IMG/VR virus record: IMGVR_UViG_2703718859_000020
Direction: 5' to 3' (one strand)
Origin: a virus
Taxonomy: Duplodnaviria; Heunggongvirae; Uroviricota; Caudoviricetes
DNA length: 6,425 nt
In this document: piece by piece, positions 1-6,425 of the stretch
How positions within the stretch are numbered: the first letter of the stretch is position 1
Layout: the number at the start of each line of letters is the position of its first letter
Made by a program: the position numbers and the translations under genes
The notes under the pieces: model-generated
What the model was told of the DNA's origin: nothing
The model's database searches: none
What the model saw: only the letters and a program-made list of their open reading frames with translations

Positions 1-1230
1 ATGAGCAGAGCACTTAACAAACTGAGCGATACACAGCTGAGGAAAATCAACGGCACACCCGCCCAAAAAACAGCCTTTCTTAATGACGGTGGAAACCTGA
101 GCGTCAGGCATTCAACCAGTGGCCTTTTAACCTGGTATTTCACTTACAGGGCCGGAACGGGAAGGGGGGCACCACCGGAACGCATTAAGCTGGGAAATTA
201 TCCTGATCTGAGCCTGAAATCAGCCAGGGAAAAAGCCGCCCAGTGTCGCGCATGGCTGGCAGAGGGGAAAAATCCACGTCATGAAATGAATTACACCGTA
301 CAGGAAGCGTTAAAGCCGGTAACGGTTGGCGATGCGCTCACCTACTGGCTTGAGTCGTACGCAAAGGAAAACCGTGTGGATTATGACCCACTGAAAAAGC
401 GGCTAAATAATCACGTAATACAGCACATTGGCCCTATGCCGCTGGATAAATGCGAGCTACGGCACTGGCTGGCCTGTTTTGATCGGGTGGCAAAGAAAGC
501 CCCTGTTTCCGCCGGGTTCCTGCTACAGACATGCAAGCAGGCGCTTAAGTTCTGCAGGAAGCGGCGCTATGCAATCAGCAACGTTCTTGATGATATGAGT
601 GTGGCGGACGTTGGGAAAAAACCGGATATAAGTGAGCGTGTCTTAAGTAACAAAGAACTTGGCGAATTATTGCAGGCACTGGACAAAAAAATATTTTCCC
701 CTTACTACGTCGCACTAATCCGCCTCCTGATTGTTTTCGGATGCCGGACAGTAGAACTGAGGTTATCGGAGATCGGCGAGTGGGATTTTACCGAAATGCT
801 CTGGACCGTTCCGAAGGAGCACAGCAAAACGAAGGTAGCCATATTCCGGCCCATACCGGAAGCGATACTGCCGTTCGTCACGCAGCTGGTGGAGCAGAAC
901 AGGCACACGGGCTTATTGCTGGGGGAAGTGAAACAGGAAACCAGCGTATCGCAGTACGGCAGATTGGTGCACAGGAGGCTTAAACACCCTCACTGGTCAC
1001 TGCATGACATCCGGCGCACCTTTACAACCATGCTGAACGATTTAGGCGTTGATCCTCACGTCGTGGAGCAGCTTACAGGCCACCAGATGCCAGGAATGCA
1101 ACGCGTGTACAACCATTCCCGCTATATTGATGCGAAACGCAATGCGCTTGATATGTGGGTGGAGCGGTTGGAGATACTGGCGGGAACACATGAAAACGTA
1201 ACCACGCTACCAGTAACCAGAATAAAATAA
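1..1230 (+). CDS. int: Tyrosine recombinase, P4/CP4-57-type phage integrase (409 aa, apparently complete)
   Basis: Full-length ORF from ATG at 1 to TAA at 1228-1230. C-terminal catalytic signature of tyrosine recombinases: Arg in ...VFGCRTVELR..., His-x-x-Arg in ...LHDIRRTFTT..., and GH...VYNHSRY with the terminal Tyr nucleophile. N-terminal region (KLSD...NDGGNL...WYFTYR) resembles the arm-binding domain of P4-type integrases. Confidence 0.9.
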   Translation: MSRALNKLSDTQLRKINGTPAQKTAFLNDGGNLSVRHSTSGLLTWYFTYRAGTGRGAPPERIKLGNYPDLSLKSAREKAAQCRAWLAEGKNPRHEMNYTVQEALKPVTVGDALTYWLESYAKENRVDYDPLKKRLNNHVIQHIGPMPLDKCELRHWLACFDRVAKKAPVSAGFLLQTCKQALKFCRKRRYAISNVLDDMSVADVGKKPDISERVLSNKELGELLQALDKKIFSPYYVALIRLLIVFGCRTVELRLSEIGEWDFTEMLWTVPKEHSKTKVAIFRPIPEAILPFVTQLVEQNRHTGLLLGEVKQETSVSQYGRLVHRRLKHPHWSLHDIRRTFTTMLNDLGVDPHVVEQLTGHQMPGMQRVYNHSRYIDAKRNALDMWVERLEILAGTHENVTTLPVTRIK

Positions 1231-1247
1231 TTTTTTTCGTGTTTTTT

Positions 1248-1263
1248 CAGTATGCGCATACTG
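1248..1263. repeat. Perfect 16-bp palindrome CAGTATGCGCATACTG just downstream of the int stop
   Basis: Read directly; its reverse complement is identical. No loop, so it looks more like a dimeric protein-binding site than a terminator hairpin. Confidence 0.5.
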
Positions 1264-1413
1264 GATAAGTGCACAGATACAACGTGAAACAATGTGCAAT
1301 AACGTGACACAATCACGAACAAGAGGCCAAAAAGAATACAGATTTATAAGTTACTGATTTTTAATGCTCAGCTGGTTTTTTATACATTAGTGAATTACGC
1401 GTTAAAGCGTGCG

Positions 1414-1450
1414 AAAAAAGGCATAAAACAAGATTTTATGCCTTTGTATT
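1414..1450. terminator. Candidate bidirectional intrinsic terminator between int and alpA
   Basis: A6 run (1414-1419), stem GGCATAAAA (1420-1428), loop CAAGA, stem TTTTATGCC (1434-1442), then TTTGTATT. The stem is AT-rich, and the U-tract is better on the minus strand (6 U) than on the plus strand (3 U). Confidence 0.35.
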
Positions 1451-1604
1451 AACATGAATTTAAATGATTTTATCCTGATTATTCCTCTTTCTGTAAACCA
1501 TGCGACACCAACATTTGCCAACTCTGAATCATCCTGACACAATCAGACACATCCCAACGCAATAGAACACGAAATAACTCTTTAAGAAACGAAAGGGGGC
1601 AATA

Positions 1605-1793
1605 GTGTTAAGCACTGATCGGTTTATACGTGAAAAAGAATGCGAAAAGCTAACAGGCCTTAGCCGCTCATGCCGCTACCGCCTGGAAAAGGCCGGACAA
1701 TTCCCATCACGTCGTAAACTTGGCGGGCGTTCTGTTGGCTGGTCTTTATCTGAGGTTTTGGCCTGGAAGGATAGCTGCAAGGCAGTTCACTAA
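1605..1793 (+). CDS. alpA: AlpA-family (phage_AlpA / MerR-like HTH) transcriptional regulator, 62 aa
   Basis: GTG start at 1605 preceded by a strong SD (GAAAGGGGG, 1592-1600). The protein (RFIREKECEKLTGLSRSCRYRLEKAGQFPSRRKLGGRSVGWSLSEVLAW) matches the AlpA pattern of an HTH followed by a conserved G-W...E-W segment. Position immediately after a P4-type int is typical. Confidence 0.85.
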   Translation: MLSTDRFIREKECEKLTGLSRSCRYRLEKAGQFPSRRKLGGRSVGWSLSEVLAWKDSCKAVH

Positions 1794-1833
1794 AAAGACT
1801 GGCGGCACACAGCCACCACCAATCCATTATTGA

Positions 1834-1857
1834 CCGATACCGGGATCTCGGTATCGG
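1834..1857. repeat. 9-bp inverted repeat CCGATACCG-GGATCT-CGGTATCGG with a central GATC
   Basis: Read directly. It sits in the convergent zone between alpA (plus) and cassette B (minus). No flanking U-tract on either strand, so it is not a canonical intrinsic terminator. Confidence 0.4.
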
Positions 1858-1973
1858 GAATAAACGCCATAATACTGAGGTATAACCATGATGAAATATA
1901 CGCCCGTACAGGGGCGGGGATTCGTTCGCCCTGGTGAATCTGAAAAGCCATGCTATAGGGTATTTTCAGGCAT

Positions 1974-2003
1974 AAAAAAAGCGGTCCCGATATGGAACCG
2001 CCT
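1974..2003 (-). terminator. Rho-independent terminator for the minus-strand cassette transcripts
   Basis: Stem GCGGTCCC (1981-1988) / GGAACCGC (1995-2002), 7 of 8 bp paired, loop GATATG. On the minus strand it is followed by a run of 7 U (plus-strand A-run 1974-1980). Located 66 nt downstream of the cassette B second gene. Confidence 0.55.
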
Positions 2004-2069
2004 TTCTGAACAATTAACCCGCTGCGCCGTATGTGTCAACAATCATAAGCCCGAACATGATAACCGTGA

Positions 2070-2273
2070 TCAGGCTGGTGGGCAATTACCTTGCTTGTTG
2101 GGGCCGTATTGTGCTGCCATTTTCATCCGTTCAGAACGTGAATATTTTTTTAGAAACTCATCAAGGACAAAAGCGCATGGAGCGAATCTTTCTGATTCAT
2201 GCTCGAGCGCCATATTTTCGTGCTCTCTGTTCGTTTTTTGCGATGGTGTATTGGTTGATTCTTTATTGGTCAT
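2070..2273 (-). CDS. Small protein of unrecognised family, 67 aa (cassette B, gene 2)
   Basis: ATG at 2271-2273, stop at 2070. Paralogous to the 2787-3014 ORF: shared MTN start and motif F-x-L-[DE]-[DE]-F-x-x-K-Y-x-R (FVLDEFLKKYSRS vs FALEDFVDKYPRR), with the same 57-nt spacing from the upstream RHH gene. Weak SD. Confidence 0.45.
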   Translation of the reverse strand: MTNKESTNTPSQKTNREHENMALEHESERFAPCAFVLDEFLKKYSRSERMKMAAQYGPNKQGNCPPA

Positions 2274-2330
2274 TGTGTGTACCTGTAAAGCAATGCGCCG
2301 TAGTACCTCACGCCACGGCGCTGATAGTAA

Positions 2331-2510
2331 TTATTCTGATTCTTTGGCCTTGCGGCGCTGGCGGCGTTTGATCTCGCCTTTTGCTGCCGTAACTAGAAAT
2401 CCGGCGGTACTTTCGCCAGGTTCTTTAAGTTGCTCAATATCGGTCATTACCTCATGCGGGATTCTGACCGTTGTCATTTGTGATTTTGCGTTCTTTGCAC
2501 CTGTTGCCAT
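2331..2510 (-). CDS. Ribbon-helix-helix (CopG/Arc/MetJ-like) DNA-binding protein, 59 aa (cassette B)
   Basis: ATG at 2508-2510 with SD AGGAG 8 nt upstream. Sequence MATGAKNAKSQMTTVRIPHEVMTDIEQLKEPGESTAGFLVTAAKGEIKRRQRRKAKESE shows the RHH pattern: N-terminal beta-strand (TTVRIPHEV), helix A, a G-E-S-T turn, helix B, and a basic tail. The six-frame track extends this ORF to 2735, but the internal ATG with the SD is the supported start. Confidence 0.7.
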   Translation of the reverse strand: MATGAKNAKSQMTTVRIPHEVMTDIEQLKEPGESTAGFLVTAAKGEIKRRQRRKAKESE

Positions 2511-2530
2511 TTCTGGTTCTCCTGATAATC

Positions 2531-2623
2531 GGTGTATTTCAGTATACGCAAAAAAAAAGATAAAAAAAGTCTTGCGGTGTATTTCACCTGAATGTAGATT
2601 TAAAAATGAAGGTGAAATACACC
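2531..2623 (-). promoter_or_regulatory. Cassette B promoter with three copies of operator motif GGTGTATTTCACC
   Basis: Minus-strand -10 TATACT (plus 2541-2546) about 31 nt upstream of the start codon; the -35 is poor (T-rich). Motif copies at 2531-2542, 2576-2588 and, inverted, 2611-2623; the last two form a perfect 13-bp inverted repeat with a 22-bp spacer. Confidence 0.5.
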
Positions 2624-2634
2624 CAAAACAACAA

Positions 2635-2678
2635 CGCCCCGCAGTGATGGGAACACATACGGGGCGTCTAACCAAACC
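2635..2678 (-). repeat. Conserved GC hairpin (CGCCCCG-N18-CGGGGCG) followed by TCTAACCAA, upstream of the cassette B promoter
   Basis: Read directly; a homologous element lies upstream of the cassette A promoter (3385-3427). On the minus strand the hairpin is followed by a T-rich tract (TTGTTGTTTT). Confidence 0.4.
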
Positions 2679-2747
2679 ATTAATTGAGGTAACGATTATG
2701 GCTATAAAAGAGCATAGCTTACTCTTTATACACACACAAACGCCCCG

Positions 2748-2767
2748 GAAACGGAATAATCCGTTTC
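2748..2767 (-). terminator. Weak hairpin after cassette A gene 2 (GAAACGGA-ATAA-TCCGTTTC)
   Basis: 8-bp stem with a 4-nt loop, 20 nt downstream of the stop at 2787. Only a weak T-rich tract follows on the minus strand. Confidence 0.3.
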
Positions 2768-2786
2768 ATAGTTCGGTTTTGTGCAC

Positions 2787-3014
2787 TCATCCTGGCGGTC
2801 GGTTTTTGCCGGATTTAAGCCGCCGTGGGTATTTATCGACAAAATCTTCAAGGGCAAATTTTTCTGGTGGCACTAAGCGCGGCGCTGGTGGTGGTATTTT
2901 TGTTCTGGTTAGTTCTTCCTCAACTCTGGCGCAGGCTTCTGACTGCCTTTGCCGGATGATTTCATCATCTTGCGTTTGCGTGTCTTGTATTGGTGATAGT
3001 GTGTTGTTGGTCAT
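2787..3014 (-). CDS. Small protein of unrecognised family, 75 aa (cassette A, gene 2)
   Basis: ATG at 3012-3014, 57 nt after the RHH stop; paralog of the 2070-2273 ORF (same motif and position). Weak SD (AGGG). Confidence 0.45.
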   Translation of the reverse strand: MTNNTLSPIQDTQTQDDEIIRQRQSEACARVEEELTRTKIPPPAPRLVPPEKFALEDFVDKYPRRLKSGKNRPPG

Positions 3015-3071
3015 GATACTGCCCTGTAAAGCAATGCGCCGTAGTACCTCACACCACGGCGCTGATAGTGA

Positions 3072-3251
3072 TTATTCTGATTCTTTGGCCTTGCGACGCT
3101 GGCGGTATTCAACTTCCCGCTTTAATGCAGCTGTAACAAACTGCCCTGTACTTTCGCCGGGCATTTTTACCGCCTCAACATTGTTCATAACTTCATGTGG
3201 AACCCTTGCCGCAACTGTTTGTGATTTTGCGTTTACTGCTTTTGTCGCCAT
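3072..3251 (-). CDS. Ribbon-helix-helix DNA-binding protein, 59 aa (cassette A)
   Basis: ATG at 3249-3251 with SD GAGGGG 8 nt upstream. MATKAVNAKSQTVAARVPHEVMNNVEAVKMPGESTGQFVTAALKREVEYRQRRKAKESE is 36/59 identical to the cassette B RHH protein and has the same length and RHH pattern. Confidence 0.7.
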   Translation of the reverse strand: MATKAVNAKSQTVAARVPHEVMNNVEAVKMPGESTGQFVTAALKREVEYRQRRKAKESE

Positions 3252-3280
3252 GTTGAGCACCCCTCATAAAAAACAAATGC

Positions 3281-3353
3281 AGTATGCAGGAAAAAAAACA
3301 AGTGTTCAACACTTGACGTGTTTAACACCTCGATTTAAATTGGTGTTCAACAC
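3281..3353 (-). promoter_or_regulatory. Cassette A sigma70-like promoter overlapped by three palindromic operators GTGTT-N-AACAC
   Basis: Minus-strand -35 TTGAAC (plus 3304-3309), 17-bp spacer, -10 CATACT (plus 3281-3286), about 30 nt upstream of the start codon. 11-bp palindromes at 3302-3312, 3318-3328 and 3343-3353; the first overlaps the -35. Confidence 0.5.
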
Positions 3354-3384
3354 CTTATTTAGGCAAGGTGTAGAAACGACGAAA

Positions 3385-3427
3385 CCCCGCACTGTAGGAG
3401 CAGTAACGGGGCTTCTAACCAACAACG
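3385..3427 (-). repeat. Conserved GC hairpin (CCCCG-N17-CGGGG) followed by TCTAACCAA, upstream of the cassette A promoter
   Basis: Homolog of the 2635-2678 element, in the same position relative to the promoter. Confidence 0.4.
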
Positions 3428-3634
3428 TAAACGAGGAGCCGTTATGGTTGCCGTAAATCATATACCACACCTTGTACACACACAAACGGCCTTTGTGTGG
3501 CGTTTTCTGGCACTGAGTGCCGGAGAATCTCAAATAATCCACGTAACCGCCTGGACGGAACGCGAAGCACGTAACCGTTGCCCGTCAGGTTGTGTTGCTG
3601 TATTCGCCGCCCGTATTCGCCAGGGGGTAGGCTT

Positions 3635-3868
3635 ATGAGCCAGGAAATCACACTACAACAGGCAGCAGAACGCGCCCACCAAATCGAAGTTATTTGCGCA
3701 CTGGCAGAGGATTACCCTGGCATGATGACCGACAGCGAATCAGGGGCAATCATCGGCTTACTTAAACGCCTTAGCGGTGAGGTCTGCGTATTCCTGAGCG
3801 ATGAACAGGAAAGAAGAACGCTTATTTCTAACGAAAAAAAATGCGGAGGGGTACACCATGTGCAATAA
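3635..3868 (+). CDS. Small helical protein, 77 aa, first gene of the replication-side operon
   Basis: ATG at 3635 with SD AGGGGG 7 nt upstream. The track ORF 3578-3868 has an earlier start with no SD. Its stop overlaps the next ORF's start by 11 nt. Confidence 0.5.
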   Translation: MSQEITLQQAAERAHQIEVICALAEDYPGMMTDSESGAIIGLLKRLSGEVCVFLSDEQERRTLISNEKKCGGVHHVQ

Positions 3869-4094
3869 CATCCGTCCGGACGCAGCCGCCGAAGCCATCA
3901 TAACGCTAATGCATGCGCTGATTGATATTTCTGTTATTGCTGACAAGGCGCATAAGCACGCCACCAGTGAAACAGAATATGCAGGGGCTTTCGTTCCTCA
4001 TTCGCTGGCGGTTATGCAACTTAGTGCTGATATGGCGCTGAATGAGGCAGGCAAAATTCTTACCGCAGATATTCAAGGGGCGCACCATGCATGA
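3858..4094 (+). CDS. Small helical protein, 78 aa, apparent paralog of the flanking ORFs
   Basis: ATG at 3858 with SD GGAGGGG 6 nt upstream. Shares a ...S-E-x-x-x-AGAF[VI]-x-x-[SL]L... motif and a preceding [AW]L-x-D-x-S segment with the 4087-4302 ORF. The start could instead be 3801 (no SD). Confidence 0.5.
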   Translation: MCNNIRPDAAAEAIITLMHALIDISVIADKAHKHATSETEYAGAFVPHSLAVMQLSADMALNEAGKILTADIQGAHHA

Positions 4095-4302
4095 TGACCG
4101 TTATTTTAAATTAATGAGCCATGCAGAAAACGCACTGACTAACAGTGAATGCTTGCGGAAAATATTGCTTATCTGGCTTGATGGTTTAAGTGATGCGCCG
4201 GAAGGTGAACGTGAATCTAATCTTGCTGGTGCGTTTATTTCATTACTCGATACGGTAATCACCGAATTAAATAAAGCGATCGAAATTCACGATAAAAAAT
4301 AA
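4087..4302 (+). CDS. Small helical protein, 71 aa, apparent paralog of the 3858-4094 ORF
   Basis: ATG at 4087 with SD AAGGGG 6 nt upstream; ATGCATGA overlap with the previous stop. Contains NLAGAFISLL, matching YAGAFVPHSL in the previous ORF. Confidence 0.5.
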   Translation: MHDDRYFKLMSHAENALTNSECLRKILLIWLDGLSDAPEGERESNLAGAFISLLDTVITELNKAIEIHDKK

Positions 4303-4318
4303 ACGCGGAATAAAAACC

Positions 4319-4618
4319 ATGAAAAAGAAAATTTCTGGCTTAACTGCTAGTGGCAACACTCACCCTAAATTTACGCGCGGCGATATTTACCGCGACCAGT
4401 ACGGCGGCACGGTAACGATTAAAGGTGTAGAAGAGCGACGCATTACCTACCGCCGTGAAGGCTACGAATATGACTGCGTGATGCCTGTTTATCAGTTCCG
4501 GCGTGATTTTTCTCTGGTACAGACCGCGCCGCATAACGTGCCCACCAGCAGGGAGAAAGCACGCGCCAATATTCAGAAGATGAAAAACATGATTAACGGA
4601 TTCAGGGGCAAGAAATGA
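4319..4618 (+). CDS. Hypothetical protein, 99 aa
   Basis: ORF whose stop overlaps the rep start (ATGA at 4615-4618), suggesting translational coupling. Weak SD. No family recognised. Confidence 0.45.
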   Translation: MKKKISGLTASGNTHPKFTRGDIYRDQYGGTVTIKGVEERRITYRREGYEYDCVMPVYQFRRDFSLVQTAPHNVPTSREKARANIQKMKNMINGFRGKK

Positions 4619-6012
4619 AAAGCGCACCGAACTTAAAAAAACAGCCTTACGACAAGATGACCGAAGTCATCATTTTTGCGGGTAGTGATGCGTGGGCACA
4701 TGCGAAACAGTGGCAGGAACAGGACGGGCGACTGGCTGGCGATAATGTGCCTCCCATTGTGCTGGCTGATGATCAACTGGATGAACTGGCAGACCTGAGA
4801 ATCATCGACGAGGGGCGCTATTGTGTCCGGCTGTACAAGGCAGGCCACATCAGGCCATCAAATATTAATGCCATTGCGCACAAGCTGGCGGCGGCGGGCG
4901 TAACTGATGCGAATTATTACCCCGAAGGGATACACAGCCAGAAGCGGGAGAACTGGCGCGAATATCTGGAACGGGAGCGGGGGAAAAAGCCAGGGGAAGA
5001 ACACCACCAGCGAAAAACCACGCTACCGATGAGCGTTGGATCTGCCGGATACGACACGCAATTAGATTACGTGGTAAAGGGGATTATTCCGGCATCGTCG
5101 CTTTGCAGCATATACGGGGCGAGCGGTTCCTATAAATCATTCCTTGCGGGTTCGTGGGCGTGTCACGTTTCCACGGGCCGCCAGTGGGGAGGCCGCAGGG
5201 TGGCGCATGGCGCTGTTCTCTATGTGGTTGGTGAAGGCGGTATCGGCGTTCCGCGTCGTGTAAAAGCCTGGGAGGTTGTGCACGGTGAGCAGGTGAAAAA
5301 TCTGTATCTGGTAAACCGTCCCATCTTTCCGGCGGTCCCGCTTGATGTTGATGAAATGGTTATCGCTGCCCGTCAGGTGGAGCGGGAAACGGGTAAACCT
5401 GTACGCATGATTATTCTGGATACGCTGGCGCGTTGCTTTGGTGGGAATGATGAAAATGATTCCCGTGATATGGGGGCGTTTATCCGTGGTTGTGACGAAC
5501 TGAAACGACGCACAGGGGCCACGGTGCTGGTGGTTCACCATTCCGGCAAGGATGAGACGAAAGGCGCGCGCGGTTCCAGTGCATTTCGTGCATCACTGGA
5601 TGCTGAATACCGGATACGCAGGGAGGACGCAGGAAGCGAAGCGCTGGTTATCTCATGCACCAAAATGAAGGACGCGGAGGAACTCAAAGAGGCTGCCTAT
5701 GATTTGCGGGTGGTGGAGCTTTTTACCGACGCTGACGGGGAGTTAATCACGTCGCTGGTGGTGGTGGATAAGCCGCGCCCTCCCGTTGAACTGGAGCGCA
5801 TCGAGGAGGCAGGGAACAAGACGGAAAACCATACCGCGCTATGGGGGTGCATCCGTTCACGCACACAGAACGGCGACAAGTGCACGATCCCGCTGTTACG
5901 TGATGACATGAAAAAACTGGGGTATGAAATGAAAAACTTCCGGCGCTGGCTGTACAAGCTGGAAAAAGATGGGGTTATTCGTATCGATGGGGATGATGTA
6001 GCGCCGCTATAA
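4615..6012 (+). CDS. Replication-associated RecA-fold P-loop ATPase (RepA / AAA_25-like helicase or initiator), 465 aa
   Basis: SD CAGGGG 6 nt upstream. Walker A-like SIYGASGSYKSF (residues ~165-176, deviant with Tyr where the second Gly is expected), Walker B VRMIILDTLAR (~263-273), and VLVVHHSGKD typical of RepA/DnaB-like proteins. N-terminal ~150-aa domain and a basic C-terminal ~70-aa region consistent with a DNA-binding winged helix. Confidence 0.8.
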   Translation: MKSAPNLKKQPYDKMTEVIIFAGSDAWAHAKQWQEQDGRLAGDNVPPIVLADDQLDELADLRIIDEGRYCVRLYKAGHIRPSNINAIAHKLAAAGVTDANYYPEGIHSQKRENWREYLERERGKKPGEEHHQRKTTLPMSVGSAGYDTQLDYVVKGIIPASSLCSIYGASGSYKSFLAGSWACHVSTGRQWGGRRVAHGAVLYVVGEGGIGVPRRVKAWEVVHGEQVKNLYLVNRPIFPAVPLDVDEMVIAARQVERETGKPVRMIILDTLARCFGGNDENDSRDMGAFIRGCDELKRRTGATVLVVHHSGKDETKGARGSSAFRASLDAEYRIRREDAGSEALVISCTKMKDAEELKEAAYDLRVVELFTDADGELITSLVVVDKPRPPVELERIEEAGNKTENHTALWGCIRSRTQNGDKCTIPLLRDDMKKLGYEMKNFRRWLYKLEKDGVIRIDGDDVAPL

Positions 6013-6203
6013 AAGTGAGGAGCAAAAGCGAGGGGGGTAGAAAGAGGGCCAAAATTAGCCTGCTCTCCCTCACTTTTCGACCTGTATACATCCTCAAAAG
6101 TGAGGGGTAAAAAAATACTTATGAAACACACACATAGAAAAACCAAAAATCCCAACTGCGACGAAGTGAGACGCTTGAAAAAGTGAGGCAAAAAAGTGAG
6201 AGG
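6011..6203. repeat. Iteron cluster: candidate replication origin immediately 3' of rep
   Basis: Copies of AAAGTGAGG or close variants at 6012-6020, 6025-6033 (AAAGCGAGG), 6097-6105, 6163-6171 (GAAGTGAGA), 6180-6188 and 6194-6202, plus an inverted copy CTCCCTCACTTTT at 6065-6077. The two sets flank an AT-rich segment (about 6106-6160). Confidence 0.6.
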
Positions 6204-6212
6204 TTGCGAGAA

Positions 6213-6425
6213 ATGACCCAAAAACGCAGAGACAGAACAGAGCCGAAATATAAGGCGTTAGATATGGCTGAACTGGCTTTAAAGGTGGCAATCAGAACGA
6301 TAGACCGCCACGCGGGGGAAGGATACGCGAAAGCACATCCCGAACTGATAAGCGCATTCATGACCACGACGGCGGCAAATTTTGCCACGCTGACAGAGCG
6401 GGAGATTGCCGAAGCGGAACAGGTA
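6213..6425 (+). CDS. Hypothetical protein, 5' part only (runs off the window end)
   Basis: ATG at 6213 with GAGAGG upstream; open frame for 71 codons to the window edge (MTQKRRDRTEPKYKALDMAELALKVAIRTIDRHAGEGYAKAHPELISAF...), with ordinary helical-protein composition. Not in the supplied track because it has no stop inside the window. Confidence 0.45.
   Translation, partial: MTQKRRDRTEPKYKALDMAELALKVAIRTIDRHAGEGYAKAHPELISAFMTTTAANFATLTEREIAEAEQV

What the first reader, a model, noticed from the sequence alone, without database searches (positions are those of the whole stretch)
1..6425. Overall architecture points to a replicative satellite or island with a cargo slot between alpA and rep
The order int, alpA, (minus-strand cassettes), small-ORF operon, rep, iteron origin resembles enterobacterial PICI-type elements, where AlpA activates the replication/excision operon. 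The minus-strand cassettes interrupt the otherwise plus-strand backbone and are bounded by their own terminator, consistent with an insertion or variable cargo position. The window starts exactly at the int ATG and ends inside an ORF, so the att site, packaging genes and element boundaries are not visible.
Basis: inference. Interest (0 to 1): 0.35.

Follow-up and report, generated by a model that had tools for sequence, protein, structure and literature searches.

The report
Phage-satellite (PICI) left arm, regulatory switch
The window is the integration, regulation and replication half of a known kind of E. coli phage satellite (a capsid-forming PICI), and the "cargo-like" minus-strand cassettes look like its swappable regulatory switch rather than cargo.

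Summary
The described layout is real: int, alpA, four minus-strand small genes, a chain of small plus-strand ORFs, a RepA-type helicase and a clustered iteron origin. Contigs carrying the identical Rep protein are about 15-kb islands with 21-bp att repeats, a full capsid and terminase module, and no tail or lysis genes. That makes this the left arm of a capsid-forming PICI, a known family.

At least 9 arrangements occur in 16 E. coli loci, and it is empty in Xenorhabdus relatives. It is not cargo, and no defence or toxin family matches.

Each cassette is a ribbon-helix-helix-like (YlcI/YnfO) gene plus a small partner gene. It is divergent from the promoter of the icd-to-rep operon. That promoter carries three operator-like repeats whose sequence changes together with the protein's predicted DNA-reading strand. 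The window holds two such modules of different specificity in tandem.

Two further features turned up:
- A conserved about 89-nt minus-strand structured element with a terminator lies over the icd start. It is not in Rfam.
- A 522-codon plus-strand ORF stays open across the whole cassette region and links alpA to icd.

The kind of element is ordinary. The regulatory anatomy may be undescribed.

The parts
1..1230 (+). Tyrosine integrase (409 aa). In relatives attL lies 27-47 bp upstream of its ATG, outside the window.
   Evidence: Pfam Arm-DNA-bind_3 at 7.8e-18 and Phage_integrase at 4.7e-17. The att repeat CGGTGTAGTTAATGGTGTAGT is in L003 at 5121-5141 and 20333-20353, and in L096 it starts 47 bp before the int ATG.
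1417..1445 (+). Terminator-like hairpin after int, followed by TTTGTATT.
   Evidence: (I14) and 77: -14.8 kcal/mol, z -3.8. A weak Rfam BSnc120 match here is far below its gathering score and is noise.
1605..1793 (+). alpA (62 aa), the PICI activator homologue.
   Evidence: PF05930 at 5e-18. The role of AlpA comes from PMC6092414.
1796..1825 (-). Distal minus-strand terminator, abutting the alpA stop codon.
   Evidence: 12-bp stem followed by UUUUUAG, -17 kcal/mol, z -3.7. A GC-rich equivalent sits at the same place in other genera (read from the sequences).
1888..3456 (+). Bridging ORF of 522 codons. It has a GAGG Shine-Dalgarno and an ATG, runs antisense through both cassettes, and its TAA lies 13 nt into icd.
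   Evidence: It has 0 stops in 525 codons, against 28 and 47 in the other plus-strand frames. In DNA not antisense to any gene the counts are 0 of 254 against 18 and 32, and 0 of 20000 shuffles stay open. The same holds in 13 loci from several genera. Its product is not conserved: substitutions by codon position are 13/15/13, and it has no Pfam or PADLOC hit.
1976..2003 (-). Proximal minus-strand intrinsic terminator of the cassette transcripts.
   Evidence: 12-bp stem followed by U7, -19.8 kcal/mol, z -4.4.
2070..2273 (-). 67-aa partner gene of the left module, function unknown.
   Evidence: phrog_21027, unknown function. The motif ERFAPCAF.L..FLK.Y is shared with 62-aa partners in L006, L089, L090 and L091.
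2331..2510 (-). Left RHH-like gene (YlcI/YnfO family, 59 aa). Predicted reading strand QMTTVRIPH.
   Evidence: NCBIfam NF041551 at 3.8e-17. The codon-position test favours this frame.
2531..2623 (.). Left operator set: GGTGTATTTCA at 2531-2541, and the same core (longer copies) at 2576-2589 and inverted at 2610-2623, with a TTGCGG -35-like box.
   Evidence: (I4). The same repeat accompanies the same reading strand in L039 and L043.
2621..2709 (-). Left copy of the conserved minus-strand structured element (anti-SD hairpin plus terminator hairpin plus U-rich tail).
   Evidence: Covariance model R1, 82.4 bits, E 3e-15. Fold -23.8 kcal/mol.
2698..2745 (+). Remnant of an icd-like 5' end (MAIKEHSLLFIHTQT), in frame with the bridging ORF. 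It marks the right edge of the left module.
   Evidence: Alignment of the two units and direct repeats D1, D3 and D8 at spacings of 741-747 bp.
2787..3014 (-). 75-aa partner gene of the right module, function unknown.
   Evidence: No family hit.
3072..3251 (-). Right RHH-like gene (YlcI/YnfO family, 59 aa). Predicted reading strand QTVAARVPH.
   Evidence: NF041551 at 2.1e-16. 74 homologues, one named CopG-like RHH. AlphaFold2 pLDDT 86.9 with an extended N-terminus, helix, GES turn and helix.
3301..3354 (.). Right operator set (AGTGTTCAACACT 3301-3313, GTGTTTAACACC 3318-3329, GGTGTTCAACACC 3342-3354) interleaved with a plus-strand promoter-like site (TTGACG 3313-3318, TAAATT 3336-3341).
   Evidence: L035 has the same repeat with the same reading strand. 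In L096 the protein allele and the repeats are swapped together.
3369..3458 (-). Right copy of the conserved minus-strand structured element, lying over the icd Shine-Dalgarno and ATG.
   Evidence: R1 at 68.4 bits, E 4.4e-12. Fold -21.9 kcal/mol on the minus strand against -16.6 on the plus strand. Covariation.
3444..3638 (+). icd-like first gene of the replication operon (64 aa).
   Evidence: NCBIfam NF033153 at 5e-18.
3635..4302 (+). Three overlapping small ORFs (77, 78 and 71 aa), function unknown.
   Evidence: PHROGs 1478, 5146 and 2196, all of unknown function. Start and stop codons overlap, as read in the sequence.
4319..4618 (+). DUF4222 protein (99 aa). Its stop overlaps the rep start (ATGA).
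   Evidence: PF13973 at 2.9e-24.
4615..6012 (+). Rep, a RepA-type helicase (465 aa).
   Evidence: PF13481 AAA_25 at 1.9e-43. phrog_2850 full length. PGAP names it 'helicase RepA family protein'.
6012..6201 (.). Origin: iterons at 6012, 6025, 6068 (inverted) and 6097, then an A+T-rich stretch at about 6106-6160, then iterons at 6163, 6180 and 6193.
   Evidence: The layout matches the published description of two iteron sets flanking an AT-rich region (PMC6092414).
6213..6425 (+). 5' part of an 83-aa ORF that runs off the window.
   Evidence: It is full length in L002 and L003 at 11599-11850.

Best explanation
The window is the integration, regulation and replication arm of an Escherichia phage-inducible chromosomal island. 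It is most likely the capsid-forming type, integrated between roxA and phoQ.

The DNA between alpA and the replication operon is the island's regulatory switch, present here as two tandem modules of different specificity. Each module has three parts:
- A minus-strand operon with a ribbon-helix-helix-like protein (YlcI/YnfO family) and a small partner gene.
- A divergent promoter region with three operator repeats matched to that protein.
- A short structured minus-strand element, ending in a terminator, that lies over the ribosome-binding site and start codon of the first plus-strand gene (icd-like).

**Proposed working (inferred).** In the resting island the RHH protein binds its repeats, shuts the icd-to-rep promoter and regulates itself. 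A short antisense transcript masks the icd start. When a helper phage turns on alpA, AlpA boosts its own promoter. Transcripts then run from alpA through the 522-codon bridging ORF, whose translation would keep them safe from Rho and collide with cassette transcription. They continue into icd, the small ORFs, DUF4222 and rep, and Rep fires the iteron origin.

**Shown:** the gene content, the relatives, the att repeats, the variability, the protein-operator covariation, the conserved structure and the open frame.
**Inferred:** repression by the RHH protein, the existence of the antisense RNA, and the role of the bridging ORF.
For: **Identity**
- The exact Rep protein lies on islands with capsid, protease, portal, head-closure, connector, HNH, TerS and TerL genes and no tail or lysis genes.
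- L003 is 99.8% identical over window 1-3929, and L002 is 99.9% identical over 3409-6425.
- L096 is collinear with the whole window. It differs at 116 positions, 115 of them within 3001-3500.
- The 21-bp att repeats lie 15.2 kb apart.

**Regulatory module**
- NF041551 hits at about 1e-17.
- Purifying selection acts in the RHH frame: differences by codon position are 952, 697 and 1745.
- All 11 modules, from 9 genera, have three repeats at fixed places relative to the promoter boxes.
- Seven reading-strand classes each go with their own repeat, and the same class goes with the same repeat in different genera.
- L096 swaps the protein allele and the repeats together in an otherwise identical element.
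- L002, L088, L091 and L092 have an unrelated Arc-like RHH at the same spot.

**Structured element**
- Minus-strand consensus energy is -29.1 kcal/mol, against -9.6 on the plus strand.
- 93% of cells pair, 13 of 25 pairs show compensatory change, and 0 of 500 shuffles reach any measure.
- The covariance model finds 50 full-length hits, all on the minus strand, in 80 sources (79 related loci plus the window).

**Open frame:**

**Published background**
- AlpA activates Gram-negative PICIs.
- A global repressor in Gram-negative PICIs was called 'unclear' (PMC6092414).
Against: - The packaging half is outside the window. The same left arm also occurs on classical, non-capsid-forming PICIs (L091, L093), so the capsid-forming assignment rests on relatives.
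- The RHH fold is not confirmed by any database match: Foldseek gave no hits, the PDB profile search gave only chance hits, and the alignment to Arc was weak.
- No promoter for the proposed antisense RNA is established. There is only a conserved TGTAAA-17-TATGCT, and it also encodes a conserved N-terminal peptide.
- Published work shows AlpA overexpression alone induces such islands, so a repressor is not strictly required.
- L001 has a 1-nt deletion in an A8 run that breaks the 5' part of the bridging ORF.
- No expression data were available.
Confidence: 0.7

Rival explanations
1. One reading: the minus-strand cassettes are accessory cargo (for example defence or fitness genes) inserted in a variable bay between alpA and rep, unrelated to control of the island.
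For: - The region is variable. It is absent in Xenorhabdus relatives, where alpA is followed within about 110 nt by pri-rep.
- At least 9 arrangements occur in 16 E. coli loci.
- The cassettes have their own terminators.
- PICIs are known to carry accessory and defence genes (PMC6092414; 10.1101/2025.02.11.637232).
Against: - No PADLOC, Pfam or NCBIfam defence or toxin match.
- The published defence hotspots of cf-PICIs flank the packaging module, not alpA (10.1101/2025.02.11.637232).
- The repeats overlap the -35 and -10 boxes of the icd promoter and covary with the protein.
- The module sits at the same place in 9 genera.
- The plus-strand frame is kept open across it.
Confidence: 0.15
2. 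Each cassette is a type II toxin-antitoxin (addiction) pair: an RHH antitoxin followed by a small toxin that stabilises the island.
For: - The gene order (RHH first, small gene second, autoregulatory palindromes) is typical of such pairs.
- The RHH protein of L002 weakly resembles the HicB family, below threshold.
Against: - The 67-aa and 75-aa partners match no toxin family.
- They are poorly conserved, and no homologous partner ORF was found downstream of the RHH gene in several genera.
- hyp67 pairs with two unrelated RHH types (window and L088), which does not fit a cognate toxin-antitoxin pair.
Confidence: 0.08
3. The long plus-strand ORF is the real gene (a long Icd-like protein, as PGAP sometimes annotates it) and the small minus-strand ORFs are spurious shadows.
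For: - PGAP annotates long or pseudogenised 'Icd-like' genes over this stretch in L089, L090 and L091 and omits the minus-strand genes in L091.
- In several loci the long ORF is in frame with the Icd domain.
Against: - Substitutions in the RHH region are lowest at RHH codon position 2 (697) and higher at position 1 (952). That is the pattern expected if the RHH frame is the selected one.
- RHH proteins are about 54% identical across genera, with invariant motifs.
- The product of the long ORF shows no codon periodicity and no family hit.
Confidence: 0.04
4. The element is a P4-type satellite or a decayed prophage rather than a PICI.
For: - int, an AlpA/Vis-like regulator, an Icd-like ORF and a helicase or primase are also found in P4-like elements (PMC10085698, PMC13612085).
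- Relatives are sometimes annotated with an 'ash family protein'.
Against: - No sid, delta or psu genes in any relative.
- No C4/CI RNA match.
- No similarity to any phage record.
- Relatives are 15 kb with a complete head and terminase module but no tail or lysis genes.
Confidence: 0.03

Closest known systems
Capsid-forming PICIs (prototype EcCIEDL933; bioRxiv 10.1101/2022.09.08.507074, 10.1101/2025.02.11.637232; SatelliteFinder cfPICI model, PMC10085698)
   Same: - The order int-alpA-...-rep-ori.
- Relatives with the identical Rep carry capsid, protease, portal, adaptor, connector, HNH, TerS and TerL genes, are about 15 kb and lack tail and lysis genes.
- The literature already notes a variable gene downstream of alpA.
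   Different: - The packaging module itself is outside the window.
- This element carries two tandem RHH modules, which is rare (33 of 558 Rep-positive E. coli genomes).
- I found no published description of the RHH-operator modules, the antisense element or the bridging ORF.
Classical Gram-negative PICIs (EcCICFT073; PMC6092414)
   Same: - int and alpA are co-oriented at the left end.
[quoted passage not shown]
- Rep is followed by two iteron sets flanking an AT-rich region.
- The same left arm is found on classical PICIs (L091, L093).
   Different: - In EcCICFT073, plus-strand genes follow alpA directly, and a global repressor was reported as unclear.
- Here a divergent RHH gene with operators sits between alpA and the operon.
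Phage P22 immI region (mnt, Pant, arc, ant and the sar antisense RNA); comparison from general knowledge
   Same: - An RHH repressor is divergent from the promoter it controls.
- Operators overlap the promoter.
- A short antisense RNA lies over the ribosome-binding site of a downstream gene.

This is the closest match to how the module may work.
   Different: - No sequence homology was shown. The alignment to Arc is in the RHH register but not significant.
- There is no antirepressor gene.
- The downstream operon here is for replication.
- This is a functional analogy only.
P1 immI (c4-icd-ant) and P4 immunity (CI RNA, leader ORFs, Rho-dependent termination); comparison from general knowledge
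   Same: - The first gene is Icd-like (NF033153).
- In P1 and P4, translation of a leader ORF decides whether transcription reaches the downstream genes. This is the logic proposed here for the bridging ORF and icd.
   Different: - No C4/CI RNA family match on either strand.
- The conserved structured element here is on the opposite strand.
- There is no ant gene.
SaPI/Gram-positive PICI master repressor Stl/Rpr (PMC6092414)
   Same: A repressor gene divergent from the excision and replication operon, with allelic variation between islands.
   Different: - Stl is a different protein type and is transcribed in the same direction as int.
- De-repression by a helper protein is shown for Stl and untested here.
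- These islands also need AlpA.

Membership tests
Gram-negative PICI (PMC6092414) | int at the left end, co-oriented with an alpA-type regulator | tested here: met
   int at 1-1230 and alpA at 1605-1793, both on the plus strand.
Gram-negative PICI (PMC6092414) | Replication initiator followed by an origin with two iteron sets flanking an AT-rich region | tested here: met
   Rep at 4615-6012 (AAA_25, 1.9e-43). Seven iterons lie within 6012-6201, around an A+T-rich stretch at about 6106-6160.
Gram-negative PICI (PMC6092414) | Specific att site with direct repeats at both ends, and a size of about 10-18 kb | tested here: inconclusive
   The window has no flanks. The nearest relatives have 21-bp repeats 15.2 kb apart between roxA and phoQ (L003; attL also in L096). 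The window's own contig was not recovered.
Gram-negative PICI (PMC6092414) | No phage tail or lysis genes | tested here: inconclusive
   None are present in the six contigs with the identical Rep, nor in L096 as far as it extends. This cannot be checked for the window's own contig.
Gram-negative PICI (PMC6092414) | Induction, replication and transfer dependent on a helper phage | not testable with these tools
   Needs experiments.
Capsid-forming PICI (10.1101/2022.09.08.507074; PMC10085698) | Own capsid, protease, portal, head-tail adaptor and connector, HNH, TerS and TerL | tested here: inconclusive
   All of these are present downstream of the identical Rep in L002-L007, and all but the cut-off end in L096. 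A 95.7%-identical rep sits in a classical PICI in O157 (L091), so the window's own right half remains unseen.
P4-like satellite | sid, delta and psu genes, and a C4/CI-type immunity RNA | tested here: not met
   No Rfam C4 match at E up to 1 on either strand. None of these genes is in any relative.
Ribbon-helix-helix DNA-binding proteins (Arc/MetJ/CopG type) | N-terminal strand, helix, G-x-S/T turn, helix | tested here: inconclusive
   The AlphaFold2 model has pLDDT 86.9, with an extended N-terminus (1-18), helix 19-28, a GES turn and helix 35-58. The invariant G32-E33-S34 is seen, and one homologue is named CopG-like RHH. Against this, Foldseek gave no hits, the PDB profile search gave only chance hits, and hhalign to Arc gave E 0.007 with probability 5%.
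Ribbon-helix-helix DNA-binding proteins (Arc/MetJ/CopG type) | Binds repeated operator sites, with specificity set by the strand residues | tested here: inconclusive
   Binding was not tested. Indirect support is strong: seven strand classes each have their own triple repeat, the pairings are consistent across genera, and the L096 swap changes both together.
Type II toxin-antitoxin module | A recognisable toxin partner next to the RHH antitoxin | tested here: not met
   The 67-aa and 75-aa partners match no toxin model in Pfam, NCBIfam, PHROGs or PADLOC.
Known anti-phage defence systems (PADLOC-DB 2.0) | At least one protein matching a defence model | tested here: not met
   The only hit is a chance-level Cas8g match (17.6 bits) for the 67-aa protein.
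P1 immI-type module (c4-icd-ant) | An Icd-like first ORF plus a C4 antisense RNA and an antirepressor | tested here: not met
   The Icd-like domain is present (NF033153, 5e-18). There is no C4 RNA and no ant gene.

The most novel reading that the evidence does not exclude
The alpA-to-icd interval holds an undescribed three-layer switch common to enterobacterial PICIs and cf-PICIs.

1. An allelic RHH repressor with matched operators acts as the 'missing' master repressor and immunity-type determinant of Gram-negative PICIs.
2. A conserved cis-antisense small RNA of about 85 nt, absent from Rfam, masks the start of the first replication-operon gene (icd or pri-rep).
3. A non-conserved but always-open 'bridging' ORF is kept only so that AlpA-driven transcripts are translated, and so escape Rho, while crossing the antisense repressor cassette.

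The window's tandem hetero-specific modules would then give double immunity.
Probability: 0.3. Interest if true: 0.65.

Novelty: new member of a known kind. Interest (0 to 1): 0.42.

Why it matters
As an element it is ordinary. cf-PICIs are common in Enterobacteriaceae, and near-identical copies sit in public E. coli genomes.

The useful part is the anatomy of the region after alpA. [quoted passage not shown] The 2025 cf-PICI preprint lists this region as variable and of unknown function.

The analysis supplies concrete, cheap targets for working out how these satellites stay silent, how a helper phage wakes them, and whether islands are hetero-immune to each other:
- matched protein-operator alleles, including a natural swap in an otherwise identical island;
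- a conserved antisense structured element found in 50 places;
- a selected open frame across the cassette region.

It also flags a recurrent annotation conflict. Pipelines call either the small RHH genes or a long 'Icd-like' ORF or pseudogene over the same DNA.

Tried and rejected
- **Rfam, both strands, E up to 1.** No C4/CI or other relevant family. The two weak hits (BSnc120, a snoRNA) are noise.
- **tRNA scan.** None found.
- **Phage genome collection.** No DNA match to the window and no tblastn match to the RHH protein.
- **RHH fold.** The PDB sequence profile search gave only chance hits, and Foldseek of the AlphaFold2 model gave no hits. The fold assignment stays pattern-level.
- **PADLOC, and Pfam on the bridging-ORF product.** Nothing for the cassettes or the bridging-ORF product.
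- **The window's own contig.** Not recovered. The best is L096, identical except for a swapped 3001-3500 segment.
- **Bridging ORF as a composition artefact.** Rejected. Shuffles within each non-genic segment never stay open, and the other frames carry 18-32 stops.
- **Bridging ORF as a conserved protein.** Rejected. There is no codon periodicity and no conservation beyond the shared DNA.
- **Conserved 'DKTKAAPHGRQ' start of the ORF in other genera as a peptide motif.** Rejected. It is the complement of a GC-rich minus-strand terminator next to alpA (read from the sequences).
- **Promoter for the antisense element.** Only a weak, conserved TGTAAA-17-TATGCT was found, and it doubles as coding sequence. 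Left open.

Full report
**1. Observation check**

- A tyrosine integrase at 1-1230 (Arm-DNA-bind_3 and Phage_integrase).
- AlpA at 1605-1793 (PF05930, E 5e-18).
- Four small minus-strand genes at 2070-2273, 2331-2510, 2787-3014 and 3072-3251.
- A plus-strand chain:
  - icd-like at 3444-3638 (NF033153, 5e-18);
  - three small ORFs;
  - a DUF4222 protein at 4319-4618;
  - a RepA-type helicase at 4615-6012 (AAA_25, 1.9e-43).
- Seven AAAGTGAGR iterons, all inside 6012-6201, in two sets around an A+T-rich stretch. About 2.4 matches are expected over the whole window.

Two strong minus-strand terminators stand between the cassettes and alpA. One is at 2003-1976 (-19.8 kcal/mol, z -4.4, followed by U7). 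The other is at 1825-1796 (-17 kcal/mol, z -3.7). The window begins at the int ATG and ends inside an ORF that starts at 6213.

**2. What the element is**

No phage genome resembles the window, but 1877 of 5426 complete E. coli genomes hold part of it.

The exact Rep protein is encoded on contigs where it lies in an island. The gene order is int, alpA, a variable stretch, DUF4222, rep, two small ORFs, SSB, PerC, then capsid, S78 protease, portal, head-closure protein, connector, HNH, TerS and TerL. There are no tail or lysis genes.

The window is a mosaic of such islands.
- Positions 1-3929 are 99.8% identical to L003, and 3409-6425 are 99.9% identical to L002.
- L096 is collinear with the whole window. 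It differs at 116 positions, 115 of them within 3001-3500.

In L003 the island is flanked by the 21-bp direct repeat CGGTGTAGTTAATGGTGTAGT, 15.2 kb apart, between roxA and phoQ. L096 has the left copy starting 47 bp before int.

This layout is that of capsid-forming PICIs (bioRxiv 10.1101/2022.09.08.507074; PMC10085698). AlpA is the published, helper-dependent activator of Gram-negative PICIs (PMC6092414).

One caveat applies. The same left arm also sits on classical PICIs (L091 in O157:H7, and L093), so the capsid-forming call rests on relatives.

**3. Is the stretch after alpA variable?**

Yes.
- Islands with a 100% identical Rep carry two YlcI-type cassettes (L003, L004, L007), one unrelated 63-aa gene (L002), one cassette with a longer protein (L006), or no YlcI-type gene (L005).
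- Further E. coli loci add more combinations, giving at least nine arrangements in 16 loci.
- Rep is present at 80% coverage or more in 558 complete E. coli genomes. The double cassette is present at that level in 33.
- In Xenorhabdus relatives the interval is essentially empty, and alpA is followed within about 110 nt by pri-rep.
- A cf-PICI preprint already names the gene downstream of alpA as a variable region of unknown function (10.1101/2025.02.11.637232).

**4. What the cassettes are**

The genes at 2331-2510 and 3072-3251 belong to the YlcI/YnfO family (NF041551, about 1e-17). Homologues occur at the same place, about 1-1.5 kb upstream of rep and on the minus strand, in cf-PICI-like islands of Xenorhabdus, Leclercia, Superficieibacter, Kosakonia, Phytobacter, Enterobacter, Kluyvera and Rosenbergiella.

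They are real genes. Across 12 homologues, differences by codon position are 952, 697 and 1745.

Their pattern is that of ribbon-helix-helix (RHH) proteins. An AlphaFold2 model (pLDDT 86.9) gives an extended N-terminus, a helix, an invariant G-E-S turn and a second helix. No structure database match confirms the fold.

Every one of 11 modules has the same intergenic plan:
- about 20 nt from the RHH start there is a first repeat beside a CAGTATAC box;
- a second repeat follows just after a TTGAC/TTGAG -35 box;
- a third repeat lies 22-40 nt further on;
- then come a conserved hairpin, a Shine-Dalgarno sequence and the ATG of the icd-like gene.

The repeat sequence tracks the predicted DNA-reading strand of the protein.

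| Reading strand | Repeat | Modules |
|---|---|---|
| QMTT[VI]RIPH | GGTGTATTTCA | window left, L039, L043 |
| QT[VI]AARVPH | GTGTTCAACAC | window right, L035 |
| QS[LV]TARI[PA]H | GTGTAAGAC | L041, L034, L096 |
| Four further classes | Each has its own repeat | |

L096 is a natural experiment. It is the same island as the window except that about 450 bp are replaced, and the protein allele and all three repeats change together. L002, L088, L091 and L092 carry an unrelated Arc-like RHH gene (ending in GIEPKG) at the same spot, and L002 has its own palindromes.

No defence or toxin model matches any cassette protein.

I therefore read the cassettes as allelic regulatory modules, meaning a candidate repressor with its operators, and not as cargo. 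The window's two modules are a tandem duplication. The units align from about 2263 to 2745 and from 3004 to 3490, and the left unit keeps only the first 16 or so codons of its icd gene.

**5. A conserved structured element over the icd start**

The hairpin between the third repeat and the icd ribosome-binding site is conserved and shows compensatory changes.

Folded as the minus strand, the region gives a much better consensus: -29.1 kcal/mol against -9.6, with 25 pairs. A 5' hairpin presents the anti-Shine-Dalgarno CCUC in its loop. A 14-pair hairpin follows, and then a U-rich tract.
- On a MAFFT alignment, 93% of cells pair and 13 pairs show changes on both sides.
- None of 500 shuffles reaches any of the five measures, and slid controls score far lower.
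- By my count from the pair table, about 52 cells are G-U pairs. These would be A-C mismatches on the plus strand.

A covariance model finds 50 full-length matches in 80 sources (79 related loci plus the window), all on the minus strand. Two are in the window, at 2621-2709 and 3369-3458. Others are in Xenorhabdus islands, where the element overlaps the start of pri-rep itself.

Rfam has no match.

The simplest reading is a short cis-antisense RNA, or at least a minus-strand terminator, over the start of the first replication-operon gene. Its promoter is not established. The conserved TGTAAA-17-TATGCT upstream also encodes the N-terminal peptide MADTQHTQTRPKF, which Icd-like and Pri-Rep proteins share.

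**6. An open plus-strand frame across the cassettes**

The longest open frame in the window is on the plus strand, at 1888-3456, antisense to all four cassette genes.
- It has no stop in 525 codons. The other two plus-strand frames have 28 and 47.
- In the 774 nt that are not antisense to any gene, it has 0 stops in 254 codons against 18 and 32. None of 20000 composition-preserving shuffles stays open.
- It has a GAGG Shine-Dalgarno sequence and an ATG.
- It ends at a TAA 13 nt inside icd.

From there to rep every gene overlaps or nearly abuts the next, as read in the sequence. Apart from the 94-nt untranslated gap between the alpA stop (1793) and the bridging-ORF ATG (1888), alpA-to-rep is therefore one near-continuous chain of ORFs.

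The same open frame spans the embedded gene in 13 loci from several genera, whatever the cassette type. In L096 it survives 115 substitutions and two compensating 1-nt indels.

Its product is not conserved as a protein. Substitutions fall 13/15/13 by codon position, the alignment gaps seen are 3 and 6 nt, and no family matches it.

L001 is a counter-example: a 1-nt deletion in an A8 run breaks the 5' part of the frame.

**7. How it most likely works**

*Shown*
- The parts and their conservation.
- The covariation between protein and operators.
- The variability of the interval.
- The conserved minus-strand structure.
- The open plus-strand frame.

*From the literature*
- AlpA is required for induction and activates its own promoter.

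*Inferred*
1. In the resting island the RHH protein occupies its three repeats, closing the icd promoter and limiting its own expression.
2. The antisense element blocks the icd start.
3. On helper infection, AlpA-driven transcripts leave alpA and pass the cassette terminators, which act on minus-strand transcripts only.
4. Those transcripts are translated through the bridging ORF. Translation protects them from Rho and opposes cassette transcription.
5. Ribosomes are delivered to icd and on to rep, and Rep then opens the iteron origin.

The logic in which translation of a leader ORF gates transcription is that known for P1 icd-ant and the P4 leader. The arrangement of a divergent RHH repressor with an antisense RNA resembles P22 immI. 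Both comparisons rest on general knowledge and are analogies, not homology.

**8. Comparison, novelty and verdict**

Membership in the Gram-negative PICI family is met for every feature that can be tested inside the window. For the remaining features it is met in the nearest relatives. P4-like, toxin-antitoxin and defence-system memberships fail.

The kind of element is known, and near-identical copies are public, so the finding as given is a new member of a known kind and of modest interest. I found no published description of the regulatory anatomy in the held library. It bears on an open point, namely whether Gram-negative PICIs have a repressor, and this raises the score somewhat.

Three limits remain:
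- no expression or binding data were available;
- the RHH fold is not confirmed by a database match;
- the window's own flanks are unseen.

Noticed in passing
window 1828-1868: A 41-nt insertion carrying the perfect palindrome CCGATACCGGGATCTCGGTATCGG lies between the alpA-proximal terminator and the bridging-ORF start. It is absent from L002, L006, L088 and L091 in the alignment. It does not disturb the ORF because it lies upstream of the ATG.
   Followed up: partly
L003 5121-5145 and 20333-20353; L002 6411-6435; L005 5554-5596: The att core contains a 12-nt unit (GGTGTAGTTAAT) that is tandemly repeated at the left end. Islands at other chromosomal sites (tqsA; an rcnR-side site) use variants of the same kind of repeat (GGTGTAGTCACT, TGTGTGGTCAGTT) together with diverged integrases.
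   Followed up: partly
window 3444-3490; L011 8918-8960: The N-terminal peptide MA(D)xQHTQTRPKF is shared by Icd-like proteins and by the Pri-Rep protein of Xenorhabdus islands. The first dozen or so codons travel with the upstream leader or antisense element rather than with the protein family.
   Followed up: partly
L089 3489-3858, L090 3384-3663 and 3870-4241, L091 8370-8963: There is an annotation conflict. PGAP calls long or pseudogenised 'Icd-like' ORFs over the cassette region and in L091 omits the embedded minus-strand RHH and partner genes. Other pipelines call the small minus-strand genes instead.
   Followed up: yes
window 3001-3500 compared with L096 9144-9643: Two otherwise identical islands (1 mismatch outside this stretch) differ by 115 substitutions here. 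This is a clean allelic replacement of one RHH gene and its operators, which points to recent recombination confined to the module.
   Followed up: yes
L088 3714-4169: The 67-aa partner gene is paired in L088 with an Arc-like 64-aa RHH protein instead of the YlcI-type protein seen in the window. Partner genes and RHH genes therefore reassort independently.
   Followed up: no
L001 about 15972 (equivalent to window 1974): A 1-nt deletion in the A8 run of the proximal terminator shifts the 5' part of the bridging ORF out of frame in this complete genome. It is either a true exception or a homopolymer sequencing error.
   Followed up: no
L091 (O157:H7, roxA-phoQ site): An int, alpA and rep of the same types (rep 95.7% identical) are joined to a classical PICI packaging set (lambda-E-like capsid protein, head decoration protein, Nu1-type TerS) instead of the cf-PICI head module. 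The left arm is therefore exchanged between the two satellite families, as PMC10085698 also reports.
   Followed up: partly

What the first reader, a model, noticed from the sequence alone, without database searches (positions are those of the whole stretch)
2070..3500. Tandem, diverged duplication of a two-gene RHH cassette between alpA and the replication operon
Two ~0.7-kb units lie in direct orientation on the minus strand. Each has a promoter with operators, a 59-aa RHH protein (36/59 identical between copies), an identical-length 57-nt intergenic spacer with the same hairpin, and a small protein (75 and 67 aa) sharing only an MTN start and an F-x-L-[DE]-[DE]-F-x-x-K-Y-x-R motif. The RHH fold call rests on the beta-strand / G-E-S-T turn / helix pattern; I do not recognise the second protein. 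Strong SD on the RHH gene, weak SD plus an intervening hairpin on gene 2, and apparent autoregulation match type II toxin-antitoxin architecture (RHH antitoxin first). The location, divergent from the replication operon, is also where SaPI-type islands place their master repressor. Candidate roles are therefore a novel addiction or abortive-infection module, or paired island repressors; the tandem duplication itself is unusual.
Basis: partly seen in the sequence, partly recalled or inferred. Interest (0 to 1): 0.8.

Follow-up and report, generated by a model that had tools for sequence, protein, structure and literature searches.

The report
Tandem repressor modules in a phage satellite
The two repeated gene pairs are most likely two different "immunity" repressor modules of an E. 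coli phage satellite rather than a toxin-antitoxin system, and they lie antisense inside a long stop-free reading frame that links the satellite's activator gene to its replication genes.

Summary
Two 741-bp units on the minus strand each carry three operators, a 59-aa ribbon-helix-helix (RHH) gene, a 57-nt hairpin spacer and a small second gene (g2).

The window is the left end of a capsid-forming PICI-type satellite: int, alpA, cassettes, icd, repA.

The RHH proteins belong to the uncharacterised YlcI/YnfO family. In 70 RHH genes from more than 20 Enterobacterales species, each beta-strand variant sits next to its own operator motif. The motifs occupy fixed positions in a conserved promoter scaffold, and one lies in the spacer of the predicted icd-rep promoter. 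This is repressor/operator co-evolution of the kind seen in heteroimmune phages.

A toxin-antitoxin reading is not supported. RHH and g2 types are freely shuffled, most genera have the RHH without g2, and g2 has no toxin fold or family.

The tandem array joins two old alleles, A and B. Unit B brought a decapitated icd start with it. The junction occurs in 111 of 5,426 complete E. coli genomes.

The chance of this is about 5e-9. In relatives the frame ends as the Icd/Kil protein, as in the P4 eta/kil arrangement. The function of g2 remains unknown.

The parts
1605..1793 (+). alpA (Phage_AlpA family activator/excisionase homologue). It lies upstream of, and in the same direction as, the long plus-strand frame.
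   Evidence: Pfam PF05930, E 5e-18. AlpA is described as the PICI activator in PMC6092414.
1834..1857 (+). Perfect 12-bp hairpin between alpA and the start of the long frame. No U-run follows it.
   Evidence: Inverted repeat I2. Fold -17.4 kcal/mol, z -3.6.
1888..3456 (+). Stop-free 522-codon frame (eta-like read-through ORF). It lies antisense to both cassettes and all their intergenic DNA. It has an SD (GAGGT) plus ATG at 1888, and its stop falls 13 nt after the icd ATG.
   Evidence: Listed. Joint chance of no stop is about 5e-9. The open frame is conserved across alleles and genera. It is in frame with Icd-like in L045, L033, L029, L057, L062 and L069. A homology chain links it to P4 Eta/Kil.
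1975..2007 (-). Intrinsic terminator (hairpin followed by a run of U, the last bases of the folded stretch) after g2-B. It marks the end of the minus-strand array.
   Evidence: Fold -20.4 kcal/mol, z -3.1. Sequence read.
2070..2273 (-). g2-B, a 67-aa small protein of the E. coli-restricted g2 family.
   Evidence: phrog_21027, E 2e-12.
2295..2321 (-). Conserved spacer hairpin of unit B, inside the 57-nt spacer 2274-2330.
   Evidence: The same sequence was found in 25 IMG/VR loci.
2331..2510 (-). RHH-B, 59 aa, YlcI/YnfO family, beta-strand type KSQMTTVRIPHE.
   Evidence: NF041551, 62.1 bits against a cut-off of 30..
2531..2623 (.). Three B-type operators: 2531-2543, 2576-2588 and, inverted, 2611-2623. 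The RHH-B -10 element TATACT lies at about 2541-2546.
   Evidence: The B motif is found only upstream of B-type RHH genes, in 25 loci.
2572..2600 (+). Orphan plus-strand promoter-like site, TTGCGG-17-TAGATT. It is the counterpart of the icd promoter and has a B operator in its spacer.
   Evidence: Read from the sequence. The scaffold position is conserved in all alleles.
2633..2668 (-). Leader hairpin copy B. On the minus strand it is followed by a U-rich tract.
   Evidence: Fold -33.5 kcal/mol, z -5.8. The hairpin segment is present in 517 E. coli genomes.
2698..2742 (+). Remnant of an icd start (SD, ATG and about 15 codons). It is in frame with the long plus-strand ORF. The junction with unit A lies at the shared ACACACACAAACG.
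   Evidence: DNA alignment.. The junction is found in 111 genomes.
2748..2767 (-). Hairpin after g2-A, terminator-like.
   Evidence: Fold -18.6 kcal/mol, z -3.1. Also listed.
2787..3014 (-). g2-A, a 75-aa small protein. The model shows helix 9-38, a Pro-rich linker and a short helix 54-61 that corresponds to the conserved motif.
3036..3062 (-). Conserved spacer hairpin of unit A, inside the 57-nt spacer 3015-3071. Terminator-like.
   Evidence: Fold -24.3 kcal/mol, z -3.2.
3072..3251 (-). RHH-A, 59 aa, YlcI/YnfO family, beta-strand type KSQTVAARVPHE.
3281..3309 (-). RHH-A promoter-like site, TTGAAC-17-CATACT. Its -35 element lies inside operator 3302-3312.
   Evidence: Read from the sequence. 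Scaffold conserved.
3302..3353 (.). Three A-type operators GTGTTNAACAC at 3302-3312, 3318-3328 and 3343-3353.
   Evidence: The A motif is found only upstream of A-type RHH genes, in 11 loci including Edwardsiella and Kosakonia.
3313..3341 (+). Predicted promoter of the icd-rep operon, TTGACG-17-TAAATT. Operator 3318-3328 lies in its spacer.
   Evidence: The -35 element CTTGA[CA]G is conserved in all alleles.
3381..3415 (-). Leader hairpin copy A. It lies in the 5' leader of icd, and on the minus strand it reads as a terminator.
3444..3638 (+). Icd-like gene (homologue of P4 kil), the first gene of the replication operon.
   Evidence: PGAP annotation in L001..

Best explanation
The region is the immunity and regulatory zone of an E. 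coli capsid-forming PICI-type phage satellite.

**What each unit is.** Each unit is a repressor module with four parts:
- a promoter with three operators;
- a small RHH DNA-binding protein of the YlcI/YnfO family;
- a conserved hairpin;
- a small helical accessory protein, g2.

**How the repressors act (inferred).**
- RHH-A binds the three GTGTTNAACAC sites between its own gene and icd. It thereby represses its own promoter and the divergent icd-rep promoter, which keeps the island quiescent.
- RHH-B has a different recognition strand and binds only the GGTGAAATACACC sites of unit B.

**How the array arose.** The array did not arise by local duplication. Unit B is a second, long-diverged allele. 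It was joined in by recombination and carries its own decapitated icd promoter, leader and start codon. It most likely gives the island a second immunity specificity, for example against type-B satellites. It may instead be a tolerated relic.

**How repression is bypassed (inferred).**
- The array lies antisense inside a long stop-free frame that starts after alpA and ends at or in icd.
- In P4, translation of eta on transcripts from the late promoter prevents termination.
- By analogy, transcripts from the helper-activated alpA promoter would be translated through the array.
- That would let them enter the replication operon despite the repressor, and it would also interfere with the convergent repressor genes.

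**g2.** It is co-transcribed with the repressor and is not allele-specific. Its target is unknown.

**Shown and inferred.**
- Shown here: the anatomy, the fold, the allele/operator correspondence, the mosaicism, the open frame and the homology to P4 eta/kil.
- Inferred: DNA binding, repression of the icd promoter, read-through by translation, and any role of unit B or g2.
For: **Island identity**
- The gene order is int, alpA, cassettes, Icd-like, DUF4222, RepA helicase, SSB, PerC, capsid, protease, portal, HNH, terS.

**RHH fold and family**
- NF041551 matches above its cut-off.

**Conserved position**
- The RHH gene sits between alpA/int and icd/rep, divergent from icd, in most of the 25 species loci. 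Several of those loci lack a detectable int, alpA or icd match in the DNA held.

**Allele/operator correspondence**
- At least 10 RHH alleles were found, including Arc-like ones. For the eight tabulated alleles the operator motif is repeated 2-3 times.
- The motifs occupy the same scaffold positions in each allele.
- In the matrix of 70 genes, the off-diagonal counts are essentially zero.
- One operator always lies in the 17-nt spacer of the conserved plus-strand promoter.

**Accretion rather than duplication**
- A-type and B-type RHH each occur as single cassettes in other genera. A is 100% identical in Edwardsiella, and B is 90% identical in Yersinia.
- Unit B keeps an icd-start remnant and leader hairpin.
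- The junction is present in 111 genomes and the spacer block in 343.

**Open antisense frame**
- The joint chance of no stop is about 5e-9.
- The frame is conserved over alleles and covers the RHH gene in 25 of 25 species loci.
- It ends as Icd/Kil in many loci, including the EcCIEDL933-type island of O157:H7.
- Where the frame is broken, two overlapping ORFs relay.
- Homology to P4 Eta/Kil was found at E 2e-15, and to the window's Icd at 78% identity.

**Literature**
- The P4 mechanism is as summarised in PMC10111431.
- The literature held here states that a global repressor in Gram-negative PICIs is unclear and that AlpA is an activator (PMC6092414).
Against: - There is no direct evidence of DNA binding, of promoter activity, or of transcription or translation of the plus-strand frame.
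- Promoter calls are consensus matches only. The number found in the region is no higher than in shuffles.
- In the window the long frame is not in frame with icd. It stops 13 nt after the icd ATG.
- In half of the tandem arrays sampled the frame is split into two overlapping ORFs.
- No P4-type CI/C4 RNA was found, so the analogy to P4 is partial.
- Published work shows that alpA is necessary and sufficient for induction of EcCICFT073. It did not need to invoke a repressor.
- Unit B's operators control no intact downstream operon, so unit B may have no function.
- Strand-specific selection on g2 could not be shown. The codon third positions of both strands coincide.
Confidence: 0.6

Rival explanations
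1. Each unit is a type II toxin-antitoxin or abortive-infection module. The RHH would be an autoregulating antitoxin and g2 the toxin.
For: - The gene order is RHH first, then a small second gene, with operators upstream.
- g2 has a weak SD, and a terminator-like hairpin precedes it, so g2 would be made in smaller amounts.
Against: - RHH type and g2 type are shuffled. Types A, C, D, E, F, G and the Arc-like alleles all pair with g2-A, and both C and G also pair with g2-S.
- Arc-like alleles lack the shared C-terminal tail yet keep the same g2.
- In the 25 species loci g2 was not detected by tblastn, and many have no ORF at all after the RHH gene.
- The modelled elements (extended N-terminal segment, helices 19-28 and 35-58) take up almost the whole 59-aa protein, leaving no room for a toxin-binding domain.
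- g2 has no hit in Pfam, NCBIfam or PADLOC. Its model is an extended helix plus a short helix, pTM 0.35.
- The genes are 57 nt apart rather than overlapping.
Confidence: 0.06
2. The RHH is only the autoregulator of a small cargo operon (RHH plus g2) inserted in a variable slot. It does not control the island's replication operon. On this view the operators near the icd promoter are there only because the promoters are back to back.
For: - alpA alone induces EcCICFT073 (PMC6092414).
- The slot between alpA and the replication zone is described as a dynamic zone in PMC10111431.
- Unit B regulates nothing but itself in this window.
Against: - The RHH gene keeps the same position, divergent from icd, across more than 20 species even where g2 is absent.
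- In every allele one operator sits inside the spacer of the conserved plus-strand promoter. A second operator lies at or just downstream of its predicted start.
Confidence: 0.2
3. The tandem array is a local duplication followed by divergence. Alternatively, unit B is a functionless recombination scar.
For: - The two units are in direct orientation and have identical architecture and spacer length.
- Unit B carries a truncated icd start and an orphan promoter.
Against: **Against local duplication**
- Both alleles exist separately in distant genera with their own operators.
- The protein N-terminal parts and operators are far more diverged than the 95-nt joint.

**Against a pure scar**
- RHH-B, g2-B and all three B operators are intact and identical in several islands.
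- The alpA-proximal cassette has itself exchanged alleles in different islands, among B, Arc-like and others.
- The junction keeps the plus-strand frame open, since 741 = 3 x 247.
Confidence: 0.25
4. g2 is not a protein-coding gene. On this view its open frame is a by-product of the constraint to keep the opposite strand free of stops.
For: - dN/dS is the same in both frames (0.38 against 0.42), because third positions coincide.
- Substitutions at mismatched sites are no more conservative in the g2 frame than in the antisense frame (-1.17 against -0.95).
- PGAP does not annotate g2 in O157:H7.
Against: - The ATG is conserved at a fixed 57 nt from the RHH stop.
- The C-terminal motif is conserved, with conservative replacements, in sequences that are otherwise unalignable.
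- The first-to-second codon position substitution ratio is 1.22, like the RHH control at 1.17.
- The AlphaFold2 helices are confident, with block pLDDT up to 95.
- The antisense translation is Cys/Ser-rich and not conserved between alleles.
Confidence: 0.15

Closest known systems
Phage P4 immunity region (vis, eta/kil nested genes, early promoter PLE, late promoter PLL)
   Same: - The gene order is an alpA/vis homologue, then a long ORF that begins upstream of the early promoter and ends as or at the Kil/Icd homologue, then the replication operon.
- The Icd-like protein and the long ORFs of related loci are homologous to P4 Eta/Kil.
- In P4, translation of eta on late-promoter transcripts prevents termination (PMC10111431; Forti et al. 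1999, cited there but not held here).
   Different: - In P4 the immunity factor is the CI RNA on the same strand. No C4/CI RNA was found here.
- Here the upstream part of the long frame is occupied, on the opposite strand, by protein repressor cassettes with operators.
- The rest of the island is PICI-type rather than P4-type.
SaPI/PICI master repressor Stl (Rpr) of Gram-positive islands
   Same: - The repressor gene lies beside the int region and is transcribed divergently from the replication operon, with control sites in between (PMC6092414).
   Different: - There is no sequence or fold relation; this protein is a 59-aa RHH.
- Derepression by a helper protein is unknown here.
- Here int and alpA are on the strand opposite to the RHH genes, whereas in Gram-positive PICIs int lies left of, and is transcribed in the same direction as, the repressor gene (PMC6092414).
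P22 immI region (Arc, Mnt, Ant) and other RHH repressors (CopG, omega)
   Same: - Small RHH repressors bind repeated or palindromic operators that overlap divergent promoters.
- The RHH is the first gene of a two-gene operon (established knowledge of Arc/Mnt, from my own knowledge).
- Arc-like alleles occupy the same slot in some islands.
   Different: - g2 has no similarity to Ant or any antirepressor family.
- The YlcI/YnfO alleles do not reach Pfam RHH thresholds.
Heteroimmune lambdoid repressor/operator sets (cI, OR1-3)
   Same: - Three operators lie in a divergent promoter region.
- Many allelic repressor/operator specificities exist, flanked by conserved DNA that allows exchange (lambda biology from my own knowledge).
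   Different: - The fold is RHH rather than HTH.
- There is no Cro-like counterpart and no evidence of SOS cleavage.
Type II toxin-antitoxin modules with RHH antitoxins (ParD, RelB, TacA, HicB)
   Same: - RHH fold, upstream operators and a two-gene layout.
   Different: - See the membership test. Cognate pairing, a toxin-binding domain and a toxin fold were all tested and not met.

Membership tests
Ribbon-helix-helix (Arc/MetJ/CopG) superfamily | An N-terminal beta-strand, then helix, turn and helix, with a G-x-S/T/N helix cap. | tested here: met
   - The AlphaFold2 model has an extended segment to residue 18, then helices 19-28 and 35-58, pLDDT 86.9.
- The G-E-S-T turn is at residues 32-35.
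- Foldseek and sequence searches of the PDB found nothing.
Ribbon-helix-helix (Arc/MetJ/CopG) superfamily | Dimer that binds DNA sequence-specifically through the paired beta-strands. | tested here: inconclusive
   - No dimer model or binding assay was possible.
- Indirect support is strong. The beta-strand sequence predicts the operator motif in 70 genes.
YlcI/YnfO family (NCBIfam NF041551; Pfam DUF3950) | Match to the family HMM above the curated cut-off. | tested here: met
   - 59.7 and 62.1 bits against a cut-off of 30.
- PGAP uses the same name for these genes.
- Pfam DUF3950 is matched only by the G-type allele.
- The family has no known function in the papers held.
Type II toxin-antitoxin system | Antitoxin and toxin are a cognate, co-inherited pair. 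| tested here: not met
   - RHH alleles and g2 types are freely recombined.
- The RHH occurs without g2 in most genera.
Type II toxin-antitoxin system | Antitoxin carries a toxin-neutralising region in addition to the DNA-binding domain. | tested here: not met
   - The RHH fold takes up almost all of the 59 residues.
- Arc-like alleles lack the shared basic tail.
Type II toxin-antitoxin system | Second gene encodes a protein with a recognised toxin fold or family. | tested here: not met
   - No significant hit in Pfam, NCBIfam or PADLOC. The only entries are far below the curated cut-off, for example Cas8g at 17.6 bits against 125.
- The PHROG that matches has unknown function.
- The model is two helices, pTM 0.35.
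Type II toxin-antitoxin system | Toxicity of gene 2 that is relieved by gene 1. | not testable with these tools
   Needs expression experiments.
PICI master repressor (Stl/Rpr type) | Gene next to int, divergent from the excision/replication operon, with control sites in the intergenic region. | tested here: met
   - The synteny was seen in most of the 25 species loci and in about 40 E. coli loci.
- Operators overlap the predicted icd promoter.
PICI master repressor (Stl/Rpr type) | Repression is lifted by binding of a helper-phage protein. | not testable with these tools
   There are no data. Induction of Gram-negative PICIs is reported to go through alpA.
P4-type immunity region (eta/kil) | A Kil/Icd homologue is the first gene after the early promoter. 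It is nested in, or overlapped by, a long ORF that begins upstream of that promoter and downstream of the vis/alpA homologue. | tested here: met
P4-type immunity region (eta/kil) | CI/C4-type immunity RNA with its target sites. | tested here: not met
   No Rfam C4 or isrK match, even at E up to 10 on the 1.2-kb region.
P4-type immunity region (eta/kil) | Translation of the long ORF prevents premature termination of late-promoter transcripts. | not testable with these tools
   Only the footprint is seen, namely stop-codon avoidance at P about 5e-9.
Known anti-phage defence systems (PADLOC) | Match to a defence-system protein model. | tested here: not met
   No meaningful hits.

The most novel reading that the evidence does not exclude
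The YlcI/YnfO-family RHH proteins would be the missing master (immunity) repressors of Gram-negative PICIs and capsid-forming PICIs. On this reading:
- They exist in a dozen or more heteroimmune types.
- Together with a translated antisense read-through frame driven from alpA, they form a convergent-transcription switch. The helper phage flips the switch by out-transcribing the repressor rather than by inactivating it.
- The second cassette in tandem arrays is a weapon or shield in competition between satellites, giving cross-immunity against type-B islands.
- g2 acts on a conserved partner such as Icd, AlpA or a helper protein.
Probability: 0.3. Interest if true: 0.8.

Novelty: new variant of a known kind. 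Interest (0 to 1): 0.66.

Why it matters
**An open question becomes testable.** Gram-negative PICIs and capsid-forming PICIs are common in Enterobacterales and move virulence and defence genes.
- The paper that defined them says it is unclear whether they have a global repressor. Only the activator AlpA has been studied.
- This analysis gives a concrete candidate. It has predicted operators for at least eight specificities, which can be tested directly by binding assays and reporters.

**A function for a DUF.** It would give a first function to the YlcI/YnfO (DUF3950) family.

**An unusual genome feature.** A hypervariable repressor cassette sits antisense inside a frame that is kept free of stop codons, with the codon third positions of both strands aligned.
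- This links PICI control to the translation-dependent antitermination logic of P4.
- It is also a natural example of selection on a frame for being open rather than for its protein.

**A practical point.** These small genes are missed by annotation in E. coli O157:H7.

Tried and rejected
**Searches that found nothing useful**
- Pfam gave no significant hit for either RHH or either g2.
- A PDB sequence-profile search gave 0 hits.
- hhalign against single Arc and CopG sequences put the strand and the G-x-S turn in the right register, but at low probability.
- tblastn of RHH-A against 50,697 phage records found no match.
- Rfam found no family for the spacer hairpin, the leader hairpin or a CI/C4 RNA.
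- PADLOC found nothing.
- The g2 family is tiny: 22 representatives among 1.84 billion proteins, with no distant relatives that would suggest a function.

**Tests that could not decide**
- The spacer hairpin shows no real covariation. The six G-C pairs at its base never vary and the seventh pair varies without compensation. I therefore cannot say whether it acts as RNA, as DNA or only as a recombination joint.
- dN/dS cannot tell which strand is selected over g2.

**Tool and library failures**
- The search for related loci with the wide g2 alignment failed because no conserved stretch was long enough. I used a degenerate DNA pattern instead.
- The Forti 1999 P4 paper is not held.

**Ideas rejected**
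- I considered that c1499 and c1500 of EcCICFT073 might be these genes. They are capsid-like genes elsewhere in that island.
- An A-type operator-like site with one mismatch lies on the alpA start codon. I judged it a coincidence, because the same alpA sequence accompanies other RHH alleles.

Full report
**1. What is in the sequence**

The minus strand between 2070 and 3251 carries four small genes:
- RHH-A at 3251..3072 and RHH-B at 2510..2331, 59 aa each;
- g2-A at 3014..2787, 75 aa;
- g2-B at 2273..2070, 67 aa.

The two RHH proteins share 36 of 59 residues, BLASTP E 4e-25. Both intergenic spacers are exactly 57 nt and hold the same hairpin. The two units are 741 bp apart.

The DNA alignment shows uneven conservation. 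Most of the unit is about 60% identical. About 95 nt are nearly identical: the last 12 RHH codons plus the spacer.

Each unit has three copies of its own operator:
- GTGTTNAACAC at 3302, 3318 and 3343;
- GGTGAAATACACC at 2531, 2576 and, inverted, 2611.

Neither motif occurs elsewhere in the window. The exception is one single-mismatch A-like site on the alpA start. Chance expectation is 0.17-0.24 sites.

**2. Where the window comes from**

A 99%-identical stretch lies in E. coli strain 10, inside an island inserted in tqsA. Its gene order is integrase, AlpA, the four small genes, Icd-like protein, small ORFs, DUF4222, RepA-family helicase, SSB, PerC, major capsid, prohead protease, portal, connectors, HNH and small terminase. 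This matches the gene set of a capsid-forming PICI as described for EcCIEDL933 (bioRxiv 10.1101/2022.09.08.507074).

PGAP names the two RHH genes "YlcI/YnfO family protein" and the g2 genes "hypothetical".

**3. The first gene is an RHH DNA-binding protein of an uncharacterised family**

- Both proteins match NCBIfam NF041551 (YlcI_YnfO_N) well above its cut-off. They also match PHROG 949, which has unknown function.
- Pfam finds nothing significant.
- Relatives are spread across Enterobacterales: more than 317 clusters.
- The AlphaFold2 model built on 30 homologues is confident (pLDDT 86.9). It has an extended N-terminal segment, helix 19-28, the G-E-S-T turn and helix 35-58.
- Foldseek and PDB sequence searches were uninformative.
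- The papers held here give no function for YlcI, YnfO or DUF3950.

**4. The RHH gene is a conserved, hypervariable regulator with matching operators**

In most of 25 loci from as many species, the RHH gene sits between alpA/int and the replication operon, divergent from icd. The genera include Edwardsiella, Kosakonia, Yersinia, Xenorhabdus, Pectobacterium, Hafnia, Raoultella and Erwinia. Several of these loci lack a detectable int, alpA or icd match in the DNA held.

In about 40 E. coli and IMG/VR loci the same slot holds at least ten different first genes. Most are YlcI/YnfO types that differ mainly in the beta-strand. Some are 100-aa forms, and some are Arc-like RHH proteins of a different lineage.

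For the eight tabulated alleles the operator motif is repeated 2-3 times at the same places in a conserved scaffold:

| Allele | Operator motif |
|---|---|
| A | GTGTTGAACAC |
| B | GTGAAATACAC |
| C | GTGAATCGCAC |
| D | CTGGATTCCAG |
| E | GTGTAAGACAC |
| F | GTGACTTGCAC |
| G | TGTGCGCACA |
| H | GTGTTTCATG |
| Arc-like I1 | ATGGTAATTACCAT |

I tabulated 70 genes by beta-strand sequence against eight motifs. The table is essentially diagonal, and this holds across genera. Type B has 2.0-2.6 B sites in 25 loci from more than eight genera and none of any other motif.

Read on the plus strand, the conserved scaffold element CTTGA[CA]G is the -35 of the predicted icd promoter. That promoter is TTGACG-17-TAAATT at 3313-3341. 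One operator always fills its 17-nt spacer. Another operator follows the -10 of the RHH promoter.

This is the pattern expected of a repressor that controls both its own promoter and the divergent replication operon, in many heteroimmune versions. Binding and repression are inferred, not shown.

[quoted passage not shown] I found no paper linking PICIs to an RHH repressor.

**5. The toxin-antitoxin reading fails**

- The conserved hairpin and a g2 follow every first-gene allele, but the pairing is free. g2-A follows types A, C, D, E, F, G and the Arc-like alleles. g2-S follows C, G, H and Arc-like.
- Outside E. coli no g2 was found. Many loci have no ORF after the RHH gene.
- The g2 family is tiny: about 30 clusters, and 22 representatives among 1.84 billion proteins.
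- Only the C-terminal motif P-x-x-F-A-L-E-x-F-[LV]-x-K-[YH]-P-R-R-L-K is conserved in g2.
- The g2-A model is a long helix, a proline-rich linker and a short helix at the motif, with no globular fold (pTM 0.35).
- There is no toxin or defence family match.

The 59-aa RHH has no spare domain.

g2 looks like an allele-independent accessory protein made from the repressor's promoter. I cannot say what it does. One unsupported possibility is that it acts on a conserved partner such as Icd, AlpA or a helper protein.

**6. Origin and frequency of the tandem array**

Unit B is preceded by a copy of the leader hairpin, an SD and an ATG plus about 15 codons of an icd gene. The match to unit A's upstream region stops at a shared ACACACACAAACG.

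Types A and B are old alleles found singly in other genera. A is 100% identical in Edwardsiella hoshinae, and B is 90% identical in Yersinia. The array therefore arose by joining two modules, not by local duplication.

In complete E. coli genomes:
- the conserved spacer block occurs in 343 of 5,426 genomes, at 458 places;
- this particular junction occurs in 111 genomes, at 126 places.

The array is found at more than one attachment site. The alpA-proximal cassette always has g2-B, but its first gene varies between B, Arc-like and other alleles. This suggests continued allele exchange rather than decay.

B operators occur only in unit B. In this island RHH-B therefore controls only itself, g2-B and an orphan promoter. 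A second immunity specificity against type-B satellites is a reasonable role but is untested.

**7. The long antisense frame**

The ORF list shows a 522-codon frame on the plus strand from 1888 to 3456. It starts with an SD and ATG 95 nt after alpA. It runs antisense through all four genes and every intergenic stretch. It stops 13 nt after the icd ATG (ATGGTTGCCGTAA).

I estimated the chance of no stop in each segment:

| Segment | Method | P(no stop) |
|---|---|---|
| Four genes | Synonymous resampling | 0.30-0.68 each |
| Two spacers | Shuffling | 0.42 and 0.48 |
| 1888-2069 | Shuffling | 0.031 |
| Intergenic region A | Shuffling | 0.017 |
| Intergenic region B | Shuffling | 0.0014 |
| Joint | | about 5e-9 |

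All four minus-strand genes and the plus frame have their codon third positions at the same coordinates (coordinate ≡ 0 mod 3). This is read directly from the coordinates. It is the overlap phase that constrains both strands least.

The open frame is kept in nearly every allele and locus, while the other two antisense frames are open for only 100-350 nt. It covers the RHH gene in 25 of 25 species loci.

In many loci the frame is in frame with, and ends as, the Icd/Kil-like protein. This includes the O157:H7 island of the EcCIEDL933 type. There PGAP annotates a plus-strand "Icd-like" pseudogene and misses the Arc-like RHH and g2 on the other strand.

Where the frame is broken in tandem arrays, two ORFs overlap by about 60 nt, and the second contains the icd-remnant ATG in frame.

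The window's Icd is 78% identical to the C-terminus of such a long ORF. That ORF is 38% identical (E 2e-15) to the P4 eta ORF, whose terminal part is kil.

In P4, eta starts upstream of the early promoter. It follows the alpA homologue vis and is translated only from the late promoter. Its translation prevents termination, so the late transcript reaches the replication genes (PMC10111431, citing Forti et al. 1999, which I could not read).

The amino-acid sequence of the frame is not conserved between alleles. Selection seems to act on openness, not on the protein.

My inference is as follows. Transcripts from the helper-activated alpA promoter are translated across the array and enter icd-rep regardless of the RHH. 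The convergent transcription would also work against RHH expression. None of this has been measured.

**8. Is g2 a real gene?**

The shared third positions make dN/dS the same on both strands: 0.38 and 0.42.

- **Control.** For the RHH, replacements are more conservative in the sense frame (-0.37 against -1.09), as expected.
- **Against.** For g2 there is no such difference between frames.
- **For.**
  - The start is at a fixed position.
  - The motif is conserved with conservative replacements across otherwise unalignable members.
  - The first-to-second codon position substitution ratio (1.22) matches the RHH control (1.17).
  - The predicted helices are confident.

I put the chance that g2 is a real protein at about 0.8-0.85.

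**9. Comparison with known systems and verdict**

In logic the region resembles three known designs:
- a lambdoid or P22-type repressor/operator immunity set built on an RHH fold;
- a regulator placed where Gram-positive PICIs keep Stl;
- a module embedded in a P4-type eta/kil read-through arrangement.

It is a member of the RHH superfamily and of the YlcI/YnfO family. It is not a toxin-antitoxin system, not a known defence system and not a P4-type RNA immunity system.

I rate it a new variant of known kinds. Its interest lies in three things: a testable candidate for the missing Gram-negative PICI repressor, a first function for a DUF, and a rare case of a stop-free frame maintained antisense to a hypervariable cassette.

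Noticed in passing
window 3381-3415 and 2633-2668 (minus strand); also L069 and 517 E. coli genomes: A strongly conserved hairpin lies between the operators and the icd start. On the minus strand it is followed by a U-rich tract, so it reads as a terminator (z -2.9 and -5.8). An RNA of about 80 nt ending there would be antisense to the icd SD and ATG. On the plus strand the hairpin is part of the icd leader. No Rfam family matches it.
   Followed up: partly
window 1605-1615: An A-type operator-like site with one mismatch (GTGTTAAGCAC) lies exactly on the GTG start codon of alpA. The same alpA sequence accompanies other RHH alleles, so it is probably a coincidence.
   Followed up: partly
L069 (E. 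coli O157:H7 TW14359, NC_013008.1) 3041-3445: In the EcCIEDL933-type capsid-forming PICI, PGAP annotates neither the Arc-like RHH gene nor the g2 gene. It instead marks a plus-strand "Icd-like" pseudogene over them.
   Followed up: yes
L002 (Edwardsiella hoshinae) 6001-6171: An RHH identical to RHH-A over 57 residues, with A-type operators, occurs in a different genus. This fits transfer of these satellites or their immunity modules between genera.
   Followed up: partly
L031, L058, L063, L066, L024: Some first-gene alleles are about 100 aa. They consist of the RHH domain plus a helical C-terminal extension (...ARRQAEGSGENPLVSSLDALAKVEQIG...) and still end with the shared tail and hairpin. What the extension does is unknown.
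   Followed up: no
L054-L056 around 1380-2340 of L055: This island has lost the first RHH gene but kept the hairpin and a g2-like gene next to an Ash-family gene. A complete Arc-like RHH plus g2 cassette follows, and an AntA-family gene lies beside alpA.
   Followed up: partly
window 1381-1462: There is a weak Rfam match to Brucella sRNA BSnc120: 27 bits against a gathering score of 114, E 0.0045. It lies in the int-alpA intergenic region over an AT-rich stretch with a hairpin, and is most likely chance.
   Followed up: no
window 3015-3110 and first 16 codons of g2 (2967-3014): The RHH 3' end, the spacer and the first 16 g2 codons form a block with very low synonymous divergence (dS 0.1, against about 1.0 in the rest of g2). 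The block sits at the boundary where RHH and g2 types are exchanged. It may be a recombination joint or a functional nucleic-acid element.
   Followed up: partly

Follow-up and report, generated by a model that had tools for sequence, protein, structure and literature searches.

The left operon of P4 contains a long open reading frame, eta, which is coupled to the alpA homologue vis and has the early promoter PLE inside it; kil is a nested short form of eta, late transcription can cross the immunity region because eta is translated, and immunity is exerted by the CI RNA (PMC10111431). In Gram-negative PICIs, AlpA is the known activator, the global repressor was described as “unclear” and the different induction logic as “a mystery” (PMC6092414). 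A cf-PICI is defined by co-oriented int, alpA and replication genes, followed by capsid, portal, protease and terminase genes of its own. Overexpression of alpA alone drives cf-PICI reproduction, and the variable gene downstream of alpA was described as “of unknown function” (2025 cf-PICI study). Because alpA overexpression suffices by itself, any repression in these elements would not be dominant over AlpA.

The window, by which we mean the whole stretch of 6,425 nucleotides analysed here, carries on its + strand genes for a tyrosine integrase, AlpA, an Icd-like protein, small ORFs, DUF4222 and a RepA/AAA_25 helicase. The icd-like gene is the first of the rightward operon and the RepA helicase gene (4615–6012) the last. 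Between alpA and icd-like, two modules, A (proximal) and B (distal), lie on the opposite strand. The genes referred to below are as follows.

1605–1793, + strand: alpA, single copy, AlpA-family regulator (Pfam Phage_AlpA, E = 5e-18).
1888–3456, + strand: long 522-codon open frame on the strand opposite both modules, analogue of P4 eta (from the ORF list).
2070–2273, − strand: small ORF of 67 aa downstream of ylcI-B, possibly no real gene (PHROG 21027, unknown function).
2331–2510, − strand: ylcI-B, 59-aa YlcI/YnfO-family RHH-like protein with strand QMTTV (NCBIfam NF041551, E = 3.8e-17).
2787–3014, − strand: small ORF of 75 aa downstream of ylcI-A, without a family match, common to several operator classes.
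3072–3251, − strand: ylcI-A, 59-aa YlcI/YnfO-family RHH-like protein with strand QTVAA.
3444–3638, + strand: icd-like gene, homologue of P4 kil (NCBIfam phage_ICD_like, E = 5e-18; the same HMM matches P4 eta/kil).

Chromosomal islands of E. coli are 95–99.9% identical to the window. In one of them (locus L001, 95% identical), genes for capsid, protease, portal, head-tail/connector, HNH and small terminase (terS) lie beyond the part shared with the window; int, alpA and RepA in the window, together with these packaging and capsid genes, give the arrangement of a cf-PICI. When a phage collection was searched, megablast with the window and tblastn with YlcI returned no match, and tblastn with the Icd-like protein returned one. 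At the coordinates tried for the prototype EcCIEDL933 in EDL933, only a lambdoid prophage was seen, with a YlcI/YnfO gene beside HNH and terminase genes. In our judgement the best overall explanation, and a fairly probable one, is that the window is the regulatory arm of a cf-PICI laid out like the P4 left operon, in which antisense YlcI immunity modules replace the RNA immunity.

The long frame runs from just after alpA to 13 nt into icd-like. In 97 of 110 related non-redundant loci the same relative frame is free of stops over at least 600 nt, usually starting at or near the alpA stop, and in 76 of these 97 it is in register with icd-like and ends at the icd-like stop. Among 21 class representatives, the long frame contained 48 stops, whereas the two remaining frames had 296 and 336, and the probability of finding no stop was at most 0.0005 by shuffles and synonymous recodings. 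In addition, the Icd-like HMM matches the C-terminus of P4 eta/kil (E = 1e-20). The locus thus has the architecture of the P4 type, with an Icd-like/Kil gene after a long frame from the alpA stop and an early promoter inside that frame. Nested short and long forms in the same frame were not found in the window, where the long ORF ends in another frame, 13 nt past the icd-like ATG.

Both YlcI proteins exceed the curated cut-off of the YlcI/YnfO family (NF041551, 30 bits), with 59.7 bits for A and 62.1 bits for B, and they are 61% identical over 59 residues. The N-terminal sequences QTVAARVPHEV and QMTTVRIPHEV given in the preliminary description were correct as quoted. Its claim that the differences between the two proteins sit in this strand was partly right: the two proteins share the PGEST turn and the RRQRRKAKESE tail exactly, but helix A and helix B differ too. 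The assignment to the RHH proteins stood, as the proteins have an RHH-like fold with strand-helix-helix topology and structural similarity to solved RHH proteins, and the turn between the helices (G-x-S/T/N in RHH proteins) is G32-E33-S34, invariant in 37 homologues. At the level of sequence families, YlcI matched no Pfam RHH family at E up to 0.1, and phmmer and hmmsearch against the PDB found no RHH protein. An hhalign comparison with Arc was weak (probability 5%); it placed residues 12, 14 and 16 of YlcI on Q9, N11 and R13, which are the base-contacting residues of Arc. R16, N7, K9 and S10 are invariant among the YlcI homologues (n = 37), and the outer GTG/CAC bases of the operators described below are likewise constant. 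The palindromic sites of 11–13 bp are consistent with a YlcI dimer. We found no functional study of YlcI/YnfO in the literature.

The candidate operators, promoters and hairpins of the two modules are listed here from left to right.

2295–2321, − strand: terminator-like hairpin just after ylcI-B (homology to 3036–3062; the segment is near-identical between modules).
2531–2543, no strand assigned: candidate operator O3-B, GGTGTATTTCAGT, 11/13, overlapping the ylcI-B promoter −10 TATACT (2541–2546, − strand).
2572–2600, + strand: rightward promoter-like site of module B, weakened −35 TTGCGG, 17-nt spacer, TAGATT (read from sequence).
2576–2588, no strand assigned: candidate operator O2-B, GGTGTATTTCACC, in the rightward promoter spacer.
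2611–2623, no strand assigned: candidate operator O1-B, inverted copy, just downstream of the rightward −10.
2634–2667, − strand: conserved GC-rich hairpin of module B, terminator-like on the leftward strand.
2698–2745, + strand: remnant of an icd-like 5' end (MAIKEHSLLFIHTQT...) at the right edge of the distal module (module alignment).
3036–3062, − strand: terminator-like hairpin just after ylcI-A, with a 12-pair stem.
3281–3309, − strand: ylcI-A promoter-like site, −35 TTGAAC (3304–3309) and −10 CATACT (3281–3286) (read from sequence; −10 conserved).
3302–3312, no strand assigned: candidate operator O3'-A, GTGTTCAACAC, over the ylcI-A promoter −35.
3313–3341, + strand: rightward promoter P_R, TTGACG, 17-nt spacer, TAAATT, facing the icd-like and replication operon (consensus scan).
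3318–3328, no strand assigned: candidate operator O2-A, GTGTTTAACAC, in the P_R spacer.
3342–3354, no strand assigned: candidate operator O1-A, GGTGTTCAACACC, directly after the P_R −10.
3381–3415, − strand: conserved hairpin, module A copy (covariation, as for 2634–2667).

The three palindromes ascribed earlier to module A are present at 3302–3312, 3318–3328 and 3343–3353 as GTGTTNAACAC, the first and the last reading GTGTTCAACAC and the middle one GTGTTTAACAC. With one mismatch allowed, the A motif has four matches in the window against 0.24 expected, and four were reached in none of 200 dinucleotide-preserving shuffles. The fourth match, at 1605–1615 on the alpA start codon, was set aside as an operator and is probably due to chance, as alpA is identical in elements of other classes. 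For module B, two of the three copies claimed are exact (GGTGTATTTCACC at 2576–2588 on the + strand and at 2611–2623 on the − strand) but the copy at 2531 is partial (GGTGTATTTCAGT, 11 of 13 positions); the B motif has three matches in the window against 0.17 expected, and three were again reached in 0 of the 200 shuffles. The observed motifs are real and non-random. That the modules carry different operator motifs holds for the central base pairs, but both motifs share a 13-bp frame, GGTG-N5-CACC, and they differ at four of its five central base pairs only. When the two 741-bp units were aligned, the middle operators were positionally homologous (TTGCGGTGTATTTCACCT vs TTGACGTGTTTAACACCT).

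The position of these sites changes the picture of purely autoregulatory circuits that had been proposed. A conserved rightward promoter faces the icd-like and replication operon, and its −10 lies between two of the three operators; the main target is therefore probably the promoter of this operon, and autoregulation comes second. The sigma-70-like −35 of P_R, TTGACG, kept its sequence and position in 67 of the 81 distinct upstream regions, among which the surrounding operators vary. The −10 of the ylcI promoter is conserved as TATACT or CATACT, and O3 follows it in most classes and in module B; module A has no operator at its own ylcI −10, and its third site lies over the −35 instead.

Compensatory changes were seen in 12 of the 15 pairs of the leader hairpin (2634–2667 and 3381–3415). 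Its G.U pairs numbered 25 on the leftward strand and 0 on the rightward strand, and a T-rich tail follows in the leftward direction, so that the hairpin resembles a terminator of leftward transcription, which would shield module B from module A in the tandem. We had considered the hairpin as a homologue of the P4 CI RNA and dropped this idea because an Rfam search of the whole window at E up to 1 gave two chance-level matches, with neither C4 nor isrK among them. The conserved leader motif TCTAACCA was not above chance in P4.

We then compared about 110 homologous modules, taken from one genome per species, from IMG/VR relatives and from E. coli records, and covering many enterobacterial genera. 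Nearly all of them have three copies of an 11–13-bp near-palindrome at about −102, −77 and −32 from the ylcI ATG, and these sites fall into 14 operator clusters. Each variant of the strand (residues 11–15) goes with one cluster, and none goes with two once the N-terminal arm is included. The earlier proposal that the operator motif tracks the N-terminal strand, made from two modules, therefore holds over about 110 modules and 14 operator types, including the following pairs.

Strand QT[VIL]AA: operator GTGTTGAACAC.
Strand QMTTV: operator GGTGTATTTCACC.
Strand KKLEA or RKLEA: operator GTGTCAGCCAC.
Strand KKIDV: operator GTGTCAGACAC.
Strand KRFDV or KRIDA: operator GTGT[CG]GGACAC.
Strand QSVTA: operator GTGTAAGACAC.
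Strand QSLKS or QALKA: operator GTGTGGCCCAC.
Strand QQKTA: operator GTGCAAGTCAC.
Strand QK[LV]Q[AT]: operator GTGGACTCCAC.
Strand QK[LI]QA with a different N-terminal arm: operator CTGGATTCCAG.
Strand QKMSA: operator CTGGCACCCAG.

The same pairs recur in distant hosts and between different flanks. KKLEA occurs with GTGTCAGCCAC in Xenorhabdus species and in IMG/VR contigs, QT[VIL]AA with GTGTTGAACAC in E. coli, Edwardsiella, Pectobacterium and Kosakonia, and QMTTV with GGTGTATTTCACC also in a single-module locus (L116), an island with an intact icd-like gene. The mutual information with the operator type exceeded the shuffle expectation by 1.09 bits at residue 14, 0.73 bits at residue 12 and 0.72 bits at residue 5; for the equally variable helix and tail positions 27, 31 and 58, it was only about 0.1–0.2 bits. 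Because the module moves between elements in one piece of about 350 bp, with the conserved ylcI tail at one edge and the leader hairpin at the other, part of the covariation reflects linkage. Three separate sites that change in concert, and information concentrated at particular residues, speak for more than linkage, though they do not prove contact. The natural covariation supports the idea that the strand specifies the operator.

The preliminary description had the tandem created by duplication and specificity switching, but modules of the A type and of the B type also occur singly in other satellites. Four other elements carry the distal B unit together with its junction at 99.6–100% identity, three of them beside an A module and one beside a QQKTA module; a further genome has, in the distal position, an unrelated RHH-like ORF with palindromes of its own. 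The modules differ throughout, and the segments at their boundaries are near-identical. Modules that stand alone elsewhere, varying neighbours and shared boundaries fit recombination between heteroimmune satellites better than a local duplication followed by divergence, and the tandem looks to have been assembled in this way. The distal module also looks partly decayed on its rightward side, where the −35 is TTGCGG, a form exclusive to distal B modules, and the icd-like gene is truncated.

One possible interpretation is that module B is a decaying remnant of recombination without present function and that only module A is a working circuit. The truncation of its icd-like gene and its rightward −35 (TTGCGG, against TTGACG or TTGAAG elsewhere) would fit this, as would the rarity of the tandem, whose junction was found at a coverage of at least 98% in about 13 of 5426 complete E. 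coli genomes. However, ylcI-B, its −10 and all three B operators are intact, the near-identity of the B unit extends to an element with a different proximal module, and the long antisense frame stays open through module B. We consider loss of all function in module B unlikely.

Less likely still, to the point of being rather improbable, is that the repressors are not orthogonal, each binding both operator sets appreciably, so that the tandem acts as one circuit reinforced by dosage. Cross-binding could be allowed by the GGTG-N5-CACC frame common to both sets; the positionally homologous middle operators differ only at the centre, and N7, K9, S10 and R16 are invariant in YlcI proteins. Against this stand the four differences in the five central base pairs, a scan of the window in which neither module contained a site of the other's type, and the fact that the three sites of a module always change together over the 14 classes, a concerted change which implies selection for discrimination.

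The repeats might also be bound by another protein (AlpA, the Icd-like protein, a small downstream ORF product, or a helper-phage or host protein), with YlcI doing something else. AlpA is a DNA-binding activator of these elements (PMC6092414), and some PHROG families with Icd-like proteins are labelled “transcriptional repressor”. However, the window has two motif types but only one alpA gene, and elements with different motifs encode the identical AlpA protein (WP_000953271.1). Particular Icd-like N-termini are shared by 4–5 operator classes and the 67-aa type of downstream ORF by 5, and module B keeps perfect sites without an intact icd-like gene. None of AlpA, the Icd-like protein and the small ORFs tracks the motif, so we rejected all of them as determinants of specificity, and binding of the repeats by a protein other than YlcI is very improbable. 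A PADLOC search of six ORFs gave, for the 67-aa ORF, only a sub-threshold Cas8g match (E = 6e-4, 17.6 bits; the TIGR04106 cut-off is 125 bits) and nothing for the other five. That each cassette is a palindrome-autoregulated, type II toxin-antitoxin-like pair of an RHH antitoxin and a small downstream toxin, unrelated to replication control, is scarcely credible: neither the 67- nor the 75-aa ORF belongs to a recognisable toxin or defence family, the two share only 31% identity, each follows a terminator-like hairpin, the partner of the RHH gene is absent or different in many loci, and two of the three operators lie on the rightward promoter, not on the ylcI promoter.

The reading that we prefer, with YlcI as the repressor of the rightward operon, can be put as a model. 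The element follows the P4-like order of alpA (vis), a bridging ORF (eta), icd-like (kil), small genes and the replication helicase; opposite the bridging ORF lie the proposed immunity modules, each with the 59-aa YlcI, its own leftward promoter and three near-palindromic candidate operators of 11–13 bp. A YlcI dimer would read the variable central 5 bp of GGTG-N5-CACC through strand residues 12 and 14, and the invariant R16 and the N7/K9/S10 arm would hold the constant outer GTG/CAC. The two operators bracketing the P_R −10 would shut off the icd-replication operon, and the third, on the ylcI promoter, would provide autoregulation. Module A (QTVAA, GTGTTGAACAC) would be the working switch of the element. 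Module B (QMTTV, GGTGTATTTCACC) would be a second immunity unit, recombined in from a heteroimmune satellite, that has lost its working rightward side; its most likely contribution is another repressor specificity, which could, for instance, make the element immune to B-type satellites.

Induction would bypass the repressor: helper-activated transcription of alpA would read through the translated bridging ORF into the replication operon, and this AlpA-driven read-through may both bypass the operators and interfere, as antisense transcription, with ylcI expression. Such a read-through agrees with the role of AlpA as an activator and with the sufficiency of alpA overexpression for induction.

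The tracking of the operator by the strand makes the uncharacterised YlcI/YnfO family a candidate for the repressor missing from Gram-negative satellites. The full proposal is that YlcI/YnfO proteins act as the master repressors hitherto missing in Gram-negative PICIs and cf-PICIs, with at least 14 specificities set mainly by residues 12 and 14; that their genes lie antisense in a translated eta-like ORF, so that helper-induced AlpA read-through overrides them; and that the tandem confers immunity of two types in the competition between satellites. We put this forward tentatively, as plausible though somewhat short of probable. If YlcI is this repressor, a function would be given to an uncharacterised family in E. 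coli K-12 prophages (YlcI, YnfO), and the “immunity types” of satellites would be predictable from sequence. The natural strand-operator pairs, at least 14 in number, would also be a set for studying and engineering RHH specificity, and the RNA immunity of P4 and the protein immunity of PICIs would be two solutions within one conserved architecture.

Among known systems, the Stl/Rpr repressors of Gram-positive PICIs (SaPIs) share with YlcI a repressor gene divergent from the excision-replication operon and many allelic specificities (PMC6092414). They differ from the 59-aa RHH protein YlcI in fold and size, and induction differs as well, since Gram-negative PICIs are induced through AlpA, with no helper-encoded antirepressor known. 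The P4 left operon shares with the window the order of alpA/vis, a long ORF with an internal early promoter, kil/Icd-like and the replication genes. In P4, however, immunity is exerted by the CI RNA with seqA/seqC, whereas here a YlcI protein on the opposite strand and DNA operators would take this place, and the long ORF reads in a different frame from icd-like and covers two modules. Arc and Mnt are RHH repressors of the immI region of phage P22. YlcI has no detectable sequence-family relationship to them, and the present case differs in having three sites of 11–13 bp per module, a satellite setting, at least 14 natural specificity classes and a repressor gene antisense inside a long ORF. 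Lambdoid phages have heteroimmune immunity regions composed of a repressor and its operators. As in those regions, repressor and operators here are swapped together as a mosaic block between conserved sequences, but in the window two such blocks stand in tandem, the protein is of the RHH instead of the helix-turn-helix type, and the element that hosts them is a satellite.

The best-conserved segment between modules A and B, the proximal and distal tandem units that each carry a ylcI RHH-like gene and three predicted operators, lies at the 3' end of ylcI. The features discussed here in the window are as follows.

2263-2387 (module B) and 3004-3128 (module A): conserved segment with the ylcI tail, a 12-pair terminator-like hairpin and the small ORF start
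2634-2667 and 3381-3415: conserved GC-rich hairpin, flanked by the operators and the start of the icd-like gene
3424-3440 (also 2678-2694): small hairpin whose loop carries the Shine-Dalgarno sequence of the icd-like gene
1843-1866: perfect 9-bp stem, CCGATACCG...CGGTATCGG, between alpA and the long ORF start
1888-3456, + strand: open frame of 522 codons, antisense across the two repressor modules and their promoter regions
6012-6201, both orientations: six copies of AAAGTGAGG with 0-1 mismatch, directly 3' of the RepA helicase gene

The conserved segment is probably a recombination boundary, and it suggests that the small ORFs downstream of ylcI are poorly expressed or are not real genes. Two genes of other loci are listed next.

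L002 (E. coli 05-3629), 3299-3478, - strand: RHH-like ORF of 59 aa (…PPFQFRLDPDL…) in the distal slot
L118 (E. coli EDL933 lambdoid prophage), 28982-29167: YlcI/YnfO family gene

The distal slot of L002 has the same hairpin and truncated icd-like remnant as module B, but its RHH-like ORF differs from that of module B and has its own palindrome, ATGTGTATATACACAT, upstream. In L118, the YlcI/YnfO gene is divergent and stands 41 bp from HNH endonuclease and terminase genes; the family is thus also found beside packaging genes in lambdoid prophages, a setting unlike the PICI switch.

Compensatory changes were seen at 12 of the 15 pairs of the GC-rich hairpin, G·U pairs numbered 25 on the leftward strand versus 0 on the rightward strand, and a T-rich tail is located on the leftward side. 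These characteristics make the hairpin a probable terminator of leftward transcription, as opposed to an element of a rightward leader. The small Shine-Dalgarno hairpin shows covariation across loci, and is closely preceded by an invariant TCTAACCA, which was not found in P4, a satellite with an eta/kil left operon.

Around alpA, GTGTTAAGCAC (1605-1615) overlaps the GTG start codon and has one mismatch to the A-type operator, the module A palindrome; we judged this likeness to be chance, because alpA has the same sequence in elements with other classes of operator. An AT-rich terminator-like hairpin was also observed between int and alpA (1381-1462). Its weak Rfam match to the Brucella sRNA BSnc120 is most likely chance (score 27 bits, gathering threshold 114).

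For the AAAGTGAGG repeats, a count of six was reached in 0 of 200 shuffles, and they are probably replication-origin iterons.

The counterpart of the 522-codon frame is kept open in 97 of 110 related loci, where it mostly begins at the alpA stop and shares the frame of the icd-like gene. This frame is the analogue of eta in P4.

Follow-up and report, generated by a model that had tools for sequence, protein, structure and literature searches.

Gene content and tandem cassettes of the window

Judging from its sequence, the window (the whole 6,425-nt stretch of viral DNA analyzed here, IMG/VR record IMGVR_UViG_2703718859_000020) is the left end of a capsid-forming PICI-type phage satellite that carries two tandem regulatory cassettes. 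A P4-type integrase is encoded at positions 1–1230, AlpA at 1605–1793 (PF05930), and a RepA-family helicase at 4615–6012 (AAA_25). The gene order is kept in a 95%-identical E. coli locus, L001, where it runs on into structural and packaging genes (major capsid, prohead protease, portal, head–tail connector, HNH, and small terminase), and the layout described for capsid-forming PICIs is the gene order of L001 (10.1101/2022.09.08.507074). Several further small ORFs are also encoded in the window.

Two diverged tandem units, ~745 bp apart, sit between alpA and an Icd-like gene. The duplication runs roughly from 2040 to 2742 in the left unit and from 2780 to 3488 in the right unit, and identity reaches 82% in its best stretch. 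Two minus-strand ORFs are found in each unit, one for a small hypothetical protein and one for a YlcI/YnfO-family small protein (NF041551; 2331–2510 in the left unit and 3072–3251, minus strand, in the right unit, the latter also annotated as such in L001). Three palindromes, which differ between the units, come next and are followed by a GC hairpin, a short box, and a 14-nt block; the YlcI/YnfO-family protein is probably a regulator that binds these palindromes. In the right unit, the promoter scan places the plus-strand promoter of the Icd-like operon (TTGACG-17-TAAATT) at 3313–3341, embedded in GTGTT(C/T)AACAC palindromes. The hairpin, box, and block are situated in the plus-strand leader and gene start, between this promoter and the start of the Icd-like gene. 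In addition, a terminator-like hairpin at 2749–2768 lies 20 nt past the stop codon of the right unit's minus-strand operon.

The left hairpin and box read CGCCCCG-N18-CGGGGCG-TCTAACCAA (2635–2675) and the right ones CCCCG-N17-CGGGG-C-TTCTAACCAA (3385–3422), exactly where the preliminary description had placed them. The combined pattern CGGGGNNTCTAACCAA occurs twice, against 0.04 occurrences expected by chance. The shared block TACACACACAAACG, found twice with 0.00 expected, is also real, but its reported coordinates were each off by one, and the block occupies 2729–2742 and 3475–3488. Between the two copies, the stem arms and the box are conserved, whereas the hairpin loop is different. Similarity between the units stops directly after the block. 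The earlier suggestion that these elements belong to the boundary of the duplicated unit agrees with this arrangement, in that they lie inside the unit and the block forms its right-hand edge.

The Icd-like gene (3444–3638, plus strand), which resembles genes for cell-division inhibitors, is matched by NF033153 over residues 17–60 only, and its relatives carry an Icd-like annotation. The right ATG (3444) opens this intact gene, whereas the left ATG (2698) opens a truncated Icd-like start that retains the first 15 codons only. We also considered the hairpin as a leader or attenuator of the YlcI-like gene and set this aside, that gene having a promoter-like site of its own beside the palindromes, as judged by eye.

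Strand, fold, and signals of the conserved element

Read on the minus strand, the right unit holds a predicted antisense RNA of ~78 nt, RNA A (3372–3450), which folds into two stem-loops at −30.6 kcal/mol. Stem-loop 1 (SL1, 3417–3449) pairs AACCA, the complement of ATGGTT, with UGGUU, the complement of the box, and holds the anti-Shine–Dalgarno (anti-SD) sequence CUCCUC in its loop. The box TCTAACCA (3414–3421) supplies the 3' side of SL1, then a single-nucleotide spacer, and finally the two nucleotides that open stem-loop 2 (SL2, 3381–3415), which is the GC hairpin and is followed by a U-rich tail (3372–3380). RNA A is complementary to the SD sequence (3433–3438) and the ATG (3444–3446) of the Icd-like gene, its predicted target, and a transcript from the plus-strand promoter at 3313–3341 would include the full RNA A target. 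Ahead of RNA A, on the minus strand, are a −10-like TATGAT at 3457–3462, inside codons 5–7 of the Icd-like ORF, and a −35-like TTGTGT at 3480–3485, inside the block at 3475–3488. The first 16 codons of the gene, which bear this predicted antisense promoter, are outside the conserved Icd domain.

The left unit is built likewise. Its predicted RNA B (2622–2704, minus strand, ~82 nt, −33.5 kcal/mol) consists of SL1 (2669–2704), SL2, again the GC hairpin (2633–2668), and a tail (2622–2632), and it is antisense to the SD sequence (2686–2689) and ATG (2698–2700) of the truncated Icd-like start. The −10-like TATGCT is at 2711–2716 and the −35-like TTGTGT at 2734–2739, both on the minus strand, the latter inside the block at 2729–2742. 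The preliminary description did not recognize that box and block both belong to one minus-strand transcription unit, as stem-loop 1 and promoter, respectively, or that this whole unit is antisense to the Icd-like translation start.

To place these features among relatives, we gathered ~240 loci around Icd-like genes from IMG/VR together with E. coli and Shigella genomes; related sequences are non-independent here, and the counts given below overstate the number of evolutionary events. The scan of genome contigs contributed 2 loci only, so that the diversity used is that of IMG/VR, mostly Escherichia. Three leader classes precede the Icd-like genes in the collected loci. Two of them are the known C4 antisense RNA (72–78 bits), one with IsrK upstream (62–80 bits), and the third, to which the window belongs, has the GC hairpin and an invariant (G/T)TCTAACCA. 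A covariance model, R1, built from 21 sequences of this third type, gave 41 matches at E up to 0.01 in 40 sources, all of them opposite the Icd-like strand, as follows from its construction. In the window, R1 matches 3368–3450 with 81.9 bits and 2620–2704 with 95.5 bits.

The fold is strand specific. The hairpin folds better as minus-strand RNA in 58/58 unique variants, by a mean of −7.3 kcal/mol, its minus-strand stems ranging from −22 to −31 kcal/mol, and SL1 does so in 29/29 unique variants, by a mean of −6.2 kcal/mol. Counted over 75 unique RNA bodies, there are 308 G·U pairs and no A·C 1x1 mismatches in the minus-strand folds, compared with 70 A·C mismatches in those of the plus strand. 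Wherever the plus strand departs from Watson–Crick pairing, it has A·C or C·A, and the minus strand has G·U. A MAFFT alignment of 33 sequences gives pairing of 90.8% for SL2 on the minus strand, a value reached in 0/500 shuffles, and of 75% for the same pairs on the plus strand. A model-guided alignment (A5, 39 distinct sequences) has 94.7% of cells paired and five pairs changed on both sides, with 0/500 shuffles reaching the observed score and slid controls paired at 37–45%; A5 leans toward the model by construction, a bias that the alignment-free fold results do not share. A protein-binding duplex palindrome and a plus-strand RNA element are both disfavored by this pattern because neither yields such a G·U asymmetry.

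SL1 is present in all four leader subclasses despite wholly different stretches of 20–30 nt between the box and the ATG. Across the subclasses, the stem joins AACCA, AGCCA, or AGCUACC, complementary to the region of the start codon, to UGGUU(A) or GGUGGUU(A), complementary to the box; CUCC or CCUC, an anti-SD sequence, lies in or beside the SL1 loop. The box never varies because its partner in SL1 is fixed by the start codon. The same pairing of box and start codon is possible on the mRNA; we rejected this version, which needs A·C mismatches in subclasses ii and iv where the minus strand has G·U.

A different account would place the function in the DNA itself, as a protein-binding inverted repeat with AlpA, the YlcI-like regulator, or the integrase as its ligand, or as the scar of recombination between immunity modules. 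The sequence upstream of the hairpin is hypervariable, with different operator types, and conservation starts exactly at the hairpin; the same hairpin type is combined with several upstream modules, and recombination happens nearby. A protein site, however, would keep the sequence of its arms. Changes in one arm are here compensated in the other, the hairpin loops differ in both length and sequence, and duplex DNA offers no explanation for a strand-specific G·U pattern. We give this account very little credence.

The strand asymmetry bears equally on the idea that the hairpin is a plus-strand leader element of the Icd-like mRNA, be it a diverged C4 or CI RNA, a nut-like boxB and boxA, an RNase P minihelix with CCA, or a stabilizing 5' hairpin. 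The element does sit in the 5' leader downstream of the plus-strand promoter, C4 and IsrK RNAs lie on that strand ahead of the Icd-like genes of relatives, and the box has what we take to be a loose resemblance to boxA and ends in CCA. All of its non-Watson–Crick positions would nevertheless be A·C mismatches on the plus strand, and the RNase P minihelix and the nut-like version were dropped on this ground. Moreover, neither window copy matches C4, CI, or IsrK at E up to 10 (171–191 nt searched), versus 72–80 bits in relatives, the positive controls for C4 scoring 72–78 bits in L004, L055, L085, L093, and L002. Unlike in C4, the hairpin loop does not covary with the downstream ribosome-binding site (RBS), the same loop occurring with different RBS types. 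Altogether, we regard a plus-strand leader element as quite improbable. The hairpin loop was also considered as a mimic of the C4 target and rejected: the loop of the right copy is identical to one C4 target type, but loop and C4 types are uncoupled within elements.

The minus-strand promoter signals are conserved along with the fold. A −10-like hexamer TAT[G/A]NT is present in 86/86 unique variants (TATGAT in 67, TATGCT in 17, TATAAT in 1, and TATAGT in 1). Positions −12T, −11A, −10T, and −7T are invariant while −9 and −8 vary, as do the encoded residues (N/Q/E, H/Y, and I/T/S), and such a pattern of invariance is the known information profile of −10 elements. Although position −11A is the synonymous third position of a codon, it is invariant; two variants differ at the first position of this codon, replacing His with Tyr, and thereby have an improved hexamer (TATAAT and TATAGT). 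The distance from the −10 to the start codon is fixed for each leader type, at 10 nt in subclasses i–iii and 4 nt in subclass iv, and SL1 starts 7–8 nt past the −10 in every subclass. The −35-like TTGTGT, which agrees with the consensus at 3/6 positions only, is found inside the block at a 17-nt spacing in 48/86 unique variants, and a TGn extended −10 is found in 35/36 subclass iv variants, which are without the TTGTGT −35. The promoter scan of the window made no call for the antisense promoter. The predicted +1 at the seventh nucleotide past the −10 is C or U, and a purine start requires the sixth or eighth nucleotide.

At the other end of the element, the 10 nt past the GC arm on the minus strand contain 5–8 T in 58/58 variants (mean 6.6), compared with 2.5 on the plus strand, and this U-rich stretch is conserved within an otherwise hypervariable zone. 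The T-rich stretch reported earlier after each window hairpin on the minus strand is indeed present, so that a GC-rich stem-loop adjoins a U-rich tract as in an intrinsic terminator. The rule-based scan called a minus-strand terminator in the relative L008 (15 pairs, loop of 7, tail GCTTTTTTAA) and made no such call for the window's own hairpins, whose U-tracts are interrupted. The efficiency of termination is uncertain because of this interruption (e.g., UUUCGUCGUUUC in the right copy).

The hairpin could also be a minus-strand terminator and nothing more, shielding the operator, promoter, and repressor gene or the neighboring unit from antisense read-through with no dedicated small RNA involved. 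This is close to the preliminary description, which had proposed insulating terminators between tandem units. Its first half is borne out, as the element is terminator-like on the minus strand by its G·U asymmetry, its U-rich tail, and the call in L008, and tandem units do exist in the window. Insulation as the main role does not hold up: the element is present as a single copy in 195/217 carrying IMG/VR loci, the right copy has no minus-strand gene upstream to insulate against, and the right unit's minus-strand operon already has its own hairpin at 2749–2768. Further observations would be left unexplained by a terminator: the box takes part in a second conserved stem-loop on the minus strand, the −10 is invariant and keeps its distance, and the element matches the plan of a plasmid antisense RNA described below. 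We consider that the hairpin is unlikely to be a terminator only.

Comparison with RepX and other antisense RNAs

Among known systems, the nearest to the satellite RNA is RepX, the countertranscript of the IncQ plasmids R1162 and RSF1010. RepX is an experimentally established 75-nt antisense RNA that covers the RBS and start codon of repA-repC (PMC8136791). It consists of two stem-loops joined by a GUUA spacer, without a 5' extension (PMC8136791), and FinO binds to this RNA, whose effect is to repress copy number (PMC8136791, citing Kim & Meyer 1986). The predicted satellite RNA has the same form, with a length close to 75 nt, a pair of stem-loops separated by a short spacer, a tail at the 3' end, and nothing extending the 5' end, and its sequence has the same geometry, being antisense to an RBS and start codon with its promoter within the first codons of the target. 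The two part at the target, which in the satellite is the Icd-like ORF and not the IncQ repA-repC mRNA with its role in copy number.

Rfam gave no significant match, either for the whole window at E up to 1 or for both copies alone at E up to 10. The strongest of the weak matches to the left copy, at 18.1 bits (E 0.46) against a gathering threshold of 55 bits, is to RF00043, the Rfam model for RepX (R1162-like plasmid antisense RNA), and spans it from end to end; the right copy has no match to this model at E up to 10. The score is 12.1 bits for a subclass iv element in L151 and no more than 32 bits for a genuine IncQ2 plasmid, which implies that the RF00043 model is narrow.

We located IncQ2 plasmids through their RepA helicase, which is ~29% identical to that of the satellite. 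Upstream of their repA lie a long GC hairpin, CTAACCA, an SD sequence, and ATGGCT. The RF00043 model is oriented like the target strand because its IncQ2 match falls on the repA-sense strand. The opposite strand of the IncQ2 plasmid L247 has the same fold as the satellite RNA, with SL1, a single A, SL2, and a tail in this order (−42.8 vs. −35.1 kcal/mol), and a −10 (CATAAT) lies 6 nt before AGCCAU. Searching with R1, the top match in 3/3 IncQ2 plasmids (two of them close relatives of each other) is full length, lies on the minus strand, and coincides exactly with the RepX site; the E-values are 4e-4, 1.6e-3, and 0.018 from a rough calibration over the 10.8 kb searched. The reciprocal covariance-model matches are weak, yet position specific at the RepX site.

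Comparing the two systems, the likenesses extend from position to sequence. RepX and the predicted satellite RNA are each cis-antisense to the gene that opens a replication operon, lie across its RBS and start codon, and have their promoter in the first codons of that target, and both have a ...UGGUUAG... junction and a GC-rich SL2 with a short tail. The 5' end of RepX, AGCCAU, is the complement of ATGGCT, and both elements encode RepA-family helicases that are ~29% identical. The satellite RNA, however, belongs to a chromosomal phage satellite, whereas RepX belongs to a plasmid; it faces an Icd-like ORF, with the RepA helicase 1.2 kb farther down the operon; and it adjoins a divergent YlcI-like regulator with operators and occurs in tandem cassettes. 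On these sequence comparisons, the satellite RNA probably shares ancestry with RepX, as a distant relative. We file it as a variant of RepX and not as a member because it scores below the Rfam threshold and differs in host element and direct target.

The C4 RNA of P1/P7, the CI RNA of P4 (RF01695), and IsrK (RF01394) resemble the satellite RNA in its predicted role, as they control an icd or icd-like gene at its translation start, and C4 occupies the same position in sister elements. C4/IsrK and the window-type RNA appear to be functionally interchangeable modules. However, C4 lies on the icd strand, is excised from the leader, and contacts its target by way of short loops, which covary with the RBS, whereas the satellite RNA lies on the opposite strand and is fully complementary to its target.

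FinP of F-like plasmids, sar of phage P22, and SymR of E. coli are cis-antisense RNAs, 68–80 nt long, each lying across the start of translation of a gene that is toxic or encodes a regulator. Their targets differ from the Icd-like gene, and none of the three matched the window at E up to 1 or either copy at E up to 10. FinP shares the two-stem-loop shape of RepX (PMC8136791). A full-text literature search for the sequence returned nothing relevant.

Predicted control of the Icd-like operon and distribution of the element

The computations establish a minus-strand two-stem-loop fold, promoter grammar, terminator-like features, complementarity to the target, and a plan found at a proven antisense locus. 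With a probability of roughly 0.7, we read the hairpin, box, and block together as a RepX-like antisense RNA gene (~80 nt, minus strand) over the Icd-like RBS, present twice in the window. Antisense transcription would begin at a promoter buried in codons 5–15 of the Icd-like gene, with the −35 TTGTGT in the block CACACAAACG, a 17-nt spacer, and the −10 TATGAT or TATGCT, and its start point would fall ~5–6 nt inside the Icd-like ORF. In the predicted RNA, the complement of the start-codon region would pair with UGGUU, the complement of the TCTAACCA box, to form SL1, whose loop or flank would expose the anti-SD sequence; a 1-nt spacer, SL2 (the GC hairpin), and the U-rich tail would follow, and transcription would end short of the operator and promoter region.

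The resulting ~80-nt RNA would be fully complementary to the leader, SD sequence, and AUG of the Icd-like mRNA and could block translation of the Icd-like protein. By analogy with RepX and with P1 c4-icd-ant, the loss of translation may lower expression of the downstream replication and packaging operon, and the satellite would thereby be kept quiet against leaky transcription. The two promoters, which face each other ~100 bp apart, might add transcriptional interference. The left cassette would produce a second RNA, of a different SL1/SL2 type, against a truncated target, either as a relic or for immunity in trans.

Current descriptions of Gram-negative PICI induction name AlpA alone. If the proposed reading is true, a conserved antisense RNA at the gene that heads the main operon would supply a layer of control so far missing for satellites, satellite regulation would be linked to plasmid copy-control RNAs, and the nucleotide-level conservation of the Icd-like 5' codons would be explained. 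We offer more tentatively, as a possibility we hold in some doubt, that a RepX-type countertranscript was taken up by PICI and capsid-forming PICI satellites as a post-transcriptional gatekeeper of their Icd-like, replication, and packaging operon, one that is interchangeable with C4/IsrK and that would make up a swappable immunity cassette with a YlcI-like regulator and its operators. Tandem cassettes might then provide several specificities against competitors, and FinO/ProQ-type chaperones from co-resident plasmids could tune induction.

FinO- and ProQ-type antisense RNAs need not bind Hfq. The Hfq-CRAC small RNA list of O157 Sakai has no entry labeled for this type of island, a result of little weight with Sakai unconfirmed as a carrier. 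EcOnc33 (Sakai 1557089–1557136, minus strand, ~71 nt) was considered as a candidate and rejected, as it sits in the late region of the lambdoid prophage Sp6. The proposed reading would also mean that an RNA family is currently missed by genome annotation and Rfam; where the region 3365–3490, which includes the Icd-like 5' end, is matched in E. coli genomes, it is annotated as protein-coding or as nothing, with no other label. This region is matched in 1276/5426 complete E. coli genomes, with at least 80% of it present in 586, and O157:H7 strains such as SS52 are among the carriers of the element.

Hairpins and palindromes of the two regulatory units

Each of the two tandem units carries its own palindrome in three copies. 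In the left unit, GGTGTATTTCACC occurs at 2530-2541, 2576-2588, and 2611-2623, whereas in the right unit, GTGTT(C/T)AACAC is found at 3301-3311, 3319-3329, and 3343-3353. The three palindromes of each unit flank that unit's divergent promoters, the arrangement that two different repressor specificities would predict. The hairpin GAAACGGAATAATCCGTTTC (2749-2768) lies 20 nt past the stop codon of the minus-strand ORF at 2787-3014; it is probably the terminator of the operon containing this ORF and the point at which one unit truly gives way to the other.

Within the Icd-like ORF, codons 12-22 contain a plus-strand hairpin, CACACAAACGGCCTTTGTGTG, which is followed by GCGTTTTCTGG (3479-3510). This hairpin was scored as terminator-like by the terminator scan in the window as well as in its relatives, and the 14-nt block shared by the two units forms its 5' arm. 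It could act as a translation-sensitive attenuator, coupling transcription of the operon to translation of the Icd-like gene.

Farther upstream, an adjacent inverted repeat, CCGATACCGGGA/TCTCGGTATCGG (1834-1857; 11 of 12 positions complementary), lies ~40 nt past the alpA stop codon and is not followed by a T-run. A weak Rfam match to BSnc120 on the plus strand (1381-1462; 27 bits, E = 0.0045, far below the gathering threshold) is due to an AT-rich hairpin resembling a terminator in the interval that separates the integrase gene from alpA.

C4 and IsrK RNAs in sister elements

In the related loci L085, L093, and L004, the Icd-like gene is preceded by IsrK (RF01394) and then C4 (RF01695), as exemplified by L085 at 1261-1446. 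Upstream of this RNA pair, L085 also carries two cassettes with the GC hairpin and its adjoining box, each of which includes a truncated Icd-like start. The loop of the right-hand hairpin in the window (3390-3401) reads CACTGTAGGAGC, and 11 nt of it (ACTGTAGGAGC) also occur in ACTGTAGGAGCC, the target at the RBS region of Icd-like genes that are under C4 control in other elements (L094, L108, and L057). Within one element, the hairpin loop type and the C4 type were not associated.

In relatives, ORFs annotated as "ash family protein" (PF10554) run without interruption across the gene for the C4 antisense RNA (L085, 1359-1500; proteins P0048, P0049, and P0108), as seen when C4 in L085 (1359-1446) is compared with the ORF translation and P0048. 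The ash protein family may in part be the translation of an RNA gene.

Orientation of the RF00043 model

According to the published description, RepX runs antisense to repA (PMC8136791). In IncQ plasmids, however, RF00043 matches the repA-sense strand (IncQ2 plasmid L247, 1692-1766), so that the model in Rfam seems to follow the orientation of the target strand.

Follow-up and report, generated by a model that had tools for sequence, protein, structure and literature searches.

Organization of the array and its operon

The stretch of DNA analyzed here, 6,425 nt in length and called the window below, carries three small open reading frames on the + strand, each in its own frame: ORF1 (3635..3868, 77 aa), ORF2 (3858..4094, 78 aa) and ORF3 (4087..4302, 71 aa). 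Their coordinates and ATG starts, given in an earlier note made from the sequence, were verified, as were the overlaps, which are exactly 11 nt between ORF1 and ORF2 (ATGTGCAATAA) and exactly 8 nt between ORF2 and ORF3 (ATGCATGA). At a further overlap, ATGA, the stop of the preceding icd gene (3444-3638) meets the start of ORF1; downstream, a gap of 16 nt separates ORF3 from a DUF4222 gene, which itself overlaps rep by 4 nt (ATGA). The G-rich Shine-Dalgarno (SD) sites that the note placed 6-7 nt 5' of each ATG are present and have strong anti-SD energies: AGGGGG for ORF1 (3622..3627, + strand, 7 nt 5' of the ATG; -10.7 kcal/mol, top 1.2%), GGAGGGG for ORF2 (3845..3851, + strand, within ORF1, 6 nt; -10.0 kcal/mol, top 1.8%) and AAGGGG for ORF3 (4075..4080, + strand, within ORF2, 6 nt; -6.8 kcal/mol, top 7.3%), the percentiles being ranked by anti-SD duplex energy against all 330 + strand start codons of the window. 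The alternative upstream starts at 3578, 3801 and 4042 are without an SD, and RefSeq places identical starts in relatives, where the genes are annotated as CDS. The junctions recur as well: the icd-ORF1 ATGA is kept in 21 loci, the 11-nt ORF1/ORF2 overlap is present in 25, and the 8-nt type of overlap at the ORF3 start in 40. Antisense ORFs across the array gave no family matches. Overlaps of 4, 11 and 8 nt, with a separate SD at each start, support the suggestion in the note that the three small genes would be translated by coupling; judged by these sequence features, ORF1, ORF2 and ORF3 are real, back-to-back small genes of an early operon.

The first gene of the operon (3444..3638, + strand) encodes an Icd-like protein of 64 aa, basic at pI 10.3, which matches NCBIfam NF033153 (E=5e-18; 64.9 bits, cutoff 25) and also PHROG profiles, and is 98% identical to ECs1577 of Sakai. 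Following the array, the DUF4222 gene (4319..4618, + strand) encodes a basic RgdR homolog (99 aa, pI 10.2, E=2.9e-24) with a TRGD motif and 80% identity to Sakai ECs1581. The last gene, rep (4615..6012, + strand), encodes a RepA-type AAA_25 replication protein of 465 aa; in related elements this position holds a primase or a DUF927 protein. Three AAAAGTGAGG repeats lie 3' of rep, at 6011, 6096 and 6179 with a spacing of 83-85 nt, and the window stops 413 nt beyond rep.

Only one sigma-70-like site was found 5' of icd (TTGACG-17-TAAATT, 3313-3341, + strand), and it is flanked by three GTGTTNAACAC palindromes (3302-3312, 3318-3328 and 3343-3353). The palindrome has four matches in the window at no more than one mismatch, a number reached in 0 of 200 shuffles; the fourth match, at 1605, has one mismatch. 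A YlcI/YnfO gene on the - strand (3072-3260) shares the divergent region with icd. The palindromes and the sigma-70-like site together (3302..3353) probably serve the icd-to-rep operon as operator and promoter, and no terminator-like site was found on the + strand inside the array. We infer that the six genes, icd, ORF1, ORF2, ORF3, rgdR (DUF4222) and rep, are co-transcribed, probably from this operator-flanked promoter at ~3313-3341. A search with Rfam at E<=1 found no C4/isrK immunity RNA 5' of icd, its only returns being two chance matches in other parts of the window.

At one end the window has an integrase and a Phage_AlpA protein, and these, with the unidirectional operon, the AAA_25 RepA and the repeats 3' of rep, taken as origin repeats, are the features by which Gram-negative PICIs are recognized. 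The window's nearest relative (95% identity, 92% of the window covered) is a complete capsid-forming PICI (cf-PICI) that has its own capsid, portal, protease and terminase genes. By these sequence comparisons the element is a PICI, most likely of the capsid-forming type; the operon type belongs to such satellites of Escherichia and Shigella. The view in the earlier note that the array lies toward the start of a satellite's early operon, 5' of rep, is supported.

Three separate families of small acidic proteins

Each of the three proteins is acidic and each matches its own PHROG family in HMM searches. ORF1 (pI 5.0; cluster S3) matches phrog_1478 near full-length (E=3e-28, residues 2-62 on profile positions 1-61 of 63), ORF2 (pI 5.5; cluster S1) matches phrog_5146 (E=2.6e-35, residues 1-78 on 1-74 of 74), and ORF3 (pI 5.0; cluster S0) matches phrog_2196 (E=7.4e-23, residues 4-70 on 3-69 of 74). 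These families, with phrog_2512, of which phrog_5146 is also the N-terminal half, are three separate ones, all labelled 'unknown function'. The median pI of the small-ORF families is 4.8-5.2, against ~10 for Icd, RgdR and YlcI. For none of the three proteins was there a family in Pfam or PADLOC, or a match to anti-defence, Acr or defence profiles; NCBIfam gave a single chance-level match, to ORF1 (E=0.087; 12 bits, cutoff 357), and profile searches of the PDB by sequence gave only noise (E>0.3).

AlphaFold predicts a two-helix hairpin both for ORF2 (helices 7-40 and 48-77, pLDDT 66.5) and for ORF3 (helices 4-34 and 39-70, pLDDT 74.4), models of moderate confidence. When the two models were compared by Foldseek with the PDB and BFVD, nothing fell under E=0.5. 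The top match of the ORF3 model, Aqs1 (PDB 6v7v), is non-significant (E=2.3, TM 0.45-0.50, 15% identity); Aqs1 is likewise a helix-loop-helix of ~60-70 aa and acts by binding proteins, but at the level of the predicted model the resemblance is that of a generic hairpin and is not evidence of a relationship.

The earlier note took the three ORFs for paralogs, and this reading is not supported: BLASTP, Smith-Waterman, hhalign, motif counts and single-linkage clustering are all negative. BLASTP produced no alignment for any pair at E<=100, and Smith-Waterman scores of the three pairs gave p = 0.50, 0.25 and 0.18 against 2000 shuffles. Profile-profile comparison, which the note had proposed as a check, gave an hhalign probability of at most 1.7% for every family pair. 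hhalign was run on shallow and deep profiles, with column shuffles and reversal as nulls. ORF1 against ORF2 or ORF3 was no different from shuffles with deep profiles; with the ORF3 profile deepened by remote members, its match to ORF2 had a probability of 1% (E=0.054, 13 columns) and a score of 14.7, which was reached by 1 of 60 column shuffles. This best match is non-collinear, pairing helix 2 of ORF3 with helix 1 of ORF2. No intermediate sequences bridge the families, fusion proteins being the only links, and exhaustive HMMER with ORF3, which found ~15 small clusters of homologs among 1.84 billion representatives, brought up no evident ORF1- or ORF2-like proteins, as judged from the matches themselves (long ones that aligned in many stretches were regarded as coiled-coil noise). 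By contrast, the two YlcI/YnfO genes, a genuine pair of paralogs also present in the window, align at 60% identity and E=3e-24. An apparent ORF1-ORF2 link in the single-linkage clustering was caused by a fusion ORF and was rejected.

Nor did the shared motifs hold up. The patterns [AW]L-x-D-x-S and S-E-x-x-x-AGAF[VI]-x-x-[SL]L, which the note ascribed to ORF2 and ORF3, literally fit ORF2 alone; the sole element truly common to both is E-x-x-x-AGAF[VI], and an identical common 4-mer arises in 9.3% of shuffled ORF2/ORF3 pairs. AGAF[VI] is carried by 2 of 48 ORF3-family members, 13 of 41 in the ORF2 family and 0 of 7 in the ORF1 family, and the segment is missing by deletion in many ORF2 alleles. 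Tandem paralogs that diverged almost past recognition, keeping a hairpin fold and remnants of a motif, might still be argued for from the similar acidity and size of the three proteins, the ~30-residue helices predicted in both ORF2 and ORF3, a loose motif [GA]A[VIF][IM][ST]LL kept in the wider ORF3 family, and the deep-profile score that so few shuffles matched. A two-helix hairpin is, however, the default topology of an all-alpha protein of ~75 aa, and the hairpins of ORF2 and ORF3 are not evidence for common descent; set against the blank pairwise searches, the short non-collinear profile match, the sporadic AGAF[VI] and the lack of intermediates, such an origin is improbable. We conclude from the sequence comparisons that ORF1, ORF2 and ORF3 are evolutionarily unrelated, none being a copy of another. 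Since conservation at the family level holds for all three, the case considered in the note, in which only one of them is conserved, does not apply.

The small-ORF families evolve in the manner of coding sequence, with dN/dS values of ~0.3-0.55, compared with ~0.23-0.27 in the flanking icd and DUF4222 genes. Rapid divergence, as claimed for the whole array, is seen in the ORF2 and ORF3 families, whose alleles are 29-95% and 30-99% identical to one another, but not in ORF1, whose allele is at least 95% identical in DNA across all 260 genomes having it. For ORF2 the annotated frame has the lowest dN/dS, while for ORF1 dN/dS is uninformative on the reading frame because substitutions are too few.

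A variable cassette slot between icd and rgdR

Across related loci the gene order is conserved as icd, (ORF1), ORF2, (S2), ORF3, DUF4222/RgdR, rep. The slot between icd and DUF4222, the latter forming its conserved downstream edge, is filled by one to five small ORFs drawn from at least six unrelated families, and each small family also turns up alone in other cassette combinations. ORF1 is an optional member (~25 of 82 loci), nearly invariant where found, and ORF1 and S2 are both dispensable in many elements; the ORF2 family comprises 218 clusters. An ORF3-family member lies immediately 5' of DUF4222 in 72 of the 73 loci analyzed, although the particular ORF3 allele of the window is rare (64 of 5426 genomes). 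The ORF2 and ORF3 allele classes show an AMI of about 0 with replicase type (RepA, primase or DUF927), in a test whose power is limited by its 24 distinct combinations. No association was found between icd allele classes and small-ORF allele classes either, and there is therefore no co-evolution signal for a partnership with Icd.

Neighbors in the slot are sometimes fused. The ORF2 family is joined to S2 as one protein in 16 loci and separate from it in 44; phrog_2512 (154 positions) represents these fused proteins, and the window is without the S2 half. Within the 3' end of ORF1 lies an A8 homopolymer (3834..3841, + strand), and an A7 variant of this tract joins ORF1 to ORF2 in frame. A8 outnumbers A7 by 21 to 3 in one count and by 29 to 2 in another, and three ORF1-ORF2 fusion proteins were found. 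Taken together, the sequences describe a variable cassette slot with a conserved order and sometimes fused neighbors, whose families shuffle independently of the replicase.

Among 50,697 phage genomes there were no ORF2 homologs, and ORF3 was found in one record, which is satellite-like. Species-representative genomes searched with ORF2-family patterns gave nothing, and with DUF4222 as an anchor gave Shigella flexneri and E. albertii only; a match to some portion of window positions 3400-4650 is present in 1,388 of 5,426 complete E. coli genomes. By these searches the small-ORF families are specific to satellites.

Comparison with known operons

The same operon as in the window occurs in Sp7/CP-933C/OI-51 of E. 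coli O157:H7, an EcCIEDL933-type cf-PICI, as ECs1577-ECs1582. There, ECs1579 (63 aa) is an ORF1 homolog (52.5% identity, HMM 3.2e-36) and ECs1580 an ORF3-family member (HMM 4.7e-29), in the same order as in the window; unlike the window, Sp7 has ECs1578 of another family, no ORF2-family gene, and a primase for RepA. Sakai Sp7 and EC93 share the layout icd-x-x-x-DUF4222-primase, with genes of 186 and 192 nt and overlaps of 8 nt and 1 nt. For T3SS activation by CP-933C, rgdR was the sole gene required, which leaves the small ORFs without an assigned role in that process (PMC3378721).

A phenotype is available for the cell-death and superinfection-exclusion locus of ECOR61 (Silas et al., bioRxiv 10.1101/2023.04.06.535777), in which cell death triggered by orf24 is suppressed when Tn5 inserts into an Icd-like gene or into the two overlapping ORFs that follow it (186 and 192 nt), and in which reconstituting the phenotype needed all six linked genes, the primase included. 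The Tn5 effects in the small ORFs could reflect polarity on downstream genes. Like the window, the ECOR61 locus, which lies in a satellite or prophage-like element, opens with an Icd-like gene, goes on through small ORFs that overlap and closes with a replication gene, six genes in all, and the window operon (icd, ORF1, ORF2, ORF3, DUF4222, rep) matches this layout. ECOR61 can be likened to the Sp7-type operon by gene lengths, overlaps and annotation alone: its two ORFs equal ECs1578 and ECs1579 in length and have the same 8-nt and 1-nt overlaps. The exact 366/186/192-nt geometry of ECOR61 was found in none of the loci analyzed. In the ECOR61/Sp7-type operon the gene directly after icd belongs to a 61-aa family that is unrelated to ORF1-3 and is not in the window; the window, unlike ECOR61 and Sp7, has ORF2 and a RepA helicase instead of the primase. 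By this analogy, the families of ORF1 and ORF3 occur in an operon type genetically tied to phage-triggered cell death. The ORF2 family is without a link to any phenotype.

Further parallels come from phage P1, whose immI operon reads c4 RNA - icd - ant, and from satellite P4, whose left operon reads cI RNA ... epsilon, orf151, alpha, with epsilon encoded 5' of the alpha primase gene. As in the window, an icd-type first gene is coupled in translation to downstream genes, and small regulators that do not bind DNA (Ant, epsilon) lie 5' of or beside early or replication functions. The window differs in that a C4/isrK-type RNA was undetected (for the P4 cI/C4 RNAs see PMC10111431) and in that ORF1-3 have no similarity to Ant or epsilon in the libraries searched; the likeness is by analogy of position only.

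Proposed role of the small genes

The acidic charge, the predicted fold and the lack of DNA-binding features suggest that ORF1-3 act by binding proteins, not DNA. The fusions between the ORF2 family and S2, and between ORF1 and ORF2, make it likely that neighbors act together. We tentatively favor, at somewhat less than even confidence, the reading that these are unrelated acidic helical cassette proteins accessory to Icd-like growth arrest and/or to the interplay of satellite, helper and host. ORF1-3 would most likely be accessory subunits, that is, adaptors, sensors or co-effectors of the growth arrest, and by analogy with ECOR61 they would take part in an Icd-dependent cell-death or exclusion phenotype; an alternative or added target would be the satellite-helper-host interplay during induction. 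The idea that they are antidotes to Icd was given lower weight because Tn5 insertions in the ECOR61 small ORFs suppress rather than enhance toxicity, an effect that polarity may confound.

The most serious competitor, although on balance unlikely, holds that the three are independent accessory genes directed against differing helper or host targets (antirepressor, interference or anti-defence) and unconnected to Icd, with P4 epsilon as a precedent. This would fit the presence/absence and allele shuffling within a defined slot, the relaxed constraint, and the independence of the small-ORF allele classes from icd and rep; small acidic helical proteins are, moreover, typical protein inhibitors, and the top structural match, albeit non-significant, is the anti-activator Aqs1. 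On the other side, anti-defence, Acr and defence profiles gave no match, the neighbor fusions favor joint action, the near-invariant ORF1 is unlike an arms-race gene, and the only genetic data put an ORF1-family gene in one phenotype with icd.

We consider it doubtful that ORF1-3 serve the downstream Rep as replication accessory factors, such as loader, adaptor or origin-remodelling subunits. They do share its operon, sitting immediately 5' of rep on the way into the replication module, and the primase was required when the ECOR61 phenotype was reconstituted. Yet the ORF2 and ORF3 alleles are unassociated with replicase type, the same families being found with RepA, primase and DUF927 alike; ORF1 and S2 are dispensable, and the proteins are acidic and without a DNA-binding or ATPase signature. 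The genes essential for PICI induction and transfer are, furthermore, given as int, alpA and pri only (PMC10111431).

A more specific form of the favored link to Icd, which we offer as speculation and think rather less probable again, is that the cassette confers specificity on an abortive infection system that the satellite encodes and that is built on Icd, in which each hairpin family would bind its own phage or host trigger (e.g. orf24) and so license the Icd-like effector; the licensing would perhaps extend to RgdR and the replicase. If this is true, cassette shuffling and neighbor fusions would be traces left by an arms race over how triggers are recognized. A lesser version of the idea adds that transcriptional slippage at the A8 tract would make an ORF1-ORF2 fusion as a regulated second product.

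That the ORFs are decaying pieces of one longer gene, split by frameshifts and non-functional singly, is scarcely credible: it could appeal to the three frames, the short overlaps and the fused forms (ORF1-ORF2 via A7, and ORF2 family-S2), but every ORF begins at an ATG with a strong SD of its own, split junctions outnumber fused ones and persist across divergent alleles, dN/dS is below 1 in every family, and each family also stands alone in other cassettes.

Implications

Small uncharacterized accessory genes are ordinary in kind for a mobile element, and all genes between icd and rgdR are annotated as 'hypothetical'. A defined slot filled by unrelated, satellite-specific families corrects the idea of a paralogous array, and it concerns a common group of elements, as roughly one complete E. 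coli genome in four, or more, has a cf-PICI or related PICI. With two of its families tied to an operon type connected with orf24-triggered cell death, the locus offers a six-gene system in which to study how satellites sense phage accessory proteins.

Three overlapping genes in one operon

The array consists of three unrelated small genes for acidic, helical proteins, joined by overlaps of the coupling type and contained in a conserved six-gene satellite operon. The positions given to them in the earlier note are correct: ORF1 (3635-3868, 77 aa), ORF2 (3858-4094, 78 aa) and ORF3 (4087-4302, 71 aa) lie on the plus strand in three different frames and overlap by 11 nt (ORF1/ORF2) and 8 nt (ORF2/ORF3). 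The chain of overlaps extends further, as the Icd-like gene icd (3444-3638, +) overlaps ORF1, and the DUF4222 gene (4319-4618, +) overlaps the RepA/AAA_25 gene rep (4615-6012, +), both by ATGA. The proposed Shine-Dalgarno sites also hold: the calculated duplex energy with the anti-SD is -10.7 kcal/mol for ORF1, -10.0 for ORF2 and -6.8 for ORF3, which ranks them within the best 1.2%, 1.8% and 7.3%, respectively, among the window's 330 plus-strand start codons, and the same scan found no SD for the longer alternative starts at 3578, 3801 and 4042. These starts and overlaps are seen again in 21-40 related loci, divergent alleles among them, and the RefSeq annotation of relatives uses the same reading frames.

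All three ORFs are genes. Each matches its own PHROG family over almost its full length (ORF1, phrog_1478, 3e-28; ORF2, phrog_5146/2512, 2.6e-35; ORF3, phrog_2196, 7e-23) and has near-identical E. coli homologs annotated "hypothetical"; the families themselves are on record as PHROGs of unknown function and RefSeq hypotheticals. In codon alignments, dN/dS is ~0.3-0.55 in the ORF2 and ORF3 families, compared with ~0.23-0.27 in the flanking icd and DUF4222 genes, and for ORF2 the ratio is lowest in the annotated frame. The window-type ORF1 allele shows at least 95% DNA identity in all 260 genomes carrying it, a variation too low for an informative dN/dS. ORFs on the opposite strand across the array have no family matches.

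No terminator-like site was found on the plus strand within the array. The sole promoter-like site, which is sigma-70-like, is located upstream of icd at 3313-3341 and is flanked by three perfect GTGTTNAACAC palindromes within 3302-3353, between a minus-strand YlcI/YnfO gene and icd. At up to one mismatch, GTGTTNAACAC has four matches in the window, a number equalled in 0 of 200 shuffles; the fourth is a one-mismatch site at 1605. Judged by these sequence features, the icd-to-rep operon probably has its operator and promoter at 3302-3353.

Comparison of the three families

The earlier note had read the ORFs as tandem paralogs, and sequence, profile and motif comparisons all fail to support this. 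BLASTP gave no alignment for any ORF pair at E<=100, and Smith-Waterman scores for the three pairs fall within their shuffle distributions (p = 0.50, 0.25 and 0.18). Family alignments were built from annotated E. coli loci together with 80 DUF4222-anchored IMG/VR loci; with these, the hhalign probability was at most 1.7% between all family profiles, and an ORF3 profile enlarged with remote members still reached only 1% against ORF2. The best local ORF3/ORF2 profile match covers 13 columns, with a score equalled by 1 of 60 column shuffles; it pairs helix 2 of ORF3 with helix 1 of ORF2 and is thus not collinear. A HMMER search with ORF3 among 1.84 billion representatives returned only ~15 small ORF3-family clusters, with no ORF1- or ORF2-like sequences evident among the matches. 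By comparison, the window's two YlcI/YnfO genes, which are true paralogs, show 60% identity at E=3e-24.

The motifs thought to be shared match only ORF2 when taken literally, and an identical 4-mer in common arises in 9.3% of shuffles. AGAF[VI] is found in 13 of 41 ORF2-family and 2 of 48 ORF3-family members, and in ORF2 the AGAF segment sits in a central region missing from many alleles; the looser [GA]A[VIF][IM][ST]LL is a genuine ORF3-family feature. AlphaFold models of ORF2 (pLDDT 66.5) and ORF3 (pLDDT 74.4) are both two-helix hairpins. Since this is the simplest all-alpha topology at ~75 residues, and searches of PDB and BFVD with the models gave no significant neighbour (best E = 2.3, 7.9 and 0.5), they speak neither for nor against a shared fold. 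The observation of an overlapping small-gene array was largely right; its reading as paralogy was not supported.

A cassette slot with variable content

Across the compared loci, the order is icd, the ORF1 family (optional, in ~25 of 82 loci), the ORF2 family, a 127-aa family (optional), S2, the ORF3 family, DUF4222 and rep. This order is kept while content varies, and distant elements carry different genes at the same place; the array is therefore a cassette slot, which takes between one and five small ORFs drawn from six or more unrelated families. Allele identities range over 29-95% for ORF2 and 30-99% for ORF3, and the rep position is occupied by RepA, a primase or DUF927. Amid these highly variable neighbours DUF4222, at 86-93% identity, stands out as the operon's best conserved gene by a wide margin. 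In an E. albertii element the slot holds a single unrelated 61-aa ORF, and in Sakai Sp7 the same 61-aa family is accompanied by ORF1-family (ECs1579, 192 nt; HMM 3.2e-36; 52.5% identity to ORF1) and ORF3-family (ECs1580; HMM 4.7e-29) genes.

The 61-aa family (pI ~8) directly follows icd in Sakai Sp7 (L117 7691-7876, ECs1578), E. albertii (L115 3276-3461) and E. coli EC93 (L118 4001-4186); it is not related to ORF1-3, and its length and 8-nt overlap equal those of one ECOR61 cell-death suppressor gene. S2, a small acidic family of 65-93 aa usually found between the ORF2 and ORF3 families (L001-L082; for example L038 2266-2769 and L046 436-870), is absent from the window. Its absence coincides with the window-type ORF3 allele class (AMI 0.70), which is rare.

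The small families are satellite-specific: among 50,697 phage genomes ORF2 has no homolog and the single ORF3 homolog is in a satellite-like record of 16.5 kb, and beyond E. coli the species-representative genomes gave only Shigella and E. albertii. They are acidic (median pI 4.8-5.2), in contrast to the basic Icd, RgdR and YlcI (pI ~10).

Neighbouring families are also found fused, which suggests that their products act together. For the ORF2 family and S2, 16 loci have a fusion (142-173 aa, equivalent to phrog_2512) and 44 have separate genes. In 3 loci an A8 tract at 3834-3841, 17 nt upstream of the ORF2 start, has lost one A, which joins ORF1 to ORF2; the A7 variant yields a protein of ~146-152 aa, and the fusion proteins P0007 and P0012 represent 76 and 47 database members. 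The compared loci have A8 in 21 cases and A7 in 3, and IMG/VR has 29 A8, 2 A7 and 0 A9; the shorter tract could reflect a sequencing error or recurrent mutation, or the tract could be a site of transcriptional slippage.

The element

The window covers the left arm of an integrative phage satellite from Escherichia, in which genes for a tyrosine integrase (int, 1-1230) and the regulator AlpA (1605-1793) precede the operon. Its nearest full-length relative, 95% identical across 92% of the window, is a tqsA-inserted element of ~15 kb. Further along it carries ssb, perC, capsid, protease, portal, connector, HNH and terminase genes, and it is therefore a capsid-forming PICI of the EcCIEDL933 type (bioRxiv 10.1101/2022.09.08.507074). 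Some part of 3400-4650 is matched by 1,388 of 5,426 complete E. coli genomes. Directly 3' of rep, at 6011-6223, are three iteron-like AAAAGTGAGG repeats at 83-85 nt spacing, with AAGTGAG copies at shorter distances as well; the arrangement agrees with the PICI replication origin, which the literature places downstream of the replication gene.

A regulatory module, the YlcI/YnfO gene with a small ORF after it, is duplicated (2070-2510 and 2787-3260, minus strand; small ORFs of 67 and 75 aa). Three GGTGTATTTCAC repeats, two direct and one inverted (2531-2542, 2576-2587 and 2612-2623), accompany the upstream copy; they are distinct from the GTGTTNAACAC set beside the other copy, which suggests two repressor-operator specificities within a single element. 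A 522-aa open frame at 1888-3456 (+), antisense to these four genes, is almost certainly spurious; Sakai ECs1576 (247 aa, beginning MKIEYTPERGRGF) resembles an annotated version of it. Between int and alpA, an AT-rich hairpin (1381-1462) is probably a terminator-like structure that matches Rfam BSnc120 by chance (27 bits, gathering score 114). E. coli EC93 (NZ_CP061329.1 3427856-3436189) has this operon type in a PICI that sits within a phage portal gene, a helper-embedded arrangement described previously (PMC10111431); there, alpA and the YlcI gene are separated by a BRO-N gene.

Possible role of the array

In papers on Gram-negative PICIs this stretch has the AlpA integration zone on one side and the replication zone on the other, and these ORFs are assigned no function (PMC10111431; PMC6092414). 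The DUF4222 protein, with a TRGD motif and 80% identity to Sakai ECs1581, is a homolog of RgdR, the activator of LEE type III secretion from CP-933C/OI-51; of z1835-z1843 in that element, rgdR alone is required for T3SS activation (PMC10877973; PMC3378721). In ECOR61, cell death set off by the phage accessory gene orf24 was suppressed by Tn5 insertions in an Icd-like gene and two adjoining, overlapping hypothetical ORFs of 186 and 192 nt (Silas et al., bioRxiv 10.1101/2023.04.06.535777). The Sakai Sp7 and EC93 operons, icd-x-x-x-DUF4222-primase, match this locus both in the two lengths (186 and 192 nt) and in the overlaps (8 nt and 1 nt), and from this geometry and the annotation we infer that the ECOR61 locus is equivalent to an Sp7-type operon.

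We suggest that ORF1-3 would share one transcript, started at the operator-flanked promoter ahead of icd. Their products may work through protein-protein binding and serve, as an adaptor, sensor or co-effector, as accessory subunits in the operon's Icd-like growth-arrest/exclusion function and/or in the satellite-helper interplay. A positive role is likelier than that of an antidote, because the ECOR61 insertions downstream of icd suppress rather than enhance toxicity, although polarity of these insertions on rgdR or the primase might account for the effect.

Independent accessory genes aimed at helper or host are a rather unlikely alternative: in their favour, allele classes of ORF2 and ORF3 show no association with replicase type or icd allele (AMI ~0); against them, the fusions speak for joint action. 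Replication cofactors, for which the shared operon with rep could argue and against which the lack of association with replicase type speaks, are less probable still. Cryptic paralogs, with two hairpin models on one side and the negative profile comparisons on the other, seem improbable, and gene fragments, given each ORF's own SD and ATG, scarcely credible. Accessory subunits of the Icd-like function and/or of the satellite-helper interplay are the preferred reading. The original guess of interference or anti-defence now has, through the inferred equivalence with ECOR61, a testable link to a phage-triggered cell-death operon.

Follow-up and report, generated by a model that had tools for sequence, protein, structure and literature searches.

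RSF1010 RepA, a hexameric replicative helicase (PDB 1G8Y/1NLF/1OLO), is the best solved relative of the replication protein described here (E 1.5e-14 in a profile search of the PDB) and has been described as a bare motor that is loaded by a separate initiator, RepC (PMC8965321). Origins of E. coli PICI satellites consist of two iteron sets placed around an A/T-rich stretch 3' of rep, and a rep plus ori segment of the prototype PICI, EcCICFT073, replicates a plasmid (PMC6092414). The Rep of that element (Pri-Rep) is a D5-type sibling of ours and not an AAA_25 protein. A third point of reference is the cf-PICI type represented by EcCIEDL933 (bioRxiv 10.1101/2022.09.08.507074).

We analyzed a stretch of 6,425 nucleotides (hereafter the window), whose features are collected in Table 1. 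With its co-oriented int, alpA, DUF4222, and rep genes, the window corresponds to the left arm of a PICI/cf-PICI phage satellite. The order of these genes recurs in EcCICFT073 and in the closest E. coli locus, a cf-PICI (L001) that provides the best match to the full region among E. coli genomes, with 96.4% nucleotide identity over 4319-6012. Beyond rep, this locus carries ssb, perC, capsid, protease, portal, HNH, terS, and terL genes and is flanked by roxA and phoQ; it shares with the EcCIEDL933 type the layout in which the module is followed by capsid, protease, portal, connector, HNH, TerS, and TerL. A cf-PICI is expected to be an island of ~10-15 kb that encodes capsid and packaging genes of its own. 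Because the window stops at position 6425, before the packaging genes, its own copy is assigned to the cf-PICIs by homology to L001. Other carriers of Rep have different right arms, and some of them are shorter PICI-like islands. The likeness to EcCICFT073 comprises the site (roxA-phoQ), the order int-alpA-...-DUF4222-rep-ori, the Rep N-terminal domain, the ATGA overlap, and the two iteron sets around an A/T-rich stretch 3' of rep, whereas the motor has been swapped, that of EcCICFT073 being of the D5_N+DUF5906+Pox_D5 type (SF3, 584 aa) instead of AAA_25 (SF4), and its iteron words differ accordingly. For annotation purposes the locus is ordinary, since RefSeq already names both genes (Rep as 'helicase RepA family protein') and since the DUF4222-rep stretch is matched, in part or as a whole, in 1,676 of 5,426 complete E. 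coli genomes. With the DNA as query, megablast returned no match in the phage collection, where relatives were found at the protein level only.

Table 1. Positions of genes, protein motifs, and the probable origin in the window
Feature	Position	Strand	Remarks
Tyrosine integrase (int)	1-1230	+	Pfam Phage_integrase, Arm-DNA-bind_3
AlpA regulator (alpA)	1605-1793	+	Pfam Phage_AlpA
DUF4222 gene	4319..4618	+	99 aa; stop overlaps rep start
ATGA stop/start overlap, DUF4222/rep	4615..4618	+	rep ATG 4615-4617, DUF4222 TGA 4616-4618; read directly
rep	4615..6012	+	465-aa RepA-family (SF4, RecA-fold) replication initiator-helicase
Rep N-terminal domain, aa 1-125	4615..4989	+	alpha/beta fold (AF2)
Walker A/P-loop GASGSYKS, aa 168-175	5116..5139	+	gap-free alignments to RepA, RAD51B, RadA
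ATPase motifs beyond Walker A, whole span	5233..5571	+	
Motif 1a VVGEGG, E207	5233-5235	+	alignment to RSF1010 RepA
Walker B MIILDTLAR, D269	5419-5421	+	alignment to RSF1010 RepA
Motif H3 (HH) VVHHSGK, H308-H309	5536-5541	+	alignment to RSF1010 RepA
Arg finger ARGSS, R319	5569-5571	+	alignment to RSF1010 RepA
C-terminal winged-helix domain, aa ~400-465	5812..6009	+	probable iteron reader
Probable origin of replication	6011..6205		iterons just 3' of rep

The junction between DUF4222 and rep reads AAGAAATGAAAAGC and contains the shared ATGA, with a Shine-Dalgarno-like AGGGG at 4604-4608 ahead of the rep start codon. A sequence-only reading of the same DNA had proposed these two open reading frames and their overlap, and its coordinates agree exactly with ours. 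The junction is kept at the same offset (-1) in all 77 related IMG/VR loci and in relatives whose Rep is 58-67% identical, and the same overlap is found in loci L003, L004, L006, and L007 and in EcCICFT073. No sigma-70-like promoter was found in 3400-6425, and an Rfam search of the window gave no match. At the sequence level, the ATGA demonstrates genetic coupling of DUF4222 and rep. Together with the origin repeats, the two genes form a replication module that is ordinary for a phage satellite of E. coli.

Rep is a tripartite protein with an N-terminal domain, an ATPase core, and a C-terminal winged helix. The core matches Pfam AAA_25 (PF13481; E 1.9e-43, 148.8 bits against a cutoff of 27, aa 146-314), phrog_2850 matches over the full length, and the RecA-fold SF4 core of RSF1010 RepA aligns residue by residue, with the lysine, glutamate, aspartate, HH, and arginine finger in the same order. 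Along with the RefSeq name, the AAA_25 and RepA matches support the earlier proposal that Rep is a RepA/AAA_25 RecA-fold replication ATPase; the Walker B and HH motifs named in that proposal are both present and align to RepA. The class of RepA-like SF4 helicases is characterised by a hexameric ring and ATP-dependent 5'-3' unwinding. A non-replicative ATPase family was rejected for Rep, the matches to RadA, RAD51, and KaiC being far weaker than those to AAA_25 and RepA, and none of the defence-system profiles matched Rep or the DUF4222 protein. Compared with RSF1010 RepA, the satellite Rep adds a predicted winged-helix origin reader of its own as well as the N-terminal domain, and it differs in the P-loop, which is the canonical GGAGKS in RepA versus GSYKS in Rep.

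Few Walker A positions are as well conserved as the glycine before the lysine, which is present in all solved relatives found in the profile search of the PDB. In Rep, Tyr173 (5131-5133) stands in place of this second glycine, so that the canonical GxxxxGK[ST] is absent, with Lys174 and Ser175 retained. HMMER alignments place Tyr173 without gaps on the corresponding glycine of RSF1010 RepA (SPGGAGKS), RAD51B (GPPGCGKT), and RadA (GEFGSGKT), which bears out the non-canonical motif noticed earlier. Because Tyr173 directly precedes Lys174, the loop cannot be regapped to the canonical motif, and this explanation was ruled out, all alignments being gap-free. The deviation pointed out by the sequence-only reading is therefore real, but it is not peculiar to Rep. 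Tyrosine occurs in 120/120 close homologues, and among the 142 cluster representatives nearest to Rep (drawn from the top 150 of the ~32,800 library clusters matching at E<=1e-3) the position is occupied by Tyr in 45, Phe in 34, Gly in 49, Leu in 7, Cys in 3, Ala in 3, and Arg in 1, that is, by an aromatic residue in 79/142. K174, E207, D269, H308, H309, and R319 are invariant wherever aligned in these 79 Tyr/Phe representatives (76-79/79 for the last five, the remainder being gaps), and the same five residues are found in 49/49 Gly-class representatives. Since the deviation is shared by more than half of the nearest representatives and is thus a subfamily state, the aromatic P-loop gives no reason to exclude Rep from the RepA family. 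Proteins with a Tyr/Phe P-loop include fusions to Zn-ribbon+Toprim primases, DnaB_N, and PriCT_2, and the isolated Vibrio phage 1.210.O has YGPGGSYKSF in an annotated DnaB-like helicase.

From its distribution, Tyr173 can be regarded as a natural, selected Walker A variant that marks the nearest part of the RepA family. It is not an error and is probably not the sign of a dead enzyme, and Rep would be an active ATPase in which the side chain of Tyr173 packs against the protein, outside the chemistry, positions 336 and 381 being candidate partners. We infer activity and packing because this position accepts Tyr, Phe, and sometimes Leu interchangeably, while Lys, Ser, and the other catalytic residues are kept. 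Positions 336 and 381 are two columns that covary with the P-loop residue, a covariation that could stem from shared ancestry. Since AF2 performs poorly at the P-loop (pLDDT <50 over aa 146-171 in a full-length Rep model built from an input of only 21 fairly similar sequences), packing is judged from residue interchangeability and these two columns. MCM, with its Walker A motif GDPxx[AS]KS, is an active hexameric replicative helicase that naturally has no glycine before the lysine; it serves as an analogy only, being AAA+ and not RecA-fold and having a small Ala/Ser instead of a bulky aromatic residue. Literature searches on the aromatic P-loop (motifs GSYKS and GSFKS; Walker A of RepA-like helicases) found nothing relevant, and they yielded no biochemical data for any member with a Tyr/Phe P-loop.

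We consider it likely (probability about 0.8) that the region serves an enterobacterial PICI/cf-PICI satellite as its replication module and that the Rep of this satellite has a functional aromatic P-loop. The strong conservation of the glycine in Walker A, including all solved relatives, might instead suggest that Tyr or Phe partly occludes or reshapes the phosphate cradle, resulting in a weakened or gated ATPase that hydrolyzes slowly until a partner (for example DUF4222, the adjacent subunit, ssDNA, or origin DNA) moves the loop into place, and hence in a built-in brake on satellite replication. Such a brake would be useful, as PICI replication is toxic when uncontrolled (PMC6092414), and the strict ATGA coupling of DUF4222 in 77/77 loci would also be in line with it. 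However, the DUF4222 and N-domain unit is also attached to SF3 and DUF927 motors, whose own P-loops differ, so DUF4222 is not specific to the Tyr loop, and no DUF4222 was seen near the phage and primase-fusion helicases of the Tyr/Phe type. Moreover, the P-loop position switches between Gly and aromatic residues ~20 times in a crude tree, a pattern more in keeping with a tolerated, near-neutral site than with a special regulatory device. A gated ATPase thus appears improbable to us, and an active Rep with a functional aromatic P-loop is preferred.

The upstream open reading frame, which had been suggested to encode a coupled accessory subunit, is a real and conserved gene. Its 99-aa product matches DUF4222 (PF13973) with an E of 2.9e-24 (84.8 bits against a cutoff of 27, aa 16-68) and comprises a Tudor/SH3-like barrel of five strands (aa 23-68) as well as a long C-terminal helix of basic character (aa 77-97). 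Across the 77 related loci, DUF4222 and the Rep N-domain are joined to three different motors, and the sequence data present the two as a constant unit that has been combined with one motor or another by recombination; our best guess is that this unit has an adaptor or regulatory role and not a catalytic one. A literature search on DUF4222 function found nothing relevant. The ATGA coupling is invariant, and DUF4222 accompanies the N-domain irrespective of the type of motor; both observations might also fit an obligatory initiator subunit, such as a loader or clamp that attaches to the N-domain via its C-terminal helix and is needed for origin opening. Consistent with such a role, satellite DUF4222 proteins have a 30-residue helical tail that is absent from the 59-aa phage form, and in three lambdoid phages a DUF4222 ORF lies directly 5' of, and overlaps, an O-type initiator gene. 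However, a DUF4222 gene of the lambda-like prophage of CFT073 belongs to the early-left region, where it lies beside xis and at a distance from the genes for replication, and the replicon tested for EcCICFT073 is given as rep and ori only, the presence of DUF4222 in the clone not being stated in the source (PMC6092414). The fold of the barrel is generic (Tudor/SH3), and the proteins that it matches best bind RNA polymerase and not helicases; tight linkage alone would also hold DUF4222 and rep together. An obligatory subunit therefore seems rather unlikely to us. DUF4222 and the N-domain are adjacent and inherited as one block, and correlation cannot separate function from linkage here.

The N-terminal domain of Rep was modelled by AF2 with pLDDT values of 82-93 and a b-a-b-a-b-a-b pattern. 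Neither Pfam nor PDB profiles match this domain, which has no family assigned to it. It is 64-81% identical in D5-type, DUF927-type, and other proteins, and in sister satellites it is fused to SF3 D5-type and DUF927 motors. The sequence-only reading had pointed to two Toprim-like acidic segments in this region, EVIIFAGSDAW and IVLADDQLDE, while leaving a primase domain unconfirmed. Both segments are present in Rep; the Toprim-like interpretation is not supported. IVLADDQLDE is not conserved, as homologues read LGxxQL and both D52/D53 and the acidic run 52-58 are variable, Ala22 (FAGSDA) is invariant where Toprim-bearing relatives have a Glu (AEGYATA), and A76-G77 (Ala-Gly-x) occupy the position of the Toprim DxD. 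A Pfam search at E up to 10 gave no Toprim, PriCT, or zinc-ribbon match to the N-domain, a profile search of the PDB with the domain found nothing, and comparison with nine real Toprim_3 segments of relatives by hhalign gave probabilities <1%; Smith-Waterman alignments with shuffles against real Toprim segments gave z-scores <1.5. On the basis of these searches and of Foldseek against the PDB, a Toprim/primase identity was rejected. A working minimal Toprim primase, which would make Rep a true primase-helicase (pri-rep), could still be argued from the position of the domain: relatives of the T7 gp4/P4 alpha type that are 52-69% identical in the ATPase core, and that also have a Tyr P-loop, carry a fused Zn_Ribbon_Prim and Toprim_3 (EGYATA-like) at the place of the N-domain. 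There is also a local resemblance to Toprim (VIIFAGSDA to ILIAEGYATA, ENWREYL to ADWDDY), Toprim_3 is matched by 1/13 N-domain homologues (E 0.015), and some databases name the homologues 'DNA primase'. Nevertheless, Rep differs from those relatives in having neither a zinc ribbon nor the catalytic Toprim residues, nor does it have a primase RNA-polymerase subdomain, and given also the unconserved acidic run and the search results above, we consider a primase function very improbable.

Six AAGTGAG iterons (6013, 6069 in inverted orientation, 6098, 6164, 6181, and 6194) and a degenerate copy, AAGCGAG at 6026, were identified next to the 3' end of rep, within 6013-6200, arranged as two groups that flank an A/T-rich stretch at ~6105-6160. 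The iteron word has 7 matches in the window versus 0.53 expected, and none of 200 shuffles reached 7. Across loci, the iterons follow the Rep type, being AAGTGAG/AAGTGGG for AAA_25, GGTAGACA for D5, and GGGACAAC for DUF927. Within the AAA_25 type, residue 441 (Asn441 in Rep, 5935-5937), which lies at the start of the last winged-helix helix, is Asn in 18 GTGAG loci, His in 16 GTGGG loci, and Ser in the single GTGCGGC locus. Two Salmonella loci have Asn441 and a mixed iteron set; as the correlated loci are closely related, these counts represent few independent events. The covariation suggests that the winged helix reads the AAGTGAG iterons.

A possible course of replication can be outlined as follows. 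Upon helper-phage induction, AlpA would turn on a rightward polycistronic operon, as suggested by the literature on sister elements, and DUF4222 and Rep would be translated from the overlapping ATGA codons. The winged helix of Rep may then read the AAGTGAG iterons directly 3' of rep, and the RepA-type motor, presumably as a hexamer, would assemble on the A/T-rich stretch that the two iteron groups enclose and unwind DNA in an ATP-driven manner. Priming and synthesis would be carried out by host or helper enzymes, given that no primase is recognisable in Rep.

Neither the clade with an aromatic P-loop nor the constant module of DUF4222 and the N-domain appears to have been described. It is conceivable, though we hold it only tentatively, that an active clade of Tyr/Phe-P-loop helicases exists and that the DUF4222/N-domain unit, carried on three unrelated motors (SF4 RepA, SF3 D5, and DUF927), acts as a motor-independent adaptor linking replication of the satellite with a host or helper factor. 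The clade spans satellites, phages, and primase-helicase fusions, and if this view is true, it would have a P-loop conformation or nucleotide-binding mode that is absent from solved structures. In most of the nearest relatives a bulky aromatic residue directly precedes the P-loop lysine, a state that coexists with intact catalytic residues and real primase domains, and 'dead ATPase' calls made by Walker A rules would misjudge this clade. The correspondence of Asn, His, and Ser at position 441 with GTGAG, GTGGG, and GTGCGG provides a testable protein-DNA recognition code, which may bear on replication specificity or on incompatibility between co-resident satellites. Finally, the association of DUF4222 and the N-domain with three motor types points to a common step in the control of satellite replication.

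Both overlapping plus-strand ORFs lie exactly where the sequence-only reading had placed them (see table), and reading the junction (AAGAAATGAAAAGC) confirms the ATGA that it took them to share, since the rep ATG occupies 4615-4617 and the upstream TGA 4616-4618. A Shine-Dalgarno-like AGGGG stands six bases 5' of the rep ATG. The upstream product matches Pfam DUF4222 (E 2.9e-24) and Rep matches AAA_25 over aa 146-314 (E 1.9e-43). In PHROGs each protein has a full-length family, both labelled "unknown function", and defence-system profiles matched neither protein. A terminator-like hairpin (GATGACCGAAGTCATC then ATTTTTGCGG) falls within the first 20 codons of rep; terminator-like sites in the region number 5, close to the chance expectation of 3.8.

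Features of the window and of the comparison loci (L-numbers)
Sequence	Feature	Position	Strand
Window	Tyrosine integrase	1-1230	+
Window	AlpA regulator	1605-1793	+
Window	522-aa ORF	1888-3456	+
Window	Diverged duplication, two copies	2263-2387; 3004-3128	
Window	YlcI/YnfO-family genes	2331-2735; 3072-3260	-
Window	Three small overlapping ORFs	3578-3868; 3801-4094; 4042-4302	+
Window	DUF4222 gene, 99 aa	4319-4618	+
Window	rep, 465 aa	4615-6012	+
Window	Rep N-domain, 125 aa	4615-4989	+
Window	Terminator-like hairpin	4656-4671	
Window	Codon of Rep residue 441	5935-5937	+
Window	Probable origin	6011-6205	
Window	Six AAGTGAG iterons	6013-6200	
Window	ORF from ATG 6214, running off the end	6214-6425	+
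L006	N-domain protein	5288-7042	
L007	N-domain protein	5288-7432	
L092	N-domain protein	14242-15996	
L002	59-aa DUF4222 ORF, lambdoid phage	3980-4159	
L008, L009	59-aa DUF4222 ORF, lambdoid phages	~2980-3160	
L091	DUF4222 gene, CFT073 prophage	10192-10431	
L093	DnaB-like helicase, Vibrio phage 1.210.O	1033-2517	

The locus is of a known type, being the replication module of a phage-inducible chromosomal island (PICI), and is already annotated in RefSeq. The DUF4222+rep stretch was matched in 1,676 of 5,426 complete E. coli genomes, where the genes are annotated as "DUF4222 domain-containing protein" and "helicase RepA family protein". The best of these matches (96.4% identical, between roxA and phoQ) runs on into ssb, perC, major capsid, prohead protease, portal, head-tail connectors, HNH, TerS and TerL, the same layout as in capsid-forming PICIs (bioRxiv 10.1101/2022.09.08.507074). 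The prototype island EcCICFT073 occupies the same chromosomal site in CFT073 and has the order int-alpA-...-DUF4222-rep with the identical 4-nt overlap; in the window, too, the integrase and AlpA genes lie upstream of rep on the same strand. In EcCICFT073, a rep+ori segment drives plasmid replication, and replication of the island is triggered by AlpA expression (PMC6092414). No sigma-70-like promoter was found in 3400-6425 of the window, which agrees with a single long operon.

Elsewhere in the window, the three small overlapping ORFs at 3578-4302 belong to PHROG families of unknown function, and their positional counterparts in sister islands are an "Icd-like cell division inhibitor" and hypothetical genes. 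The diverged duplication (82% identity over 125 nt, ~741 bp apart) carries the two YlcI/YnfO-family genes; the 522-aa ORF antisense to both looks like a non-coding artefact. An ORF begins directly after the iterons, and sister loci have a small hypothetical gene and ssb downstream of rep.

The P-loop of Rep (GASGSYKS, aa 168-175) had been described as a deviant Walker A motif with Tyr for the second Gly, and this description was right. In HMMER alignments to solved proteins, the Tyr falls gap-free on the Gly preceding Lys in RSF1010 RepA (SPGGAGKS), RAD51B (GPPGCGKT) and RadA (GEFGSGKT), ruling out a canonical motif after regapping. The remaining RepA catalytic set is aligned (E207, D269, H308/H309 and R319, counterparts of the RepA-cluster residues listed in PMC8965321). 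The Rep/RepA assignment also stands. RSF1010 RepA, which has Gly, is the sole close solved relative found by PDB profile search.

The Tyr is no peculiarity of a single protein: the 120 closest database clusters, which reach down to 58% identity, all carry G[AP]SGSYKS. Of 1.84 billion cluster representatives searched, 32,830 matched at E<=1e-3, and among the 142 of the best 150 that cover the P-loop, the residue before Lys is Tyr in 45, Phe in 34, Gly in 49, Leu in 7, Cys in 3, Ala in 3 and Arg in 1. Within this set it shifts with distance from Rep, from Tyr 30, Phe 16 and Gly 2 at ranks 1-50, through Gly 16, Phe 14, Tyr 14 and Leu 6 at ranks 51-100, to Gly 31 and few aromatics at ranks 101-142. 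Wherever the 79 aromatic representatives align at these positions, they keep Lys174, Glu207, Asp269, His308, His309 and Arg319 without exception. Because Tyr, Phe and Leu stand in for one another on a background of conserved chemistry, packing of the side chain against the protein is the likeliest explanation, and Rep would be an active enzyme. A crude neighbour-joining tree of 139 sequences with Fitch parsimony gives, as a rough figure only, ~23 state changes at this position, with Gly at the root. The largest differences between the aromatic and Gly classes are at columns 381 (Leu versus Cys/Ala) and 336 (Arg versus Lys), which shared ancestry could explain. Rep's Tyr variant also occurs, as YGPGGSYKSF, in a protein annotated as a DnaB-like helicase in the isolated Vibrio phage 1.210.O, and the Gly form in Caulobacter phage GB2A and mycobacteriophage Rich. 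Open-access text yielded nothing relevant for the P-loop motif strings, and a clade-wide aromatic P-loop looks undescribed.

Fusions to Zn_Ribbon_Prim+Toprim_3, DnaB_N and PriCT_2 occur among the aromatic-loop proteins, and Toprim-like acidic segments had been suggested for the N-terminal part of Rep itself. That suggestion was not supported. Toprim, PriCT and zinc-ribbon profiles did not match Rep, and one of 13 N-domain homologues touched Toprim_3 (E 0.015, Pfam at E up to 10). Toprim-bearing relatives read ILIAEGYATA...IIIAADND, whereas in Rep the Toprim Glu position is taken by an invariant Ala (in VIIFAGSDA) and the DxD position by Ala-Gly; the other acidic run, "ADDQLDE", is LGxxQL in most homologues. 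Against nine real Toprim segments, hhalign gave probabilities below 1%, with a short ENWREYL/ADWDDY match only, and Smith-Waterman z-scores stayed below 1.5. Neither profile search nor Foldseek found anything in the PDB for the N-domain. An AlphaFold2 model of Rep, run on 21 homologues, has pLDDT 82-93 for the N-domain (aa 1-120), 75-93 for the C-terminal domain (aa 400-465), and below 50 in parts of the ATPase core including aa 146-171. A degenerate Toprim ancestry of the N-domain is possible; catalytic primase activity is unlikely.

The window contains seven copies of AAGTGAG versus 0.53 expected (none of 200 shuffles reached seven), and six of them form two groups flanking an A-rich stretch downstream of rep, as in PICI origins (PMC6092414). 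In a set of 80 IMG/VR loci collected by way of their DUF4222, the repeats 3' of rep vary with the Rep type, being AAAGTGAG or AAAGTGGG for AAA_25, GGTAGACA/GGTAGATA for D5 and GGGACAAC for DUF927. Within the AAA_25 type (among loci L010-L089, L003 and L004), residue 441, which opens the last predicted helix (K-x-F-R-R-W-L) of the C-terminal winged helix, follows the iteron sequence. It is Asn in 18/18 loci with GTGAG (AAGTGAG) iterons, the window included, His in 16/16 with GTGGG (AAGTGGG), and Ser in the single Enterobacter-type locus, L003, with GTGCGGC; two Salmonella loci with Asn441 have a mixed set. This correlation represents few independent events because the loci are closely related; even so, it makes a good circumstantial case for the winged helix as reader of the iterons. 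The Asn/His/Ser-iteron correspondence looks undescribed.

DUF4222 also occurs outside the satellites. In three lambdoid (Escherichia/Klebsiella) phages, a shorter 59-aa ORF directly precedes an O-type initiator gene and overlaps its start; it lies after a cII-like gene and was missed by annotators, two records having an opposite-strand ORF there instead. In the lambda-like prophage at icd in CFT073, a DUF4222 gene adjoins xis in the early-left region, far from the replication genes, and thus the family is not confined to replication modules. No paper was found assigning DUF4222 a function.

Three kinds of replication protein in E. coli satellites begin with the N-domain (64-81% identity), each with an upstream DUF4222 gene: the AAA_25 (SF4) protein of the window, a 584-aa D5_N+DUF5906+Pox_D5 (SF3) protein and a 714-aa DUF927 protein. 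EcCICFT073 Rep shares the N-domain with the window Rep but has the D5 motor. The recombination joint lies just past the N-domain, and the proteins are otherwise unrelated. A downstream ORF is present in 77 of the 80 IMG/VR loci, always at offset -1 (ATGA) and with the N-domain, which is joined to a D5 motor in 41, AAA_25 in 32 and DUF927 in 3, and stands alone in 1. The junction is kept even in islands whose Rep is 58-67% identical, and genetic coupling of DUF4222 and rep is therefore firmly shown; that DUF4222 may serve as an accessory subunit of Rep, as first proposed, is plausible. A DUF4222+N-domain unit combined with three different motors looks undescribed.

Follow-up and report, generated by a model that had tools for sequence, protein, structure and literature searches.

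The window, which is the whole stretch of 6,425 nucleotides analysed here, begins with a gene for a tyrosine integrase (int, positions 1-1230) and also carries a gene for an AlpA regulator (alpA, 1605-1793), small YlcI/YnfO-like genes on the minus strand, and a DUF4222 gene (4319-4618). The end of the DUF4222 gene is overlapped by four bases by the start of the rep gene (4615-6012, plus strand), which encodes a protein of 465 aa, Rep, that matches the Pfam domain AAA_25 (E=1.9e-43). The rep stop codon, TAA, occupies 6010-6012 and the ATG of the next gene lies at 6213; short repeats fill the whole gap of about 200 bases between them. The next gene (6213-6425, plus strand), which sets the right limit of the gap, is a small conserved hypothetical that belongs to PHROG 1231; 71 codons of its open frame lie in the window, which ends before the gene does. 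Its homologue in L001, a related complete island with flanks (30.6 kb), lies at 18428-18679.

The best matches to the window as a whole are islands with the order int, alpA, further genes, DUF4222, RepA, ssb, perC, and the identity of the window to E. coli chromosomes is 90-96%. In related islands, ssb and perC come after the PHROG 1231 homologue. The island of strain 10, which is inserted in tqsA, continues through ssb and perC into genes for a major capsid protein, prohead protease, portal, head closure protein, connector and HNH protein and then terS and terL; this continuation (capsid, protease, portal, HNH, terS, terL) is seen in two records and corresponds to the gene layout of capsid-forming PICIs (bioRxiv 10.1101/2022.09.08.507074). 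STEC2017-197 has an island of the strain 10 type at the roxA/phoQ site, and its gap is 100% identical to that of the window. A module of rep and gap that is 98% identical is found in O157:H7, this time in a classical PICI (about 10 kb), also at the roxA/phoQ site; the module of rep and repeats is therefore common to both types of island.

By gene content and order (int, alpA, the DUF4222 gene and Rep), the window reads as the left arm of a PICI or capsid-forming PICI from E. coli. The features of a PICI that can be recognised are the integrase at the left end, AlpA, the one-directional rightward gene order and the replication module in the window, together with the size of its complete relatives (about 15 kb, where PICIs measure about 10-18 kb, with capsid, portal, HNH, terS and terL genes) and the absence from them of tail or lysis genes. 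The window ends at 6425, and the right part of its own island lies beyond. For the islands EcCIEDL933 and EcCICFT073, induction and transfer by helper phage have been demonstrated (PMC6092414; bioRxiv 10.1101/2022.09.08.507074).

Reading the sequence from 6011 to 6203 yields seven copies of the repeat, one of them inverted and the other six direct, in agreement with the preliminary description. Iteron 1, AAAGTGAGG (6012-6020, plus strand), has one base, 6012, in common with the rep stop codon, so the array does start at that codon, again as described. Iteron 2, AAAGCGAGG (6025-6033, plus strand), has one mismatch to AAAGTGAGG. Iteron 3, the inverted copy (6068-6076, minus strand, reading CCTCACTTT on the plus strand), makes the left arm of a divergent pair whose right arm is iteron 4, AAAGTGAGG (6097-6105, plus strand). 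Iteron 5, GAAGTGAGA (6163-6171, plus strand), has two mismatches, with the core AAGTGAG exact; iteron 6 (6180-6188, plus strand) again matches the motif AAAGTGAGG, and iteron 7, AAAGTGAGA (6193-6201, plus strand), has one mismatch. The copies fall into a left set of four (one of them inverted) and a right set of three, around an A-rich stretch at 6106-6162, which agrees with the earlier picture of two sets flanking an AT-rich segment. This spacer is 67% A+T and 53% A, rising to 76% A+T and 60% A in its core (6106-6150), and is a candidate DNA-unwinding region. Midway in the divergent pair lies a central element, TGTATACA (6083-6090), a candidate for the first point of melting or assembly.

Around the divergent pair, a perfect inverted repeat of 11 bp pairs 6067-6077 with 6096-6106. 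The inverted pair could form a hairpin of 11 bp in single-stranded DNA (z = -3.7), with no T-run after the hairpin. Further degenerate copies of the repeat may be present at 6041-6048 (AAAGAGGG) and 6204-6212 (TTGCGAGAA), and the unit would therefore span the whole gap, 6010-6212. The array does lie within the span of 6011-6203 first given for it, with the real unit slightly larger than that span.

The repeats are concentrated in this one place. The 6,425-base window has six matches to AAAGTGAGG at no more than one mismatch, all six of them within 6012-6201, while the other 6.2 kb has zero matches at the same threshold. The 7-mer AAGTGAG is observed seven times in the window against 0.53 expected, six of the seven being in the array region, and the enrichment over shuffled sequence that the preliminary description proposed as a check is borne out, as none of 200 shuffles gave seven copies. 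In the related complete island L001, all seven AAGTGAG copies in the island and its flanks are in the same gap after rep. No second repeat cluster was found in that island, and a crr-like second cluster, which had been considered, was rejected on this ground.

Other signals were sought in the same gap. It has no DnaA box (within one mismatch), no IHF site and no GATC, and dependence on DnaA or IHF was rejected for lack of matching sites. A scan for promoters and terminators gave no sigma-70-like promoter site and a single terminator-like site, on the minus strand, which is no more than expected by chance; a reading of the gap as terminator or promoter was rejected on that result. Rfam gave zero matches in the window.

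Rep has an N-terminal part (residues about 1-125), then the AAA_25 helicase core, of RecA fold (about 146-314), and finally a winged helix at its C-terminus (about 400-465), which is encoded at 5812-6009 on the plus strand and recognised from AF2 models and Foldseek. AAA_25 is the sole Pfam domain in the protein. Over its full length Rep corresponds to PHROG 2850, a family of unknown function; further matches, to PHROGs of phage primase-helicases, are made by its helicase core. By sequence, the PDB offered a single weak match, the hexameric helicase RepA of RSF1010 (1g8y, E=0.004). Residues 1-125 are 63% identical to the N-terminus of Pri from EcCICFT073. The reading frame of rep is open over its full length, and it encodes residues of the AAA_25 helicase core that are invariant across 23 aligned Rep homologues. 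No primase domain is recognisable in Rep to account for priming, a point against the reading as an origin given below.

The AlphaFold (AF2) model of full-length Rep, built from 24 homologues, has a mean pLDDT of 65 and is poor except in the two terminal domains and some of the helicase core; residues 400-465 are at pLDDT 85-94, and a model of the winged-helix domain alone has pLDDT 86. The predicted elements are helices at 404-418 and 425-434, a recognition helix at 442-451 and a beta-hairpin wing at 455-464. When the domain model is searched against the PDB with Foldseek, all matches are winged-helix DNA binders or C-terminal winged-helix domains of MCM proteins (probability 0.9-0.99, TM-score 0.6-0.7), among them IdeR and DtxR on DNA, PcaR, HrcA, LexA and MexR. 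The same search with the full-length model returns RecA/RadA-type matches to the core together with spurious matches to periplasmic-binding proteins, and is uninformative for the N-terminal domain. The AAA_25 core and the modelled domain, taken together, identify Rep as a helicase with a predicted C-terminal winged helix.

A survey of Rep homologues shows that the arrangement in the window is the rule for the family. The scan took one genome per species and gave 80 loci in Enterobacterales with Rep homologues at 50-73% identity, from Citrobacter, Xenorhabdus, Kosakonia, Pantoea, Pectobacterium, Serratia, Morganella, Dickeya and others; with further loci from E. coli and Klebsiella, about 90 were available overall, out of a family for which roughly 2300 homologues were found. 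Nearly all of these loci have repeats directly after the rep stop codon on one plan: two or three direct copies (about +1, +12 and +21), then an inverted one near +55 and a direct one near +85, followed by a gap of about 55 nt and three or four more direct copies between about +143 and +190. The array of the window agrees with this plan copy for copy. (At four loci, L022, L069, L078 and L079, the array has mostly been lost.)

Nothing in the region is more conserved than the divergent pair, made of the inverted copy and the next direct copy, with its strict spacing. The 5-nt cores of the pair are exactly 24 nt apart in 67 of 74 loci and 26 nt apart in the E. coli clade, the window included. A central TATA within the pair is found at 70 of the 74, irrespective of the type of iteron. 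The preliminary description did not single out this pair.

The core of the repeat differs by lineage. It is GTGAGG in the window and in Xenorhabdus, GTGCGG in Citrobacter, Kosakonia and Phytobacter, and GTGGGG in many others. An alignment of Rep C-termini reveals that the fourth base of this core goes with the identity of a single amino acid, residue 441, at all 81 loci that have clear repeats, a degree of covariation that is inflated by physical linkage, since a mere 75 bp or so separates codon 441 and the first repeat. Asn at this position goes with A (27 loci), His or Lys with G (11 and 33 loci, respectively), and Ser or Gly with C (8 and 2 loci). Among 340 aligned columns of Rep, column 441 alone predicts the repeat base without error. 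In the window the codon is AAC (5935-5937, plus strand) and the residue is Asn441. It lies directly before the third helix, the recognition helix, of the confidently predicted winged helix, capping the N-terminal end of that helix, and is a candidate specificity residue for the fourth base of the core. One locus comes near to being an exception, the N-type locus L095, where two GTGGGG copies stand among GTGAG copies.

On a tree of the helicase core alone, S/C loci are intermixed with H/G loci, a single N/A locus is nested within H/G ones, and parsimony on this tree gives about eight independent switches of the base. A telling case is found within E. coli, where the last 70 residues of Rep in L082 are identical to those in L098 and L099 except for H441 instead of N441. 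Nearly all repeat copies differ to match: those of L082 are AAAGTGGGGA (GTGGGG) and those of L098 and L099 are AAAGTGAGGA (GTGAGG), while the sequence between the repeats remains homologous. Pairings of Asn with adenine, and of Lys or His with guanine, are chemically sensible in protein-DNA contacts. Linkage is not the whole story, since column 441 is unique in its behaviour and both His and Lys are used for G. The uniqueness of this column, the two residues that prefer G and the sense of the pairings indicate that the winged helix of Rep probably reads the repeats, and the covariation of residue and base is strong indirect evidence for binding of the repeats by Rep.

The gap at 6010-6212 is very likely the replication origin (ori) of the PICI, acted on by the adjacent Rep; this was the proposal of the preliminary description, and it gains support by inference from a layout like that of PICIs and SaPIs kept after the genes of some 90 Rep homologues and from a repeat core that tracks residue 441. 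What is found, in the window and at those loci, is a position directly 3' of the initiator gene; the iterons are short and fall into two sets with an AT-rich middle and an oppositely oriented pair. The best reading is of an origin that would depend on Rep and be independent of the host initiator. The general statement made in the preliminary description, that origins of SaPIs and PICIs lie 3' of rep as two iteron sets around an AT-rich region, holds good in the literature (PMC6092414, PMC9371898). For E. coli PICIs, such an arrangement of two sets is always seen (Fillol-Salom et al. 2018, PMC6092414), and SaPI Reps bind iterons of 5-6 nt directly 3' of rep by means of a C-terminal winged helix, melt the origin and load themselves (PMC9371898).

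We infer a course of events that comprises Rep binding, melting, self-loading and origin firing. On induction of the island, Rep would be made, and its C-terminal winged helix would bind the AAAGTGAGG repeats, with Asn441 reading the A of GTGAGG. Rep on the divergent pair (6068-6076 and 6097-6105) would assemble around the central TGTATACA, with a contribution from the flanking direct arrays, and its helicase core would form rings and open the TATA element, the A-rich spacer or both. Rep would load itself as the replicative helicase, with no need for DnaA, and the excised circle would be copied by host primase and polymerase together with the island's own SSB.

Among other explanations, the one that survives best, although we consider it improbable, is that the sites bound by Rep are mainly regulatory, serving to throttle read-through to the ssb, perC and morphogenesis genes or to titrate Rep (copy-number "handcuffing"). 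Plasmid iterons serve initiation and control alike, covariation speaks to recognition of the repeats by Rep and not to a start of replication, and the gap is inside a one-directional operon with no promoter-like site of its own and with its one terminator-like site on the minus strand, at chance level. An operator, however, would have no use for the A-rich spacer or for a TATA-centred divergent pair of such strict spacing, both of which are origin-like. Moreover, the equivalent slot is a functional origin in EcCICFT073 and in SaPIs (PMC6092414, PMC9371898), and the complete island lacks any second cluster of repeats that might be an origin in its place.

A packaging or partition signal for some other island protein, such as a cosB- or pac-like site for TerS or a centromere-like site, is a good deal less probable than a regulatory role. 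Short direct-repeat arrays are typical of TerS-binding and parS-like sites too, and related islands do encode their own TerS and TerL. Yet modules 98-100% identical occur in islands that differ in packaging (capsid-forming ones and the classical one of O157:H7), the sequence of the repeats follows the Rep residue rather than the packaging genes, and the repeats always adjoin rep, even in distant genera. Very little credence is due to functionless repeats, decayed or arisen by chance, in a defective island remnant: decay does happen, as the four loci that lost most of the array attest, and the integrity of the island past 6425 is beyond view, but chance or decay is excluded for the array of the window, given that no shuffle reached the observed AAGTGAG count, that the array equals the full family plan next to a full-length rep with invariant helicase-core residues, and that a complete capsid-forming PICI has the ori at 100% identity.

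The origin so read can be compared with that of EcCICFT073, in which a segment of rep and gap maintained a temperature-sensitive plasmid, and removing either one lowered maintenance (PMC6092414). The two islands share a backbone of int, alpA, YlcI/YnfO-like, icd-like and DUF4222 genes, a replication protein, the gap, a small ORF, ssb and perC, and in both the origin is in the same gap after the replication gene, with short iterons in both orientations. The replication proteins differ, Pri of EcCICFT073 being a primase of 584 aa of the P4 family and SF3 type (TIGR01613) that is akin to Rep of the window only in its N-terminal 125 aa. The iterons also differ, GGTAGAYA in EcCICFT073 as opposed to AAAGTGAGG in the window; of these two origins, that of EcCICFT073 is the one tested experimentally. 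The supplements of PMC6092414 list O157 islands and give no iteron sequences.

The likeness to SaPIs (SaPI1, SaPIbov1 and SaPI5; Qiao et al. 2022, PMC9371898) is one of design. In SaPIs, and on the present reading in the window too, initiator and helicase are combined in one protein with a C-terminal winged helix. In both, 6-12 iterons lie directly downstream of rep with an AT-rich centre, one pair or more is in opposite orientation, and a separate loader is not known. There is, however, no sequence similarity, and the hosts of window-type islands are Gram-negative. The ATPase of SaPI Reps is SF3 or MCM-like SF6, whereas that of the window Rep is RecA-fold AAA_25 and resembles RSF1010 RepA and DnaB; a RecA-fold core would imply a polarity of translocation opposite to that of SaPI Reps. 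Opposite orientations across the centre are stressed for SaPIs (PMC9371898), whereas in the window most of the main repeats point the same way on either side of the spacer, a counterpoint to the reading as an origin.

Iteron plasmids such as pPS10, RK2, F and R6K also have repeated sites for an initiator beside an AT-rich region of unwinding. Plasmid iterons are about 17-22 bp long and are bound by WH1-WH2 initiators of the Rep_3 type that recruit DnaA and DnaB, and RSF1010 divides the work between two proteins, RepC as iteron binder and RepA as helicase. The window, by contrast, has repeats of 9 nt, a fused helicase-winged-helix Rep with AAA_25 as its only Pfam domain, and no DnaA box, which sets it apart from the classical type of iteron-plasmid origin (RepA, TrfA or pi). 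The alpha protein of P4 does combine helicase and origin binding, recognising short repeats through a DNA-binding domain at its C-terminus. Its helicase is SF3 and is accompanied by a primase domain, and P4 needs crr, a distant second cluster of repeats, whereas the complete relative of the window island has no second cluster. P4 is, like the window island, an E. coli phage satellite, and it is mentioned in PMC6092414.

Such a layout of the origin is already known, being textbook knowledge for SaPIs and described for E. coli PICIs in 2018 (PMC6092414), and the preliminary description named its kind correctly. Both rep and the repeat array are intact in the window, and for the window island the finding mainly confirms an intact replicon. 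A literature search gave no paper on a Rep family that joins AAA_25 to a winged helix, or on its origin; new with respect to the searched literature are the Rep family, its conserved origin plan and the specificity rule of one residue. The Rep-ori module would represent an uncharacterised initiator family that is spread across Enterobacterales, in classical and capsid-forming PICIs alike. We lean slightly toward a wider proposal, in which residue 441 may set replicon specificity (N for A, H and K for G, S and G for C) across a large family of enterobacterial replicons, of PICIs and capsid-forming PICIs, in which switches between N and H, with a concerted change of about nine repeats, may give rise to new origin-specificity groups, and in which these Reps may form a fourth class of self-loading initiator-helicase, of RecA fold (SF4-like), beside the SF3 and MCM-like SaPI Reps.

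A rule that connects one residue with one base predicts which origin each Rep can fire, and can be tested with point mutants. It would bear on cross-talk, incompatibility and the co-residence of several satellites in one cell, and may help in building orthogonal Rep-ori pairs. A circular Klebsiella record of 16,971 bp is a whole capsid-forming PICI; its PLSDB gene table, which is incomplete, names no other replication gene. As regards autonomous replication this record is suggestive only. Its Rep is of the S type, and its repeats, GTGCGGC, are those that match.

Over its first 125 residues (window 4615-4989), Rep shares 63% identity with the N-terminal end of Pri, the replication protein of the prototype Gram-negative PICI EcCICFT073 (L091 27242-27616). 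Outside this common domain the two proteins are unrelated, Pri being a primase of the P4-family type; one N-terminal domain is carried on two different helicase classes. The domain may serve for docking to a common partner. In both islands a DUF4222 gene precedes the replication gene, with its stop codon overlapping the following start. Homologues of Rep in many genera (L003-L026 and other loci, from Xenorhabdus, Serratia and Pectobacterium) are encoded by ORFs of ~690-730 aa that extend ~250 residues further N-terminally than the E. coli Rep; this extension could represent a primase-type domain fused to Rep. The longer proteins keep the helicase and the winged helix, and the layout of the origin is unaltered.

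In many origins of the Rep family (L027, L028, L032, L033, L036, L072, L092 and L094), the spacer that separates the iteron sets has a recurring motif similar to GAAAScCGCnyCATTACTGG. The EcCICFT073 origin, with a different Rep and different iterons, contains this motif as well (L091 29180-29215); it could be a common host-factor or priming site. At most TGAAAC is left of it in the window's own spacer.

Some origins of the family are incomplete or mixed. In L022, L069, L078 and L079, the ~200 nt that follow the rep stop codon lack the middle of the origin and retain only 2-3 repeats, next to an intact rep. The first iteron apparently recombined with the last, removing what lay between, and these islands are likely replication-dead remnants. 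An E. coli origin (L095 2917-3180) whose Rep has asparagine at residue 441 (N-type) carries two GTGGGG copies amid GTGAG copies, one of the two forming the inverted arm of a divergent iteron pair. It looks like a recombinant of N-type and H-type origins (H, histidine at that residue); it is the sole partial exception to the rule relating residue 441 to the fourth base of the repeat core.

Upstream of rep, the window contains a tandem duplication of ~740 bp (2263-2387 and 3004-3128; unit spacing 741 bp). Within it, a minus-strand cassette encoding a YlcI/YnfO-family protein and a small hypothetical protein occurs in two diverged copies (ORFs 2070-2273, 2331-2510, 2787-3014 and 3072-3260); the YlcI/YnfO-family copies are 61% identical to each other. 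A plus-strand ORF of 522 aa spanning both cassettes (1888-3456) looks spurious; its translation is of low complexity and no family match was found for it. Further upstream, the markedly AT-rich gap between int and alpA (1231-1604; 31-37% G+C vs ~50% elsewhere) is presumably a regulatory region for island induction.

Two small circular records labelled as plasmids are in fact entire PICIs: CP018459.1 (L097, the whole record), a 17-kb Klebsiella capsid-forming PICI, and NZ_CP148328.1, a 10,790-bp E. coli island with the EcCICFT073-type primase domain. Their deposition in this form suggests that excised circular PICIs occur in sufficient abundance to be assembled as replicons in their own right.
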